Source: Methanocaldococcus indicus (GTDB lineage Archaea; AGJL01; Methanococci; Methanococcales; Methanocaldococcaceae). From it: DNA of 64,000 bases. The notes beneath the pieces are model-generated. The model ran no database searches. It was not told where the DNA came from and saw only the letters and a program-made list of their open reading frames with translations. The position numbers and the translations under genes were made by a program. The DNA is taken from positions 1,350,294-1,414,293 of the forward strand of contig NZ_CP186926.1 in assembly GCF_049554935.1 (NCBI RefSeq), read 5' to 3'. This document shows positions 1 to 64,000 of this stretch, one piece after another (position 1 is the first letter of the stretch; each line of letters opens with the position of its first letter).

Positions 1-1
1 A

Positions 2-115
2 AATTTAGATTATAGCTTAGCTTTTGCAGTTCTTATTTTATATAGGGGAATTACTTATTTCTCAATCATTTTATTTGGGAGTGTTATCTATCTAATTGAA
101 AGTATTAAAAAGTGA
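2..115 (+). CDS. 3' end of a membrane protein, UPF0104/lysylphosphatidylglycerol synthase TM (flippase-like) family; partial
   Basis: Open frame from the window edge, NLDYSLAFAVLILYRGITYFSIILFG..., TGA at 113-115; the 'A..LLYR.ITY' pattern is typical of the family. Confidence 0.55.
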   Translation, partial: NLDYSLAFAVLILYRGITYFSIILFGSVIYLIESIKK

Positions 116-122
116 ATAAGTT

Positions 123-860
123 ATGTATGTAGATGCACATTGTCATATAGAGGATAAAGGATTTAATAAAAATAGAGATGAAGTAATTAAAAGGGCAAAA
201 TCTGAGAATGTCATTATTATAACAAGTGGAGTCACATTAGGAGGAATAAATAGAGCTTTGGAACTAAAAAATAAATATAATATTTATTTAACTCTAGGTT
301 TTCATCCAGATAAAGTTAAAGCAGATAACAAGATAATTGAAAAAGCATACAACATAATTAAATCTAACTATAAAAAAATATTGGCTGTTGGAGAAATAGG
401 AATGGACATTAAAAGAGAAAATTATGATAGACAAGAAGAGATTTTTAGAAAATTTTTAAACTTAGCTAAAGAAATAGATAAGCCAGTTGTTCTACATGCA
501 AGAGGTTTTGAAGAGAAAATATTTAATATGTTGGATGTTCCTGCTATGTTTCACTGCTACTCTGGAAGTGTAGAATTAGCTAAAAAAATAGTTAAAGAAA
601 ATTATTACATCTCAATATCTACTCTTCTACTGTTTTCTAAACTACATGAAGAGATTGTAAAAAATGTAGATATTGATTTTTTATTAACTGAAACAGATAG
701 TCCATGTCTTTCACCAATAAAAGGAGAAAAAAATGAGCCAAAAAATGTTAAATTGGTTGTAAAAAAAATAGCTGAAATTAAAGAGATTGATGAGGGAGAA
801 GTTAAAAAAATTATATATAAAAATTCATGCAAATTCTTTAAAGAAAAACTTACTTTATAA
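123..860 (+). CDS. tatD: TatD family metal-dependent nuclease
   Basis: DAHCH, GFHP, AVGEIGMD, LHAR, FHCYSG and ETDSP motifs. Confidence 0.93.
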   Translation: MYVDAHCHIEDKGFNKNRDEVIKRAKSENVIIITSGVTLGGINRALELKNKYNIYLTLGFHPDKVKADNKIIEKAYNIIKSNYKKILAVGEIGMDIKRENYDRQEEIFRKFLNLAKEIDKPVVLHARGFEEKIFNMLDVPAMFHCYSGSVELAKKIVKENYYISISTLLLFSKLHEEIVKNVDIDFLLTETDSPCLSPIKGEKNEPKNVKLVVKKIAEIKEIDEGEVKKIIYKNSCKFFKEKLTL

Positions 861-955
861 ATTTATCTTTTTTGGTAAAATTTTTGTCTTAAATGGTAAA
901 ATTTTTATATTACCTGACTTTATTATATTTTTCTGTTTATCACACTTTGGGAGGG

Positions 956-2095
956 ATGGCAATGAAAAAGTATATCCTACTGTTTGTAGGATTGATAATT
1001 TTATCTTTCTTAGCAGGATGCACTCAACAGCAAGAGAAGTCAGAAGTGCCTACAATAACAGTTGGTTATTTGCCAACAGACCACCAAGCAGCTTTATTTG
1101 TTGCAGCAGATTATCCTGATTTATTTAAAGATAAATATGGAATATACTTAAAGAAAGTTAAAGATAAGGAAGAATATGAGTTATACAAAGGAGACAAAAA
1201 AATTGCTAATATTAAGCTAATATTAATCAAACAAGGAGGAGCTGCAATAATGAACTTAATGAATCAGAAAAAGGTTGATGTTGCTTTGTTGGGAGTTCCT
1301 CCTGCAATATTCTATATTGACAAAGGAACAAATGCTAAAATAGTTATGAACTTACACACTGATGGTTCTGCTGTTGTTGTAAGAAAAGATATTCCTGTTA
1401 ATAATTGGGAGGAATTTGTTAATTGGATTAAAGAACAACATAAAGAAGGAAAACAAGTAAAAATTGGCCATCCTCTACCTACTTCAATACAGTATGTTAT
1501 GATAAAAGATGCATTAAAAGCTTCAGGAATTACATATACTGAAAATCCACAAAATAAAAGTGCTATGGTATTATTAATTAACTGTAAGGGACAAGGATCA
1601 ATGCCTCAATTGTTAGAGAGTAAGCAATTAGATGCAGTTATTGCTTGGGAACCAATGCCAGAGATATTAAGAGTAAGAGGTATTGGAAAACCAATAGTTT
1701 ATAGTCAAGATTTACCATCCACAACTGGAAAAACTTGGAAAAACCATCCATGTTGTTGTGTATGTGTCTCAGAAGATAGTTTAAGCAAGTATCATACTGC
1801 TATTATAACATTCTGTAAGTTGTTGAAAGATGCTACAATTGAAATTCAACACAATGAAACATTAGCTATAGATGCATCATCAAGATGGTTAGGAACATCA
1901 AAAGAAATAGAAAAATTATCAGTTCCACATATAACTTATGATTATAGATTAGAGCCAATTGTTCCAAAAGTTATTCAGTTTGTTGAAGTTATGAATGAGC
2001 AAGGATTAATGAAAGGTAGATTAAAAGATGCTAATCCAGATAAAATAAAAGAGATTGTATTTGACTGGAAAGCTTATAATGAGATAGTTAAATAA
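956..2095 (+). CDS. ABC transporter substrate-binding lipoprotein (NitT/TauT, NMT1-like)
   Basis: Lipobox [16 protein letters not shown] and HPCC motifs; likely start is ATG 956 or 962 after GGAGGG (the track starts it at 893). Confidence 0.85.
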
Positions 2096-2888
2096 TACTT
2101 TCTAATAGTTCAATATCTTCCAATAATACTTTTATTTTATATTCTTTTGAATGTTCTTTTATTCTCCTATCATCTAATTCTAAAGTTATTATTCCTCTAT
2201 AACCATAATCTAACAGCTTTTTTAATGGTGTTAAAACATCTATCTCAGAATATTTAAGAGGATAATGGTCTTTTCCATTTTTCACACCTGAAATATGCAC
2301 ATGCTTTATTTTTTTGTTAAATTTTTCTACAAATATATTAGCATAATTTTTTGCATGTGCAAAATCTAATGTTAAATAAAGATTATCAAATCTTTTTAAA
2401 ATATTGTCAATATCTTCCACTTTCCAACCAATTCTATAAATCTTTTTAGGCATATTTTCCATACATATAAATAAATCTTTATCTTTTGAGTATTCTAATA
2501 TATTTTTTAGATACCTATAAAAATGCTCATACTCTTCTTCTGTTGGTTCTCTACTTACAGGCCTTCTACCTGGATGAATTGTTAATATTCTACTATTCAA
2601 ATTATTTGCTAAATCAATAGCCCATAGTGTCTCTTTTAATGTCCCTTCTCTAACATAAGGATTTAACGATGAAGGATTTAATTCTATATGTGGATTATGA
2701 ACAGCTATTTCAAACTTTTTTAGTTCTTTAATAACTTCACATAAATAGTCTATATTAAACCTATTATCCCAAAAGTCTGGATTTTCTGGAAAAAATTCTA
2801 TACATTTTAAACCTATTTCTTTAAATATATCCAAAATCTTCAATATGGGATATTCCCAGAAAAATAGTGTTGATGTGGCAATTCTCAT
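2088..2888 (-). CDS. Sugar phosphate isomerase/epimerase (AP endonuclease family 2 TIM barrel)
   Basis: IHPG, MENMP, LDFAHA, HVHISG, DH and ITLE metal-binding pattern. Confidence 0.85.
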
Positions 2889-2988
2889 AATAATCCCAAT
2901 ATTTGAAATAATTAATGTATATCTTTAAAGTTAAATATATAAAAATGAATATTCCATAAAAGTTAAAAATGATGATAGCTATAATATT

Positions 2989-3201
2989 TTACTGTAAGAA
3001 TTCTTCCATAGCCAACTTAATATCTTCAACTTTAACTGTCTTTCTCTTAGCATGTTTTGCTAATTCAACTGCTCTCTTAGCAATTTCCAATCCTAATTGC
3101 TCTAATGCCTCAGCAAAGTATTTACCAGCTTCTTCACTGACTCTCTCTGCTCCTGCCTTCTTTAATATTCTTACACATGGTGCAACTGGAAGCTCTGCCA
3201 T
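2989..3201 (-). CDS. Archaeal histone (HMf family)
   Basis: [22 protein letters not shown]...[12 protein letters not shown]; AGGTGA RBS. Confidence 0.97.
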
Positions 3202-3246
3202 CTTATCACCTGATAACTTTTTATTTTTCTTTTTATTTTAATGTAG

Positions 3247-3260
3247 TATAAATACTTTTC
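3247..3260 (-). promoter_or_regulatory. BRE-TATA promoter of the histone gene
   Basis: GAAAAG-TATTTATA on the minus strand, 46 nt upstream of the ATG. Confidence 0.7.
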
Positions 3261-3266
3261 TCTTTT

Positions 3267-4064
3267 TTATTGTTCAAGTTCTTTTATAGCTTCTTTATAC
3301 TGTTCATCATTTGGAGGTTTTCCATGGAATGCAACATTATGCTCCATAAATGATACTCCTCTACCTTTGACAGTATAACAAATAATAACCTTTGGTCTTC
3401 TATTTTTCATATTTTTAGCTTGATTTACTGTTTTTATTATTTCATCTATATTGTTTCCATCTATTTCAAATACATCCCAATTAAATGCTCTAAATTTTTC
3501 AGCAATTTTCTCTAAACTCATTACATCCTCTGTATGTCCATCTATCTGTAACCAGTTTCTATCTACAAATGCTATCAAATTATCTAACTTATAATGAGCA
3601 GCTGCCATTGCTGCTTCCCAAACAATTCCCTCCTGACATTCTCCATCTCCCAACAATACATAAACATATTTATTTATATTATCTAATTTATATCCTAATG
3701 CCATTCCAACACTTGCAGAGAATCCTTGTCCCAATGAACCTGTTGAGATTTCAACACCAACAGTTTCTATAGAGGGATGTCCTTGAAGTTTTCCCTCTAA
3801 TCTTCTTAACTTCCAAAGTTCTTCTTCCTCAATATATTCCAACTCTGAGAGAACTGCATATAAAGCAGGAGCAGCATGTCCTTTACTTAAAACAAATCTA
3901 TCTCTATCTTTTTTTTCAGGATGATAATCCATAATTTTGAAGTATAAAGCTACTAAAATTTCAACACATGATAAACTTCCTCCAGGATGTCCTGATTTTG
4001 CTAAATAACACATTTTTAATATTTTTTTTCTAACTCTTTTAGCTATCTCTAACAAATTATCCAT
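3267..4064 (-). CDS. Transketolase N-terminal (TPP-binding) subunit
   Basis: [25 protein letters not shown] and GDGECQEG motifs. Confidence 0.95.
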
Positions 4065-4131
4065 ATTCCCACCAAAGTTATTTATTGAATTTTTGAATAT
4101 AATTAACTAAAATAAATAATTAATGATTAGT

Positions 4132-4278
4132 ATGGAGTGGATAAAAAAGTATCTTCATATTTTAGCTTGTCCCTATTGTAGAGGAAACTTAATACTAAAA
4201 GATAATAAATTAATATGTAAGAAGTGTAAGAAAGAGTTTAAAATTGTTGATGGGATTCCTATTCTATTGAGGTGGTAG
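4132..4278 (+). CDS. trm112: Trm112-family methyltransferase activator (48 aa, not in the ORF track)
   Basis: MEWIKKYLHILACPYCRGNL...LICKKCKKEFKIVDGIPILLRW; LACP.C and DGIP.L signatures; stop lies 1 nt before the next GTG. Confidence 0.9.
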   Translation: MEWIKKYLHILACPYCRGNLILKDNKLICKKCKKEFKIVDGIPILLRW

Positions 4279-4279
4279 A

Positions 4280-4807
4280 GTGAGGGTTTTTTTAGCTATA
4301 GACATCCCAAAAGATATTAAAAATAAGATTTATGAACTACAAAAAGATTTTAAAATTAAGGGAATTAAGTTAGTGGAAAAAGAGAACTTACATATAACAG
4401 TTAAATTTTTGGGAGAAGTGGATGATAATACATTAAATAAAATATTAAACTTGAACTTAGAAATCCCTAAAACTAAAATTGAATTAAAAGGGTTAGGAAC
4501 ATTTCCAAATGAGAATTATATAAGAGTTATATGGATTGGAGTTTATGGGGAAGGATTAATAAACATTTTTAAAGAAATTGACAATAAATTAAATACTTTG
4601 GGATTTGAAAAAGAAAGAAGTTATGTACCTCATTTAACATTAGGTAGAGTTAAATTCATAGAGAACAAAAAACTTTTAAAAGAAAAAATTAATAAAAATA
4701 AAGATATATTTATTGGTGAGTTTGAAACTAACTCTATAAAACTTTATAAATCTACTCTAACACCAACAGGACCAATATATGAGGTAATAAAAGAATGGAA
4801 GAGCTAA
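4280..4807 (+). CDS. thpR: RNA 2',3'-cyclic phosphodiesterase (2H family, LigT/ThpR)
   Basis: Two HxT motifs (LHITVKFLG, PHLTLGR); C-terminal GPIYE. Confidence 0.93.
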   Translation: MRVFLAIDIPKDIKNKIYELQKDFKIKGIKLVEKENLHITVKFLGEVDDNTLNKILNLNLEIPKTKIELKGLGTFPNENYIRVIWIGVYGEGLINIFKEIDNKLNTLGFEKERSYVPHLTLGRVKFIENKKLLKEKINKNKDIFIGEFETNSIKLYKSTLTPTGPIYEVIKEWKS

Positions 4808-5265
4808 ATAAAAATCAAAAGATAATGCACTATATAATTCATTTACTGTCAAAAGATGATAAATGGGTTAGAAGAGAGGTTGTTCTTGCATTGATATATT
4901 ATTTTAGTGAGAAAGGTTATTTAGATTATAAGTGTTCCCCTATGCCTCACATATGGAATGATAAAATTAAGTTTATAAATATATCTTATGAAGCTTTAGA
5001 AGATTTAAATTATATTATTAAGAACAATTATATTCAGGAGATACTTCTATCAGTTAGGGGATTAAGTTTATTTATTGTTGGGTATAAAGCAAAAAATAAT
5101 ATAAATTATGATAATTTAGAGTATTTAGAAGATATAAAGAATTTTTTGAAAAACAAGGAGATTAAAATAGTTGAAAATGGAATAAAAGTTGGAGATGTAG
5201 AGATAGATATAACTGAAATAAAACCAGTATCTTTTAAATCAAAAAGCTATATAATGGAGTTGTAA
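4795..5265 (+). CDS. Hypothetical protein
   Basis: 156-aa ORF tightly packed within an operon, with normal codon style. Confidence 0.75.
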   Translation: MEELNKNQKIMHYIIHLLSKDDKWVRREVVLALIYYFSEKGYLDYKCSPMPHIWNDKIKFINISYEALEDLNYIIKNNYIQEILLSVRGLSLFIVGYKAKNNINYDNLEYLEDIKNFLKNKEIKIVENGIKVGDVEIDITEIKPVSFKSKSYIMEL

Positions 5266-6213
5266 ATGAAAATCGAAAGCCCTTCAAGGATACACATAAC
5301 ATTGATAGATTTAAATGGAAGTATTGGAAGAGTTGATGGAGGAGTAGGATTAGCATTAGAGAATCCTAAAATAGTTATTGAAGGAAAAGAAGAAGATGAG
5401 ATAATTATTGAGGGAGAGATTAACAAGGATGTAGAAAAGAGGATATTTACAACAGCAAAAAAAATTTTAGATTATATAGATGAGAGAGGAGTATATTTAA
5501 AAGTTGAAAGTTTAATTCCTCAACATTCAGGATTAGGTAGTGGAACACAGATTAGTTTATCTGTTGGTAAGTTGATATCTAAAATTTACAATAAAGATTT
5601 AGATGTTTATGAGATAGCTAAACTAACTGGTAGAGGTGGAACATCTGGAATTGGAATTGGAGCTTTTAAGTTTGGAGGATTTTTAGTTGATGGAGGGCAT
5701 AGCATAAAAGAAAAACCTTTCTTTAAACCTTCATCTGCTTCTAAGGGAATAACTCCTGCTCCTATATTAGTTAGATATAATTTTAATTGGGATACTATTC
5801 TCATTATTCCAAAAGGAAGACATATATATGGTAATAAAGAAGTAGATATATTTAATAAATATTGTCCTATAAGATTGGAAGAAGTTAGGGAACTATCTCA
5901 TCTAATTTTAATGAAAATTTTGCCTTCAATTGTTGAAGATGATTTAGAAAGTTTTGGAGAAGCAATAAATAGAATACAACATATAGGATTTAAGAAAGTA
6001 GAACTATCCCTACAAACTCAGCCAGTTAAGGAAATTATTAAAGAGATACAAATAAACAACTATGCAGGATTGTCAAGTTTTGGGCCTACAATCTATGCCT
6101 ATGGAGATTATAAAGAAATAAAAGGTATTGTAAAAGAGATTTTTAGTAAATATAATATTGATGGAGATATATTGAAAGTTAAACCAAACAATATTGGATA
6201 TAAAATTTGGTGA
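5266..6213 (+). CDS. mptG: Beta-ribofuranosylaminobenzene 5'-phosphate synthase (methanopterin biosynthesis, GHMP fold)
   Basis: PSRIHITLIDLNG..GRVDGGVG, HSGLGSGTQ, GRGGTSGIG and SSFGP motifs. Confidence 0.92.
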   Translation: MKIESPSRIHITLIDLNGSIGRVDGGVGLALENPKIVIEGKEEDEIIIEGEINKDVEKRIFTTAKKILDYIDERGVYLKVESLIPQHSGLGSGTQISLSVGKLISKIYNKDLDVYEIAKLTGRGGTSGIGIGAFKFGGFLVDGGHSIKEKPFFKPSSASKGITPAPILVRYNFNWDTILIIPKGRHIYGNKEVDIFNKYCPIRLEEVRELSHLILMKILPSIVEDDLESFGEAINRIQHIGFKKVELSLQTQPVKEIIKEIQINNYAGLSSFGPTIYAYGDYKEIKGIVKEIFSKYNIDGDILKVKPNNIGYKIW

Positions 6214-6221
6214 AGTGTAGT

Positions 6222-7925
6222 ATGGGATTAAATATTTTTAAAAAAATTAAAGAACTTATTGATTCAAAAAATAGAATTAAATATTCTGATGAACTAAAAA
6301 AAGCTGAGAAACTATTAGATGATGGGAAATATGAAGAGGCTATAAAGATATATGAAAAGTTAGAAAAAGAAGGTATTTTAAAAGGTTTAGATTATGCTAA
6401 TGTTGCTTATGCATACTACAATATTGGAGATTTTGAAAAAGCACTAAATTATGTAAATAAAGCTCTAAAATATAAAGATAGGCCAGAATTGTGGTTTTTG
6501 AAAGGACTTATATTATACAATCTAAAAAAATATGATAAAGCTTATGAACTGCTTGCTAAAAGTGCTATATACATTAAAAGAAGTGATGTTTATAAAGCTC
6601 TTGGAGATATATTAGTTAAATTTGAGAAATATGAAGAAGCTTTAGAGAATTATTTAAAAGCATATAAATTAAATAATAAAAATTTAGAGGCTTTATATAA
6701 TGCAGGTTTAATCCTATTACTTCTAAATAGAGTTGAAGAAGCTTATGAGATATTTAAAGAGATTTATACAAAGGAACCAAAATTCAAGAATCATGAAATA
6801 TTTAAGGAGATTGAGAATTTTGTAGAGATAATAGACAATGATATATTTAGTAATATAAAATTAGGCATTAACTTTTTAGAGAATGATAAGCAAATTGAAG
6901 CATTAAAAGAATTTAATAAAGTTTTAGAAATTGACAAAAATAATGATTTTGCATATTATTATAAAGCAGTTGTTAAAGAAGATTTTTATGAATATGGCTT
7001 ATCATTAGAAAATATAATAAATTCTTTAAATATTTTTGAAAGAAGTTATTTTTACTCAAAAAAAGGAGATATTTTATTAAGATTAAATAATTTAAATGAA
7101 GCGTTGGAATGTTATGAAATCTCTCTTTTAATAAATGAAAATAATATTTTTGCATATTTTGGCTTAGCATACACTTACTATAAAAAAGGAGATTATGAGA
7201 ATTCTTTAAAATACTTTGATAAAGTTTTAGAGAATATCTCTTCTAATTTATCTAAAAAGATTGAGGCAATATTAATTTTATATTCTTTAATTTGTAAAGG
7301 AGATATAACCAAAGAAGCTATTTTTTATAGAAAAGCTTTAGAGTTTTTAGATGATTATCATGATATGCCAATATGCATAAAAAAAATGAGGGCATATATA
7401 AACTACAAATTAGGAAATATTTCACAAGCAATTAATGATTACTTAGAAATATTAAACATATTTTTAGATAAAGATATTATAAAAAATGTTATTGCTCTAT
7501 ATATTGAAATTGGAAGAATTGATGAAGCTTTATACTATGCTGAAAAATATAAACACATTCTTGGAGAGGATTATATTGAAAAAATTAAGAACAATAAATT
7601 ATCAATAGATTCTCCATTAAACCATTATCCAACAATATATTTTATTTTAGATGAAATTCCTTACCATGTTAGCATATTGTATAAGTATATTCATAAGAAT
7701 CCGATAATTTCATATTTATATGCAGAATATATTGAAAAATATATATTAGAGTTAGTTTATGATAATAGAAAAAAAGAACTGTTAAAAAAGCTTATAGACA
7801 TTGTTAAGCACAATTTAGGTGAAGAGATGTACAAATTTATGAAATCTCCTGAAAACTATGTGCCTTCTAATAGTGTTATATATGAAATTAAAGATATTGT
7901 TATAAATCTAAATGGAATTATATAA
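6222..7925 (+). CDS. Tetratricopeptide repeat protein
   Basis: Many TPR-like units (e.g. AYAYYNIGDFEKALNYVNKAL); ATG 6222 after GGTGA (the track starts it at 6207). Confidence 0.9.
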   Translation: MGLNIFKKIKELIDSKNRIKYSDELKKAEKLLDDGKYEEAIKIYEKLEKEGILKGLDYANVAYAYYNIGDFEKALNYVNKALKYKDRPELWFLKGLILYNLKKYDKAYELLAKSAIYIKRSDVYKALGDILVKFEKYEEALENYLKAYKLNNKNLEALYNAGLILLLLNRVEEAYEIFKEIYTKEPKFKNHEIFKEIENFVEIIDNDIFSNIKLGINFLENDKQIEALKEFNKVLEIDKNNDFAYYYKAVVKEDFYEYGLSLENIINSLNIFERSYFYSKKGDILLRLNNLNEALECYEISLLINENNIFAYFGLAYTYYKKGDYENSLKYFDKVLENISSNLSKKIEAILILYSLICKGDITKEAIFYRKALEFLDDYHDMPICIKKMRAYINYKLGNISQAINDYLEILNIFLDKDIIKNVIALYIEIGRIDEALYYAEKYKHILGEDYIEKIKNNKLSIDSPLNHYPTIYFILDEIPYHVSILYKYIHKNPIISYLYAEYIEKYILELVYDNRKKELLKKLIDIVKHNLGEEMYKFMKSPENYVPSNSVIYEIKDIVINLNGII

Positions 7926-7953
7926 AAATCTTTTGTTATTTGGGGGATTCAGT

Positions 7954-9435
7954 ATGAAAATTATTGAAAAAACAACTGCCAACACATGTTACATAGGGAG
8001 TGAAACACCCTTAGAGTTAGGAGAGTATTTACTATTAAAAAACTTCAAAAATGAAAATGTCTTAGGAATTGTAAAGGATATTGAATTTAAAGATAACATC
8101 TTTATAAACTCTATTAAAATTGTTGGAGTTCTAAAAGATAACAAGATATTTATTAACAAAAGTCCTATAAATCCAAACAGTCCAGCATTAATAGCAAGTG
8201 ATGAAATTCTTAAACAAATATTTTATATTCCTGATGGAATCACTATAGGACATCTTCTAACAAGAAAAAGTATTAGAGTTGCATTAGATACTAACAAATT
8301 AATATCAAGACATTTTGCTATTTTATCTATAACTGGTGGAGGGAAATCTAATACTGTAGCTGTTTTATGTAAAGAGTTGGCCAAAAAGAATGCTACCATT
8401 ATTATAATTGACCCACATGGGGAATATGCAAATTTATCTCATGAGGAGTTGTATGGAAAAGTCAATGTTATAATTCCAAGTATAAATCCTTCATTTTTGA
8501 CAGCTGAGGAGCTTTCTGTGATGTTGGGAATAAATAATGAAGAGATGAAGATTTATCTAAAATATGCATATGACACTATAAAATATGAAAGAAAATCTGG
8601 ACATGAGTTTATAAATTCACTCATAGATTTGTTATATTCTTGGGTTCAAGCAGCTGAAGTAGGTTGGGAGATAAAGTATTACAACACATACAAAAGAAAA
8701 TATGAAAGAAAAAAAGTAGAAGGTAAAGATTTTCAAATATTATCTTCATTATATAATTTAATGAACAATTTCTTAGAAGAATTTTCTTTGTTTATTAGTG
8801 ATACTGATATTATAGAGCAACTTAAACCAAATAAGATAAATGTAATTAATCTATCTGGGTTAGAGTTACATCAAATGCTAAGCATTGTTAGTTATATCTC
8901 AAAAGAAATACTAACAAAAAGGATATTATATATAAAATCTTTAAAAGACCTAAATTGTAAAAATGAGAGAGTTAGAGAATTGGCTATAAAGAATTTAGAG
9001 ACCATCAGAATGAAATATTCAATAGTAACTAAACCATTATTGTTAATTGTTGAAGAGGCACACATATTTATTCCACGAGATGAAAAAACATCAACAAGTT
9101 TATGGTTAGGTAAGATAGCAAGAGAAGGTAGAAAGTTTGGAATAGGTTTAGGCTTGGTTAGTCAAAGACCTAAACAACTAAATCCAGATGTTCTCTCTCA
9201 AACAGGAACAAAGATTGTTCTAAGGATTGTTGAACCAGAAGACCAGAAGTATATACAAAAAGTTAGTGAAGATTTAGCAGAAGATTTAACTAAGGATTTA
9301 GCTTCCTTAGATATTGGAGAGGCTTTAATATTTGGTATTGCTGTTAATCTTCCTGCAATTGTTAAGATTGATAAATTTGACGGAGTTTATGGTGGAAAAG
9401 ATATTGATATAGTTGGTGAATGGAGAGGATTTTAA
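7954..9435 (+). CDS. HerA/DUF87-family ATPase
   Basis: [35 protein letters not shown] and SQRP motifs (track start 7912). Confidence 0.9.
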
Positions 9436-9797
9436 TGGAACTAAAATTTAGAAATATTGATGGAGAGAAGTTAATTATAGCAATAACTATGGACAAAAAT
9501 AAGAATATTTTAATGGTTGCTTTTATGAATGAAGAGGCATTAAAGAAAACATTAGAAACTGGTTATATGCACTACTACTCAACAAGTAGAAAAAAACTCT
9601 GGAAAAAAGGAGAAGAAAGTGGAAATTATCAAAAAGTTTTAGAGATTTATGGTGATTGTGATAAAGATTGTTTATTATTTATAGTTGAGCAGAAAGGAGT
9701 AGCATGTCATGAGGGATACTATTCCTGTTTTCACTATAAATTAGAGGGTGATAGGTGGATTATTAAGGAAATTTTCAAAAAAGGTGATAATGATTGA
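9435..9797 (+). CDS. hisI: Phosphoribosyl-AMP cyclohydrolase
   Basis: [14 protein letters not shown] and ACHEG..SCF motifs; ATG 9435 overlaps the HerA stop. Confidence 0.95.
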
Positions 9798-10900
9798 GTA
9801 TAGAAGAAGAGATTAGAAAGTTAGAGGAGGAAATTAAAAATACTCCATATAATAAAGCAACACAAAAACACATTGCAAAATTAAAGGCTAAATTAGCAAA
9901 ATTAAGGGAAAAAGCTCAATCATCAAAGAAAGGTGGTGGAGGAAAAGGTTATGCAGTTAAAAAGAGTGGAGATGCTACTGTTGCATTAGTAGGATTCCCA
10001 TCTGTTGGTAAATCAACTCTTTTAAATAAATTAACTAATGCTGAATCTGAGACAGGAGAGTATGCTTTTACAACATTAACAATAATTCCAGGGATAATGG
10101 AATATAAAGGAGCTAAAATACAAATTTTAGATGCTCCAGGGATTATAGAAGGAGCTTCTTCTGGAAAAGGTAGAGGGACAGAGGTTTTAGCAGCAGTTAG
10201 AAGTGCAGATTTAATACTATTAACTGTTGATGTATTTAGCTTAGAGCATCTTCCAATTATTGAAAAGGAGTTATACAATGTTGGAATTAGGTTAGATAAG
10301 AAAAAACCAGATGTTAAAATAGTAGTTAAAGATAGAGGAGGTATTAATGTATCTTCAACAGTTCCACTAACTAAGTTAGATAAAGAAACAATAGAAGCTA
10401 TATTAAATGAATATAAAATTCACAATGCTGATGTGATTATAAGAGAAGATATATCTGTTGAGGAGTTTATTGATGTAGTTGCAGGAAATAGAGTTTATAT
10501 ACCTTCATTGGTTGTTGTTAATAAAGTTGATTTGATAGATGAAGAATATAAAAAATATTTAGAAGAGAAGTTAAAAGAATATGGAAAGGATTATGTTTTT
10601 GTTTCAGGAAATAAAGAGATTAATTTAGATTTATTAAAGGAGAAAATTTACAACAAATTAGGATTTATTAAAATATATTTAAAACCACAAGGAAAAAAAC
10701 CAGATTTTGATGAACCACTTATAATAAGGAAAGGAGCAACTGTAAAAGATGTCTGTGAAAAGTTACATAGAGATTTTGTTAAGAATTTTAGATATGCATT
10801 AGTTTGGGGAAAATCAGCTAAACATCCAGGGCAAAGAGTTGGATTAGACCATAAATTAGAAGATGAGGATATCTTAACTATTGTTATAAAAAGGACATAA
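9794..10900 (+). CDS. DRG/Rbg-family OBG GTPase with TGS domain
   Basis: [27 protein letters not shown] and NKVD motifs; C-terminal TGS domain. Confidence 0.95.
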
Positions 10901-10930
10901 AATAAAATTTTATAAAATTTATTTTTACAA

Positions 10931-12043
10931 GTGTTAGACATGTATGATTATGCAATAGTTGGTAGTGGAGTAGCAGGATGTACATTGGCAAAAGAGTTAT
11001 CTGGAAAAAAAATAGTTATTGAGAAAGGAGAGAAACCTAAATATGTTGGAGAAGGAAAAAATGTACTTGTAAATTATGTTGTTGGTTTGGGAGGAAGTGC
11101 TGTATTCTCTGTTGGAAATGCAATAAAATTAAAAATTAAAGGATATAAGATTGAGAAAGATATATATGATGAGATTTTTGAAGAACTTAATATTAAAGAA
11201 GCAGATAATACATTTTTAAATGATATAGATAAAGAATTTTTAAATTTTGGATTTAAAAAAACTCCAAAATTTATAGATTTTGAAAAATGCAATAAATGTG
11301 GAAAATGTGCCTCAAAAATATGTAATGCAAAATGGACTCCTCTAAATTTTTTAAAACAATCAGATGCAGATATTATAACAAACTTTAACATAATAAAAAT
11401 TGAAAAGGAAAAAGAATATTTTATTATATACTGTAAAAATAAAAAAATTAAAGCTAAAAATATTGTTCTCTCAGCTGGAGCAATAAATTCAGCAAGAATT
11501 TTAAAATCTTTATATGACTATGAAGAAATAGGAAAGAATCTTTTTGTAGATACATTTATAACTGTTGGAGGAATTCTAAAAGATAGTTATTTAAATGAAG
11601 ATGTCCCTATGCTTGTCTATAAAGATTATGATGACTTTATATTAGCTACACACTACTCTTCCCTTCTATATAAAGAAATTAAAAAAGAACATAAAGATAT
11701 AAGAAGTAAGGATATAGTTGGGCTTATGATAAAAATTAAGGATGAAATGGAGGGAAAAGTTTTAAAAAACAATATAAAAAAAGAAATATCCAAGGAGGAT
11801 TTAAAACTCTTAGTAAGAGGAATTAGTAAAGCAACTAAATATATAAATAAATTAGGTGTTGAGGAGATATATTCTACAATTCCAAGAGGTTCTCATCCTT
11901 CTGGAACATTAAGTTTTATAAAAGATTTTATGTTTGAAGATATCTATGTATGTGATAGCTCTCTATTTAAAGAACCATTAGGAAAACCACCAGTAGTATC
12001 AATAATTGCATTAGCAAAAAAACTAAGTAGAGAGTTATCATGA
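10931..12043 (+). CDS. FAD-dependent oxidoreductase, GMC family, with a Cys cluster
   Basis: GSGVAG, LSAGAINS, HPSGT, YVCDSS and GKPP motifs; CxxCxxCx4C. Confidence 0.8.
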   Translation: MLDMYDYAIVGSGVAGCTLAKELSGKKIVIEKGEKPKYVGEGKNVLVNYVVGLGGSAVFSVGNAIKLKIKGYKIEKDIYDEIFEELNIKEADNTFLNDIDKEFLNFGFKKTPKFIDFEKCNKCGKCASKICNAKWTPLNFLKQSDADIITNFNIIKIEKEKEYFIIYCKNKKIKAKNIVLSAGAINSARILKSLYDYEEIGKNLFVDTFITVGGILKDSYLNEDVPMLVYKDYDDFILATHYSSLLYKEIKKEHKDIRSKDIVGLMIKIKDEMEGKVLKNNIKKEISKEDLKLLVRGISKATKYINKLGVEEIYSTIPRGSHPSGTLSFIKDFMFEDIYVCDSSLFKEPLGKPPVVSIIALAKKLSRELS

Positions 12044-12606
12044 GCTTTGATATAGATAAAAAAAGGGTTTTATCAGATTTAGAGTTATGTATTAGAGAAG
12101 GATTAGTTGATAAAGAAATAATTCCAATTTTAGAGAAAATAAATAAATTAGATAATTACTATACAACATCAAGCTGTATAGGTAGAATAGGGTTAATGGT
12201 AATTCCAAAAGATAAGAATCCAAAAATATACTCAAAATGGTTAATAAAAAAGCATGATTATCCAACATTTGAAGAAATAAAAAACTCTATAACTGATTTT
12301 GATGGTTACTTAATATTTATTATGAACTCTCCAATATTGCATATTGCTTGTAGAGATATAGAATCAGCTAAAAAATTGTTAGATTTAGCTATTCACTCTG
12401 GATTAAAAGCATCATCTATAAAATCAGTAAGTAAAAGAAGAGTTATTGTTGAGATTCTTACAACATTTAAGGTAGATGCTCCTATTGGAGAAGATAATAA
12501 AGTTTTTGTATCTGATGAATATTTAAAATTTTTATTAAATTATAGTATTAAAAAACTAAAATTAGCAAGAGAAAAATTATTTAAATTTTATGACAATTTA
12601 AAATGA
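12040..12606 (+). CDS. taw3: tRNA wyosine-derivative methyltransferase Taw3/Tyw3
   Basis: YYTTSSCIGRI and PILHIACR motifs. Confidence 0.93.
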   Translation: MSFDIDKKRVLSDLELCIREGLVDKEIIPILEKINKLDNYYTTSSCIGRIGLMVIPKDKNPKIYSKWLIKKHDYPTFEEIKNSITDFDGYLIFIMNSPILHIACRDIESAKKLLDLAIHSGLKASSIKSVSKRRVIVEILTTFKVDAPIGEDNKVFVSDEYLKFLLNYSIKKLKLAREKLFKFYDNLK

Positions 12607-12631
12607 TTAATTATTATTTTAAGGTGAGATT

Positions 12632-13483
12632 ATGGAATGTGATGGAAAATGTGACTCTTGCAGTTTAAAAGATAAATGTCCTGATACTAAAAAGTTATTA
12701 GCTATGCAAAATGCTAAGATTAAAGAAAGAATGAGTAAAATAAAACATAAAATTGCTATTTTAAGTGGTAAAGGAGGTGTTGGAAAATCAACAGTAACTG
12801 TAAATTTAGCAGCTGCTTTAGCTCAAAGAGGTAAAAAAGTTGGTATTTTAGATGCTGATATCCATGGTCCAAACATTCCAAAAATGTTAGGATTGGATGG
12901 AGATGTGTTAGTTGGAGAAAATGGAATAATTCCTTTACAAAAAGGAAACATTAAGGTAATGTCTATATCCTTCTTACTTCCAGATGAAAAAACTCCTGTT
13001 ATATGGAGAGGACCAAAAGTTTCAGGGGCTATAAGACAGTTTTTAGCTGATGTGGATTGGGGAGAATTAGATTATTTATTAATAGATACTCCACCAGGAA
13101 CTGGAGATGTTCAACTAACAATTATGCAATCTCTACCATTAGATGGAGCTATAATAGTTACAACACCAGAAGAGATTTCTCTATTAGATGTCAAAAAATC
13201 TATATCTATGTGTAATATGCTAAATATTCCAATAATTGGAATTATTGAAAATATGTCTGGATTTGTCTGTCCAAAGTGTGGAGAGATTGTATATATATTT
13301 GGAAAAGGAGGGGGAGAAAAAGCTGCAAAAGAGTTTAATATAGAATTTTTAGGAAGAATACCATTAGATGTAAAGGCAAGAGAAGCTGCTGAAAAAGGAA
13401 TACCTATGGTAGAAATAGATTGTAAAGCAAAAGAAGAATTTTTAAAGATAGTTGATAAAATTATAGAAAAGGTAGAAAAATAA
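12632..13483 (+). CDS. apbC: Mrp/NBP35 Fe-S carrier ATPase
   Basis: N-terminal Cys cluster; SGKGGVGKST, DADIHGPN, WRGP, DTPPGTGD and ENMSGFVCPKC motifs. Confidence 0.95.
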   Translation: MECDGKCDSCSLKDKCPDTKKLLAMQNAKIKERMSKIKHKIAILSGKGGVGKSTVTVNLAAALAQRGKKVGILDADIHGPNIPKMLGLDGDVLVGENGIIPLQKGNIKVMSISFLLPDEKTPVIWRGPKVSGAIRQFLADVDWGELDYLLIDTPPGTGDVQLTIMQSLPLDGAIIVTTPEEISLLDVKKSISMCNMLNIPIIGIIENMSGFVCPKCGEIVYIFGKGGGEKAAKEFNIEFLGRIPLDVKAREAAEKGIPMVEIDCKAKEEFLKIVDKIIEKVEK

Positions 13484-13498
13484 ATAATTAAAAAATAA

Positions 13499-13681
13499 TT
13501 ATAATAGATGTCTTCCACATCTTCTACCTCTTCCAGGACCTAAACCTCTCCCACCAGCATCTATTCTATGAATATACTCTGCTGGAGCTCCACAGTATGG
13601 ACATTTTTCTGGTTTTGGAACTCCATAAGGAACTTCTATAACTTTTTGACATTTAGAACATAAAAATTTTTTCATTTCCAA
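13499..13681 (-). CDS. Small rubredoxin/Zn-ribbon-like protein with a Gly/Arg-rich tail
   Basis: CSKC-x13-CPYC, IHR, then GGRGLGPGRGRRCGR. Confidence 0.8.
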   Translation of the reverse strand: MEMKKFLCSKCQKVIEVPYGVPKPEKCPYCGAPAEYIHRIDAGGRGLGPGRGRRCGRHLL

Positions 13682-13682
13682 G

Positions 13683-13991
13683 TTACTCCCCTCTTTTTAG
13701 TTCTTCTAATCTTTTTTTAATTCTTGCTAATTCTTCTTCTAACATTCTTTTTTCTTCTTCCAACTCTCTTATAGTTTCTTCTAAATAAGCTTTTTCATCA
13801 GCATATCTTGGAACATATCCACTATATAAGTCCCAGGCATGGACTAATGCTCCAGTTTTTTCATCTATATAGAATGCATGAGGTCCTAACCCACATCTGC
13901 ATGGTCCAACATATCTGTATCTTCCTCCAACTGCTCTAAATGGGTAGTATCTCCAAAATCTTCTACCAAATCCTCTTCCCCATCCGAACAT
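13683..13991 (-). CDS. DUF5320-like Gly/Arg-rich coiled-coil protein
   Basis: GWGRGFGRR N-terminus, GPCRCGLGPH, C-terminal coiled coil; GAGGTGA RBS. Confidence 0.75.
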   Translation of the reverse strand: MFGWGRGFGRRFWRYYPFRAVGGRYRYVGPCRCGLGPHAFYIDEKTGALVHAWDLYSGYVPRYADEKAYLEETIRELEEEKRMLEEELARIKKRLEELKRGE

Positions 13992-14020
13992 TTCCTATCA
14001 CCTCAACTTTTTCTAATATA

Positions 14021-14051
14021 TCACATATGAGAACTAATATATAAACTTTTC
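14021..14051 (-). promoter_or_regulatory. BRE-TATA promoter with a downstream palindrome TCnCATATGnGA
   Basis: Minus strand GAAAAG-TTTATATA (14051-14038), then the palindrome at 14021-14032. Confidence 0.6.
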
Positions 14052-14094
14052 TATTTTATTAATTTAAATATATGAATTTAAAATTTTAAAAAAA

Positions 14095-14811
14095 TTATTT
14101 TTTCATAGCTCTAATCTTTTTAATTAATAATTCATCATCTTCATTATTTTCTTCTTTTTTAATTCTCTTTATTTTATCTTCTTCTTCCCATTTTTTTCCA
14201 GTGTATCTCTTACAAATTATATATGATTCAGCACTTTCTTTTCTTGAAGCTCTTGGTTTAGAGATATAAACTTTCTCAAAATACTTCTCAGCTAATTTAA
14301 CTAAATCATCAACCATATCCCCATAAAACACCTTAGCTAAGAATCTACCTCTCTCTTTTAATAGTTCTGTTGATATCTGCATAGCTGTTTTAACTAAATC
14401 TACTGAACGAGCATGGTCTATATCCCAATATCCAGAAATATTAGGAGAGGCATCTGAGATAACTACATCAGCTTTATCTGGAAGAAGATTTTTTATTTTT
14501 AATATATTTTCCTCTAATGTAAAATCTCCCTTAATTGCTTTAACATTGTCATATCCTAAACTTTTGACAGGTTGTAAATCTATTCCTACAACAAAACCCT
14601 TTTCCCCTACTAATTCTCTTGCTGCTTGTAACCATCCTCCTGGAGCACATCCTAAATCTACAACAATATTTCCTGGTTTAATAATATTAAATTTTTCATT
14701 TAGCTGGAAAAGTTTAAAAGCTGCTCTACTTCTATAATTAAGTTTTTTAGCTAAATTATAATAAAAATCTTTTTTTCTTTTTAAAATCCATCTTTTATCT
14801 TTCCTTCCCAT
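14095..14811 (-). CDS. rlmE: 23S rRNA 2'-O-methyltransferase RlmE/FtsJ
   Basis: [23 protein letters not shown] and [11 protein letters not shown] motifs. Confidence 0.96.
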
Positions 14812-14848
14812 AATCTCACAAAAAATAATAAAAAATTTTAATAAAAAA

Positions 14849-15019
14849 TTATAATTGCTCCTTAACTTTGTTATTGAGTTCTTTTAATTTATTATATAGA
14901 TTTTCATACTCTTTATAATCTAAATTTAGCTCTTTCATCAAGCTTATTATACTTTCAAAATGTTCCTCTGTGTGCTCTAAAACATGAATAAGTTTTTTAA
15001 CCAATCTCTCTCTTTCCAT
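14849..15019 (-). CDS. Small helical protein with an HxxxHxxxH motif (56 aa, not in the ORF track)
   Basis: [56 protein letters not shown]; ATG 6 nt after the DUF371 stop. Confidence 0.8.
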
Positions 15020-15025
15020 AATATA

Positions 15026-15436
15026 TCACTCTACAATTATTTTAAATGTTAGCTCCTTTCCCTCTTTTAATTTTTTTATTAGTTCTCTATTTAAATCTTT
15101 GGCTCCCTTATTTGCTTTAATCATTAATGTTCTTGGACAGATATATGAACTTTTTCTTACAACTATATCTGTTGGATGATTTAATATTAAATCTTTATGT
15201 CCTTCTCCAACTACAACCTCTTTTATATTATCTACTTCAATCTCAACAACTATTTTTTTGGCATTTCTTAACTTCTCTTTAAATTCTTCTGGAAAGTCCA
15301 ACATTGATTTATTTGCCATAATTCCAATAATACAGTGTCCTGTCTTTGTTAGATAGTTGTCTTTTGTTATCTCCAATGTTGTTTTATGGGTTCCAGAGAC
15401 ATTTTTATGTCCTTTTGCTTTTATAGTGAATATCAT
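15026..15436 (-). CDS. DUF371 family protein
   Basis: AKGHKNV..THKTTLEITKD.YLT..GHCIIG and RTLMIKANK motifs. Confidence 0.9.
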   Translation of the reverse strand: MIFTIKAKGHKNVSGTHKTTLEITKDNYLTKTGHCIIGIMANKSMLDFPEEFKEKLRNAKKIVVEIEVDNIKEVVVGEGHKDLILNHPTDIVVRKSSYICPRTLMIKANKGAKDLNRELIKKLKEGKELTFKIIVE

Positions 15437-15532
15437 AATTTACCATAATTTAATTTTCTATTTTTAGAGTTAGATTAAATTTATATAAAACTTTACTAAT
15501 TAAAGAATAAAAACTTTTTTGAGGGATATTAA

Positions 15533-17113
15533 ATGTATTGGGCAGATGTTACTGCAAATAAACTTTTAAGGAATAGGAAAGAAGATAAGTATGTTATAGC
15601 AACAGGAATAACACCATCAGGACATATACATATTGGAAATGCAAGGGAAACATTAACAGCAGATGCAATTTATAAATCTCTGAAAGATTTAGGAGTAGAA
15701 GCTGAACTTATATTTATAGCAGATACTTATGACCCTTTAAGGAAGAGATATCCATTTTTACCTGAAAGTTATGAGGAATATGTTGGAGTTCCATTAAGTG
15801 AAATACCTTGTCCAGAAGGATGTTGTGAGAACTATGCTGAACATTTTTTAAAACCATATTTAGAGAGTTTAGATGATTTAGGGATTGAAATTAAAGTTTA
15901 TAGGGCAGATAAGCTCTATAAAGAAGGAGTTTATAATGAAAAAATAAGATTGGCATTAGATAATAGAGAGAAAATTATTGAGATTTTAAATAAATTTAGA
16001 GATAAGCCATTAGAAAATGATTGGTGGCCAGTAAATGTAGTATGTGAGAAATGTAAGAGTTTAAAAACTAAGATTTTATCTTATGAAAATGAAAAATTAA
16101 AATACAAATGTGAAAAATGTGGATATGAAGGAGAGTCATCATTTTACAATGGTAGAGCTAAGTTAAAATGGAGAGTTGATTGGCCTGCAAGATGGAGTAT
16201 ATTCAATGTTTCTCTTGAACCTATGGGAAAAGACCATGCAGCTGCTGGAGGTAGCTATGATACTGGAAAACTAATAGCTAAGGACATCTATAATTATGAA
16301 GCTCCTTTTAAAGTAGTATATGAGTGGATTCAGCTAAAAGTAGGAGATAAAGCAGTTCCAATGAGCTCATCAAAAGGAGTAGTATTTGCTGTTAAAGATT
16401 GGACTGATATAGCACATCCTGAAATATTAAGATTTCTAATTTTGAGAAGTAAGCCAAATAAACATATTGACTTTGATTTAAAGAAAATTCCTGATTTAGT
16501 TGATGAATATGATAGATTAGAAGAGTTCTATTTTGAGAATAAAGATAAGGAATTAGATGAAGATGGAAAAGAAAAGATAAGGATTTATGAAATATCTACA
16601 CCAAAAATTCCAGAAAAAAAGCCATTTGTTATACCATATAGATTTTGCTCAATAATAGGACAGTTAGCATACAAAGATGGAGATATTGATATGGAGAAAG
16701 TTTTTGAGATTTTAAAGAGAAACAACTATAATATAGAAGAGATAGATGATTTCAGTTTAAGAAGATTAAAAGATAGATTGATAATGGCAAGAAATTGGGC
16801 ATTGAATTATGGTGAAAAATTAGTAATTATTGATGAAGAAGAAGCTAAAAATATTTATAAATCTCTAAAAGATAAACAAAAAGAATTTATTAAAAGATTT
16901 TATGAAAGATTAAAAGAGATTAATTTTGATGCACTAACAATCCATGAGACAATTTATGAAGTAGCTAAGGAAGTTGGTATAAATGTTAGAGATGCCTTCC
17001 AAGCATGTTACTTAATCTTATTAAATAAAAAGTATGGACCAAGGTTAGGAGCTTTCTTAGCTTCATTAGGGAAAGATTTTGTATTAAAAAGATTTGGGTG
17101 TTTAGATGATTAA
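15533..17113 (+). CDS. lysS: Lysine--tRNA ligase, class I
   Basis: GITPSGHIHIGN, KLKWRVDWPARW, GKDH, MSSSKG and GPRLG motifs. Confidence 0.97.
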   Translation: MYWADVTANKLLRNRKEDKYVIATGITPSGHIHIGNARETLTADAIYKSLKDLGVEAELIFIADTYDPLRKRYPFLPESYEEYVGVPLSEIPCPEGCCENYAEHFLKPYLESLDDLGIEIKVYRADKLYKEGVYNEKIRLALDNREKIIEILNKFRDKPLENDWWPVNVVCEKCKSLKTKILSYENEKLKYKCEKCGYEGESSFYNGRAKLKWRVDWPARWSIFNVSLEPMGKDHAAAGGSYDTGKLIAKDIYNYEAPFKVVYEWIQLKVGDKAVPMSSSKGVVFAVKDWTDIAHPEILRFLILRSKPNKHIDFDLKKIPDLVDEYDRLEEFYFENKDKELDEDGKEKIRIYEISTPKIPEKKPFVIPYRFCSIIGQLAYKDGDIDMEKVFEILKRNNYNIEEIDDFSLRRLKDRLIMARNWALNYGEKLVIIDEEEAKNIYKSLKDKQKEFIKRFYERLKEINFDALTIHETIYEVAKEVGINVRDAFQACYLILLNKKYGPRLGAFLASLGKDFVLKRFGCLDD

Positions 17114-17876
17114 AGTTTTAGCTATGGAAGAAGTTAAAAGTAATTCAAAAGAGTTGGCAAATAAAGAATTTGAAAAATTGAAAGAAGATATATTAAAAAA
17201 TTATAAAGCAAAGTTAAACTTTGTAGATGTAGAAGAGAATGAGCTATATACTGTTGTTGGTGAGTTTGAGATAGAGTTTGATAATTTTTTAGAGTATATA
17301 GAATTTTGTTTAAAGTATTCTCCTGATGTGGAAGTATTGAAACCTTCAAAAATAGTTTTAGATAAGGAAGAATTGAACAAAGTTTTAGCATTTGTTATTC
17401 ATACATTTAAAGAATTTACTAATAAATATAAAATAGGTTTTAATGTATATTTAAAAGATAAGAAAGATTATGACATTGAAAAATATAAAAATGGACTTTA
17501 TGATGATGAAGAGCTTTATGAGTTGGAGGAAGAGTATATAAGAGTTAAAGCTGTGTTTGAAGGAGAAGGTAAAAGTGAGAAAGAAGTTGTTGCAAATCTA
17601 TTATCATCCTTGGATATGGACAATATTATTGTAAATAAAATATTAACACAAAATTATGAAAAAGATGAATTTAAAGGATTAATTGGAGTTGATTTATTTT
17701 GTAAGCCATTTGAACTTTTTGAAATAGCTTATAAATATCAACCAGTTGCTTTATCTGTACAAAAAGATAAAATAACACTTTCTTTATCAGAAATACAAGA
17801 TATAGGTAATGAATTAGGAGGAGCAATATTTGAGCTATCTCATGCAGTTGTTAATAGATTTGGAAACATAAAATAA
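17106..17876 (+). CDS. Conserved archaeal hypothetical protein with an internal domain duplication
   Basis: 256-aa ORF overlapping the lysS stop; two similar halves. Confidence 0.75.
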   Translation: MIKVLAMEEVKSNSKELANKEFEKLKEDILKNYKAKLNFVDVEENELYTVVGEFEIEFDNFLEYIEFCLKYSPDVEVLKPSKIVLDKEELNKVLAFVIHTFKEFTNKYKIGFNVYLKDKKDYDIEKYKNGLYDDEELYELEEEYIRVKAVFEGEGKSEKEVVANLLSSLDMDNIIVNKILTQNYEKDEFKGLIGVDLFCKPFELFEIAYKYQPVALSVQKDKITLSLSEIQDIGNELGGAIFELSHAVVNRFGNIK

Positions 17877-18034
17877 TCTTAATTTTCTTTATTTTTTGCT
17901 TCCTAATTAATTTTTTAAACAAAATATAAAAATAAAAATTTTAATATAGCTTAAAGATAAATATTAAATATTATAAAATATGATTATTAAATATTAAAGT
18001 TTTAGGAACTAAATTCATAAGTAGTAGATTAATT

Positions 18035-18226
18035 ATGATAAAAAAGTTACTCTCTAATAAAGGACAAATATCTATGGAATTTGCTATTTTAATGATGGTA
18101 GTAGTAACAACTTCAACAATATTGACATACTATTTAATGAAATCAGCTATATCTATAAAAGATACATCTGTTAAAGCTATAAATGAAACTGCTAATACAG
18201 CAGAAAAAGCCTTATCAACTGTTTAG
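18035..18226 (+). CDS. Class III signal peptide (pilin-like) protein
   Basis: KG|QISMEF followed by a hydrophobic stretch (Q+1, E+5). Confidence 0.85.
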   Translation: MIKKLLSNKGQISMEFAILMMVVVTTSTILTYYLMKSAISIKDTSVKAINETANTAEKALSTV

Positions 18227-18237
18227 GTGATAATAAT

Positions 18238-18627
18238 ATGTGTATATTTTGTAAGATAGTGAATGGAGAAATTCCTGCTAAGGTAGTTTATGAAGATGAC
18301 TATGTCTTAGCTTTTTTAGATATCAATCCAAGAAGTAAGGGACATACATTAGTTATTCCAAAAAAGCATTATGAAAAATTTGAAGATATTCCTGATGAAG
18401 AACTTCAAAAATTAATTTTAGGAGTTAAAAAAACATTAAATATATTAAAAAAATTAGGATTTAGTGACTATAATATAGTTAATAACAATGGTAAATTAGC
18501 TGGACAAGAAGTTAATCATGTTCATTTTCATATAATTCCAAGATTTGGAGAAGAAGAAGGAATAATTTTTGGAAAAGTAGTAGATGTTGATTTGGATGAA
18601 ATCTATAAAAAATTAAAGAGTAATTAA
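18238..18627 (+). CDS. HIT family nucleotide hydrolase
   Basis: CIFCKI, GHTLVIPK and HVHFH motifs. Confidence 0.95.
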   Translation: MCIFCKIVNGEIPAKVVYEDDYVLAFLDINPRSKGHTLVIPKKHYEKFEDIPDEELQKLILGVKKTLNILKKLGFSDYNIVNNNGKLAGQEVNHVHFHIIPRFGEEEGIIFGKVVDVDLDEIYKKLKSN

Positions 18628-19899
18628 TCTTTTTATCTCTTCTAATTTTTCTTTTAAAATTTCTTCATTATCTGCCTCTAAGTTTAACCTTAATAAAGGT
18701 TCTGTGTTTGAAGGTCTGATATTAAACCAGAATCCTTTACAATACACTGAAAGACCATCAAGTTCTTCTATTCTACAATCTTTAAAATGTTCTTTTATTC
18801 TTTCTAATACCTCTTTTTGGTTATCTACTTTAAAGTTTATTTCCCCTGAATGATAGTATTTATTAAATTCATCTGCTAACTCATCTAAATCTTTATTTGC
18901 CTTCACAACATAGTATAAAGCCAACAAAGGACTCTCAAAATATCCAATTTCTTTAAAGTAGAAATGATTACTTAACTCTCCTGCAAACTCAGCGTCTTCT
19001 TTATGCATAAGCTTTTTTATAAAGTAATGTCCTACTCTTGTCTTTATAGGAATTCCTCCATACTTTAAGATAGTTTCCTCAACAACCTTAGAACATCTTA
19101 AATCATATATAATTTTTGAATTTGGTTTTTCTTTTAAAATTTCTCTTGCTATTATAGCCGTTAATATATCTCCTCTAACATTTCTACCTCTATTGTCTAT
19201 CATTCCTAACCTATCACCATCTCCATCAAATATTAAACCTAAATCACATTTTTCTTCTTTTACTTTTTTTATTATATCTCTTAAACACTCCTCTTTTAAA
19301 GTATCTGGCTCATGAGCTGGAAAATTTCCATCAGGATAGTCATTTATAAAAATAGGATTCTCTACAATTTCCTCTAAAATCTCTTTTTCTGCTATTGTTG
19401 TTGCACCATTTGCAAAATCAACAGCTATCTTTTTATCAATTTTTCCAATCTTTTTAATAAAGAATCTCTTATAATCCTCTTTAATATCAACTAAATAGTC
19501 CTCTAAATTAACTGGTTCTTTTGCTTTATATTTCTTAAATATTGGTTTAATCTCTTCTTTTGGAGATATTGGAATAGCTACTCTATCACACATCTTAAAT
19601 CCAGTATATTCCTTAGGATTATGAGAAGCAGTAATAATAACTCCTAAATCATATTTATTTTTAGTTCCAAAGTATAAGAGTGGTGTTGATATAACTCCTG
19701 CAAAATCAACATCACAACTCTCCACCAATCCAGAAACAAAATAAGGAGCTAATTTTTTTGAACCTTCTCTAACATCCATTCCAACTAAAACTTTTTTATC
19801 TTTATATTTTTCTCCTAAAACTTTTCCTAAGGAATATGCAAAATCTTCATCTAACTCTTTCTTATATACTCCTCTTATATCATAAGCTTTAAACACCAT
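18613..19899 (-). CDS. Phosphomannomutase/phosphoglucomutase
   Basis: FKAYDIRG, TASHNP, FDGDGDR, GELSNH and RPSNTEP motifs. Confidence 0.93.
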   Translation of the reverse strand: MVFKAYDIRGVYKKELDEDFAYSLGKVLGEKYKDKKVLVGMDVREGSKKLAPYFVSGLVESCDVDFAGVISTPLLYFGTKNKYDLGVIITASHNPKEYTGFKMCDRVAIPISPKEEIKPIFKKYKAKEPVNLEDYLVDIKEDYKRFFIKKIGKIDKKIAVDFANGATTIAEKEILEEIVENPIFINDYPDGNFPAHEPDTLKEECLRDIIKKVKEEKCDLGLIFDGDGDRLGMIDNRGRNVRGDILTAIIAREILKEKPNSKIIYDLRCSKVVEETILKYGGIPIKTRVGHYFIKKLMHKEDAEFAGELSNHFYFKEIGYFESPLLALYYVVKANKDLDELADEFNKYYHSGEINFKVDNQKEVLERIKEHFKDCRIEELDGLSVYCKGFWFNIRPSNTEPLLRLNLEADNEEILKEKLEEIKRLITL

Positions 19900-19901
19900 A
19901 A

Positions 19902-20537
19902 TTATCCCAAAATTCTTATACCTTTTTCATATATCTCAAATTTTATCTCTTCTTCTGGAGCATATAAATGTTTTTCTAAATATGCTACTCTATAATCCTT
20001 ACTTTTCTCCAATCTAATTATACATTTGCTCCAATACTCTAAAAGATTTCCTCCAGCAGCTTCAAATCCATTAGTCGTTTCCCTTCCTTGGTTTGTTATA
20101 AGGACAGCTATATTGTAAGATTTAGCCAACTTTAACAATGTTCTTATCTGATTTCCAAGCATTCTATTTAGAGTTATATTTTTATCTGCTTTATCAGTTA
20201 ATTCCAATCTATATAGAGAGGTTATATTATCCACAACAACTAAATCAATTTCATTAGCCAACTTTGGAAGTTCTTTTAATATAATTCTATCTTGCTCAAA
20301 AAAGTCAAATATGTTATAAACCAACAAATTCTCTAAAAGTTTATGGTTATTTTCAATTTGTAAAATTCTTTTTATTGAAAGTCCTCCCTCTGTGTCAATA
20401 TAAACAACTTTTCCATTATCTTTTATATAATTTATAGAATTGATTATACAAATATTTGTTTTTCCACTTCCAGGAGGTCCATAAATTTGAGTTATAATTT
20501 CTCTATCAACCTTATCAGTTAATATTTTTGTTAGCAT
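19902..20537 (-). CDS. radB: DNA repair protein RadB
   Basis: GPPGSGKT, YIDTEGG and KH motif; short RecA core. Confidence 0.92.
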   Translation of the reverse strand: MLTKILTDKVDREIITQIYGPPGSGKTNICIINSINYIKDNGKVVYIDTEGGLSIKRILQIENNHKLLENLLVYNIFDFFEQDRIILKELPKLANEIDLVVVDNITSLYRLELTDKADKNITLNRMLGNQIRTLLKLAKSYNIAVLITNQGRETTNGFEAAGGNLLEYWSKCIIRLEKSKDYRVAYLEKHLYAPEEEIKFEIYEKGIRILG

Positions 20538-21165
20538 TTATTCTCTCCTTAATGCTTTTAGCTACTTCTTTTGGATTTTCATTCTGATAGATAGCTCTAC
20601 CAACAATAATATAATCATTATCATCTAAAATATCTATAATATCCTCAATCTTTCCTCCTTGGGCTATAACTCCTGGTGTAATAACTGGTTTTTGAGAAGT
20701 CTCTTTTAATTTTTTTAATCTATCAGGTTTTGTTGCAGGAGCTACAATATAATTAACATTTAATTTTTTAGCTAAAAGAGCTAACTCTTCAGCAATTGGT
20801 TTTAAAAATTGTTCAGCTCCATTATGACTCATTTCAGTAACTAAAATAACCTTTTTGTCTTTGGCAGTGTTTAACACTGCTTTAACTGATTCTTCACCAA
20901 CAAATCCATGGACAATAATTCCATCAGCATACTTTAATGTTATTTTAGCTATTTTTTCATTTGTTGAAGGTATATCTGCAACTTTAAAATCAGCTATAAC
21001 TTCTTTATTGTATCTTTCTTTAATTTCTTTTATTATCTTTATTCCATAAGGCAAAACTAATGGATATCCTACTTTTATAGCATCTATATAGTCAATAACT
21101 TCATCCAATATTTTAAAAGCTCTTTCTTTATCTTCAACATCTAAGGCAAGCATAAGCTTTGGCAT
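20515..21165 (-). CDS. pyrF: Orotidine 5'-phosphate decarboxylase
   Basis: LALD, IKVG, DFKVADIPST, TPGV.AQGG and VGRAIY motifs. Confidence 0.96.
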   Translation of the reverse strand: MPKLMLALDVEDKERAFKILDEVIDYIDAIKVGYPLVLPYGIKIIKEIKERYNKEVIADFKVADIPSTNEKIAKITLKYADGIIVHGFVGEESVKAVLNTAKDKKVILVTEMSHNGAEQFLKPIAEELALLAKKLNVNYIVAPATKPDRLKKLKETSQKPVITPGVIAQGGKIEDIIDILDDNDYIIVGRAIYQNENPKEVAKSIKERINANKNIN

Positions 21166-21810
21166 CTATTCCACCTTTTCAATAACTAAAATAATAAAAT
21201 TTCCTCTTTTAGAGAATTTAGATAATAATTTATCAATTCTCTTCCAAAATTTAAAAATCATTTTTAAGTTAGGGAATATCTTAAATATAGGAGGAAAAAA
21301 ATAAAAGCTTTTTTTATATATTATTTTGTATCCTTTAAAATCTTCTATTGATAAAGGTTTATGAAATATATCAAAATTAAAAAATATCTCTTCTTTAAAT
21401 AAGCAATCTTTATTCATAAAAACAATTATTGCCTTCCCTCCTCTTTTTAAAACTCTATATATTTCCTTAAATCCCTCTATTCCAATATGTTCTAAAACAT
21501 TTATACATAAAACTGTGTCAAAAACATTATCTTTAAAAGGTAAATATAATAGGTTACCTACAACTTTTTTATCTCCTTTATGTTTCTTTAACAAATTTAA
21601 AGATATATCTAAATATATAGTATCATAATCTTTCAGTATATTATAAAATCTTCCAAATCCAGAGCCTGCATCTAACACAAACCCAGAGATTTTATCTTTA
21701 ATCTCTTCTTCAATTAATGTATCTGCAAAATCTATAATATCTTTCATATATTTGGGTAGTTTATTAACATCCCAATGGTCATAAAATTGTTTTATTTCTT
21801 TTGTTTTCAT
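21166..21810 (-). CDS. Class I SAM-dependent methyltransferase
   Basis: VLDAGSGFG, LPFKDNVFD and RVLKRGG motifs. Confidence 0.9.
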   Translation of the reverse strand: MKTKEIKQFYDHWDVNKLPKYMKDIIDFADTLIEEEIKDKISGFVLDAGSGFGRFYNILKDYDTIYLDISLNLLKKHKGDKKVVGNLLYLPFKDNVFDTVLCINVLEHIGIEGFKEIYRVLKRGGKAIIVFMNKDCLFKEEIFFNFDIFHKPLSIEDFKGYKIIYKKSFYFFPPIFKIFPNLKMIFKFWKRIDKLLSKFSKRGNFIILVIEKVE

Positions 21811-21819
21811 ACTATTCTC

Positions 21820-23841
21820 TTAAATTATTATTCTTGCATCTCCTACAATGCCACAATGGTCAAATACAAACAATGGATTTATCTCAATCTCTTTAATATT
21901 GTTTATTTCAGCTATAACACCAATCTTTATCAAAGTTTCTGCTATAAAGTTTATGTCTTTCTTTTTTTGTCCTCTATATCCTTCTAATATTTTGTAAGAT
22001 TTTAGTTCTTTAATCATGTTTATAGCATAGTTTTTAGATATTGGCAATACTCCTAAGGATATATCTTTTAAAACCTCTACAAATATTCCTCCTAAACCAA
22101 CCATAACTGTATAGCCTAAATCATCTTTCTTAGAGCCTACAATAACCTCAACTTTCTCTCCATCAATATACTCCTCTACAAGAACTCCTTCAATTTTTTT
22201 TCCTTTTGCTCTTTCAATTAATGTTCTATATGCTTCTCTTGGATTTTCTGGATTTATTATTACTCCTCCTATATCACTTTTATGTAAGATTTCAGGAGAT
22301 ACAATTTTCATAACACATTTGTCAAATTTTTTGGCATAAAATTCAGCTTCCTCTTCACTTCTTGCTAAATAACCTTTTGGAACAGGAATATTATATATTG
22401 AGAGTAGTTTTTTTGCTTTATACTCATTAACATCTTTTAATAACTCTCTAATAATATTTTTGTTTTCATCTGTTATTTTTAAGAACTCTTCTTTTACTTT
22501 ATAATAGTAGTTATCATCTTCAATTTTCTTACTGTATTTATAAAGATAAGATAATGCCTTTACACCATTCTCAGGAGTTATATATGATGGATATCCATTC
22601 TTTCTTAAATAGCTCTTAGCTCCTTTTATTGAAATTCCTCCAACAAATGAGGTTATGAGAGGTTTAATATTTAAATCAACTATTTCTTTTGCCACTTCTA
22701 ATGGTTTAGTCATCTTTTGAGGAGTTAGTATAACTAAAAAAGCATCTATATTCTTATCTTTTGATAAAATTTCTATAACTTTTCTATATCTTTCAGGAGT
22801 TGCATCACCTATAATATCTAATGGATTTGAAATATTGGCTGTTTTTGGTAGAACTTCTTTAAGTTTATTTACTGTCTCTTCTGAAAAATTTGGTAATTTT
22901 AAATTATACTTCTCAGTGTAATCAGCTGCTAAAACACCAAATCCCCCTGCATTTGTAATAATAGCAATATTATTTGATTTTAAAGTTGGCTGAGTTGAGA
23001 ATATATGTATTAAATCAATTAACTCCTCAAATGTTTCAGCAATAATAAAATTCAGCTGCTTAAATAATGCTTTATATACTCTATATTCTCCTGCTAAGCT
23101 TCCAGTATGTGATTTAGCTGCTTTCTTACCAACCTCACTTTTTCCAGATTTTAATACAATAATAGGTTTATTTACTTTCTTAGCTATTTCTTTAAAATTT
23201 TTATCTTTTAAACCTTCCAAATATATAGCTATTAGTTTTGTCTCATTATCATTGTTTAGATACTCTAAAAGTTTCCCTTCCAACTCCATAATATTGTTTC
23301 CTAAACTTACAACCTTTGAAACTCCAATATTTAGGAGTGGGCAAATATCTAATATAGCATTTAAAACAGCACCACTCTGTGAGATGATAGCTACATTTCC
23401 TTTTGGAGGATATATATTAGAAAAAGAAGCATTTAGATTGTTGGATGTATTAATAATTCCTAAGCAGTTAGGTCCTACAACAGTTATATTGTATTTCTTA
23501 GCTATTTCTTTTATTTTATTCTCTAACTCATAATTGCCAACTTCTGAAAATCCAGCAGTTATAATAACAACTGCTTTCACTCCCTTTTTCCCACATTCCT
23601 CTAAAACATTAGGAACTACAACATTGGGAGTTACTATAACAGCTAAATCTATATCATCATCAACATCTAAAATTGACTTATAACATTTATATCCTAAAAT
23701 TTCACTATATTTTGGATTTATTGGATATATTTTTCCTTTAAAATCTTTCAAATTGTTTAATATTGAGTATCCTACTTTATTCTCTTTTGGAGTGGCTCCA
23801 ATAATAGCAATTGATTCAGGATAGAATAAGTATTTTATCAT
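21820..23841 (-). CDS. Acetate--CoA ligase (ADP-forming), fused alpha-beta
   Basis: PESIAIIGA, GPNCLG, SQSG, SHTGSLAG, NPLDI and HKSDIGGV motifs. Confidence 0.93.
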   Translation of the reverse strand: MIKYLFYPESIAIIGATPKENKVGYSILNNLKDFKGKIYPINPKYSEILGYKCYKSILDVDDDIDLAVIVTPNVVVPNVLEECGKKGVKAVVIITAGFSEVGNYELENKIKEIAKKYNITVVGPNCLGIINTSNNLNASFSNIYPPKGNVAIISQSGAVLNAILDICPLLNIGVSKVVSLGNNIMELEGKLLEYLNNDNETKLIAIYLEGLKDKNFKEIAKKVNKPIIVLKSGKSEVGKKAAKSHTGSLAGEYRVYKALFKQLNFIIAETFEELIDLIHIFSTQPTLKSNNIAIITNAGGFGVLAADYTEKYNLKLPNFSEETVNKLKEVLPKTANISNPLDIIGDATPERYRKVIEILSKDKNIDAFLVILTPQKMTKPLEVAKEIVDLNIKPLITSFVGGISIKGAKSYLRKNGYPSYITPENGVKALSYLYKYSKKIEDDNYYYKVKEEFLKITDENKNIIRELLKDVNEYKAKKLLSIYNIPVPKGYLARSEEEAEFYAKKFDKCVMKIVSPEILHKSDIGGVIINPENPREAYRTLIERAKGKKIEGVLVEEYIDGEKVEVIVGSKKDDLGYTVMVGLGGIFVEVLKDISLGVLPISKNYAINMIKELKSYKILEGYRGQKKKDINFIAETLIKIGVIAEINNIKEIEINPLFVFDHCGIVGDARIII

Positions 23842-23878
23842 AGTTATCCCTAAATTAGTTTTATAATAAATTTTTTAG

Positions 23879-24514
23879 TTGTTGGTGATAAATATACTTA
23901 TTGAAAAGATTGAAAGATTGAAAAATAGTGAAGTAAAAGAAATTATAGATAAAAGAATCAAAGAGTTTAAAGAGTTTAAAAATAAGGATAATAAAGAGTG
24001 GTTTAAGGAGTTATGTTTTTGCTTATTGACAGCAAACTTTTCAGCTGAAAAATGCATAAAGATTCAAAAAGAGATTGATGATGGTTTTTTAACACTTAGT
24101 AGAGAGGAGTTAGAGAACAAATTAAAAGAGTTAGGCCATAGATACTACAAAAAAAGAGCAGAATACATAGTATTGGCAAGGAGATATAAGAATATAAAAG
24201 ATATAATAACAAGTTTTAGAGATGAAAGAAAGGCAAGAGAATTTTTAGTTAAGAACATAAAAGGTTTAGGTTATAAGGAGAGTTCTCACTTTCTAAGAAA
24301 TGTTGGTTATGATAATGTAGCTATAATAGATAGACACATTTTAAGAGAGCTATATGAAAATAATTATATATTAGAAATACCAAAAACTCTATCTAAGAGA
24401 AAATATTTAGAGATTGAGAAAATTTTAGAAGAAATAGGTAGAGAAGTTAATTTAAACTTAGCAGAGTTAGATTTATATATTTGGTATTTAAGGACTGGAA
24501 AAGTTTTAAAGTGA
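23879..24514 (+). CDS. ogg: 8-oxoguanine DNA glycosylase/AP lyase (Ogg2)
   Basis: ELCFCLLTAN, KGLGYKESSHFLRNVG, IIDRH and terminal GKVLK. Confidence 0.94.
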   Translation: MLVINILIEKIERLKNSEVKEIIDKRIKEFKEFKNKDNKEWFKELCFCLLTANFSAEKCIKIQKEIDDGFLTLSREELENKLKELGHRYYKKRAEYIVLARRYKNIKDIITSFRDERKAREFLVKNIKGLGYKESSHFLRNVGYDNVAIIDRHILRELYENNYILEIPKTLSKRKYLEIEKILEEIGREVNLNLAELDLYIWYLRTGKVLK

Positions 24515-24519
24515 TTTTT

Positions 24520-24927
24520 ATGGGAGATATTGAAAGAATCTCCATAAGCTTTTCAAAATTTTTATTAGAAGAGATTGATAGGCTTATAAATGAAAAGGGA
24601 TATTCAAGTAGAAGTGAATTAATTAGGGATGCTGTAAGAAAAATGATTTTAGAGAATAATACATTAGATAGAGAAGGAATTATAAATGGAATAATTATAG
24701 TTGTTTATTACCCTACCAAAGAGAATTTAGATACTATGAGTAAGTTATATTTTGAGTATCACAATCTTATAAAATCTGTAAATCAAGGATATATAACTAC
24801 ACAATGTGGAAAAAATATGAAAGTTGAGATGTTTATTGTTGAAGGTAAAGGAAAAGAAATAAAGAATTTTTATGAATCAATAAAAAAATTAAACAAAAAG
24901 ATATATGATAAAATAGTAGTATTTTAA
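24520..24927 (+). CDS. NikR-like ribbon-helix-helix regulator lacking the canonical Ni ligands
   Basis: RISISF..GYSSRSELIRDAVR RHH domain plus ACT-like C-domain; ATG 24520 (track start 24481). Confidence 0.85.
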   Translation: MGDIERISISFSKFLLEEIDRLINEKGYSSRSELIRDAVRKMILENNTLDREGIINGIIIVVYYPTKENLDTMSKLYFEYHNLIKSVNQGYITTQCGKNMKVEMFIVEGKGKEIKNFYESIKKLNKKIYDKIVVF

Positions 24928-24948
24928 ATACATAAAATTTTATTTTAA

Positions 24949-26079
24949 GTGGGAATAATTATGTTTGGTAAGTTAAAAGAAAAGTTATTAAATGCTGCAT
25001 CAAAAATAACTGAAAAAATTTATAAAAAAGGAGAAAAACAGGATGAAGAAGAAAAAAAGATTATAGCAAAAGTTGAGGAGAAAAAAGAGAATTTAAAAGT
25101 ACAACCAAAAAAGGAAATTATAGATGAAAAGAAAGAAATAAGCTTTTTTGATAGATTTAAAATAACAAGAACTATAAAAAAAGTTATTAAGAAAGAGGTT
25201 GTTATTTTAGAGGAAGATATTGAAGATATTTTAGAAGAGTTAGAGATTGAACTGTTAGAGGCAGATGTAGCTTTAGAAGTTGTAGAGAGACTATTAGAAG
25301 AGATTAAAAATGAGTTAGTTGGTAAAAAAATATCTGCTGATGATAATGTTGAAGAAATTGTTTTAAATGCTATAAAAAATGCTATAAGAAATATACTCTC
25401 TCAGGAGTATATAGATATTGAGGAAATTATTCAAAAAAATAAAAAATTAGGAAAACCAACAGTTATTGTTTTTGTAGGAATAAATGGAACTGGAAAGACT
25501 ACAACAATAGCAAAATTAGCATATAAATTAAAAAACAAAGGTTATAAAGTAGTTTTAGCTGCAGGAGATACATTCAGAGCAGGGGCTATTGAGCAGTTGG
25601 AGGAACATGCAAAAAGGATTGGAGTGAAAGTTATTAAACATCAACCAGGAGCAGATTCAGCAGCTGTTATATATGATGCTATTCAACATGCAAAGGCAAG
25701 AGGTATAGATGTTGTTTTAGCAGATACAGCTGGAAGACAAGCAACAAACATTAACCTAATGGAAGAAATCAAAAAAGTAGTAAGAGTAACAAAACCAGAT
25801 TTAGTTATATTTGTTGGAGATGCCTTAACTGGAAATGATGCTGTATATCAAGCTAAGGAGTTTGATGAAGCTGTTGGAATAGATGGAGTTATTCTCACTA
25901 AAATAGATGCTGATGCAAAAGGAGGGGCTGCTCTATCTATTGGTTATGCTATTGGAAAACCTATTCTATACTTAGGGGTAGGACAAAGATATGAAGATTT
26001 AATAGAATTTTCTCCAGATATAATAATTAGAAATATATTTGAAGAAACTCAAAAATATTCAACTGAGAGAGAATTTTAA
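24949..26079 (+). CDS. ftsY: SRP receptor FtsY
   Basis: [22 protein letters not shown] and [10 protein letters not shown] motifs. Confidence 0.97.
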
Positions 26080-26092
26080 ATTTTTTGGGAAA

Positions 26093-26148
26093 GAGGGATG
26101 ATAACACATCGATGTCCTGAGCTATGATGAAACTTTTTTTCTGACCTC
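26093..26148 (+). ncRNA. Box C/D 2'-O-methylation guide sRNA
   Basis: GAGG/CCTC terminal stem; box C ATGATAA 26098-26104; D' CTGA 26117-26120; C' ATGATGA 26124-26130; D CTGA 26141-26144; canonical archaeal length and spacing. Confidence 0.85.
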
Positions 26149-27436
26149 AGAATTTAATCATTTTATAAACTTTCTTAGCTTCTTCATCAACTAAATCTTT
26201 AACTTTTATGTATGAGTCAGATATTGATATTATTGTCTCAGTTGGATATGTCTCTACAAAAATAGAGTATAGCTTAAAGTTTAACTCTCTTTTAAGTTTT
26301 TCTAATTTATCTATAAAGCTTTTTGGAACTTTTGCATATCCATCAGTTATAAGTAGTATATCAGCACTTTTATTCTCTCTCATAATTATCTCAACTGCTT
26401 TATTTAATGGCTCAACAAAATCTGTTCCTCCACCAAAGTAGAGAGAAGCCAACCCCACCAACTCCTTATATGATATCTTCCCAGGAGTTATTTTTTTCAC
26501 ATATCTTACTCCATCATCAAAAGCTATATAGTATATCTCTCTTTTCTCTCTTTTAGCAATTTCAATTAAAGATAAAGCAACAGCCTTACTCCATATCTCT
26601 CTTTCCCCATACATTGAACCACTATGGTCAATTAAAATAATTATTGGCCCTTTCTCATTATTTTCTCTACTTTTTAACTCATAGTTTAAAAGTTTTCTCT
26701 CATAAAATTTTCTTAAAAATTCTAAATATAATATTTCATCAGAAAAATAAGTTATTTCTTTTGGTAGGAGATATTTTAAGTTTCTACCAACTTTTATAGA
26801 ATACACTTCTTCAGGATTATATTGTAATTTATTTTTATATTCTGATATTGCTAACTTCCTTAATCTACCTAATTTTTTAATAATTTCTTTTAAAACTTTG
26901 TTTTTAATAATCTCATCAACAAGATTAAATTTTTCTTCAACAGACAAATATTTTTTATCTCCTTTTCCCCTACCAAACTCTTTAATAGCCTCTAAACCCT
27001 CTATAACCTCAACTATCTCATTTCCTACTTCTTTAATAGTTTCATTTCCCAATTTTTCTAATTCTTCTGGTGAAATTTTTGAAAGAGAAGTTTTATTTAA
27101 CCTATTTAAATTTTTAAAGAATTTGTCTATAAATAAGATTGTTGCTGTTCCTGAGTTTGCAATGTTCAACTCAGTCAATAGCTTAGATTTCTCATATTCA
27201 ATACTACTTATAGCTCCCTTTAAAATATATTTATTTATATTAAATTTTTCTTCTACAAAATCATTAAATTCAACAACATACTTAAAAAAAGTATAAAATG
27301 TATCTTCAATTAATTTCTCATGCAACTCAGAAGAGTAATGTCTTAAAAGCTTTTGAATATACTGGCTGTTCTTTAAAAATACTTCAAAAGCTTTTTTATC
27401 ATAAGCATCAAATTTTATAACATTTTTATTATTCAT
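26147..27436 (-). CDS. VWA domain protein (ViaA-like)
   Basis: MIDAS DHSGSM, GGTDF and LLITDG motifs. Confidence 0.9.
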   Translation of the reverse strand: MNNKNVIKFDAYDKKAFEVFLKNSQYIQKLLRHYSSELHEKLIEDTFYTFFKYVVEFNDFVEEKFNINKYILKGAISSIEYEKSKLLTELNIANSGTATILFIDKFFKNLNRLNKTSLSKISPEELEKLGNETIKEVGNEIVEVIEGLEAIKEFGRGKGDKKYLSVEEKFNLVDEIIKNKVLKEIIKKLGRLRKLAISEYKNKLQYNPEEVYSIKVGRNLKYLLPKEITYFSDEILYLEFLRKFYERKLLNYELKSRENNEKGPIIILIDHSGSMYGEREIWSKAVALSLIEIAKREKREIYYIAFDDGVRYVKKITPGKISYKELVGLASLYFGGGTDFVEPLNKAVEIIMRENKSADILLITDGYAKVPKSFIDKLEKLKRELNFKLYSIFVETYPTETIISISDSYIKVKDLVDEEAKKVYKMIKF

Positions 27437-28571
27437 TTAATTTACCTTTTAGAATATTTTCTATATATTTCTTAAAACCTTCAACTTCTCTAATAACATC
27501 ATCTATTAAGTTGTGTGGTTTTTCATTTTCAATTGCCTTATTTTTAGCATTTTTTAAAGAAAGTAACATACTATTTAACTTTCCTAAAATCTCTAAGCAT
27601 TTTCTATACTCTATTCCTCCTAAACCTAATCTATCTTTATCTATCTTTTTAAACTCACTAACTAAGTTATCTAATATCTCTCTCTGCTCTAATGCAAAGC
27701 CCTCATAATGGTTAGATATCTTAAATACTTCCACAGAAACTTTAAAGAACTCATCTGGCTCATTCCAAAATATATGCCTTAATATATCTAAATCATTTAC
27801 ATCTGCTTTATCCTTCCCATTTAAATAAGCATAACTCTTAACTGCCTTAACTGATTTCTTTAATCTCCTATCTGATATAGTTATACCTTCATTTTCTAAT
27901 GCAAATTTTATATTTATTATATCTTTTTTAATTGATGAGATATCAACTTTTTCAACTTCTTTTTGTAAGTTTTTTAGCTCATCTATTGACATTTTTGTTT
28001 TTGGTTTATATTCCTCACTCAAATCTAACAATTTCATTAAGTCATCAAATGCCTTTATATTCCTTACAACCTTCCTAAATAGGAATCTATCATAGAAAGC
28101 TAAGAGTTCATTCTCTTCAGGAAGTTCATTAGATGCTGAGAACAAACTTATTAATGGAACTTTCTCTATCCTATCTCCATTGTGATATATCCTCTCATTT
28201 ATTATTGTTAATAGTGAGTTTAATATTGAACTATTTGCCTTAAACACTTCATCTAAAAACGCTATCTCGGCTGTCGGTAGATAATTATCTGTTTTCCTTA
28301 CAAACCTATCGTTATCTTTCAATTCTTTAATACTTAAAGGTCCAAATAACTCATCTTCAGTTGTAAATCTTGTTATTAGTTTTTCAAAATATTTAGCGTT
28401 GAAGTGAGAAGAGATAGCTCTAATTAATTGAGATTTAGCAGTTCCTGGATTACCTAAAAAAATAGTGTGCTCACTACATAATAAAGATGTCAATGCTATA
28501 TCTATCTCTTCCCTCCTCTCTATAAAATAGTTATTCAACTCTTCCCTTATCTTTTGTAACATAAATATCAA
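27429..28571 (-). CDS. MoxR-family AAA+ ATPase (RavA-like)
   Basis: [31 protein letters not shown] and ISDRR motifs. Confidence 0.9.
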
Positions 28572-29119
28572 CTCTTTTTAAATTTTAAAAATTCTTTAAA
28601 TTTCTCAAATGCTTTTTTTCTATGAGATATTTTACTCTTCTCTTCAACTCCCAACTCTGCAAAAGTTTTATTGTATCCTTTTGGTATAAAAATAGGGTCA
28701 TAACCAAATCCTTCTGTTCCTCTCTCCTCAATAGAAACTTTACCATCAACTTTTCCAATAAATAGCTTTACTCCAAACTCATCACAATAACCTATAACTG
28801 ATTTAAAATAAGCTTCTCTATCATCTACATCTTCTAACAATTTCAAAATTCCTTTATTTCCAATAGTTTCATATACAAATTTTGAGTATGTCCCAGGAAA
28901 ACCTTTTAATGCCTTAACAAAAAAGCCACTATCTTCCACAATAACAGGTTTTTTTAATTTTTCATAAACATATCTTGCTCCAAACTCAGCAACTTCCTCC
29001 AAACTACCCTGTATCTCAGGATACTCTATTTTTATTTGCTCAACTTCAAACTCATCTCCTAAAATAATTTTTGCTTCTTTAACTTTGTTAATATTTCCAG
29101 TTGCAAAGTATATTTTTAT
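28568..29119 (-). CDS. rdgB: XTP/dITP diphosphatase (RdgB/HAM1), with apparent ATA start
   Basis: [12 protein letters not shown] and SHR motifs; the frame extends 39 codons beyond the track start (29002) to ATA-AAA-ATA-TAC-TTT-GCA-ACT-GGA-AAT (xKIYFATGN) behind AGGTGA. Confidence 0.92.
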
Positions 29120-29149
29120 TTAAATCACCTTTATATAGTGTAGTAGAGA

Positions 29150-29222
29150 TGTCCCCCCAGTTTAACACACTCCCATCATCCAACAGCTTAGCTATGTCAG
29201 GGAGGCTAACCCACTGGGGGGA
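29150..29222 (-). ncRNA. Single-hairpin H/ACA pseudouridylation guide sRNA
   Basis: UCCCCCCAGU/ACUGGGGGGA basal stem, internal loop GGGUUAGC/UGUGUUAA, CUCCC/GGGAG stem, CUGA...AUGAUG K-turn, apical stem, 3' ACA; GC-rich island in an AT-rich genome. Confidence 0.88.
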
Positions 29223-29234
29223 TTATATTATATA

Positions 29235-30461
29235 TTATAATAACTTCTTAAATATAAGCTCATCTTTTTTATAAACAAATGTATTATCTTCAATATCTCT
29301 ATCTATTAAACAACTTGCACCTATCCAGCAGTTGTTTCCTATCTTTACTCCTGGCATAAAAGAAACTTGTATTCCTGTTTTTACATTATCTCCCATAATA
29401 ACTCCTAATTTTCTTACACTCTCAACTCTTTTACCCTTTATATTTACTTTAACTGGTTTGTTATCAAATCTTAAATTTGCAGTTATTGTATTACATCCAA
29501 AATTACAATTCTCTCCTACAATACTATCTCCAACATAAGAGAGATGAGGAATTTTTGAATTTTTCATAATAATTGATGATTTTATTTCTGATGAATTTCC
29601 AACAAATACATTCTCCATTAACACAGTATATTCCCTTATATATGCTAATGGTCCAACAACACATCCTCTTTTTATAATAGCTGGACCATAAATAACAGAG
29701 TTCTCTCTAATAATAGCTCCTTCCTCAACAATAACATTCCCTTTAATAACTACATTCTCTCCAATCTCTCCCTTAATCTCTCTTTTAATCTTAGTTAAAA
29801 AATATTTATTTGCATCTAACAAATCCCAAGGCTTTCCAATATCATTCCAATAACCATTTAAAATATATCCTTTGACTTTTTCCTCTTTTATTAAGATTTT
29901 TATAGCATCTGTTAGCTCTTTCTCTCCTCTTTTTGAAATATTTATTTTTTCTAAAATCTCAAAAATCTTTTTATCAAGTTTATAAATTCCTGCATTTATT
30001 AAGTTTGATTTAGGATGTTCGGGTTTTTCTTCTATATCAACAATAAAATTGTTATTATCTAACTCAACTACCCCATAATCTTTGGGATTATTTACTTCTT
30101 TTAGAGCTATTACATATTTATATTTAAATATATCTTTTAAATCATCTTCAAAAGCAATATCTCCATTTATAACTAAAAATTCATCATCAACATAATCCTT
30201 AGCTGTTAAAACAGCTTCTCCTGTACCATCAATTTCTCCTTGCTCTAAAAAAGTGATTTTAGGATGCTCTCTAAAATATTCTATTATCTTATCTTTATTG
30301 TATTTAACAACAATATATATATTATCTACATAATTCTCTATTTTTTCAACTATATGCTGTAAAATAGGTTTTCCAGCTATTGGTAAAAGTGGTTTAGGCC
30401 TATTAACAGTTAAAGGTCTTAATCTTTCCCCTTTCCCTGCTGCTAATATGATAGCATCCAT
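29235..30461 (-). CDS. glmU: Bifunctional sugar-1-phosphate nucleotidylyltransferase/acetyltransferase GlmU
   Basis: LAAGKGERLRPLT..RPKP motif, left-handed beta-helix repeats, PHLSYVGDS. Confidence 0.92.
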   Translation of the reverse strand: MDAIILAAGKGERLRPLTVNRPKPLLPIAGKPILQHIVEKIENYVDNIYIVVKYNKDKIIEYFREHPKITFLEQGEIDGTGEAVLTAKDYVDDEFLVINGDIAFEDDLKDIFKYKYVIALKEVNNPKDYGVVELDNNNFIVDIEEKPEHPKSNLINAGIYKLDKKIFEILEKINISKRGEKELTDAIKILIKEEKVKGYILNGYWNDIGKPWDLLDANKYFLTKIKREIKGEIGENVVIKGNVIVEEGAIIRENSVIYGPAIIKRGCVVGPLAYIREYTVLMENVFVGNSSEIKSSIIMKNSKIPHLSYVGDSIVGENCNFGCNTITANLRFDNKPVKVNIKGKRVESVRKLGVIMGDNVKTGIQVSFMPGVKIGNNCWIGASCLIDRDIEDNTFVYKKDELIFKKLL

Positions 30462-30497
30462 AGTTCCACATAAAAAAATAGTTAGAATTAGAAATAA

Positions 30498-31316
30498 TTA
30501 TTTTTTAATTTCTTTTAAAGCTTCTTCAACTTCTGCATTTTCATGGACTATCTTACATACAGCTCTTGTTATTCCTACAACATCTCTGTGTTGGAAGATA
30601 TTTCTACCAGTTGCTACCCCAACAGCTCCAGCTTCAATAGCATCCTTAATCATTTGTAAGAATTCCTCATCAGTCTTTGTTTTTGGACCTCCTGCTATTA
30701 CTATTGGAGCTGGACAACCTTTAACAACTTCTCTAAAACTATCTATATCTCCTGTGTAAGATGTTTTTATTATATCAGCTCCTAACTCTGCTCCTAATCT
30801 TGCTGCATGAGCTACTAATTCTGGGTCTCTTTCATTTTGAATATGTTTCCCTCTTGGATACATCATAGCTATTAAGGGCATTCCCCAGTACTCACATGTC
30901 TCTGCTATCAATCCTAAATCTTTGTATGCTTCCCAATCTTCATCTGAACCAACATTTACATGAACTGAAACAGCATCAGCCCCCATTCTTATAGCTTCTT
31001 CAACTGTTGTAACTATAACCTTCTTTAATGGATTAGGTGAGATAGAAGTTCCAGCAGATAAGTGTATAATTAATCCAATATCTTTGCCATATCCTCTATG
31101 CCCATGTCTAACTATTCCTTTATGTAAAAGAACAGCATTAGCTCCTCCTTCTGCAACATTATTTATTGTTGTTTTCATATCTACTAATCCAGGAATTGGT
31201 CCATTAGAAACACCATGGTCCATAGGAACTATAACAGTTTTCTCACTCTCTTTATTAAATATTCTCTCCAATCTTACCAACTTCCCTAAATTCTTTATAT
31301 CTTTAAAGAGTTCCAT
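30498..31316 (-). CDS. aroA': 2-amino-3,7-dideoxy-D-threo-hept-6-ulosonate synthase (DhnA-type class I aldolase)
   Basis: [25 protein letters not shown] and AGGPK motifs. Confidence 0.85.
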
Positions 31317-31402
31317 AATACACTCACCTAAGGTATTTTTATTCAGGATTATTATTTATGGTATATATACTTTTAATAATTTTATATTTTAAGGTGAAAT
31401 TT

Positions 31403-32476
31403 ATGGATAGAGAAGAGGCTATTAATTTTCTAAACTCTAATGATTACAACCAAATATTAGAAAAGTTAAATGAAATAAATAAAAAATTTAAAAGAGAGTA
31501 TATAACTTACTCAAAGAATGTTTTTATACCTCTCTCAAAATGGTGTATAAATAGATGTGGGTATTGTGTATTTAGGGAAGATAAAGCAAGTTTAATGAAA
31601 CCTAATGAAGTTAAGGAAATTTTAATTAAAGGAGATAAGTATGGATGTAGAGAAGCTTTATTCACTTTTGGTGAGAGAGTAGACGAAAACAAACAAATAA
31701 AAGAAGAATTAAAGAAATTAGGATTTTCTAATATAATTGAATATCTATACCATTTAGAAGATTGGTGTTTAGAAAATACAAATCTCTTACCACATACAAA
31801 CTGTGGAATTTTGAATTATGATGAGTTAAAGTTGTTAAAAGAAGTCAATGCATCAATGGGTTTAATGTTAGAGAACATCTCAGAAAGATTGATGAATACA
31901 ATAGCCCACAAAGACAGCCCTGGAAAACATCCAAAGTTAAGAGTTGAGATGATAGAAAATGCTGGAAAATTGAAGATTCCTTTTACAACAGGTTTATTAA
32001 TTGGGATTGGTGAGAATAATGAGGAAATTGTTGATTCTCTCTTTAAAATAAAAGAGATTCATAATAAATATGGACATATACAGGAAGTCATAATTCAAAA
32101 CTTTAAACCAAAAAAAGGAATTCCTATGGAAAATTATAAAGAGCCATCTCCTATAAAGATGTTAAAGGTAATTATTTTAGCAAAATTAATCTTAGAAGAT
32201 ATTTCAATCCAAATACCTCCAAACTTAAATAGAGAGACAGGACAACTATTTTTATTAGCTGGAGTTGATGATTGGGGAGGAGTTTCTCCACTAACAAAAG
32301 ATTATGTTAATCCAGAAGCAGAATGGCCAGAAATTGAAGAACTAAAAAGATTAACAGAAGAAGTTGGCTTAAAACTAAAAATGAGATTGCCAGTTTATGA
32401 TAAATATATTAGTAGAGAGTGGCTGAGTGAAAAAGTTTATAATAAAATTGTTGAAATGTGTGAATTTAAAGCATAG
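31403..32476 (+). CDS. cofG: FO synthase subunit CofG (radical SAM)
   Basis: [30 protein letters not shown] and DDWGGVSP motifs; ATG 31403 after AGGTGA. Confidence 0.95.
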
Positions 32477-32578
32477 ATTAAAATAGTCAAAAATAATAAT
32501 AAAAAAATAAAAACTTTTTAAATAATGAATTGTGTTTTATAGTTAAGATTTATATAATGTTCAATTTGGTGATTAGTA

Positions 32579-34351
32579 TTGAAAGGAGCTGAAGCTGTTA
32601 TAAAAGCATTAAAAGCTGAAGGTGTTGATATTATCTTTGGATATCCTGGAGGGGCTATGCTACCTTTTTATGATGCTCTATATGAGAGTGATTTAATTCA
32701 CATATTAACAAGACATGAGCAAGCTGCTGCACATGCTGCTGATGGTTATGCAAGAGCTTCTGGAAAAGCAGGAGTTTGTGTCTCTACTTCTGGGCCAGGA
32801 GCTACAAACTTAGTTACTGGAATAGCAACAGCATATGCAGATTCTTCTCCTGTTATAGCAATAACTGGACAAGTGCCTACTAAATTAATAGGTAATGATG
32901 CCTTCCAAGAAATTGATGCTCTTGGAATATTTATGCCTATTACTAAACATAACTATCAAATTACAAAACCTGAAGAGATTCCAGAGGTTATAAGAGCAAG
33001 TTTTGAAATAGCAACAACTGGAAGAAAAGGACCAGTCCATATAGATTTACCTAAGGATGTTCAAACAGCTGAATTTGATGAAAAACTTTATCCTATCCCT
33101 GCTAAGGTTGATTTACCTGGATATAAGCCAAAAACTATTGGTCATCCTCTCCAAATAAAAAAAGCTATGAATCTAATAGCTGAATCTGAGAGACCTGTTA
33201 TTTTAGCTGGAGGAGGAGTTATTTTAGCTAATGCTCATCAAGAGCTTTTATTGTTTGCTGAAACATTAAAAATTCCTGTTGCAACAACTTTAATGGGAAA
33301 AGGAGCATTTCCAGAAGAGCATCCTCTCTCATTGGGAATGGCTGGAATGCATGGAACAAAAGCTGCAAACTATGCAATAAATGAGTCAGATGTATTGATT
33401 GCTATTGGATGTAGATTCTCAGATAGAGTTACAGGAGATATTAACAGTTTTGCTCCAGAGGCAAAGATAATACATATAGATATAGACCCAGCAGAGATTG
33501 GAAAGAATGTAAGAGTAGATATTCCAATAGTTGGAGATGCTAAAAATGTATTGAGAGATATGCTCAAATTAATAAATACAATTAAATTAAAAAATAAAGA
33601 TATGTGGTTAGAAAGAATCAACTATTTAAAAAAACAGTCCATTCCATTTATGGACTTCAATGACAAACCAATAAAACCTCAAAAATTTGTTAAAGAGCTA
33701 AGAGAAGTTTTGTTAGAATTAGATAAAAATTTAAAAAATACAATAATAACAACAGATGTAGGACAAAATCAAATGTGGATGGCACATTACTTTAAAGTTA
33801 ATTATCCAAGGTCTTTTATTTCTTCAGGTGGATTGGGAACTATGGGATTTGGATTCCCAGCAGGAATAGGAGCTAAGTTAGCTAAACCAAATAAGAATGT
33901 TATTTGTATTACTGGTGATGGAGGATTTTTAATGAACTCACAAGAGTTAGCTACAATCAAAGAGTATAATATTCCTGTTGTTATATGTATATTTGATAAT
34001 AGAACATTAGGAATGGTTTATCAATGGCAAAATCTTTATTATGGAAGAAGACAGAGTGAAGTTCATTTGGGAGAAAGTCCTGACTTTGTTAAATTAGCTG
34101 AGAGTTATGGAATAAAAGCTGATAGAATATACTCCCCAGATGAAATAAAAGAAAAATTAAAAGAGGCAATAACATCAGAAGAACCATATTTATTAGATAT
34201 TGTTATAGACCCTGCAGAAGCTCTTTCAATGGTTCCACCAGGTGGAAAAATAACAGAGTTTGTATATCCAGAGAGAGTAGAACCACAACCTAAAAAAGTA
34301 GATTTTAATATAATAAAGCAATATAAAGAAAAAGTTAAGGAAGAGTATTAA
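32579..34351 (+). CDS. ilvB: Acetolactate synthase large subunit
   Basis: FGYPGG, RHEQ, TSGPGATN, DVGQNQ and GDGGF motifs; TTG start. Confidence 0.96.
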   Translation: MKGAEAVIKALKAEGVDIIFGYPGGAMLPFYDALYESDLIHILTRHEQAAAHAADGYARASGKAGVCVSTSGPGATNLVTGIATAYADSSPVIAITGQVPTKLIGNDAFQEIDALGIFMPITKHNYQITKPEEIPEVIRASFEIATTGRKGPVHIDLPKDVQTAEFDEKLYPIPAKVDLPGYKPKTIGHPLQIKKAMNLIAESERPVILAGGGVILANAHQELLLFAETLKIPVATTLMGKGAFPEEHPLSLGMAGMHGTKAANYAINESDVLIAIGCRFSDRVTGDINSFAPEAKIIHIDIDPAEIGKNVRVDIPIVGDAKNVLRDMLKLINTIKLKNKDMWLERINYLKKQSIPFMDFNDKPIKPQKFVKELREVLLELDKNLKNTIITTDVGQNQMWMAHYFKVNYPRSFISSGGLGTMGFGFPAGIGAKLAKPNKNVICITGDGGFLMNSQELATIKEYNIPVVICIFDNRTLGMVYQWQNLYYGRRQSEVHLGESPDFVKLAESYGIKADRIYSPDEIKEKLKEAITSEEPYLLDIVIDPAEALSMVPPGGKITEFVYPERVEPQPKKVDFNIIKQYKEKVKEEY

Positions 34352-35382
34352 TCAATAGAAAATCTTAACAATGCAGCTATTCCTCCAAGAGCTTTTAACT
34401 GTTTTCCTGCATCATGCTCAGAAGAAACTATAACAACATTCCCTCCAATTTCTTCAACTTTATTTATAATTTCTTCAATCTCCTTATTTCTTATTATACT
34501 ATCTGAAACTAAAAGAGTGTCTATTGCAGCATAGTTTATAGCTTTTTTAACATCTTCTAATCCATAAGCAGCTAATCCATCTTTTGCTATCTCCTCTAAT
34601 AATCTCTCTACTAATTGTGTTTCTTTTGCAACTCTTGAATCAGCATATATCCTATTTATTATCCCTCTTTTTATTGCTTCATTCAATCCTGCTTTTGAAG
34701 TTAATGAGACAGATTCAACAATAACCTTTTTTTTGATTTCAGGATAGTTATCTAAGAACTTATAAAAATTGTTTTTAGCAAATCCTGGACCTGCAACTAA
34801 TATATTATCAGCAGAATACTCCTTTAAAACCTTGGCTATTTCATGGTAATACTCCTTTTTTAATTCTTCATTAGCTTTGTAATCTAATCTTTTAGATGAG
34901 TGAGATTTAATACTACATATTTCTTTTATTTTATAATCTTTTACTTCAAAAATATCAGCTTCTTCATCATCCATAATAACAGCTAAAATCTTTGGTTTTT
35001 TAGAAGATTCCAAAGCTTCTCTTATCCTATCAATTTGCCATTTTTTCCAATCTTTTTCTATTGTTATTTCATCAAAAGGTTTTATTTCAATTGTATGATG
35101 ACTACCTAATGGCACTAAATCAGGACCTTTTATAATTTTCCCTAAAATTCTTAATCTTTTAGTATTTTCATCAAACTCAGTATTTTCAACCTCAACACCT
35201 AAGAACATTTTTATCTTAGCACCTCTATCTGCTCTAATAACATCTCCTTTATCCTGCACTCTCCTCTCAGATAGAGCATAAACTTTATCTCCAACCTCAA
35301 TAATATTGTATAAATCCCACAAATCATCTAAGTTCTCTGGCATTAACTTAATAATATTTTTTTCCTCTTCTAAAATTTTCAT
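34348..35382 (-). CDS. pelA: mRNA surveillance protein Pelota
   Basis: DDLWDLYNII, GSHHT, AGPGFAK and LGGIAALLRF motifs. Confidence 0.96.
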   Translation of the reverse strand: MKILEEEKNIIKLMPENLDDLWDLYNIIEVGDKVYALSERRVQDKGDVIRADRGAKIKMFLGVEVENTEFDENTKRLRILGKIIKGPDLVPLGSHHTIEIKPFDEITIEKDWKKWQIDRIREALESSKKPKILAVIMDDEEADIFEVKDYKIKEICSIKSHSSKRLDYKANEELKKEYYHEIAKVLKEYSADNILVAGPGFAKNNFYKFLDNYPEIKKKVIVESVSLTSKAGLNEAIKRGIINRIYADSRVAKETQLVERLLEEIAKDGLAAYGLEDVKKAINYAAIDTLLVSDSIIRNKEIEEIINKVEEIGGNVVIVSSEHDAGKQLKALGGIAALLRFSID

Positions 35383-35640
35383 AAGTATCCCCTAATTTGA
35401 TTATTTTTTATTAAACATTTTTAAAAATTATTTTTATAGTATTAGATAAAATTCAAAAATTTTGTTTTTTATTTATATTATACTATATATACAAATATTT
35501 GAATATATCAAGAACTATAGATACATTACCAAAGTTGCTGGAATTTTTAAAAATAGTACTACTAAAAACACATTAAATAGTTATTGTGTGTGCAGTGGGC
35601 AAATTTTTTTATAAAAATAAAAAAAGATTATGTAAGGAGT

Positions 35641-36855
35641 TTATTGGATATCGGAGAAAGAATCTAAGTAAATTTGTTTAACTCTCTCTTTTGTAGCTTC
35701 AACTGGAGCTAAACTTAGGAGGATATCCAAACTTGGAGTGTTGAAAGCTAATTCAACCAACTCATCAACATCTTCCTCTTTAAATCCTAAATCTCCTAAT
35801 TTTTGTGTTAATCCCATTTCTTTTAACCAATTCTCTACTTCTTTTGCTAAGAATAATCCATCCTCCTTAGCTTTCTTATAATCTTTTACAATTGGTTCAT
35901 AAATGTATGCAAATATCTCTGGAACTGCTGAATGACAGTGTTTTATAACTGCTGGTAATAACACTCCTAAACCTATCCCGTGAGTAACATCTGGATTAAT
36001 TCCACTTAAAGGATGCTCTAATGCGTGAGTGTAGTGTAACAATCCATTATCAAAGCAAATTCCTGCTAATGCAGAGGCATATAACAACCAATATCTTGCT
36101 TCTAAATTACTTCCATCTTCTAATGCTATTGGTAAGTATTTTGCTATAATTTCAATAACTCTTCTTGCTAACTCTATTGAATATGGGCTTCTTGCTAAAC
36201 TTGTAGCTGCTTCATTAACATGGTTTAGAGCATCTATTGTTGTAGCTAAGGTTTGATATTTATCCAATCCAACTGTTAATTTTGGGTCATCAATTGAGAA
36301 TTGTGGATAGATAACCTCACTAACTAATGCTGGTTTGTAATTATCTTCTGGAATGTTTGCTACTGCAAATCTATCAACTTCTGTCCCTGTTCCGTGTGTT
36401 GTGTTTATTGCAACAATTGGTTTAGCTTTTTCTGGTGTAAATTCATACTTGTATAAGCTTCTACCATTTTGGTCTGGATATTCTAAGAGAACTGCTACTC
36501 CCTTAGCACTGTCAATTGGACTACCTCCACCAATTCCAACTACAAAGTCAGCATTTATCTCTCTACCTAATTCAGTAGCTTCATCCACCATATCAACTGT
36601 TGGGTTTGGAGCTATTTTATTGTAAATTTCATAGTTCATATCATATTTTTCTAATGCTTTTTCAACATAATCCCAAGCTCCTGTTTTCTTATAACTGCTT
36701 CTTCCAGTTACAAATAATACATTTTTCATTCCTTTGTTTGCATAGTAATTAAAGATGTCATCTATTTTTTCTATTGCCCCAACTCCAAAGTAACATATTG
36801 GTTTTGCTCTTAACTCAAATACTTTGTTTATATCTACTCTATCCATCCATTCCAT
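35641..36855 (-). CDS. Iron-containing alcohol dehydrogenase (group III, AdhA-like)
   Basis: GIGGGSPIDSAK, NTTHGTGTE, DALNH, HALEH and HGIGL motifs; strong GAGGTGA RBS. Confidence 0.93.
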   Translation of the reverse strand: MEWMDRVDINKVFELRAKPICYFGVGAIEKIDDIFNYYANKGMKNVLFVTGRSSYKKTGAWDYVEKALEKYDMNYEIYNKIAPNPTVDMVDEATELGREINADFVVGIGGGSPIDSAKGVAVLLEYPDQNGRSLYKYEFTPEKAKPIVAINTTHGTGTEVDRFAVANIPEDNYKPALVSEVIYPQFSIDDPKLTVGLDKYQTLATTIDALNHVNEAATSLARSPYSIELARRVIEIIAKYLPIALEDGSNLEARYWLLYASALAGICFDNGLLHYTHALEHPLSGINPDVTHGIGLGVLLPAVIKHCHSAVPEIFAYIYEPIVKDYKKAKEDGLFLAKEVENWLKEMGLTQKLGDLGFKEEDVDELVELAFNTPSLDILLSLAPVEATKERVKQIYLDSFSDIQ

Positions 36856-36895
36856 ACCTCTCTCACCTCTTAAAAGGTTTATTAAGTTTAATGGA

Positions 36896-36926
36896 TGTTA
36901 AAAGTATATACTGTTAAAAGTATATA
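36896..36926. repeat. 15-bp direct repeat overlapping the ADH promoter
   Basis: TGTTAAAAGTATATA at 36896-36910 and 36912-36926. Confidence 0.8.
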
Positions 36927-36944
36927 AAACTTAACCTTGCAACT

Positions 36945-38168
36945 TCACTTTGAGAGAGGATTTTTACTAATAACAAGTATTGTTGCAGTTTGATTATAAT
37001 GTCCAAGTGACCCCCCTCTGGTAGCACCTTGCTCTCCATAGGTATTAAATCCTATTACTGGGACATCATCTCCTACAACCTCTCTTATAAGCTTAATATC
37101 ATCAATTCCTAATTCTTTATTTAATAAGTATCTTAATATACAATTAAACACAATTATGCAAGCAACATCTTCTTTTTTACAAACTGAACTAATTGTATTT
37201 TCAAGTGCTTTTTTAAACCTCTCCTCTGCAATTTTTTTGTTTGTTGTCATCAAATTCAAGTAAATGTTTTCTGGAACTTCTGAATAGAAAGTTAAACTCT
37301 TATCTGGATTTTCCATCATAATACTTTTTATGGTATATTCTCCAAACACATCACAAGCTCTGACTCCCAAAGGATTATCAGCAAAAACTTGGGGAGTGAG
37401 GTTTTTTACTTTGAGAGTGTCTTTTAGCACTTCTGATGCTGGCTGTCCATCAAGCTCATAAACACATCTATTTTTTGATTTTGTAACTATAAATCCTTTA
37501 TCTGTTGGAATGTAAGGATGAGTCATTCCTGTTCCCATTTTAAAACCACAAAGAATTGAGAACACTACACTGTTAGTATAAACTCCATTACATATTTGAT
37601 AAGTTCTTTTAAACTTCAAATCATCCCCAGAAGAACCACCAACAATATTGATATTTCTCCCCATTTTTTGGACAATTCCTCTCATACAACTTTCTTCAAC
37701 TCCTGCTAATCCATCTGGGATTATTATTGAGTGAAAAGGGTTTATATTCATATAATTCAAATTTTTTGATTTTAAGTATCCTAAAAATAGGAAACTTGCT
37801 AAGGTAGGGTCAGATGTAATATCTTTATAAGCTGATATACAAGCAGTTTCTCCTGCTTTTATTGGATTTTCACTCAAATTAGTTCCTATTCCTACACCAA
37901 CTTTTAACATAGGGCTTTCTAAGGTTAATACAGCAACACTATTCTCTTTGTATCCTTCTAAATTACTCAACTCTCCTGCTGTTGAGCATCCAATTATATA
38001 ACCTGTTGGGATAACTTCTCTTACTTCATCATATACCTCATTAGGATTTAGATTTGAGGAAAAAAACACTATTGAGAGTTTTGGTTTTTGCAAACCTTCC
38101 ATAGCTTGTTGTCCTGCCTCCTTACCAGTTTCAGCATGTCCAATTCCTACCTTTAACATAAGTTTCAC
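36945..38168 (-). CDS. Stand-alone FIST (NosP-like) domain protein
   Basis: IGCSTAGE, DGL, VGGSSGD, VYELDGQPA, FNCILR, GFNTYGE and NQT motifs; the real start may be ATG 38159. Confidence 0.9.
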   Translation of the reverse strand: MKLMLKVGIGHAETGKEAGQQAMEGLQKPKLSIVFFSSNLNPNEVYDEVREVIPTGYIIGCSTAGELSNLEGYKENSVAVLTLESPMLKVGVGIGTNLSENPIKAGETACISAYKDITSDPTLASFLFLGYLKSKNLNYMNINPFHSIIIPDGLAGVEESCMRGIVQKMGRNINIVGGSSGDDLKFKRTYQICNGVYTNSVVFSILCGFKMGTGMTHPYIPTDKGFIVTKSKNRCVYELDGQPASEVLKDTLKVKNLTPQVFADNPLGVRACDVFGEYTIKSIMMENPDKSLTFYSEVPENIYLNLMTTNKKIAEERFKKALENTISSVCKKEDVACIIVFNCILRYLLNKELGIDDIKLIREVVGDDVPVIGFNTYGEQGATRGGSLGHYNQTATILVISKNPLSK

Positions 38169-38492
38169 CTATCCCCACATTAATACTACCTAAAATATAT
38201 TACAAAATCAAAAAATATATAAAAGAGACAACTCTATCAATAGTTAAAAATATTTAATTAAAAAAATAAGTGGTTAGAATAGAGCTCTTTTAGCTATTTG
38301 GTAAGCATTATTCATAGGTATAAATCCTATTAAACAACTTAAAAGTCATCCTTCTAATGTTATCAGGAGCAATAACCTTTGGTCGATCATCATCCCTTAC
38401 AATTACATATTTATAAATAATAACTGAGATATATAACTTTATGAGCGTTTAAATTTTTAATTTTTTGTTAAAAGAAACTGTCAGGTGAATCA

Positions 38493-38928
38493 ATGAATTT
38501 AAATGATATGATTAATATTGTTTTTATAATTATATATGTGGGGATAATACCATGGTTTGTTAATTGGATAATACTAAATAAAAATAATAAAACAATAAAT
38601 TTCCTAAAATCCTTTGATTATATAGAAACTATGGTGGATAATAAAACTAAAATTATTATCTCTGTTGTTGAACTAGTTTTTGTAATTGGTATAATACTCG
38701 GATATAATTATTTTCATCAATTTTTAAATATTAATAAAGTAATTTACTTACTTTTTAGTAGTATAGTGATATTTTTTGTAGATTATTCGTTAAAAATTCA
38801 CTTATTGAGCAAAACTATTCAAATACAATGTAATAGTAGGTAATAGATATGAATCTAGGATATTACTTCCAACCTTAGTATTAATTTTATTTACCTTTGG
38901 CTTTTTATCTTCTTTGATAACGAATATT
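38493..38928 (+). pseudogene. Membrane protein gene, frameshifted and truncated by IS6
   Basis: ORF 38493-38843 has 3 TM-like segments; the +1 frame from about 38809 continues AKLFKYNVIVGNRYESRILLPTLVLILFTFGFLSSLITNI into the IS end. Confidence 0.55.
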
Positions 38929-39630
38929 GACACTGTCAAGTTAACGACATCAACCAATTGTAGAACATCATGAAACTTTTAATCCAGCTAACAACTGTAT
39001 CGAATTTGCTGTTATTAGGAAACCTATTATAAAATGCTTTAGTTCTTCGTTTGAGTAGTGAGAAAAAGCTTTCTACACAATTTCTCAGTCCGAATCTGAC
39101 TCTTTCAAATTCTAAACCCAATCTTTGCCATGCCCACGGATACCATCTTCCACCATCGACCAAAATCTTCGGCTTATTAGAGCAAAATTTTAATATACTC
39201 TTAACGAATAATATAGTATCGAGGCAGTTTCTTGTTTCAGAAACATAAACTCCCAAGCACTCTTTCGATTCAACATCAATAGCAGACCATACGTAAATAT
39301 TTTCATTTCCAATCTTTAGTTTGGTCTCATCGATTGCAATTGCGTATCTTTCCTTTCTTTCAGGTTCGTTTAAAACATCTTTAATCTTGTGATAATAAGT
39401 CCTAACCGACTCATGGCTTATACTTTCGAATTGGGAAAGAAACAAACTTACCTTCCTCAACGATAGTCCAAGATAATACAAAATCCCAGCTAAGATTTTA
39501 ACTTCTATCGACTTCTTATTCCTTTTAAAAATCTTCTCCTCTTCGATTCTCTCCTTTAAGACTTCTATCGTGAGCTTCATATTTTATTATTTTTTATCAA
39601 TTATTAATAAAAGCTTAACTTGACACTCTC
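38929..39630 (-). mobile_element. IS6-family insertion sequence (702 bp)
   Basis: Terminal inverted repeats GACACTGTCAAGTTAA (38929-38944) and TTAACTTGACACTCTC (39615-39630), 14/16 match; no target-site duplication. Confidence 0.92.
38936..39580 (-). CDS. IS6-family DDE transposase
   Basis: GLSLR, AIDETK, LVDGG.WY and [13 protein letters not shown] motifs; the stop lies inside the IR. Confidence 0.93.
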
Positions 39631-39716
39631 TAATCATCACAAAATTTTTTTATTATTTTAAGCAAATAATAAAAATTATTATTATCTGTTATAACCTCAA
39701 ACTTTAACATATTCAT
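39630..39716 (-). pseudogene. 5' remnant of a gene cut by IS6
   Basis: GAGGGGG RBS, then MNMLKFEVITDNNNFYYLLKIIKKFCDD; the TAG stop is completed by the terminal base of the IS. Confidence 0.45.
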
Positions 39717-39779
39717 TTATCCCCCTCTAAAAATTATTAAATTATTTTAAAAGTTGTAAATGACAACATAAAATAAAAT

Positions 39780-41075
39780 CTAACTCTCTAAAATAGCCTT
39801 TTTTCTACTTTCAATAATTATTTTTCCTAAATATAGTCCTAAAAATATAGATATAAGAATTATCCAAAACTTTAATGGTAATCCTAATATATAGAGTTCA
39901 TAAAATATTTCTTTTTTAGATGCTGTTATTAGCACATGGACGGCTTCTAAGGCATAAATTCCAAATATTCCAATCTCTAAAACTTCCATTGCCTCTCCTA
40001 ATGCAACTTGATATTTTGTATTCTCTGCAAGTTGTTTTGCTATATCTCTTTCTAAATCTTCTGATATAGTAGTCAATAACCTTGTTAAACTTGTAGCTAA
40101 CTTTTCATTACTATCTAACAATGTTTTTATCTCTCTAATTCTATACTGTATCCTTTTAATTTTTTTATCTACATCTAACAAATCTAATATGTTATTTGTA
40201 AATTCATCATCAACACAATTATTATGTTTTTCTACAATTTCAATTATTTCCTCTAAATAGCCTATAACTATCTCTATAACAGACATCTCTTTATCTATAA
40301 TACTTAGTTCTCCTCTAATTTCATCTATATTATCATAATCTAAATTTTTTATTGAATCACTAATAATCTCTAATTTTGAGGAAATACTATTTAATTTAAA
40401 AAATAAATCTCTTGAAACACCTGTTAAACTTCTTATAAAAGTGTAACAATAAATAAATTTTTCAAATTTTTTAGGTGTTTTTGTAGAGATATATATTCCA
40501 AAATCACCAAATATTATACTTCCTTCACTCAACTTAATAACTCTTTTTATAGACCCAACAATTTGAGAAAGTTTTAAAATATCTTCTTTATCTTTTATTT
40601 CTGTTTCAGATACAACAGTAACATGTTTATAAACCTTCAATCTACCATATAAAACCTCTAATAAATATCTCTGTGAAGATGATAGAAGAGGATACATAAC
40701 TCTTGACGACTTAATTATTAAATTTGGAATAATAAATGATAGTTTTTTTATCTCTGATTCTTCAACCTCTAATGCATAAATACATCTACCTAAATAATCA
40801 GCATATATAAACATATCTATATTATCAATAACTAATGTAGATATTAATTTTATATAATTTTCTGGCTCAAAATCAATAATTTTTACTGTTGTAACATGCT
40901 TAGATATTGAAAAAAATGGCTCATTTTTTATATTTTTAGTTGGAGATATACTAAAATATCTTTTTCTATTGCTTTGATACTCTTTGAGTGTTATTCTATC
41001 TATAAATTCAGTTAAATAGTTTTTACCAAAAGGTATCCACTCAGTTAAAATAATTTTAGGACTTTTTATTAGCAT
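39780..41075 (-). CDS. Hypothetical protein with a long helical region and two C-terminal TM helices
   Basis: 431-aa ORF with GGAG RBS; hydrophobic C-terminal pair. Confidence 0.8.
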   Translation of the reverse strand: MLIKSPKIILTEWIPFGKNYLTEFIDRITLKEYQSNRKRYFSISPTKNIKNEPFFSISKHVTTVKIIDFEPENYIKLISTLVIDNIDMFIYADYLGRCIYALEVEESEIKKLSFIIPNLIIKSSRVMYPLLSSSQRYLLEVLYGRLKVYKHVTVVSETEIKDKEDILKLSQIVGSIKRVIKLSEGSIIFGDFGIYISTKTPKKFEKFIYCYTFIRSLTGVSRDLFFKLNSISSKLEIISDSIKNLDYDNIDEIRGELSIIDKEMSVIEIVIGYLEEIIEIVEKHNNCVDDEFTNNILDLLDVDKKIKRIQYRIREIKTLLDSNEKLATSLTRLLTTISEDLERDIAKQLAENTKYQVALGEAMEVLEIGIFGIYALEAVHVLITASKKEIFYELYILGLPLKFWIILISIFLGLYLGKIIIESRKKAILES

Positions 41076-41196
41076 ATTATTATCTCCCCAAATTTATCCT
41101 TCTCATAAATAATCCCATACATATTTTTAAATTTTTAATATTTAAAAATAAAGTTTAAAATATTTATATTACTTTTTTATGTTATAAAAAAACTTT

Positions 41197-42003
41197 TTGG
41201 GGATTTTTGTGAGAGTTGAAATAGTATTCATTGGAAATGGTGGAGGAAGATGGGCAACAATCACACAAAAAAAACCTACTGGTGGTTTTAGAATTCATAC
41301 AGATGAGTTAAAATTACACATAGACCCAGGACCTGGAGCAATAGTTAGATTAAATCAGCTAAAAATTTCTCCATGGAAAACAAATGCTATATTTGTATCT
41401 CATTGTCATCCTGACCATTATACAGATACTGAGATTTTGATTGAGGCAATGACAGAAGGAATGTTAAAAAAAAGAGGTTATTTAATTGGAAGTTTAACTG
41501 CTATCGAAGGTTTTGGAAAGTATGAAAAAGTTGTATCTGAGTATCATAAAAATATGGTTAAACATTGTTGTGTTCTATATCCAAATGATGAAATAGAGCT
41601 ATATGACACAAAGTTAAAAGCCACTAAAACAAAACATGGAGACCCTTTTGGTATTGGATTTAGATTATATACTAAGTTAGGAGATATTGGTTATACTTCC
41701 GATACAGAGAAAATAGATTCTCTAATTGATGATTTTGATGGAGTTAGAGTTTTAATAGCTAATATAACAAGGATGAAAAATGAAAGAATTAGAGGACATC
41801 TATGCTCAAATGATATTATAGATATTATAAACAGTATGAATAAAAAACCTGGGTTGTTAATTATGAACCATATGGGACTAAAAATGAAAAATCCTAAAAG
41901 AGAAGCTGAATATATCTCAAGAATTTTAGATATTGATGTAGTTCCTGCAAGATATGGTTTAAAAATTGAGCTATTAGATGGAAAATATATTTATAAAATT
42001 TAA
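41197..42003 (+). CDS. MBL-fold metallo-hydrolase
   Basis: [19 protein letters not shown] and GHL motifs. Confidence 0.9.
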
Positions 42004-42575
42004 TCTAAATACTCCTTAGTACTGATAATGCCTTTTCTCTCATCTATTTTAGTTGCTATGTCCAAAGCTACACCAAAAGCTTTAAATAAACTCTCTACTT
42101 TATGATGCTCATTTTTTCCTATAACCTCATAATGTATATTTAACTTGCCAAAACTTGCAACTGTTTCAAAAAAATGATTTATATTTTCAGTTGATATCCC
42201 CCCAATAAATTCTCTTTTTGGTTCATAATTGCCTAAACAGTAACTTCTACCTGACAAATCTATTGACATTAATGTTCTTGCATCGTCCATTGGAATTATT
42301 GCCCATCCAAATCTGTAAATATTTTTCTTTTCAATTTTTGATAATGCTAAACCTAAACAGATAGCAACATCTTCAACAGTATGGTGGTCATCAACTTCTA
42401 AATCTCCTTTAACTTTAATTATTAAATCAAAACATCCATGTTTAGAAAAACTTTCTAATAGATGGTCAAAAAATGGAATTCCAGTATCTATTTTATACTT
42501 TCCAGTCCCATCAATATTTATTTTTAAATATACATTTGTTTCTCTTGTCTCCCTAACAACTTCAAAAATTCTCAT
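42000..42575 (-). CDS. hisB: Imidazoleglycerol-phosphate dehydratase
   Basis: [19 protein letters not shown] and NEHHKVE motifs. Confidence 0.96.
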
Positions 42576-42658
42576 AACTACTCACCAAAATATATAGTAT
42601 AAATATATGATAAAACAAAAATAAAATTATTAATTACATAATAATATTTAGTGATAAA

Positions 42659-43015
42659 ATGGAACCCTGGAGATTAGAATATACTACAAAATGTTTTAAT
42701 TGTGGAGAAATAGTGCCTCAAATTATTGAAATATATCCTAACCAAGCTTTTGTTGAATGTTCAAATTGTAAAGCAAAAAGATACTACATTATTAGAAGAG
42801 TTGGGATAGAGGATGAATCAATTATTTTAAAAGAAAAAAATAAAGAACATAAATATGATTTGTGGGAATTAGAGTATAAAACAATCTGTTTTAACTGTAA
42901 AAAAGAAAGTATTCAAAAGATTATTTTTACAGAAAGTAAGTTAATTATTAGATGTGAAGAGTGTGGTTTCACCAGAGTTTATAATTTCCATATATTGGAA
43001 ATTCCAGAAGAATAG
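42659..43015 (+). CDS. Double Zn-ribbon protein (internal duplication)
   Basis: Two WxLEYxTxCFNC-x18-CxxC-x3-RxY units. Confidence 0.82.
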   Translation: MEPWRLEYTTKCFNCGEIVPQIIEIYPNQAFVECSNCKAKRYYIIRRVGIEDESIILKEKNKEHKYDLWELEYKTICFNCKKESIQKIIFTESKLIIRCEECGFTRVYNFHILEIPEE

Positions 43016-43021
43016 ATTATA

Positions 43022-43045
43022 GAAAAGTATTTATAGAACTTCAAA
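43022..43045 (+). promoter_or_regulatory. BRE-TATA promoter of cdc48
   Basis: GAAAAG-TATTTATA-GAA...CAAA, 49 nt upstream of the ATG; the first 14 nt are identical to the histone promoter. Confidence 0.65.
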
Positions 43046-43059
43046 GACATAAATAATAA

Positions 43060-45795
<2,736 letters not shown>

Positions 45796-45842
45796 GTCTT
45801 TCTAACAAAACTTTTTTATTTTTAATAATCTAATTTTATTTT

Positions 45843-46088
45843 ATGAAACTAAAAGAATTAATAAATAAAATTATTTGGCATCCTAATTATAATTTGGATG
45901 ATTATGAGTTAATAATCATAGATAGAAGTAAAGAAGATAATAAAAAAGCAATATCTTTAAATTCAATAAAATTGAAAGGTAATTATATAATAATAGGTGA
46001 TACTTACATACCCCTATATAGAATTTTATTGATTAGAAACAAAAAAACTGGTGAGATAATATACAAATCTTCACGTTCTATGGTATAG
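45843..46088 (+). CDS. DUF504 / MJ1316-like putative RNA-repair domain protein
   Basis: LINKIIWHP, IIDR and IPLYRI motifs. Confidence 0.8.
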   Translation: MKLKELINKIIWHPNYNLDDYELIIIDRSKEDNKKAISLNSIKLKGNYIIIGDTYIPLYRILLIRNKKTGEIIYKSSRSMV

Positions 46089-46303
46089 CTTTTTTTATTC
46101 TTTTTAAGTAATCATTTTATGAGGTTATTATATTTATCTAAAAATACTTGTCTCTTTTTATTATTAATCTTTTTTAATACATAAAGTATTTAAACAATTA
46201 AAGAGAATTTTTTTGTGTTATCAATATCAACAATTATTTTTTTGTTTTTCTATAAAATTTATATTTAATCAAATATTAACATATTCAATAAGGAGGGATA
46301 ATT

Positions 46304-47584
46304 TTGATGTATGATGATGAAAAATTTAAGATTAAGGATATTAGAGCAAGAGAGGTTATAGACTCAAGAGGTTTCCCTACTGTTGAAGTTGAAGTAGTAA
46401 CAAAAGGTAATGGTTTTGGTAGAGCAATAGTTCCAAGTGGAGCATCAACAGGAACTCATGAAGCATTAGAATTAAGAGATAAGGAGAAGAGATTTGGAGG
46501 AAGAGGTGTATTATTGGCTGTTGAAAATGTTAATTCAATTATAAAACCTGAATTAATAGATTATGATTCAAGAATGCAAAGGGAGATAGACTATATAATG
46601 ATTGAATTAGATGGAACTGAAAATAAATCAAAACTTGGAGCTAATGCTATTTTAGCTGTCTCCTTAGCTGTTGCCAAAGCTGCTGCAAATACTGCTAATT
46701 TACCTCTTTATAAATATTTAGGAGGATTTAACTCTTATGTTATGCCTGTCCCATTAATGAATATAATAAATGGAGGAAAACATGCTGGAAATGATTTAGA
46801 TATTCAGGAGTTTATGATTATGCCTGTTGGTGCAACATCAATAAGAGAAGCTATAAGAATTGGTTCAGAGGTTTATCATACATTAAAAAATGTTATAAAA
46901 GAAAAATATGGAAAATCTGCTATAAATGTAGGAGATGAGGGAGGTTTTGCACCACCATTAAAAACTTCTGAAGAAGCTCTAAATTTGTTAGTTGAAAGTG
47001 TAAAACAAGCTGGATATGAGGATGATGTTGTTTTTGCATTAGATGCAGCAGCATCTGAATTTTATAAAGATAACTTCTACTATATTGAAGGTAAGAAATT
47101 AACAAGAGATGAGCTTTTAGAATACTATAAAGATTTAGTTAATAGATATCCAATTGTCTCAATTGAAGACCCATTTCATGAGGAAGATTTTGAAGGATTT
47201 AGGTTAATAACTAAGGAGTTAAATATACAGATAGTTGGAGATGATTTATTTACAACTAATGTTAAAAGACTAAAAGAGGGTATTAAACTAAAAGCTGCTA
47301 ATGCCTTATTATTGAAAGTTAATCAGATTGGAACTTTGAGTGAGGCAATTGATGCAGCAGAATTAGCTTTTAGAAATGGTTATAGTGTAATAGTATCACA
47401 TAGAAGTGGAGAGACAGAAGATACTACAATAGCTGATTTATCAGTTGCTCTCAATTCAGGACAAATAAAAACAGGAGCTCCTGCAAGAGGAGAAAGAACA
47501 GCAAAATACAACCAACTAATAAGAATTGAAGAAGAATTAGGTTATTCAAAATATGCTGGAAGAGATTTTAGATGTCCTTTTTAA
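46304..47584 (+). CDS. eno: Enolase
   Basis: [31 protein letters not shown] and AKYNQL motifs. Confidence 0.98.
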
Positions 47585-48854
47585 ATCTCATTTTTATAGC
47601 ATCTGCATGATTAATTAATCCTTCTGCCTCTGCTAATGTAATAATAACATCTTTTAACTCTTCTAAACCTTCCTTAGTTAGTTTTTGATATGTTATCTTT
47701 TTTAGAAATGTCTCAACATTTAACCCAGAAGAGAACTTAGCAGCTCCAGAAGTTGGAAGAACGTGGTTAGTTCCTGATGCATAATCTCCAACAGGAACAG
47801 GCGTATATTTTCCTAAGAACACACTTCCAGCATTATCTATTCTATCTAAAATACTTTCTGGATTTTCAATTAATATCTCTAAATGCTCAGGAGCATATTC
47901 ATTAGAAAACTGTATTAAATCATCTAACTCTCCATAAAGAATATATAAATTTTTAAGAGATTCTTTGACTATCTCCTTTCTTTCTACTTTTTCCAATAAA
48001 TTTAATATTTCTTTTTTTATCTCTTCTGCTTTTTGTTTAGAGGTTGTTAAAACTACACAAGAGGCATTAACATCATGCTCAGCTTGGGCTATAATATCAA
48101 TAGCTATATATTTTGAGTTAGATTTTTCATCAGATATTATTAAAACTTCTGAAGGGCCTGCTAAAAAATCTATTCCAACCTCTCCATAAACCAACTTTTT
48201 AGCTAATGTAACATATACATTTCCTGGCCCAACAATTAAATTAACTTTTGGAATAGTTTCAGTTCCATAAGCAAAAGCTCCAATAGCTTGAACTCCACCA
48301 ATTTTGTAAATATCTCTAACACCTACTATATCCCCTGCTATTAAAGTAGCAGGATTACCTTTCCCTTCTTTTGTAGGGGGAGATGTTATACATATCTCTT
48401 TACATCCAGCTACCTTTGCAGGAATAGTAGTCATTAAAACAGAAGAAGGATAAAAAGCTCTACCTCCTGGAACATAGCAGCAAACCTTCTCTATTGGTCT
48501 AACTATTTGTCCTAATGTTCCATAGCTTCTCTCAACTTTTAACTCTTTTATATTTTTTAATTGCTCATTATGGAAATAATAAATATTTTCCTTAGCTTTT
48601 TCTAATGCCTCTACAACACTATAATCAACCAAGTTATAAGCATCTTCTATCTCTTCATTAGAAACTTTAAAGTTATTTAATACTACTTTATCAAACTTTT
48701 CAGTGTAATATCTAACTGCTTCATCTCCTTTCTCTTTAACATCATTTAAAATACTATTGACAACATCAAAAATTTCCTGAAAGTTTAATTTATTTCTATC
48801 AATAATTTTTTCTTTTTCTTCCTTTGAAAGAGAAGAAAGTTTTTTTATTATCAA
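47568..48854 (-). CDS. hisD: Histidinol dehydrogenase
   Basis: YVPGG, GPGN, AGPSE, QAEHD, APEH and GTNHVLPT motifs. Confidence 0.97.
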
Positions 48855-48863
48855 AATTTCACC

Positions 48864-50117
48864 TTAAATCTTGTATCTCAAAATTCCAGCCATTCCTTTA
48901 AATCCTTTTAATATAGTAGCCCCTTCTTCAGTTTCTGATGATACAGTTACTAACTTAGTTCCACACATCTCACACAACTCAGAGAGATATTCAATAAAGT
49001 CCTTCTTATCTGCTATATAGAGAGCTCCTCCACACTTTGGACATTCTTGATTTTTTATTGAATCTTCTAACTTTTTTAACTTATCTTTAGTCACAATTTT
49101 TTCCTCTTCATAATCACAATTGTTACACTTAATTTTTATCCAATACTTTTCTAACTCCTCAGAAACTATTAATGTATCCAAAGCACCCATTTCCAAGGCT
49201 CTCATTATTTCCTTTTCCCCATAACAAGCTAAACCATCATCTTTTATAAGTTCTTTTAAAAATCTTTGGACAGCTTCCCTCTCTTTCATTAATTCAACAT
49301 CTTTTAGAAGAGGAGCTGCTTTTTCTAAGAGTTCTCTAACTCCCCACTCTTCTGTATAACATAAATCAAATGTATCTAACACTATTTTTTTAAGTTCATG
49401 ATGTAAATAATCTTTATTTACGAACTCTAACTTTGTGTTTCCAGGACCTCCAACTAATATTCCCTTTAATTTCTTTTCCTGTAAGAGAGGTAGAAATTGC
49501 TCAGTAGCTTTTTGTCCTACTCTTTGTAAGAATTCATGTGCAGCTAAATCAATCAATCTCTCTAACCTTCTTGCTGACTGCCCTCCTGCTTTGAACTTTC
49601 CTGGAACACCACTTGTTAATCTCTTTAAAATTTGGATTTGTCTTCCCTTAACCATTGCTATTGTTGCTTCATTTCTATCAACTAATATGATACCATAAAC
49701 ATCCTTATCCTCTAAAAACTCCTCTAATGGTTCTAAATAAAATTCAGAGCTACATCTATAAATATATGTGTTTATTGGCTCAGGTGGTTCTATGACATAA
49801 GTTTCCATCTTTTCTGTCCCTGGCCCAGATTTAGGTATCATTCCAGCAAAGATAACAACTCCTTTCTCTAATGGTTCTTTTAATAGCTTTAATCTCTGTA
49901 AAATTGATTCAATTGCTGCCTGAACATTTTTTCTTGTACTCTTACTCTTTATGTTTGCAGCTTGACTCATCTCTTCTCTTAAATGCTGAGCTACATCAGA
50001 TATTCTCCTTCCTGCTGGAATATATAAACTTATTAGTTCTGTTCCTTTTCCTTTCTTAGTTTTTAATTCTTTTAATAGTTTTTTTAATGAATATGTTTCT
50101 TGAGCCATTGTAATCAC
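48864..50117 (-). CDS. prf1: Peptide chain release factor aRF1
   Basis: GTELISL, NIKS, YRC and GGQS motifs. Confidence 0.97.
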   Translation of the reverse strand: MITMAQETYSLKKLLKELKTKKGKGTELISLYIPAGRRISDVAQHLREEMSQAANIKSKSTRKNVQAAIESILQRLKLLKEPLEKGVVIFAGMIPKSGPGTEKMETYVIEPPEPINTYIYRCSSEFYLEPLEEFLEDKDVYGIILVDRNEATIAMVKGRQIQILKRLTSGVPGKFKAGGQSARRLERLIDLAAHEFLQRVGQKATEQFLPLLQEKKLKGILVGGPGNTKLEFVNKDYLHHELKKIVLDTFDLCYTEEWGVRELLEKAAPLLKDVELMKEREAVQRFLKELIKDDGLACYGEKEIMRALEMGALDTLIVSEELEKYWIKIKCNNCDYEEEKIVTKDKLKKLEDSIKNQECPKCGGALYIADKKDFIEYLSELCEMCGTKLVTVSSETEEGATILKGFKGMAGILRYKI

Positions 50118-50354
50118 CCTAAATTAATTTAATAAAAAAGAATTTTAATTTAAAAATAAGAAACACTCATTTAAAGTATTATTAAAAATAACAGCAATAA
50201 TTTATATAATTGTTTTTTGAATTATTGGTCTTACATATATTATTAAATTATTATTAGAAATTAAGAATAATCTTCAACAAAAAATATTTATGTATTTTTA
50301 TTCAATATAATCGATTTATGTAAGGTATTTAGTTGATTGCAGTGGTGAAAATTT

Positions 50355-50675
50355 ATGAACATAGAAAAAATAAGAAAAAACTTGATTATTGGATTTATGT
50401 TTTTAGGAATGGGTATTGGAATGTTGTTTAATAAATTTATGTCTGGCTTGTTTGTAGGTTTAGGAATTGGATTTATAATAACTTCATTTATTGGAAAGAA
50501 AGAATTTTCAAATATAAATAAAAGTCCTAAATATGGAAAGTTATTGGTTGGGATATTTTTCTTAGTTATTGGAATAGCGGAATTAATGGGATATGAAATT
50601 CCATGGAGATATATGTCTTCAATAGCTTTACTTCTCATTGGATTGTATTTTATTTTAACTATTTTAGAAAAATAA
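50355..50675 (+). CDS. Small membrane protein
   Basis: GGTGA RBS; about 4 Gly-rich hydrophobic helices. Confidence 0.8.
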   Translation: MNIEKIRKNLIIGFMFLGMGIGMLFNKFMSGLFVGLGIGFIITSFIGKKEFSNINKSPKYGKLLVGIFFLVIGIAELMGYEIPWRYMSSIALLLIGLYFILTILEK

Positions 50676-51078
50676 GCTTACTGACAGTGTGATTATAATA
50701 ATCCGTTCTTTATTAGTTCTTTACTACACTCTTTAATGACTTTATAGAATGATATTCCATTTTTGTAGCTTAAATATAAAAGTATTTAAACTATTAACGA
50801 ATAATTCTTTAAGTGTGGTTAGCATGGGTTTATCACCGTTTTTTAATTTAATAGGGTATTTAAATCGATACTATTTTATTTTTTGAGCTTAAAATCGATA
50901 ATAAGAATTCACATTATCAGTAAAAAATATAAAATACTCAAAATTAGAAAGATTGTAAGTGTTAATAAAAACTTAACTTAATACTTTTTAATAAATTAAA
51001 TAACAATTTTTATATATAATTAATCTTAAAAAAATAATATACCTTAAAAAATAATATACAAAAGCAAAAGGTGAGATT

Positions 51079-51981
51079 ATGGAGATAAATGGAGTATATA
51101 TTGAGGATACATTTGCTGAGGCTTTTCCAATATGGATTGGTAGAGTTTTAATAACTGCTGCTACAAAAAGATGGGCTAAAATAGCTGCTACTGAAGCTAC
51201 TGGTTTTGGAACTTCTGTTATTATGTGTCCCGCTGAGGCAGGAATAGAGAAGTATGTTCCTCCATCAAAAACACCAGATGGAAGACCAGGATTTATAATA
51301 CAAATATGCCATCCTAAAAAGAAAGGATTAGAAGAGCAAATGTTAGAAAGAATAGGGCAATGTGTTTTAACTTGTCCTACAACTGCTGTTTTTAATGCAA
51401 TGGAAGATGCAGATGAAGAATTAAAAGTAGGGTTTAAATTAAAGTTCTTTGGAGATGGATTTGAGAAAAAAGATAAATTAGGAGATAGAACTATATATAA
51501 AATCCCTATTATGGGAGGAGAATTTATAACAGAAAATAAATTTGGAATTAAAAAAGGAGTTGCAGGAGGTAACTTCTTTATTTTAGCTGATACAAATGCA
51601 ACAGCCTTATTAGCTGCTGAAGCAGCAGTAGATGCTATTAGAAATGTTAATGGTGTTATAACACCCTTCCCTGGAGGAATTGTTGCTTCTGGAAGTAAAG
51701 TAGGAGCAAGTAATCCAAAATATAAATTTATGCCAGCTACAACAAACCATAAGATGTGTCCAACATTAAAAGGAGTTGTTGAAGATTCTGAACTTCCAGA
51801 AGATGTAAATGGAGTATATGAAATAGTTATAAATGGTTTAACTGAAGAAGATGTAAAAGAAGCTATGAAACAAGGTATATTAGCAGCAACCAAAGTAAAA
51901 GGAGTTAAAAAAATAACTGCCGGAAACTACGGAGGAAAATTAGGGCCATACCAAATAAAATTAAGAGAATTGTTTGAATAA
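51079..51981 (+). CDS. ftr: Formylmethanofuran--tetrahydromethanopterin N-formyltransferase
   Basis: [27 protein letters not shown] and AGNYGGKLG motifs. Confidence 0.98.
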
Positions 51982-52025
51982 ATATTTTAACTATTATTAA
52001 CTTTTTTTATTACTTTTGTGAGAGT

Positions 52026-52748
52026 ATGTACTCATTAAAAGATTATCCCATGGTTATTAACAATTTTGATAAAGATATTATATATAAAATACAAAAACTT
52101 GATTATTTAAGTATAATAAAAAATAAAATTAATGATTTAAAAAGAGACTATGAAATAGAGATTCTTTCTGAATTAGACAATAGTATAATGATTGTAGTTG
52201 CTAAATCTTGGATAATTTGTTTTAGAGTTGATAGTAAAATCTGGGTTGAAGTAGCAGATTATAATAAATTTAAAAACTTCAAAAATATTACTTGTAGAGA
52301 GCTTTATAAGTACAAAGATGAAATTGATTATAAATGTAGTTATATAGATATTCCAATTTTAAATGATAGGGCTATAAAAACTATTGAAGAAGAGATTCTA
52401 TCAAACTTTGTTGAGTATATAATTGGTTTATATATACAGTTATCTTTAGATATTGAGACCCATTTAAAAATCTCTGAAGAAAATCTTAACAAGATTATTG
52501 AAAAAATTATTGATATAACTAAAAAACTAAAAGAAAATGATATAATAACTTCTTGGAGTTATGACCAAGATATTAAAGAACTTACAATAACTGGAAAAAA
52601 TAAAATAAAAATTACTTACGTATTTAGAGAGTATGGAATGTTTGTAGAAAATACAAGAACACATACAAGAAGTTTATTGAAGCATACTACAATATTTTAT
52701 GATGTAATTATCCAAGGTTTTTATGTTGCTCTTGAACTTTTATTATAG
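52026..52748 (+). CDS. Hypothetical protein
   Basis: 240-aa ORF with no recognised motif. Confidence 0.7.
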   Translation: MYSLKDYPMVINNFDKDIIYKIQKLDYLSIIKNKINDLKRDYEIEILSELDNSIMIVVAKSWIICFRVDSKIWVEVADYNKFKNFKNITCRELYKYKDEIDYKCSYIDIPILNDRAIKTIEEEILSNFVEYIIGLYIQLSLDIETHLKISEENLNKIIEKIIDITKKLKENDIITSWSYDQDIKELTITGKNKIKITYVFREYGMFVENTRTHTRSLLKHTTIFYDVIIQGFYVALELLL

Positions 52749-52869
52749 ATTTACACTTAGGACATACTACTCTTTTTCCAACTGCAAAAAAATCATAACC
52801 ACATTTACATCTAACTTTTTTTATATATTTTTTTAAATCATCTATCTCAATCTCAATATAAAACTCCAT
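52708..52869 (-). CDS. Small Zn-ribbon protein (53 aa, not in the ORF track)
   Basis: GGAG RBS; MEFYIEIEIDDLKKYIKKVRCKCGYDFFAVGKRVVCPKCKSIIKVQEQHKNLG*. Confidence 0.7.
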   Translation of the reverse strand: MEFYIEIEIDDLKKYIKKVRCKCGYDFFAVGKRVVCPKCKSIIKVQEQHKNLG

Positions 52870-53060
52870 AACATCTCCCTAAGCTAAAATATTTTAAACT
52901 AAATATTAAAATTACATTGTTTTTTATTAAAGTTATATTAAATTCATTTAATATTATATTATTAATTAAGAAATGAAAAGATTTTTATATTACTTATGTG
53001 TTAATAATTTTCATATATTTTGTAATATGTTTTAATAAATATTAAATATATGGTGATAGA

Positions 53061-53723
53061 ATGCATATACCAGATGGATATCTTGGACCAATAACATGTG
53101 CTTTCTTCTATTTGATAATGATTCCAATATGGTATAAAAGTATCTTAGAATTAAAAAAGTTAGACCCAAGAAAATTACCTTTGTTAGGTGTTTTAACAGC
53201 GTTTGCATTTTTAGTTATGATGTTTAACCTTCCAGTTCCTGATGGAACTACTGCTCACATGGTTGGAGGAACTTTAATAGCTATATTAATGGATAATCCT
53301 TGGATTGCAACATTAGCAATTTCAATAGTTTTAGTAATTCAAGCTATATTCTTTGGAGATGGAGGTATTACTTGTATTGGAGCAAACTGTTTCAATATGG
53401 GAGTTGTCTTACCATTTGTAGGATACTACACCTACAAATTCCTAAAAGATAAAGTTGGGGAAATTGTTGCAGCTGGTATTGGAGCTTATGTAGGAATTGT
53501 TACTGCTGCAATTTGTGCAGGTTTTGAATTTGGATTACAACCATTTATTGAACCAGGATACTGTCCATATCCATTCTGGGTTTCAGTTCCAGCAATGGCT
53601 ATAGCACATTTATTGACAGCAGGTCCAGCTGCAGCAGTTGTTACAGCAGTTGTGGTTTGGTATGTTAAGAAAACAAGACCTGATTTATTCACTACAACTG
53701 ACACCCATAAGGTGACAGCATGA
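53061..53723 (+). CDS. cbiM: ECF Ni/Co transporter substrate component (NikM-type N-terminus)
   Basis: MHIPDGYL, GTTAH and GDGGIT motifs. Confidence 0.93.
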   Translation: MHIPDGYLGPITCAFFYLIMIPIWYKSILELKKLDPRKLPLLGVLTAFAFLVMMFNLPVPDGTTAHMVGGTLIAILMDNPWIATLAISIVLVIQAIFFGDGGITCIGANCFNMGVVLPFVGYYTYKFLKDKVGEIVAAGIGAYVGIVTAAICAGFEFGLQPFIEPGYCPYPFWVSVPAMAIAHLLTAGPAAAVVTAVVVWYVKKTRPDLFTTTDTHKVTA

Positions 53724-54061
53724 ACTGGGATGACCCTCTTGTTAAAAAATTTACTTATTTGATAATAGCAATGATCATATTATGTCCATTAGGAATATTG
53801 TTAGTTTGGAATTATGGGGATGCTTGGGGTGAATGGGACCCACATGAATTAGCTGAAAAAGTTGGAGCTAATAAAGTTGCTGGAATGCTACATCTTGCAG
53901 ATATCTGGCACTATGCTCCACTTCCAGATTATGACATTCCTGGATGGGATAACCCATTACATGCATCAATAGGATATATAATATCTGCTATTGTAGGGGT
54001 TATTTTATGTTTTGCTGTTTATTTTGCTCTTGTTAAGTTTGTTAATCCAGCTGCAAAATAA
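53720..54061 (+). CDS. ECF transporter auxiliary component (NikN/PDGLE-like)
   Basis: PLG...AWGEW and APLPDY motifs; two TM helices. Confidence 0.88.
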   Translation: MNWDDPLVKKFTYLIIAMIILCPLGILLVWNYGDAWGEWDPHELAEKVGANKVAGMLHLADIWHYAPLPDYDIPGWDNPLHASIGYIISAIVGVILCFAVYFALVKFVNPAAK

Positions 54062-54115
54062 TATTTAGTTTTTTACTTGCATTTATAATTTAATTTTAAT
54101 AAAACTTTTTTAAAG

Positions 54116-54961
54116 ATGTTTGTTATGAGTGGAAATAAACTGTATGATAAAACTATTGAGCATGTAATTAAATACATAAATGAAAGTATTTTTTTTGAGA
54201 TATACACTAAAAAAGATGGTTTATTACAAAATATTGAAAGTAGGATTAAAATAATATCATTGTTAATATTTTTAATAGGTTCTGTTCTATGTCATCATAT
54301 CTATTCATTAATTATATTCAATTTATTAGCCTTATTTTTAGCTTATTTATCAAAAATACCAATTTTAGTTTATTTAAAAAGAGTATATATATTTATTCCA
54401 ATTTTTGCTGGAATTATAGCATTTCCATTAATCTTTAATTTAGTAACCCCTGGACATGATTTAATTGTTTTATTAAATAATCCACATATTTCAATAACTT
54501 ATGAAGGTTTAAAATATGCTGTTATTTTTACATTGAGAGTAGCTACTTGTGTTTCTTATGCTGTTTTAATACCTATAACAACTCCATGGAATAAGGTTAC
54601 ATTAGCCTTAAAAAAGTTGGGAGTTCCAGATGTAGTTATAACATTAGCAAATTTAGCATATAGATACATATTCTTATTATTAAATCATTTATTAGATATG
54701 ATGTACTCAAGAAAATCAAGAGTAGTAAAAGATATAGGGATGTTAGAAAGTTGAAAGGATGCTGGAAAATCTATGGGAGCTCTTTTTTTGAAAACTTATG
54801 AAATGGGAGAGGATGTATATTACTCTATGATGTCAAGAGGTTATTTAGGTGAAGTTAGATACATATATAATGAAAAAATTAGATTAAAAGATATATGTTT
54901 TTTAATATTTTCAATAGTTGTTACAGCAATTTTAGTATTGTGGGATAAGGGGATATTATGA
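54116..54961 (+). pseudogene. cbiQ: ECF T component CbiQ/NikQ interrupted by an in-frame TGA at 54752-54754
   Basis: Track ORFs 54116-54754 and 54773-54961 share one frame: ...SRKSR...MLES*KDAGKSMGALFLKT...MMSRGY. Confidence 0.85.
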
Positions 54962-55788
54962 ACATATATGAATTAAAAAATGTATTTTATAAATATCCTG
55001 ATGGTTCTTTGGCTTTAGAAGATGTTAGTATGAAGATTAAAAAGAATGAGGTTGTTGCAATACTTGGACCAAATGGAGCAGGAAAAACAACCTTATTAAA
55101 AATATTAGATGGTTTAGAATTTCCACAAAAAGGAGAGGTATATTTTGAAGGTAAAAAATTAACTGATGAAATATTTAGAAATAAAGAGCTAATGAAGGAA
55201 TTTAGAAGAAAAGTAGGATTTATTTTCCAGAATCCAGATGTTATGCTATTTAATCCAACTGTTTGGGATGAAGTTGCATTTTCACCTTTACATCTGTATT
55301 CTGAGGAAGAAGCAATAAAAATAACAGATAACACTTTAAAGAAAATGAACATTTACCATTTAAAGGACAAACATCCATATAATTTAAGTGGAGGTGAGAA
55401 AAAAAAGGTTTCTATATCATGTATTTTATCTATATCTCCAGAAGTCATTTTAATGGATGAACCTACAGCTGCATTAGACCCAAAAAGTAAAGAGTATGTA
55501 AAAAATTTAATAAAAAAATTTAAAGATGAAAATAAAACAGTTATATTTGTTACACATGACTTAGATTTAGTAAGTTTAGCAGATAGATGCTATATATTAA
55601 ATAAAAAAATAATATTTGAAGGTAAGCCAAAAGAATTATTCTCTTTGAATTTAGATGAATTAAATTTAGATATCCCTGAAATCTCAAAATTATTTATTAA
55701 GCTAAAAGAGCAGGGCTATCCTATAAATGAAATACCTCTAACTGTTAATGAAGCTGTTAATATCTTAAATCAACTTATTAAAAGATAA
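54958..55788 (+). CDS. cbiO: ECF transporter ATPase CbiO/NikO
   Basis: GPNGAGKTT, FQNPD, LSGGEKK and DEPT motifs. Confidence 0.94.
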   Translation: MNIYELKNVFYKYPDGSLALEDVSMKIKKNEVVAILGPNGAGKTTLLKILDGLEFPQKGEVYFEGKKLTDEIFRNKELMKEFRRKVGFIFQNPDVMLFNPTVWDEVAFSPLHLYSEEEAIKITDNTLKKMNIYHLKDKHPYNLSGGEKKKVSISCILSISPEVILMDEPTAALDPKSKEYVKNLIKKFKDENKTVIFVTHDLDLVSLADRCYILNKKIIFEGKPKELFSLNLDELNLDIPEISKLFIKLKEQGYPINEIPLTVNEAVNILNQLIKR

Positions 55789-56245
55789 TTATTCATAATT
55801 AAACCAACAATAACCATCCTTTTTTTCAATAACGTTACTTATTATACTTTAACTTATATTCTTTATTTTTAAGTTCTGATAAACAACTTATTATTAAAGC
55901 TGGAAGAATACATGCACTACCAGAAATTTCAGCTTCTCCTATTTGTTTTGGACAGTATTTACATTTGTCTATTTTAATACCTATCTTGTTATTTGTTATT
56001 ATATAATCATCTGAAATCTCACAGTATTTTATTATAAAATCAATTAACTCATCTTCTTTTTGTGGAATATTGTTTGATGTTTCTTTTATATATTTAGCTA
56101 TTTTCCTTCCTACATCATATCCTATAATATTTGAACATCCTTGATTTAATATACCAAAATTAGCTAATGCAGACACTATTGAAGTTAAAACAATATGAAG
56201 ATTTGTCAATTTTCTATTTTCTACTATATCTTTATATTTACTCAA
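55789..56245 (-). pseudogene. V4R/methanogen-output-domain-like protein with a 3' frameshift
   Basis: The track ORF ends at 55835; a shifted frame continues SNVIEKKDGYCWFNYE* to 55789, abutting the cbiO stop. Confidence 0.55.
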
Positions 56246-56349
56246 AAATATCCATCAATATTTTGGATTTATCATTTATTTACAGTGAATTAAAGTTATT
56301 TTTAAAAAATAAAAGCCTTACTATTTGTTTCATAAATTAATTAATATAT

Positions 56350-56859
56350 TCAAATTTTTTTTAAAAGAATATTTATAGATTTTTCAAAGGCTTCTTTTTC
56401 AGGAATTATAACAACAACAGGAATATCTACTATTTTTTCAATTGTAGAGCTAACTATTGGAGCACATATAATTCCCTTAGCTCCTTCTCTTTCAGCATTT
56501 ACTGCTGATATTATACACTCTTCCAAAGTATTTGCAGGATATTCTTTGATTTTAAATGTTTTACTGTTTATTTTCACTTCTTTTTTTGTTAGATTATTTA
56601 AAACAGTCCTGGCAGCTATGATAGCAATAAAGTTTTCCTCTTTTTTACTTTCAAATCTCTCAAGAGTTTTTAAAATTTTGATTAATGTTGAAACTCTAAA
56701 ATCTTTTCCACTAACTACTTTATATAATGTTCCATAAGGTATATTAGATAGTTCTGAAAATTCTTTCAAACTAATATTTAGATTTATAAGTATTTTTTTA
56801 AATTCTTCTGAAAAATTGTTAGTTAGTAGGCTCTTTAAGAGCCTTTCTTTTAAATTCAT
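56350..56859 (-). CDS. XRE-family HTH transcriptional regulator with a C-terminal alpha/beta domain
   Basis: SLKEFSELSNIPYGTLYKV..G.DFRVSTL HTH; IAIIAAR and GIICAPIVS motifs. Confidence 0.88.
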   Translation of the reverse strand: MNLKERLLKSLLTNNFSEEFKKILINLNISLKEFSELSNIPYGTLYKVVSGKDFRVSTLIKILKTLERFESKKEENFIAIIAARTVLNNLTKKEVKINSKTFKIKEYPANTLEECIISAVNAEREGAKGIICAPIVSSTIEKIVDIPVVVIIPEKEAFEKSINILLKKI

Positions 56860-56868
56860 CTTCTCACT

Positions 56869-57954
56869 TTAAATTATGAAATCAATACCTCCAACTTTCT
56901 TAGCTTTTGGTTTAGCATCTTTTGGGATAATTCTTTTACTTTCTTTATTGCTATCCTTTCCAATTATGTTAGATGATTTTACTCCTGTTATAATAGCCAT
57001 AACTCTTATACATCCTTCCATTTCAGGGTCTATTCTTGCTCCCCAGATAACATTTGCATCAGGGTCTAAGTATTGGGTTATTCCTTCCCCAATATCATTT
57101 GCCTCTTTTAAAGTTAAATCTGGCCCTCCTGTTATATGAATAAGAGCTCCTTTAGCCCCTCTAAAATCAACATCTAATAAAGGACATTTTAAAGTTTCAT
57201 TAACAACATTTTTGACTCTATCTCCTCTATCTGAGCTATCAACTTCTCCAACACTAATTAATGCAACTCCTCCATTGGACATAATTGCCCTAACATCTGC
57301 AAAGTCAATATTTATTAAACTTGGAACTGCTATTGTTTCAGTTATTCCTTTAACTGCTTGGGCTATAATTTCATCAGCTACTTTAAATGCATCATTTAGA
57401 GGGAGATTAGGAACTAAATCTAAAAGTTTGTTGTTATCTACAACAATAACAGTATCACAAACCTCAGTCATTTTAGCTATTCCTTCTTCAGCTTTCTTCA
57501 TTCTTGCTCTTTCTATCTTGAATGGATATGTTACTACTCCAACAACTATAGCCCCTAATTCCTTAGCTATTCTTGCAACAACTGGAGCAGAGCCAGTCCC
57601 TGTCCCTCCTCCCATTCCAGCAGTAACAAATACTAAATCAGCTCCTTTTAATAGCTCTTCTAACTGATTTTTAGCCATTTCAGCTGCTTTTTCTCCTATT
57701 TCTGGATATCCTCCTGCTCCTAATCCTCTTGTTAATGTTGAACCAATTAAAATCTTTTTATGTGCTTGAATAACCTCTAAGTGTTGCTTATCTGTATTTA
57801 TAGCTATTGTCTCTGCCCCTTGAATACCTAACTCCATTAACCTATTTATTGTATTATTTCCAGCTCCCCCACAACCTACAACTAAAATCCTTGCTTCACC
57901 TAAATTATTAACGGAAACTGTATTTCTTGATAGTGCATCTTTTACTAATTTCAT
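56869..57954 (-). CDS. ftsZ: Cell division protein FtsZ (FtsZ2-type)
   Basis: [17 protein letters not shown] and NIDFADV motifs; MKLVKDAL N-terminus. Confidence 0.97.
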
Positions 57955-58091
57955 TTTTATCCTCCTATCTTTATATTTGTAAATTTTCTATTGGTAGTTA
58001 AATAAAAATAAATCATAATAACTTATATAATATACTGCTAACTTTTTATTCTTTTTAATAATTATTATATTATATATAAATTATATATATT

Positions 58092-59021
58092 ATGAAGTGT
58101 TGGCCTATGATATACCAAATATTAAGGAAACAGAGATATCAGATATATAAACATGTTGCTGTAAAGTTGTGTGGTTGGTTGAAAAAGAAGATGCTTGAAG
58201 ATAAAGATTGTTATAAATCTAAGTTTTATGGGATAGAGACACATAGATGTATCCAATGTACTCCTTCATTAATTTGTCAGCAGTCATGTATATTTTGTTG
58301 GAGAGTTTTGCCAGAGGATGTGGGAGAAGATTTAGAGATAGAGGAGTGGTTAGAGCCAGAAGTAGTATATAATAAAATTTTAGAAATGCAGAAGAAGGCA
58401 ATAATGGGATATAAAGGAATTTTAGATAGAGTTGGAGAAAAGAAATTTAATGAAGCTTTAAATCCTAAGCATGTTGCTCTATCCTTAGCAGGAGAACCTA
58501 CACTTTATCCATATATTGATGAATTAATAAATTTATTTAATAAAAGAGGATTCACAACATTTATTGTGTCTAATGGTATATTGACAGAGGTTATAGAAAA
58601 GATAAAACCAACTCAGCTTTATGTTTCCTTAGATGCTTATGATTTAGAGAGTTATAAAAGGATTTGTAGAGGAAAAGATGAATATTGGGAAAGTATTTTA
58701 AATACTTTAAATATCTTACATAAAAAGGAGAGAAGTTGCATAAGAACAACATTGATTAGAGGTTTAAATACAGATATTGAGAAATTTATAGAACTTTATG
58801 AGTTGGCTGATGTTAATTTTATTGAGTTAAAGTCCTATATGCATGTTGGTTTTTCTCAAAAGAGATTAAAAAAAGAGCATATGTTAGAGCATAAAGAGGT
58901 TTTAGAGTTGGCTAAAATTGTAGAAGAAAATAGCAAGTATAAAATAGTAGATGAGAGTGAAGATAGTAGAGTTGTCTTATTAATGAATGAAGAAAGAAAA
59001 ATAGATAAAAAAATTAAATAA
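58092..59021 (+). CDS. taw1: 4-demethylwyosine synthase Taw1/Tyw1 (radical SAM)
   Basis: VKLCGW, CYKSKFYGI, CQQSCIFCWR and ALSLAGEPTLY motifs. Confidence 0.95.
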   Translation: MKCWPMIYQILRKQRYQIYKHVAVKLCGWLKKKMLEDKDCYKSKFYGIETHRCIQCTPSLICQQSCIFCWRVLPEDVGEDLEIEEWLEPEVVYNKILEMQKKAIMGYKGILDRVGEKKFNEALNPKHVALSLAGEPTLYPYIDELINLFNKRGFTTFIVSNGILTEVIEKIKPTQLYVSLDAYDLESYKRICRGKDEYWESILNTLNILHKKERSCIRTTLIRGLNTDIEKFIELYELADVNFIELKSYMHVGFSQKRLKKEHMLEHKEVLELAKIVEENSKYKIVDESEDSRVVLLMNEERKIDKKIK

Positions 59022-59027
59022 TAGTTT

Positions 59028-59597
59028 ATGAGGATAGATATGATAATAGGAGTTTTAGCTATTCAGGGAGCTGTTGAAGAGCATTTAGAGGCATTAAAAA
59101 AAGCTGGATATGAAGGAAAAAGAGTTAAAAGAAAAGAAGATTTAAAAGATATAGATGCCTTAATAATTCCTGGAGGAGAGAGCACAACAATAGGCAAACT
59201 TATGGTAAAATATGGATTGTATGATGAGATAATAAACTCTGATTTACCAATATTGGGAACATGTGCAGGAATGGTGCTTTTATCAAAGGATTGTGGGAGA
59301 GAACAAATTTTATTAAAATTGATGGATATAAAGGTTAAGAGAAATGCCTATGGAAGACAAAAGGATAGTTTTGAAAAAGAGATAGAATTTAAAGATTTAG
59401 GAAAGATATATGGTGTATTTATAAGAGCTCCTATTGTAGAGAAAATTTTGAGTGATGATGTTGAGGTTATTGCAAAAGAAGGAGATAATATAGTTGGAGT
59501 TCTTCAAGATAAATATATGGCATTATCCTTCCATCCAGAACTTTCAGATGATGGATATAAAGTTTATAACTATTTTGTTAAAAGGTGTGTCAAATAA
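59028..59597 (+). CDS. pdxT: PLP synthase glutaminase subunit
   Basis: PGGESTT, GTCAG, RNAYGRQ, FIRAP and FHPE motifs. Confidence 0.96.
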
Positions 59598-61054
59598 TGT
59601 TTATAATGGTTGTTGGAACCTCTTCAGATTCTGGAAAATCAACAATTGCATTAGGATTATGTAGATACTTATCCAACTTAGGATATAAAGTAGCTCCTTT
59701 CAAATCTCAAAATATGAGTTTAAATTCAAGAGTTACCAAAGAAGATGGAGAGATTGCTGTTGCACAATATATCCAAAGTTTAGCTGCAAGAACTGAGCCA
59801 TCAGTACATTTTAATCCTATTTTGCTTAAACCAAAAGGAAACTTTAAATCTCAAGTTATAGTTCATGGAAAACCTTATAAAGATATGGATTATAATGAGT
59901 ATAGAAAAAATAAGGATTATTTTTTAAAAAAGATTAAGGAAAGTTTAGAAATTTTAAAAGAGAACTATGATTTTGTTGTTATGGAAGGGGCTGGAAGTTG
60001 TTGTGAAATAAATCTCTTAGAGAATGATATTGCAAATTTAAGGATAGCTGAATTAGTAAATGCTAAAGCTATTTTAGTTGCTGATATTGATAGAGGGGGA
60101 GTATTTGCATCTATATATGGGACTATAAAGCTACTTCCAGAAAAATGGAGAAAGTTGATAAAAGGGATAGTAATTAACAAATTTAGAGGAAACATTGATG
60201 TTTTAAAAGATGGAATAGATAAGATAGAGGAACTTACTGGTATTCCTGTTTTAGGAGTTGTCCCATACTGTGAAGATTTAAATCTTCCATCAGAAGATAG
60301 TCAAGCTCTACAAAAATTAAAGAGTTTTGGAAATAAAAAAAGTAAGATAAATGTAAATGTAGTTAAATTCAATAAGATTTCCAATTTTTGGGATATTGAA
60401 GTTTTAAAATATGACAGCTATATAAAACTTCTAAATTTTGATGAGGATATTGATGGAGATATTCTCATTCTTCCAGGGACAAGAACAGCTGTTAATGAAT
60501 CTTATTTTTTAAAAGAATATAATTGGGATGAGAAAATAAATGAATTTTTAAAAGATGGAGGTATAGTTGTAGGAATTTGTGGGGGTTATCAAGTGTTAGG
60601 AGAAAGATTAATAAATGAGAAACTAACTGATGGAGATTATAAATATATAGATGGATTAAAAATTTTAAAAACAAAGACTGTTTTTGGAAATAAAAAGATA
60701 ATCAAAAATTCAATAGGTATATTTAATAATTTGATTATAAAGGGCTATGAACTACATGAAGGATATACTTATTCAAAAGAAAAACCATTTTTAAAGATTG
60801 AGAGAGGTTTTGGTAATTGTGGAGATGGTTTTGATGGAGCAATTAAGGAAGATAAAGGTTTAGTTATAGGTACATACTTCCATGGAATATTTGAAAATTT
60901 TGAATTTAGAAAATATTTGTTAGATAAAGTTTGTGAAAGAAAAGGTTTAGATAAGATAAGTGAAGATAAATACAATAAGCAATTAGAAGAAAGCTTTAAC
61001 AAGGCAGCAAATATATTAAAGGATAATTTAAATTTAGATATTTTAATTGGTTAG
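59585..61054 (+). CDS. cobQ: Cobyric acid synthase
   Basis: [29 protein letters not shown] and GTYFHG motifs. Confidence 0.96.
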
Positions 61055-61060
61055 ATAGTT

Positions 61061-61693
61061 ATGTTTATGGGTGCTATAAGTAAAGAAGGATTAGATATTG
61101 CTAAAAAATCAAGAGAGATTGTTAGAGAAAAGATAAAAAATATTATTGATATTGAAAAATATTCAAAAGAAGAAATTTCAATTATAGAAAGAGTTGTTCA
61201 TTCAACAGCTGATGTAGAATATGCTAAACTCTTAGTTTTTAAAAATAATCCTATAAAAAATGGGGTTGAAAGTATTAAAAGTAGAGTTCCTATTGTAACT
61301 GATATTAACATGATAAAGGCAGGAATTAGGTATGATAAAGTTTTCTGCTTTATAAATAATGAAGATGTTTATAAATTAGCAAAAGAAGAGGAAATAACAA
61401 GAGCATCAGCAGCTATGAAATATGCTAAGGACTTAATAGATGGAGGAATTGTTGTTATTGGGAATGCTCCAACTGCTTTATTTGAGGTTGTGAGATTAGT
61501 TAAGGAAGAAAATATAAAACCTAAGTTAATTGTTGGAGTTCCTGTGGGTTTTGTCCAAGCAAGTGAATCAAAAGAAGCTTTAAGAGAGTTAGATGTTCCA
61601 TCTATTTCAACTATTGGCCCAAAGGGAGGGACATCTGTTGCAGTAGCTATAACAAATGGAATTATTGCACTTGCAAAAAAAGAGGAGGTTTAA
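61061..61693 (+). CDS. cbiC: Cobalt-precorrin-8 methylmutase
   Basis: RVVHSTAD, TRAS, GNAPTAL and GVPVGFV motifs. Confidence 0.95.
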   Translation: MFMGAISKEGLDIAKKSREIVREKIKNIIDIEKYSKEEISIIERVVHSTADVEYAKLLVFKNNPIKNGVESIKSRVPIVTDINMIKAGIRYDKVFCFINNEDVYKLAKEEEITRASAAMKYAKDLIDGGIVVIGNAPTALFEVVRLVKEENIKPKLIVGVPVGFVQASESKEALRELDVPSISTIGPKGGTSVAVAITNGIIALAKKEEV

Positions 61694-62812
61694 ATGCTAA
61701 TTTTAGTTAGATATGGTGAAATAGGAATTAAATCAAAAGTAATTAGGAGAGAGTTAGAAAATTTATTAAGGAAAAATATAATTAAGCTATTAAAAAAGTA
61801 TGATATTGATTGTGATGTAAATATCTTACATGGTAGATTATTAGTTAAAATAAATACAAAAGGTAAGGAAGAAGAAGCAAAAAAATTATTAAAGAAAGTT
61901 TTAGGGATTGTTTCATATAGTGTTGTTTATGAATGTCCATTGGATATTGAAGAAATAATTAACACAGCAATACAGCTTGTAAAAAAAGCTTTATCTGAAA
62001 GAGAAATTAAAACTTTTGCTGTAAAGACAAAAAGAAGTAATAAGAACTTTCCATATACCTCTATGGAAGTTAATGAAAAAGTAGGAGAAGAAATATTAAA
62101 CAAATTCAATTTAAAAGTTGATTTAGAAAATCCTGATTTAACTATTGGAATAGAAATTTTAAAGAATAGAGTTTATGTATTTTATGAGATATATAAGGGC
62201 TTTGGTGGCTTACCAGTAGGTAGTCAAGGAAAGGTTTTAGTTCTTTTATCTGATGGCATAGATAGTCCAGTAGCAGCTTTTTTAATGATGAAAAGAGGTT
62301 GTAGAGTTGTCCCTTTACATCTAAAAATATCTGATGAAGGTTTAGATAAAGTTAGAAGGATAGTTAATATCCTTTCTGATTATGACACTGAGATGGAATT
62401 AGTTGTATATAACTATACAGATGAATTAATGGAAATAGCTAATAAACTTAAAGAAATCAAAAAAGAAAACTATACATGTATATTTTGTAAAAGAAAAATG
62501 CTAAAATTGGCTGTTAAATATGCAAAATACTTAGATTGTGATGCTGTTGTAACTGGAGATAGTTTAGGACAAGTAGCATCACAAACTTTAAAAAATTTGA
62601 GTGTTATCAATAAAGATATAAATTATTTAGTATTAAGACCTTTAATAGGATTAGATAAGGATGAGATAATTAAGATAGCTAAAGAAATAGGAACATACAA
62701 CATATCAACTGAAAAAGAAATAAAATGTCCTTTTGTTCCAAAACATCCAAAAACTATAGCTAAATGGGATGATATAGAAAAAATAAGAAAAAAAGTAAAT
62801 ATAAAGATTTAA
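61694..62812 (+). CDS. thiI: tRNA 4-thiouridine synthase ThiI
   Basis: [14 protein letters not shown] domain, PP-loop SDGIDS, CxxC and [11 protein letters not shown]. Confidence 0.95.
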
Positions 62813-63615
62813 TCAAATCTAATAGGAATTCCTTTTTTTATACAGTATTCCTTTATTTCTCTTATGGTATATTCTTTATAGTGCAAGATTCCTGCCATTA
62901 AAGCAGCATCAGCTTTATTTACAAATGCTTCATGAACATGTTCTGGCTTTCCACATCCACCACTTGCAATAACAGGAATATTAACATTTTCAGATACTGT
63001 CTTTGTTAATAACAAGTCATAACCATCTTTTGTCCCATCTTTGTCCATACTTGTCAATAAAATTTCTCCTGCTCCTAATTCTTCAACTTTTTTAGCCCAT
63101 GATATAGCATCAATTCCTGTTCCTTTTCTTCCCCCATAGATATAAACCTCAAACCAGAAATATCCCTTATCATCCTTAAACATATTTTTATTTTCATCTA
63201 TTTTGTTAGTGTAATGTCTTTTAGCATCTATTGCCACAACAACACACTGACTACCAAATATTTCACTTGCTTCTTTAATTAAATCAGGATTTTTAACAGC
63301 AGCTGTATTTACTGATATCTTATCAGCCCCAGCATTTAGAATCTTTCTAAAATCATCAATACTCTTAATTCCACCTCCAACAGTTAGAGGAATAAATACT
63401 TTTTCAGCTGTTCTTTCAACAACATCAATTAATATATCTCTCTTTTCAGCTGATGCAGTTATATCTAAAAACACTAACTCATCAGCTCCCTCATTATCAT
63501 AATATTCTGCCAACTCAACAGGATTTCCAGCATCTCTTAAATTTAAAAATTTTGTTCCTTTAACAACTCTACCATCTTTTATATCTAAACATGGAATTAT
63601 TCTTTTAGCCAACAT
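62809..63615 (-). CDS. hisF: Imidazole glycerol phosphate synthase cyclase subunit
   Basis: [22 protein letters not shown] and SMDKDGT motifs. Confidence 0.97.
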
Positions 63616-63619
63616 TTTT

Positions 63620-64000
63620 TCACAACTCTAATTCTTCATCATTTCCATATATTTCTTTAGCCAATTTCAGAGCTCTAAGTGATGCTAAGTCTTTCTCTAA
63701 GTATTCTGATACAACATATTCAGTGAATTTTTTAATTTCTTTTGAGAATTTAGTTTTTATTTTTACCACTGGTTTTCCTTCTGTCCATTGTCTTTCCACA
63801 TTTACATCATATGGTAATATACCAACAACATCATCAGATATCTCAGTTAAATCAACAAGTCCCTGTGATTTATTAATTATAATCCCTTCAACTGGTATAT
63901 CTAAATCTAAAACTAATTCTTTAGCTCTAAGAGTATTTGCAATAGATGGGATACTATCATCTGAAACTAAAAATATAAAATTTATTAGTTCATATAAACT
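63620..64000 (-). CDS. C-terminal part of a MinD/ParA-family ATPase; partial
   Basis: Open frame from the window edge: [14 protein letters not shown]...GIIINK...[16 protein letters not shown]; TGA 4 nt before the hisF ATG. Confidence 0.75.

Follow-up and report, generated by a model that had tools for sequence, protein, structure and literature searches.

Genomic Setting and Architecture of the Hairpin

The locus lies within a window of 64 kb, the whole stretch of the Methanocaldococcus indicus genome that was analysed, and comprises two protein-coding genes of the same orientation with a hairpin in the spacer between them:

28568..29119, minus strand: RdgB/HAM1 XTP/dITP diphosphatase gene (NF011396, 282.1 bits), starting 30 nt after the ACA box
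29150..29222, minus strand: whole single-hairpin box H/ACA RNA including the ACA (sequence, fold, alignment to motif 3 of Rfam HgcG, covariation)
29235..30461, minus strand: archaeal GlmU-type sugar-1-phosphate nucleotidylyltransferase/acetyltransferase gene (TIGR03992, 542.1 bits), with its stop codon 12 nt before the hairpin
29250..29257, minus strand: possible archaeal TATA-like element CUUAUAUU, ~30 nt upstream of the hairpin and within the 3' end of the glmU-type open reading frame

Both neighbors had been named in the initial annotation of this DNA (glmU upstream and rdgB downstream, on the same strand), and the two profile matches bear out these assignments. The hairpin itself forms a peak in G+C content (0.40-0.41) within an A+T-rich spacer (about 0.2-0.35 around it). 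The letters of the minus strand at 29150-29222 match the earlier segmentation exactly, down to the terminal ACA at 29152-29150, and read from 5' to 3' as CCCCCCAGU, GGGUUAGC, CUCCC-UGA, a 16-nt apical element, GAUGA-U-GGGAG, UGUGUUAA, ACUGGGGGG, and ACA. With guide position p defined as 29223 minus the window coordinate, they can be assigned to the following parts:

29213..29221, minus strand: 5' strand of the lower stem, CCCCCCAGU, pairing with 29153-29161 (8 of 9 pairs changed on both sides, 98.4% of cells paired across the order)
29207..29212, minus strand: 5' guide strand GGGUUA, pairing with UAACCC of 23S helix 69 (invariant in 37/37 hairpins; 6 pairs with 23S 2009-2014)
29200..29206, minus strand: 5' strand of the upper stem, GCCUCCC (5 of 7 pairs changed on both sides)
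29197..29199, minus strand: non-bulged strand of the K-turn, U-G-A, forming a U.U followed by sheared G.A and A.G pairs with 29175-29177 (aligned to GA of the Rfam consensus)
29181..29196, minus strand: apical stem-loop above the K-turn, either the C-stem of a K-turn or a K-loop (closing pair C27-G42 and a 3-bp apical helix mostly kept, 84-100% paired)
29175..29180, minus strand: bulged strand of the K-turn, GAU-GA-U, a box-C-like GAUGA (aligned to GAUGA of the Rfam consensus)
29167..29174, minus strand: 3' strand of the upper stem, GGGAG-U-GU, in which U29169 (position 54) is an extra bulged U
29162..29166, minus strand: 3' guide strand GUUAA, of which GUUA pairs with UAAC of 23S helix 69 (GUUA invariant in 37/37)
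29153..29161, minus strand: 3' strand of the lower stem, ACUGGGGGG (covariation)
29150..29152, minus strand: ACA box (ANA), being ACA in 24/37 and AUA in 13/37 hairpins

The arrangement is that of an archaeal box H/ACA guide. A lower stem, a pocket, and an upper stem are present in the predicted fold, with covariation in both stems, and the ANA box follows directly 3' of the lower stem. The upper stem carries UGA and GAUGA, and its assignment as a K-turn or K-loop, the putative L7Ae site, follows from the known motif. Of the four proteins of such a particle, the genome encodes Cbf5 (533.6 bits), Nop10 (77.5 bits), and L7Ae (102.7 bits), all with scores over their profile cut-offs, while Gar1 is represented by a weak match of 25.4 bits in a 77-aa frame, under its cut-off of 29.3.

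Conservation and Covariation across the Order

The single-sequence folding z-score of the hairpin is modest. Its predicted fold of -34.4 kcal/mol compares with -23.96 +/- 3.32 kcal/mol for 200 shuffles (z -3.14), 2 of which fold as well as the hairpin, and taken by itself such a value would be compatible with a G+C-rich hairpin that arose by chance in an intergenic spacer. However, orthologues occur in 36 of the 40 genomes of the order that constituted our genome sample, 15 of 20 base pairs have undergone compensatory changes, and the alignment to an Rfam family described below has an E-value of 1.3e-10. The covariation thus already refutes a chance origin, to which we assign practically no probability.

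The conservation became apparent at two levels. From the 16 genus genomes BLAST recovered the hairpin in 15, with 77-86% identity, and gave just one weak match, to a flank, among 23 genomes of the sister family, and a covariance model derived from the genus structure was needed to reach the remaining genomes. This model matched in 37 of the 40 genomes. The match in one of them (G007) was rejected as an orthologue, being a different hairpin and a paralogue, which leaves 36 genomes and 37 aligned hairpins. The orthologue was not detected in three of the seven genomes of genus g2 (G021-G023) or in G007, which is 86% complete, and a gapped-pattern search of these four genomes produced matches at the control rate only. 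One genome of the sister family (G025) contains two copies of the motif-3 hairpin at separate places (L056 and L057), one of them nearly identical to the copy of G037.

In the genus alignment (16 sequences) 97.5% of the cells are paired and 11 of 20 pairs have changed on both sides, and in the order alignment (37 hairpins) 95.1% of the cells are paired. For neither alignment did any of 500 shuffles reach the observed covariation score. Such shuffle tests are inflated by relatedness among the sequences, but controls in which the structure was slid along the alignment preserve this relatedness and still fail, with only 35-58% (genus) and 34-50% (order) of cells paired. Within the genus alignment the stems change in a compensatory fashion, while the unpaired pocket letters, the UGA (T24 G25 A26), the GAUGA (G43 A44 T45 G46 A47), and the ACA are invariant across the 16 sequences. 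The architecture that had been read from the letters of this one sequence, namely a lower stem, a pocket, an upper stem with a K-turn, and an ACA of the Cbf5/Nop10/Gar1/L7Ae type, is therefore borne out by fold, covariation, and motif conservation, and what lies on the minus strand at 29150-29222 is a true archaeal guide RNA of the box H/ACA type with a single hairpin.

Association with rdgB

The rdgB gene follows directly after the hairpin at 15 of 16 loci of the genus and at 2 of 2 loci of genus g5, but at 0 of 11 loci of genus g3, while a glmU-type gene lies upstream only at the M. indicus locus itself among the 30 loci compared. A likely Shine-Dalgarno sequence, GGUGAU, is located between the ACA box and rdgB, and in most relatives a GGUGA ribosome-binding word and a start codon occur within a few tens of bases after the ACA box. 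In several relatives TTATATA-like words are found 23-30 nt upstream of the hairpin. The hairpin RNA probably has its own promoter just upstream. The initial annotation had suggested processing from a transcript shared with both neighbors; since the adjacency to rdgB is conserved, this is plausible for rdgB, with which the hairpin may share a transcript that starts just before the hairpin.

This adjacency, together with the proximity of GGUGA and the start codon to the ACA box in most loci, could alternatively indicate that the hairpin acts mainly in cis, as a structure in the 5' leader of the rdgB mRNA that controls stability or translation, the guide role having been lost. However, the most conserved letters are those of the unpaired pocket, the K-turn, and the ANA box, and the stems covary, which is the signature of a trans-acting guide. 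Moreover, the 11 loci of genus g3 keep the hairpin without rdgB next to it, and a terminator-like site was looked for and none was found. We regard a purely cis-acting role as very improbable.

The rdgB frame of M. indicus opens with ATA at the homologous start position (window 29117-29119, minus strand), where 13 relatives have ATG and one has TTG. It is preceded by an in-frame TAA and the GGUGAU, and the NCBIfam profile aligns from residue 2. Either translation starts at ATA, which is rare, or the start codon is damaged or was misread in sequencing.

Relationship to Motif 3 of Pab40/HgcG

A search of Rfam, which had been proposed together with the initial annotation, yielded no match in the 64-kb window at gathering thresholds. 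When matches were reported by E-value, the hairpin aligned below threshold to motif 3 of HgcG (Pab40; RF00064) with 43.3 bits, as compared to a gathering score of 77, and this match points to 23S helix 69 as the target. Of the 276 model positions 139 are skipped, the alignment being confined to the last hairpin, and GGGUUAGC, GA, GAUGA, GUGUUA, and ACA fall in identical columns. The score lies below the at least 77 bits over the whole model that full-length membership in RF00064 takes, and by its sequence the hairpin is an orthologue of motif 3 rather than a full-length member of the family. In 14 named control genomes, M. jannaschii among them, RF00064 had no matches.

Pab40 of Pyrococcus abyssi contains three H/ACA motifs, the third of which guides modification of 23S position 2016 in vitro with '+++', the top activity class (Muller et al., 2008; PMC2377435). 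Stem-loop 69 has two highly conserved pseudouridines, and position 2016 is one of them; in P. abyssi a pause of the reverse transcriptase prevented its detection in vivo (PMC2377435). For the Thermococcales and Archaeoglobales our comparison relies on the Rfam consensus and on the published work. The pocket letters GGGUUAGC ... GUGUUA, the K-turn letters, and the position of the ANA are shared between the hairpin described here, motif 3 of Pab40/Pf7/HgcG (Pyrococcus, Thermococcus), and motif 3 of Afu4 (Archaeoglobus fulgidus), and in Pab40 motif 3 the letter that pairs beside the target U also lies 14 nt from the ANA. The published targets in stem-loop 69 are position 2016 in P. abyssi and L1970 in A. 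fulgidus (PMC2377435, PMC4652768). The hairpin is thus the stand-alone Methanococcales counterpart (orthologue) of motif 3 of the three-hairpin Pab40/HgcG RNA (Pf7, Afu4).

Several differences accompany this kinship. Motif 3 of Pab40 is the third hairpin of a three-hairpin RNA, whereas the hairpin in the window stands alone. The last letter of the 3' guide is C in Pab40 but A or G in the Methanococcales, so that the 3' arm forms 4 rather than 5 pairs with helix 69. In addition, the upper stem contains a bulged U (U54) that Pab40 motif 3 lacks and that among the 37 hairpins is present only in M. indicus and in one other genome (G003).

A second sub-threshold match to RF00064 (45.3 bits, E 2.2e-11) was observed elsewhere in the M. 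indicus genome, at G000:C1:327544-327770 (minus strand; positions 101-327 of L073), and corresponds to motifs 1 and 2, with an ACA between its hairpins and a CACA at its end. With a separate motif 1+2 match and a lone motif 3, the three-hairpin RNA of the Thermococcales seems, as far as these sequence matches indicate, to be split in this genome into a two-hairpin RNA and the hairpin in the window.

In M. jannaschii a motif related to Pa40.3 was described that can guide modification of the equivalent 23S position L2015 (Toffano-Nioche et al., 2015; PMC4652768), and we infer that this motif represents the orthologous locus of the hairpin. Compared to L2015 in M. jannaschii, the helix 69 U is found at 2007 here, counted from the Rfam 23S match; the offset of 8 probably results from a different 5' end of the 23S rRNA. 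Since a related M. jannaschii motif with a helix 69 target is in print, guides of this kind are already known, and the orthologue probably is as well. On the other hand, the bulged U54 that renders a 16S match canonical (see below), the separation from the motif 1+2 locus, and the adjacency to rdgB are undescribed in the literature cited here. Because the curated RF00064 model represents the three-hairpin form of the Thermococcales, its gathering threshold misses the hairpin, and stand-alone motif-3 guides across the Methanococcales consequently remain unannotated. As it stands, the finding therefore represents a gain in annotation.

23S Helix 69 as the Probable Main Target

Candidate targets were sought in the 16S and 23S rRNAs of the same genome, with the scans limited to the pocket letters. 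In the closed form of the hairpin the upper stem comprises G17.U56, C18-G55, the bulged U54, C19-G53 to C23-G49, the U.U, and two G.A pairs, and the pocket consists of GGGUUA and GUUAA. The best site for this form is U2007 of the 23S rRNA, UAAC[U]aUAACCC, with 4+6 Watson-Crick pairs flanking the unpaired UN, in the loop of helix 69, GGGGGUAACUAUAACCCUC. We take this U to be the equivalent of E. coli position 1915. The guide letter that pairs beside U2007 lies 14 nt from the ACA, and GGGUUA, GUUA, and the 14-nt distance to the ANA are invariant in all 37 hairpins from the 36 genomes. The helix 69 word GGGTAACTATAACCCTC is likewise exact in 28 of the 40 genomes, that is, in all in which it was found, the other 12 having no match. 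Moreover, it is in its closed geometry that the hairpin aligns with Pab40 motif 3, which is active. The interactions that worked in P. abyssi placed the target 14-15 nt from the ANA and had a helix H2 of 5-6 bp, while no activity was seen at 17 or 13 nt or when H2 had only 4 bp (PMC2377435); the 14 nt to helix 69 fall within the range derived from that species.

By analogy to the established archaeal H/ACA RNP, L7Ae would bind the K-turn of the upper stem (UGA/GAUGA), and Cbf5, together with Nop10 and Gar1, would hold the ACA box and the lower stem. Within the pocket, GUUA (3') and GGGUUA (5') are predicted to pair with UAAC and UAACCC of the helix 69 loop. Since this pairing would leave U2007-A2008 unpaired 14 nt from the ACA, Cbf5 would be expected to convert U2007 to pseudouridine. 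The guide reading is based on sequence, covarying structure, conserved motifs, homology to Pab40 motif 3, exact complementarity to the genome's own helix 69, and the encoded proteins, and from these we infer expression of the hairpin, assembly of the RNP, and modification of the rRNA. Overall we estimate a probability of roughly 80% that modification of 23S helix 69 at U2007 is the main function of the hairpin. The pseudouridine that it most likely specifies ranks among the most conserved rRNA modifications.

Several findings count against this assignment. The 3' arm forms only 4 pairs with helix 69, as A61 faces a G where Pyrococcus has a C, and according to Muller et al. it is the 3' arm that matters most (PMC2377435). 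The computed energies of the two arms are low (-0.6 and -6.4 kcal/mol at 37 C) and near zero at 80 C, and the complementarity of the hairpin to 16S 96-113 is far stronger. Furthermore, G17.U56 and C18-G55 are constant within the genus while the other five pairs of the helix vary, for which the helix 69 reading gives no explanation.

Two further registers within helix 69, with U2009 or U2003 as the target, were rejected when the pairing was drawn by hand, as the 3' strand cannot pair in either of them. Likewise, 16S 908 and 23S 2331 were discarded as artefacts in which the pairing had run into the lower stem.

An archaeal H/ACA hairpin directed at the helix 69 loop is also known from Haloferax volcanii, where stem-loop 2 of sR-h45 acts on positions 1940 and 1942 (PMC7075261). 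In that case four target letters (UNUN) stay unpaired, and two U's are modified, 17 and 19 bases from the ACA (PMC7075261). In M. indicus the guide pairs with the UA of the second UN, so that a single modified U would be expected there, unlike for sR-h45.

16S U103 as an Alternative Candidate Target

The initial annotation had assigned the hairpin to a different site, a U in the 5' domain of the 16S rRNA, on the basis of the segment TAACACGTGGCTAACC. Both 16S genes contain this segment without a mismatch, and no other match with up to 2 mismatches occurs in the genome; a reversed-pattern control gave 0 matches. The predicted U is 16S position 103 when numbering begins where the Rfam 16S match begins. 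The guide might direct pseudouridylation of U103, alone or besides that of helix 69, with the pocket enlarged by opening G17.U56 and C18-G55 together with the bulged U54. This open form requires G17, C18, U54, G55, and U56 to be free, which on the 5' strand of the upper stem concerns G29206 and C29205. UGUGUUA and GGGUUAGC then pair with UAACACG and GCUAACCU, which leaves U103-G104 unpaired 17 nt from the ACA, and the pocket-to-ACA distance of 17 nt given earlier is correct for this pocket.

U103 is by far the best site of the open form in 16S and 23S (UAACACG[U]gGCUAACCU, 7+8 pairs). At 37 C its two arms are computed to contribute -6.4 and -10.7 kcal/mol, and opening the stem costs +2.1 kcal/mol, so that the pairing is much stronger than that with helix 69, and only 4 (2.8%) of 144 stem-compatible fillings of the five extra letters yield such a site. 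The invariance of G17.U56 and C18-G55 within the genus, among five other pairs that vary, agrees with a role of these letters in pairing to 16S, and the Rfam consensus likewise shows GGGUUAGC and GUGUUA in upper case. In addition, a distance of 17 nt is not without precedent, as M. jannaschii proteins and H. volcanii sR-h45 modify targets 17/19 bases from the ACA with the ACA present (Majumder et al., 2020; PMC7075261), and archaeal motifs able to guide up to three sites have been published. Just 20% of the P. abyssi 16S rRNA was probed (PMC2377435), so that the corresponding site there may lie outside the part covered.

However, in P. abyssi a distance of 17 nt or a 4-bp H2 was non-functional (PMC2377435), and the open form departs by 2-3, in both spacing and H2, from the geometry in which the hairpin aligns with the active Pab40 motif 3. 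Table 1 of Muller et al. gives no 16S target for motif 3 (PMC2377435). More importantly, the 16S complementarity is not maintained among relatives. Our comparison comprised 29 hairpins from 28 genomes with a 16S site on record, and a canonical unpaired UN was found in 2 of the 29 only, those of M. indicus and G003 in which U54 is inserted; the remaining 27 either have an unpaired G on each side of the U or have lost the pairing. The 16S site itself has changed in nine genomes. In seven of them (G017-G020, G024, G031, G035) the 5' arm is broken, while G029 and G033 keep it only via a G.U wobble with the guide unchanged, and in G024 and G031 a change of U56 to G breaks the 3' arm as well. Among the 37 hairpins, 34 have U and 3 have G at position 56; at position 17, 29 have G, 4 have A, and 4 have U, and all 37 have C at position 18. 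In summary, the comparison of hairpins and 16S sites indicates that letters needed only for 16S drift, while letters needed for helix 69 stay. Our searches of the literature on HgcG, on Methanococcales H/ACA guides, and on archaeal pseudouridine maps, which were not exhaustive, found no 16S pseudouridine at the U103 site. Hence the complementarity proposed in the initial annotation is exact and thermodynamically the stronger of the two, but as a target U103 is not the best supported one, being canonical in 2/29 hairpins and broken in 7/29, and we consider its modification by this guide in M. indicus unlikely.

The two readings could be reconciled if the inserted U in M. indicus and G003 had turned an old, imperfect 16S complementarity into a canonical UN match, such that one hairpin would serve two sites, 23S helix 69 in its closed form and 16S U103, at a spacing of 17 nt, in its open form. 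Such a dual role is unlikely, and if true, the hairpin would constitute a natural gain of a target by pocket sliding in an archaeal H/ACA guide. While the guide itself, with helix 69 as its main target, is ordinary, the 16S question is cheaply testable, and a strong 16S complementarity that is canonical only with the inserted U offers a cheap and well-defined probe of how strict the spacing of the archaeal H/ACA RNP is.

At the base of the upper stem, C18-G55 (window 29205 and 29168) is invariant in 37/37 hairpins and upper-case in the Thermococcales Rfam consensus, while neighboring pairs covary freely. Across this wider range its invariance is explained by neither the helix 69 nor the 16S reading.

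A further H/ACA-like hairpin was observed at G000:C1:450163-450238 (plus strand; L072), which has a different pocket (UGGCCCACG / CGUCGGAUG), UGA...AAUGA, and an ACA. It is without an Rfam match, and a quick scan for rRNA complements ranked 23S U2331 first, with 7+4 pairs. The structure model matches it with 49.9 bits, and similar second matches are present in most genomes of the genus.
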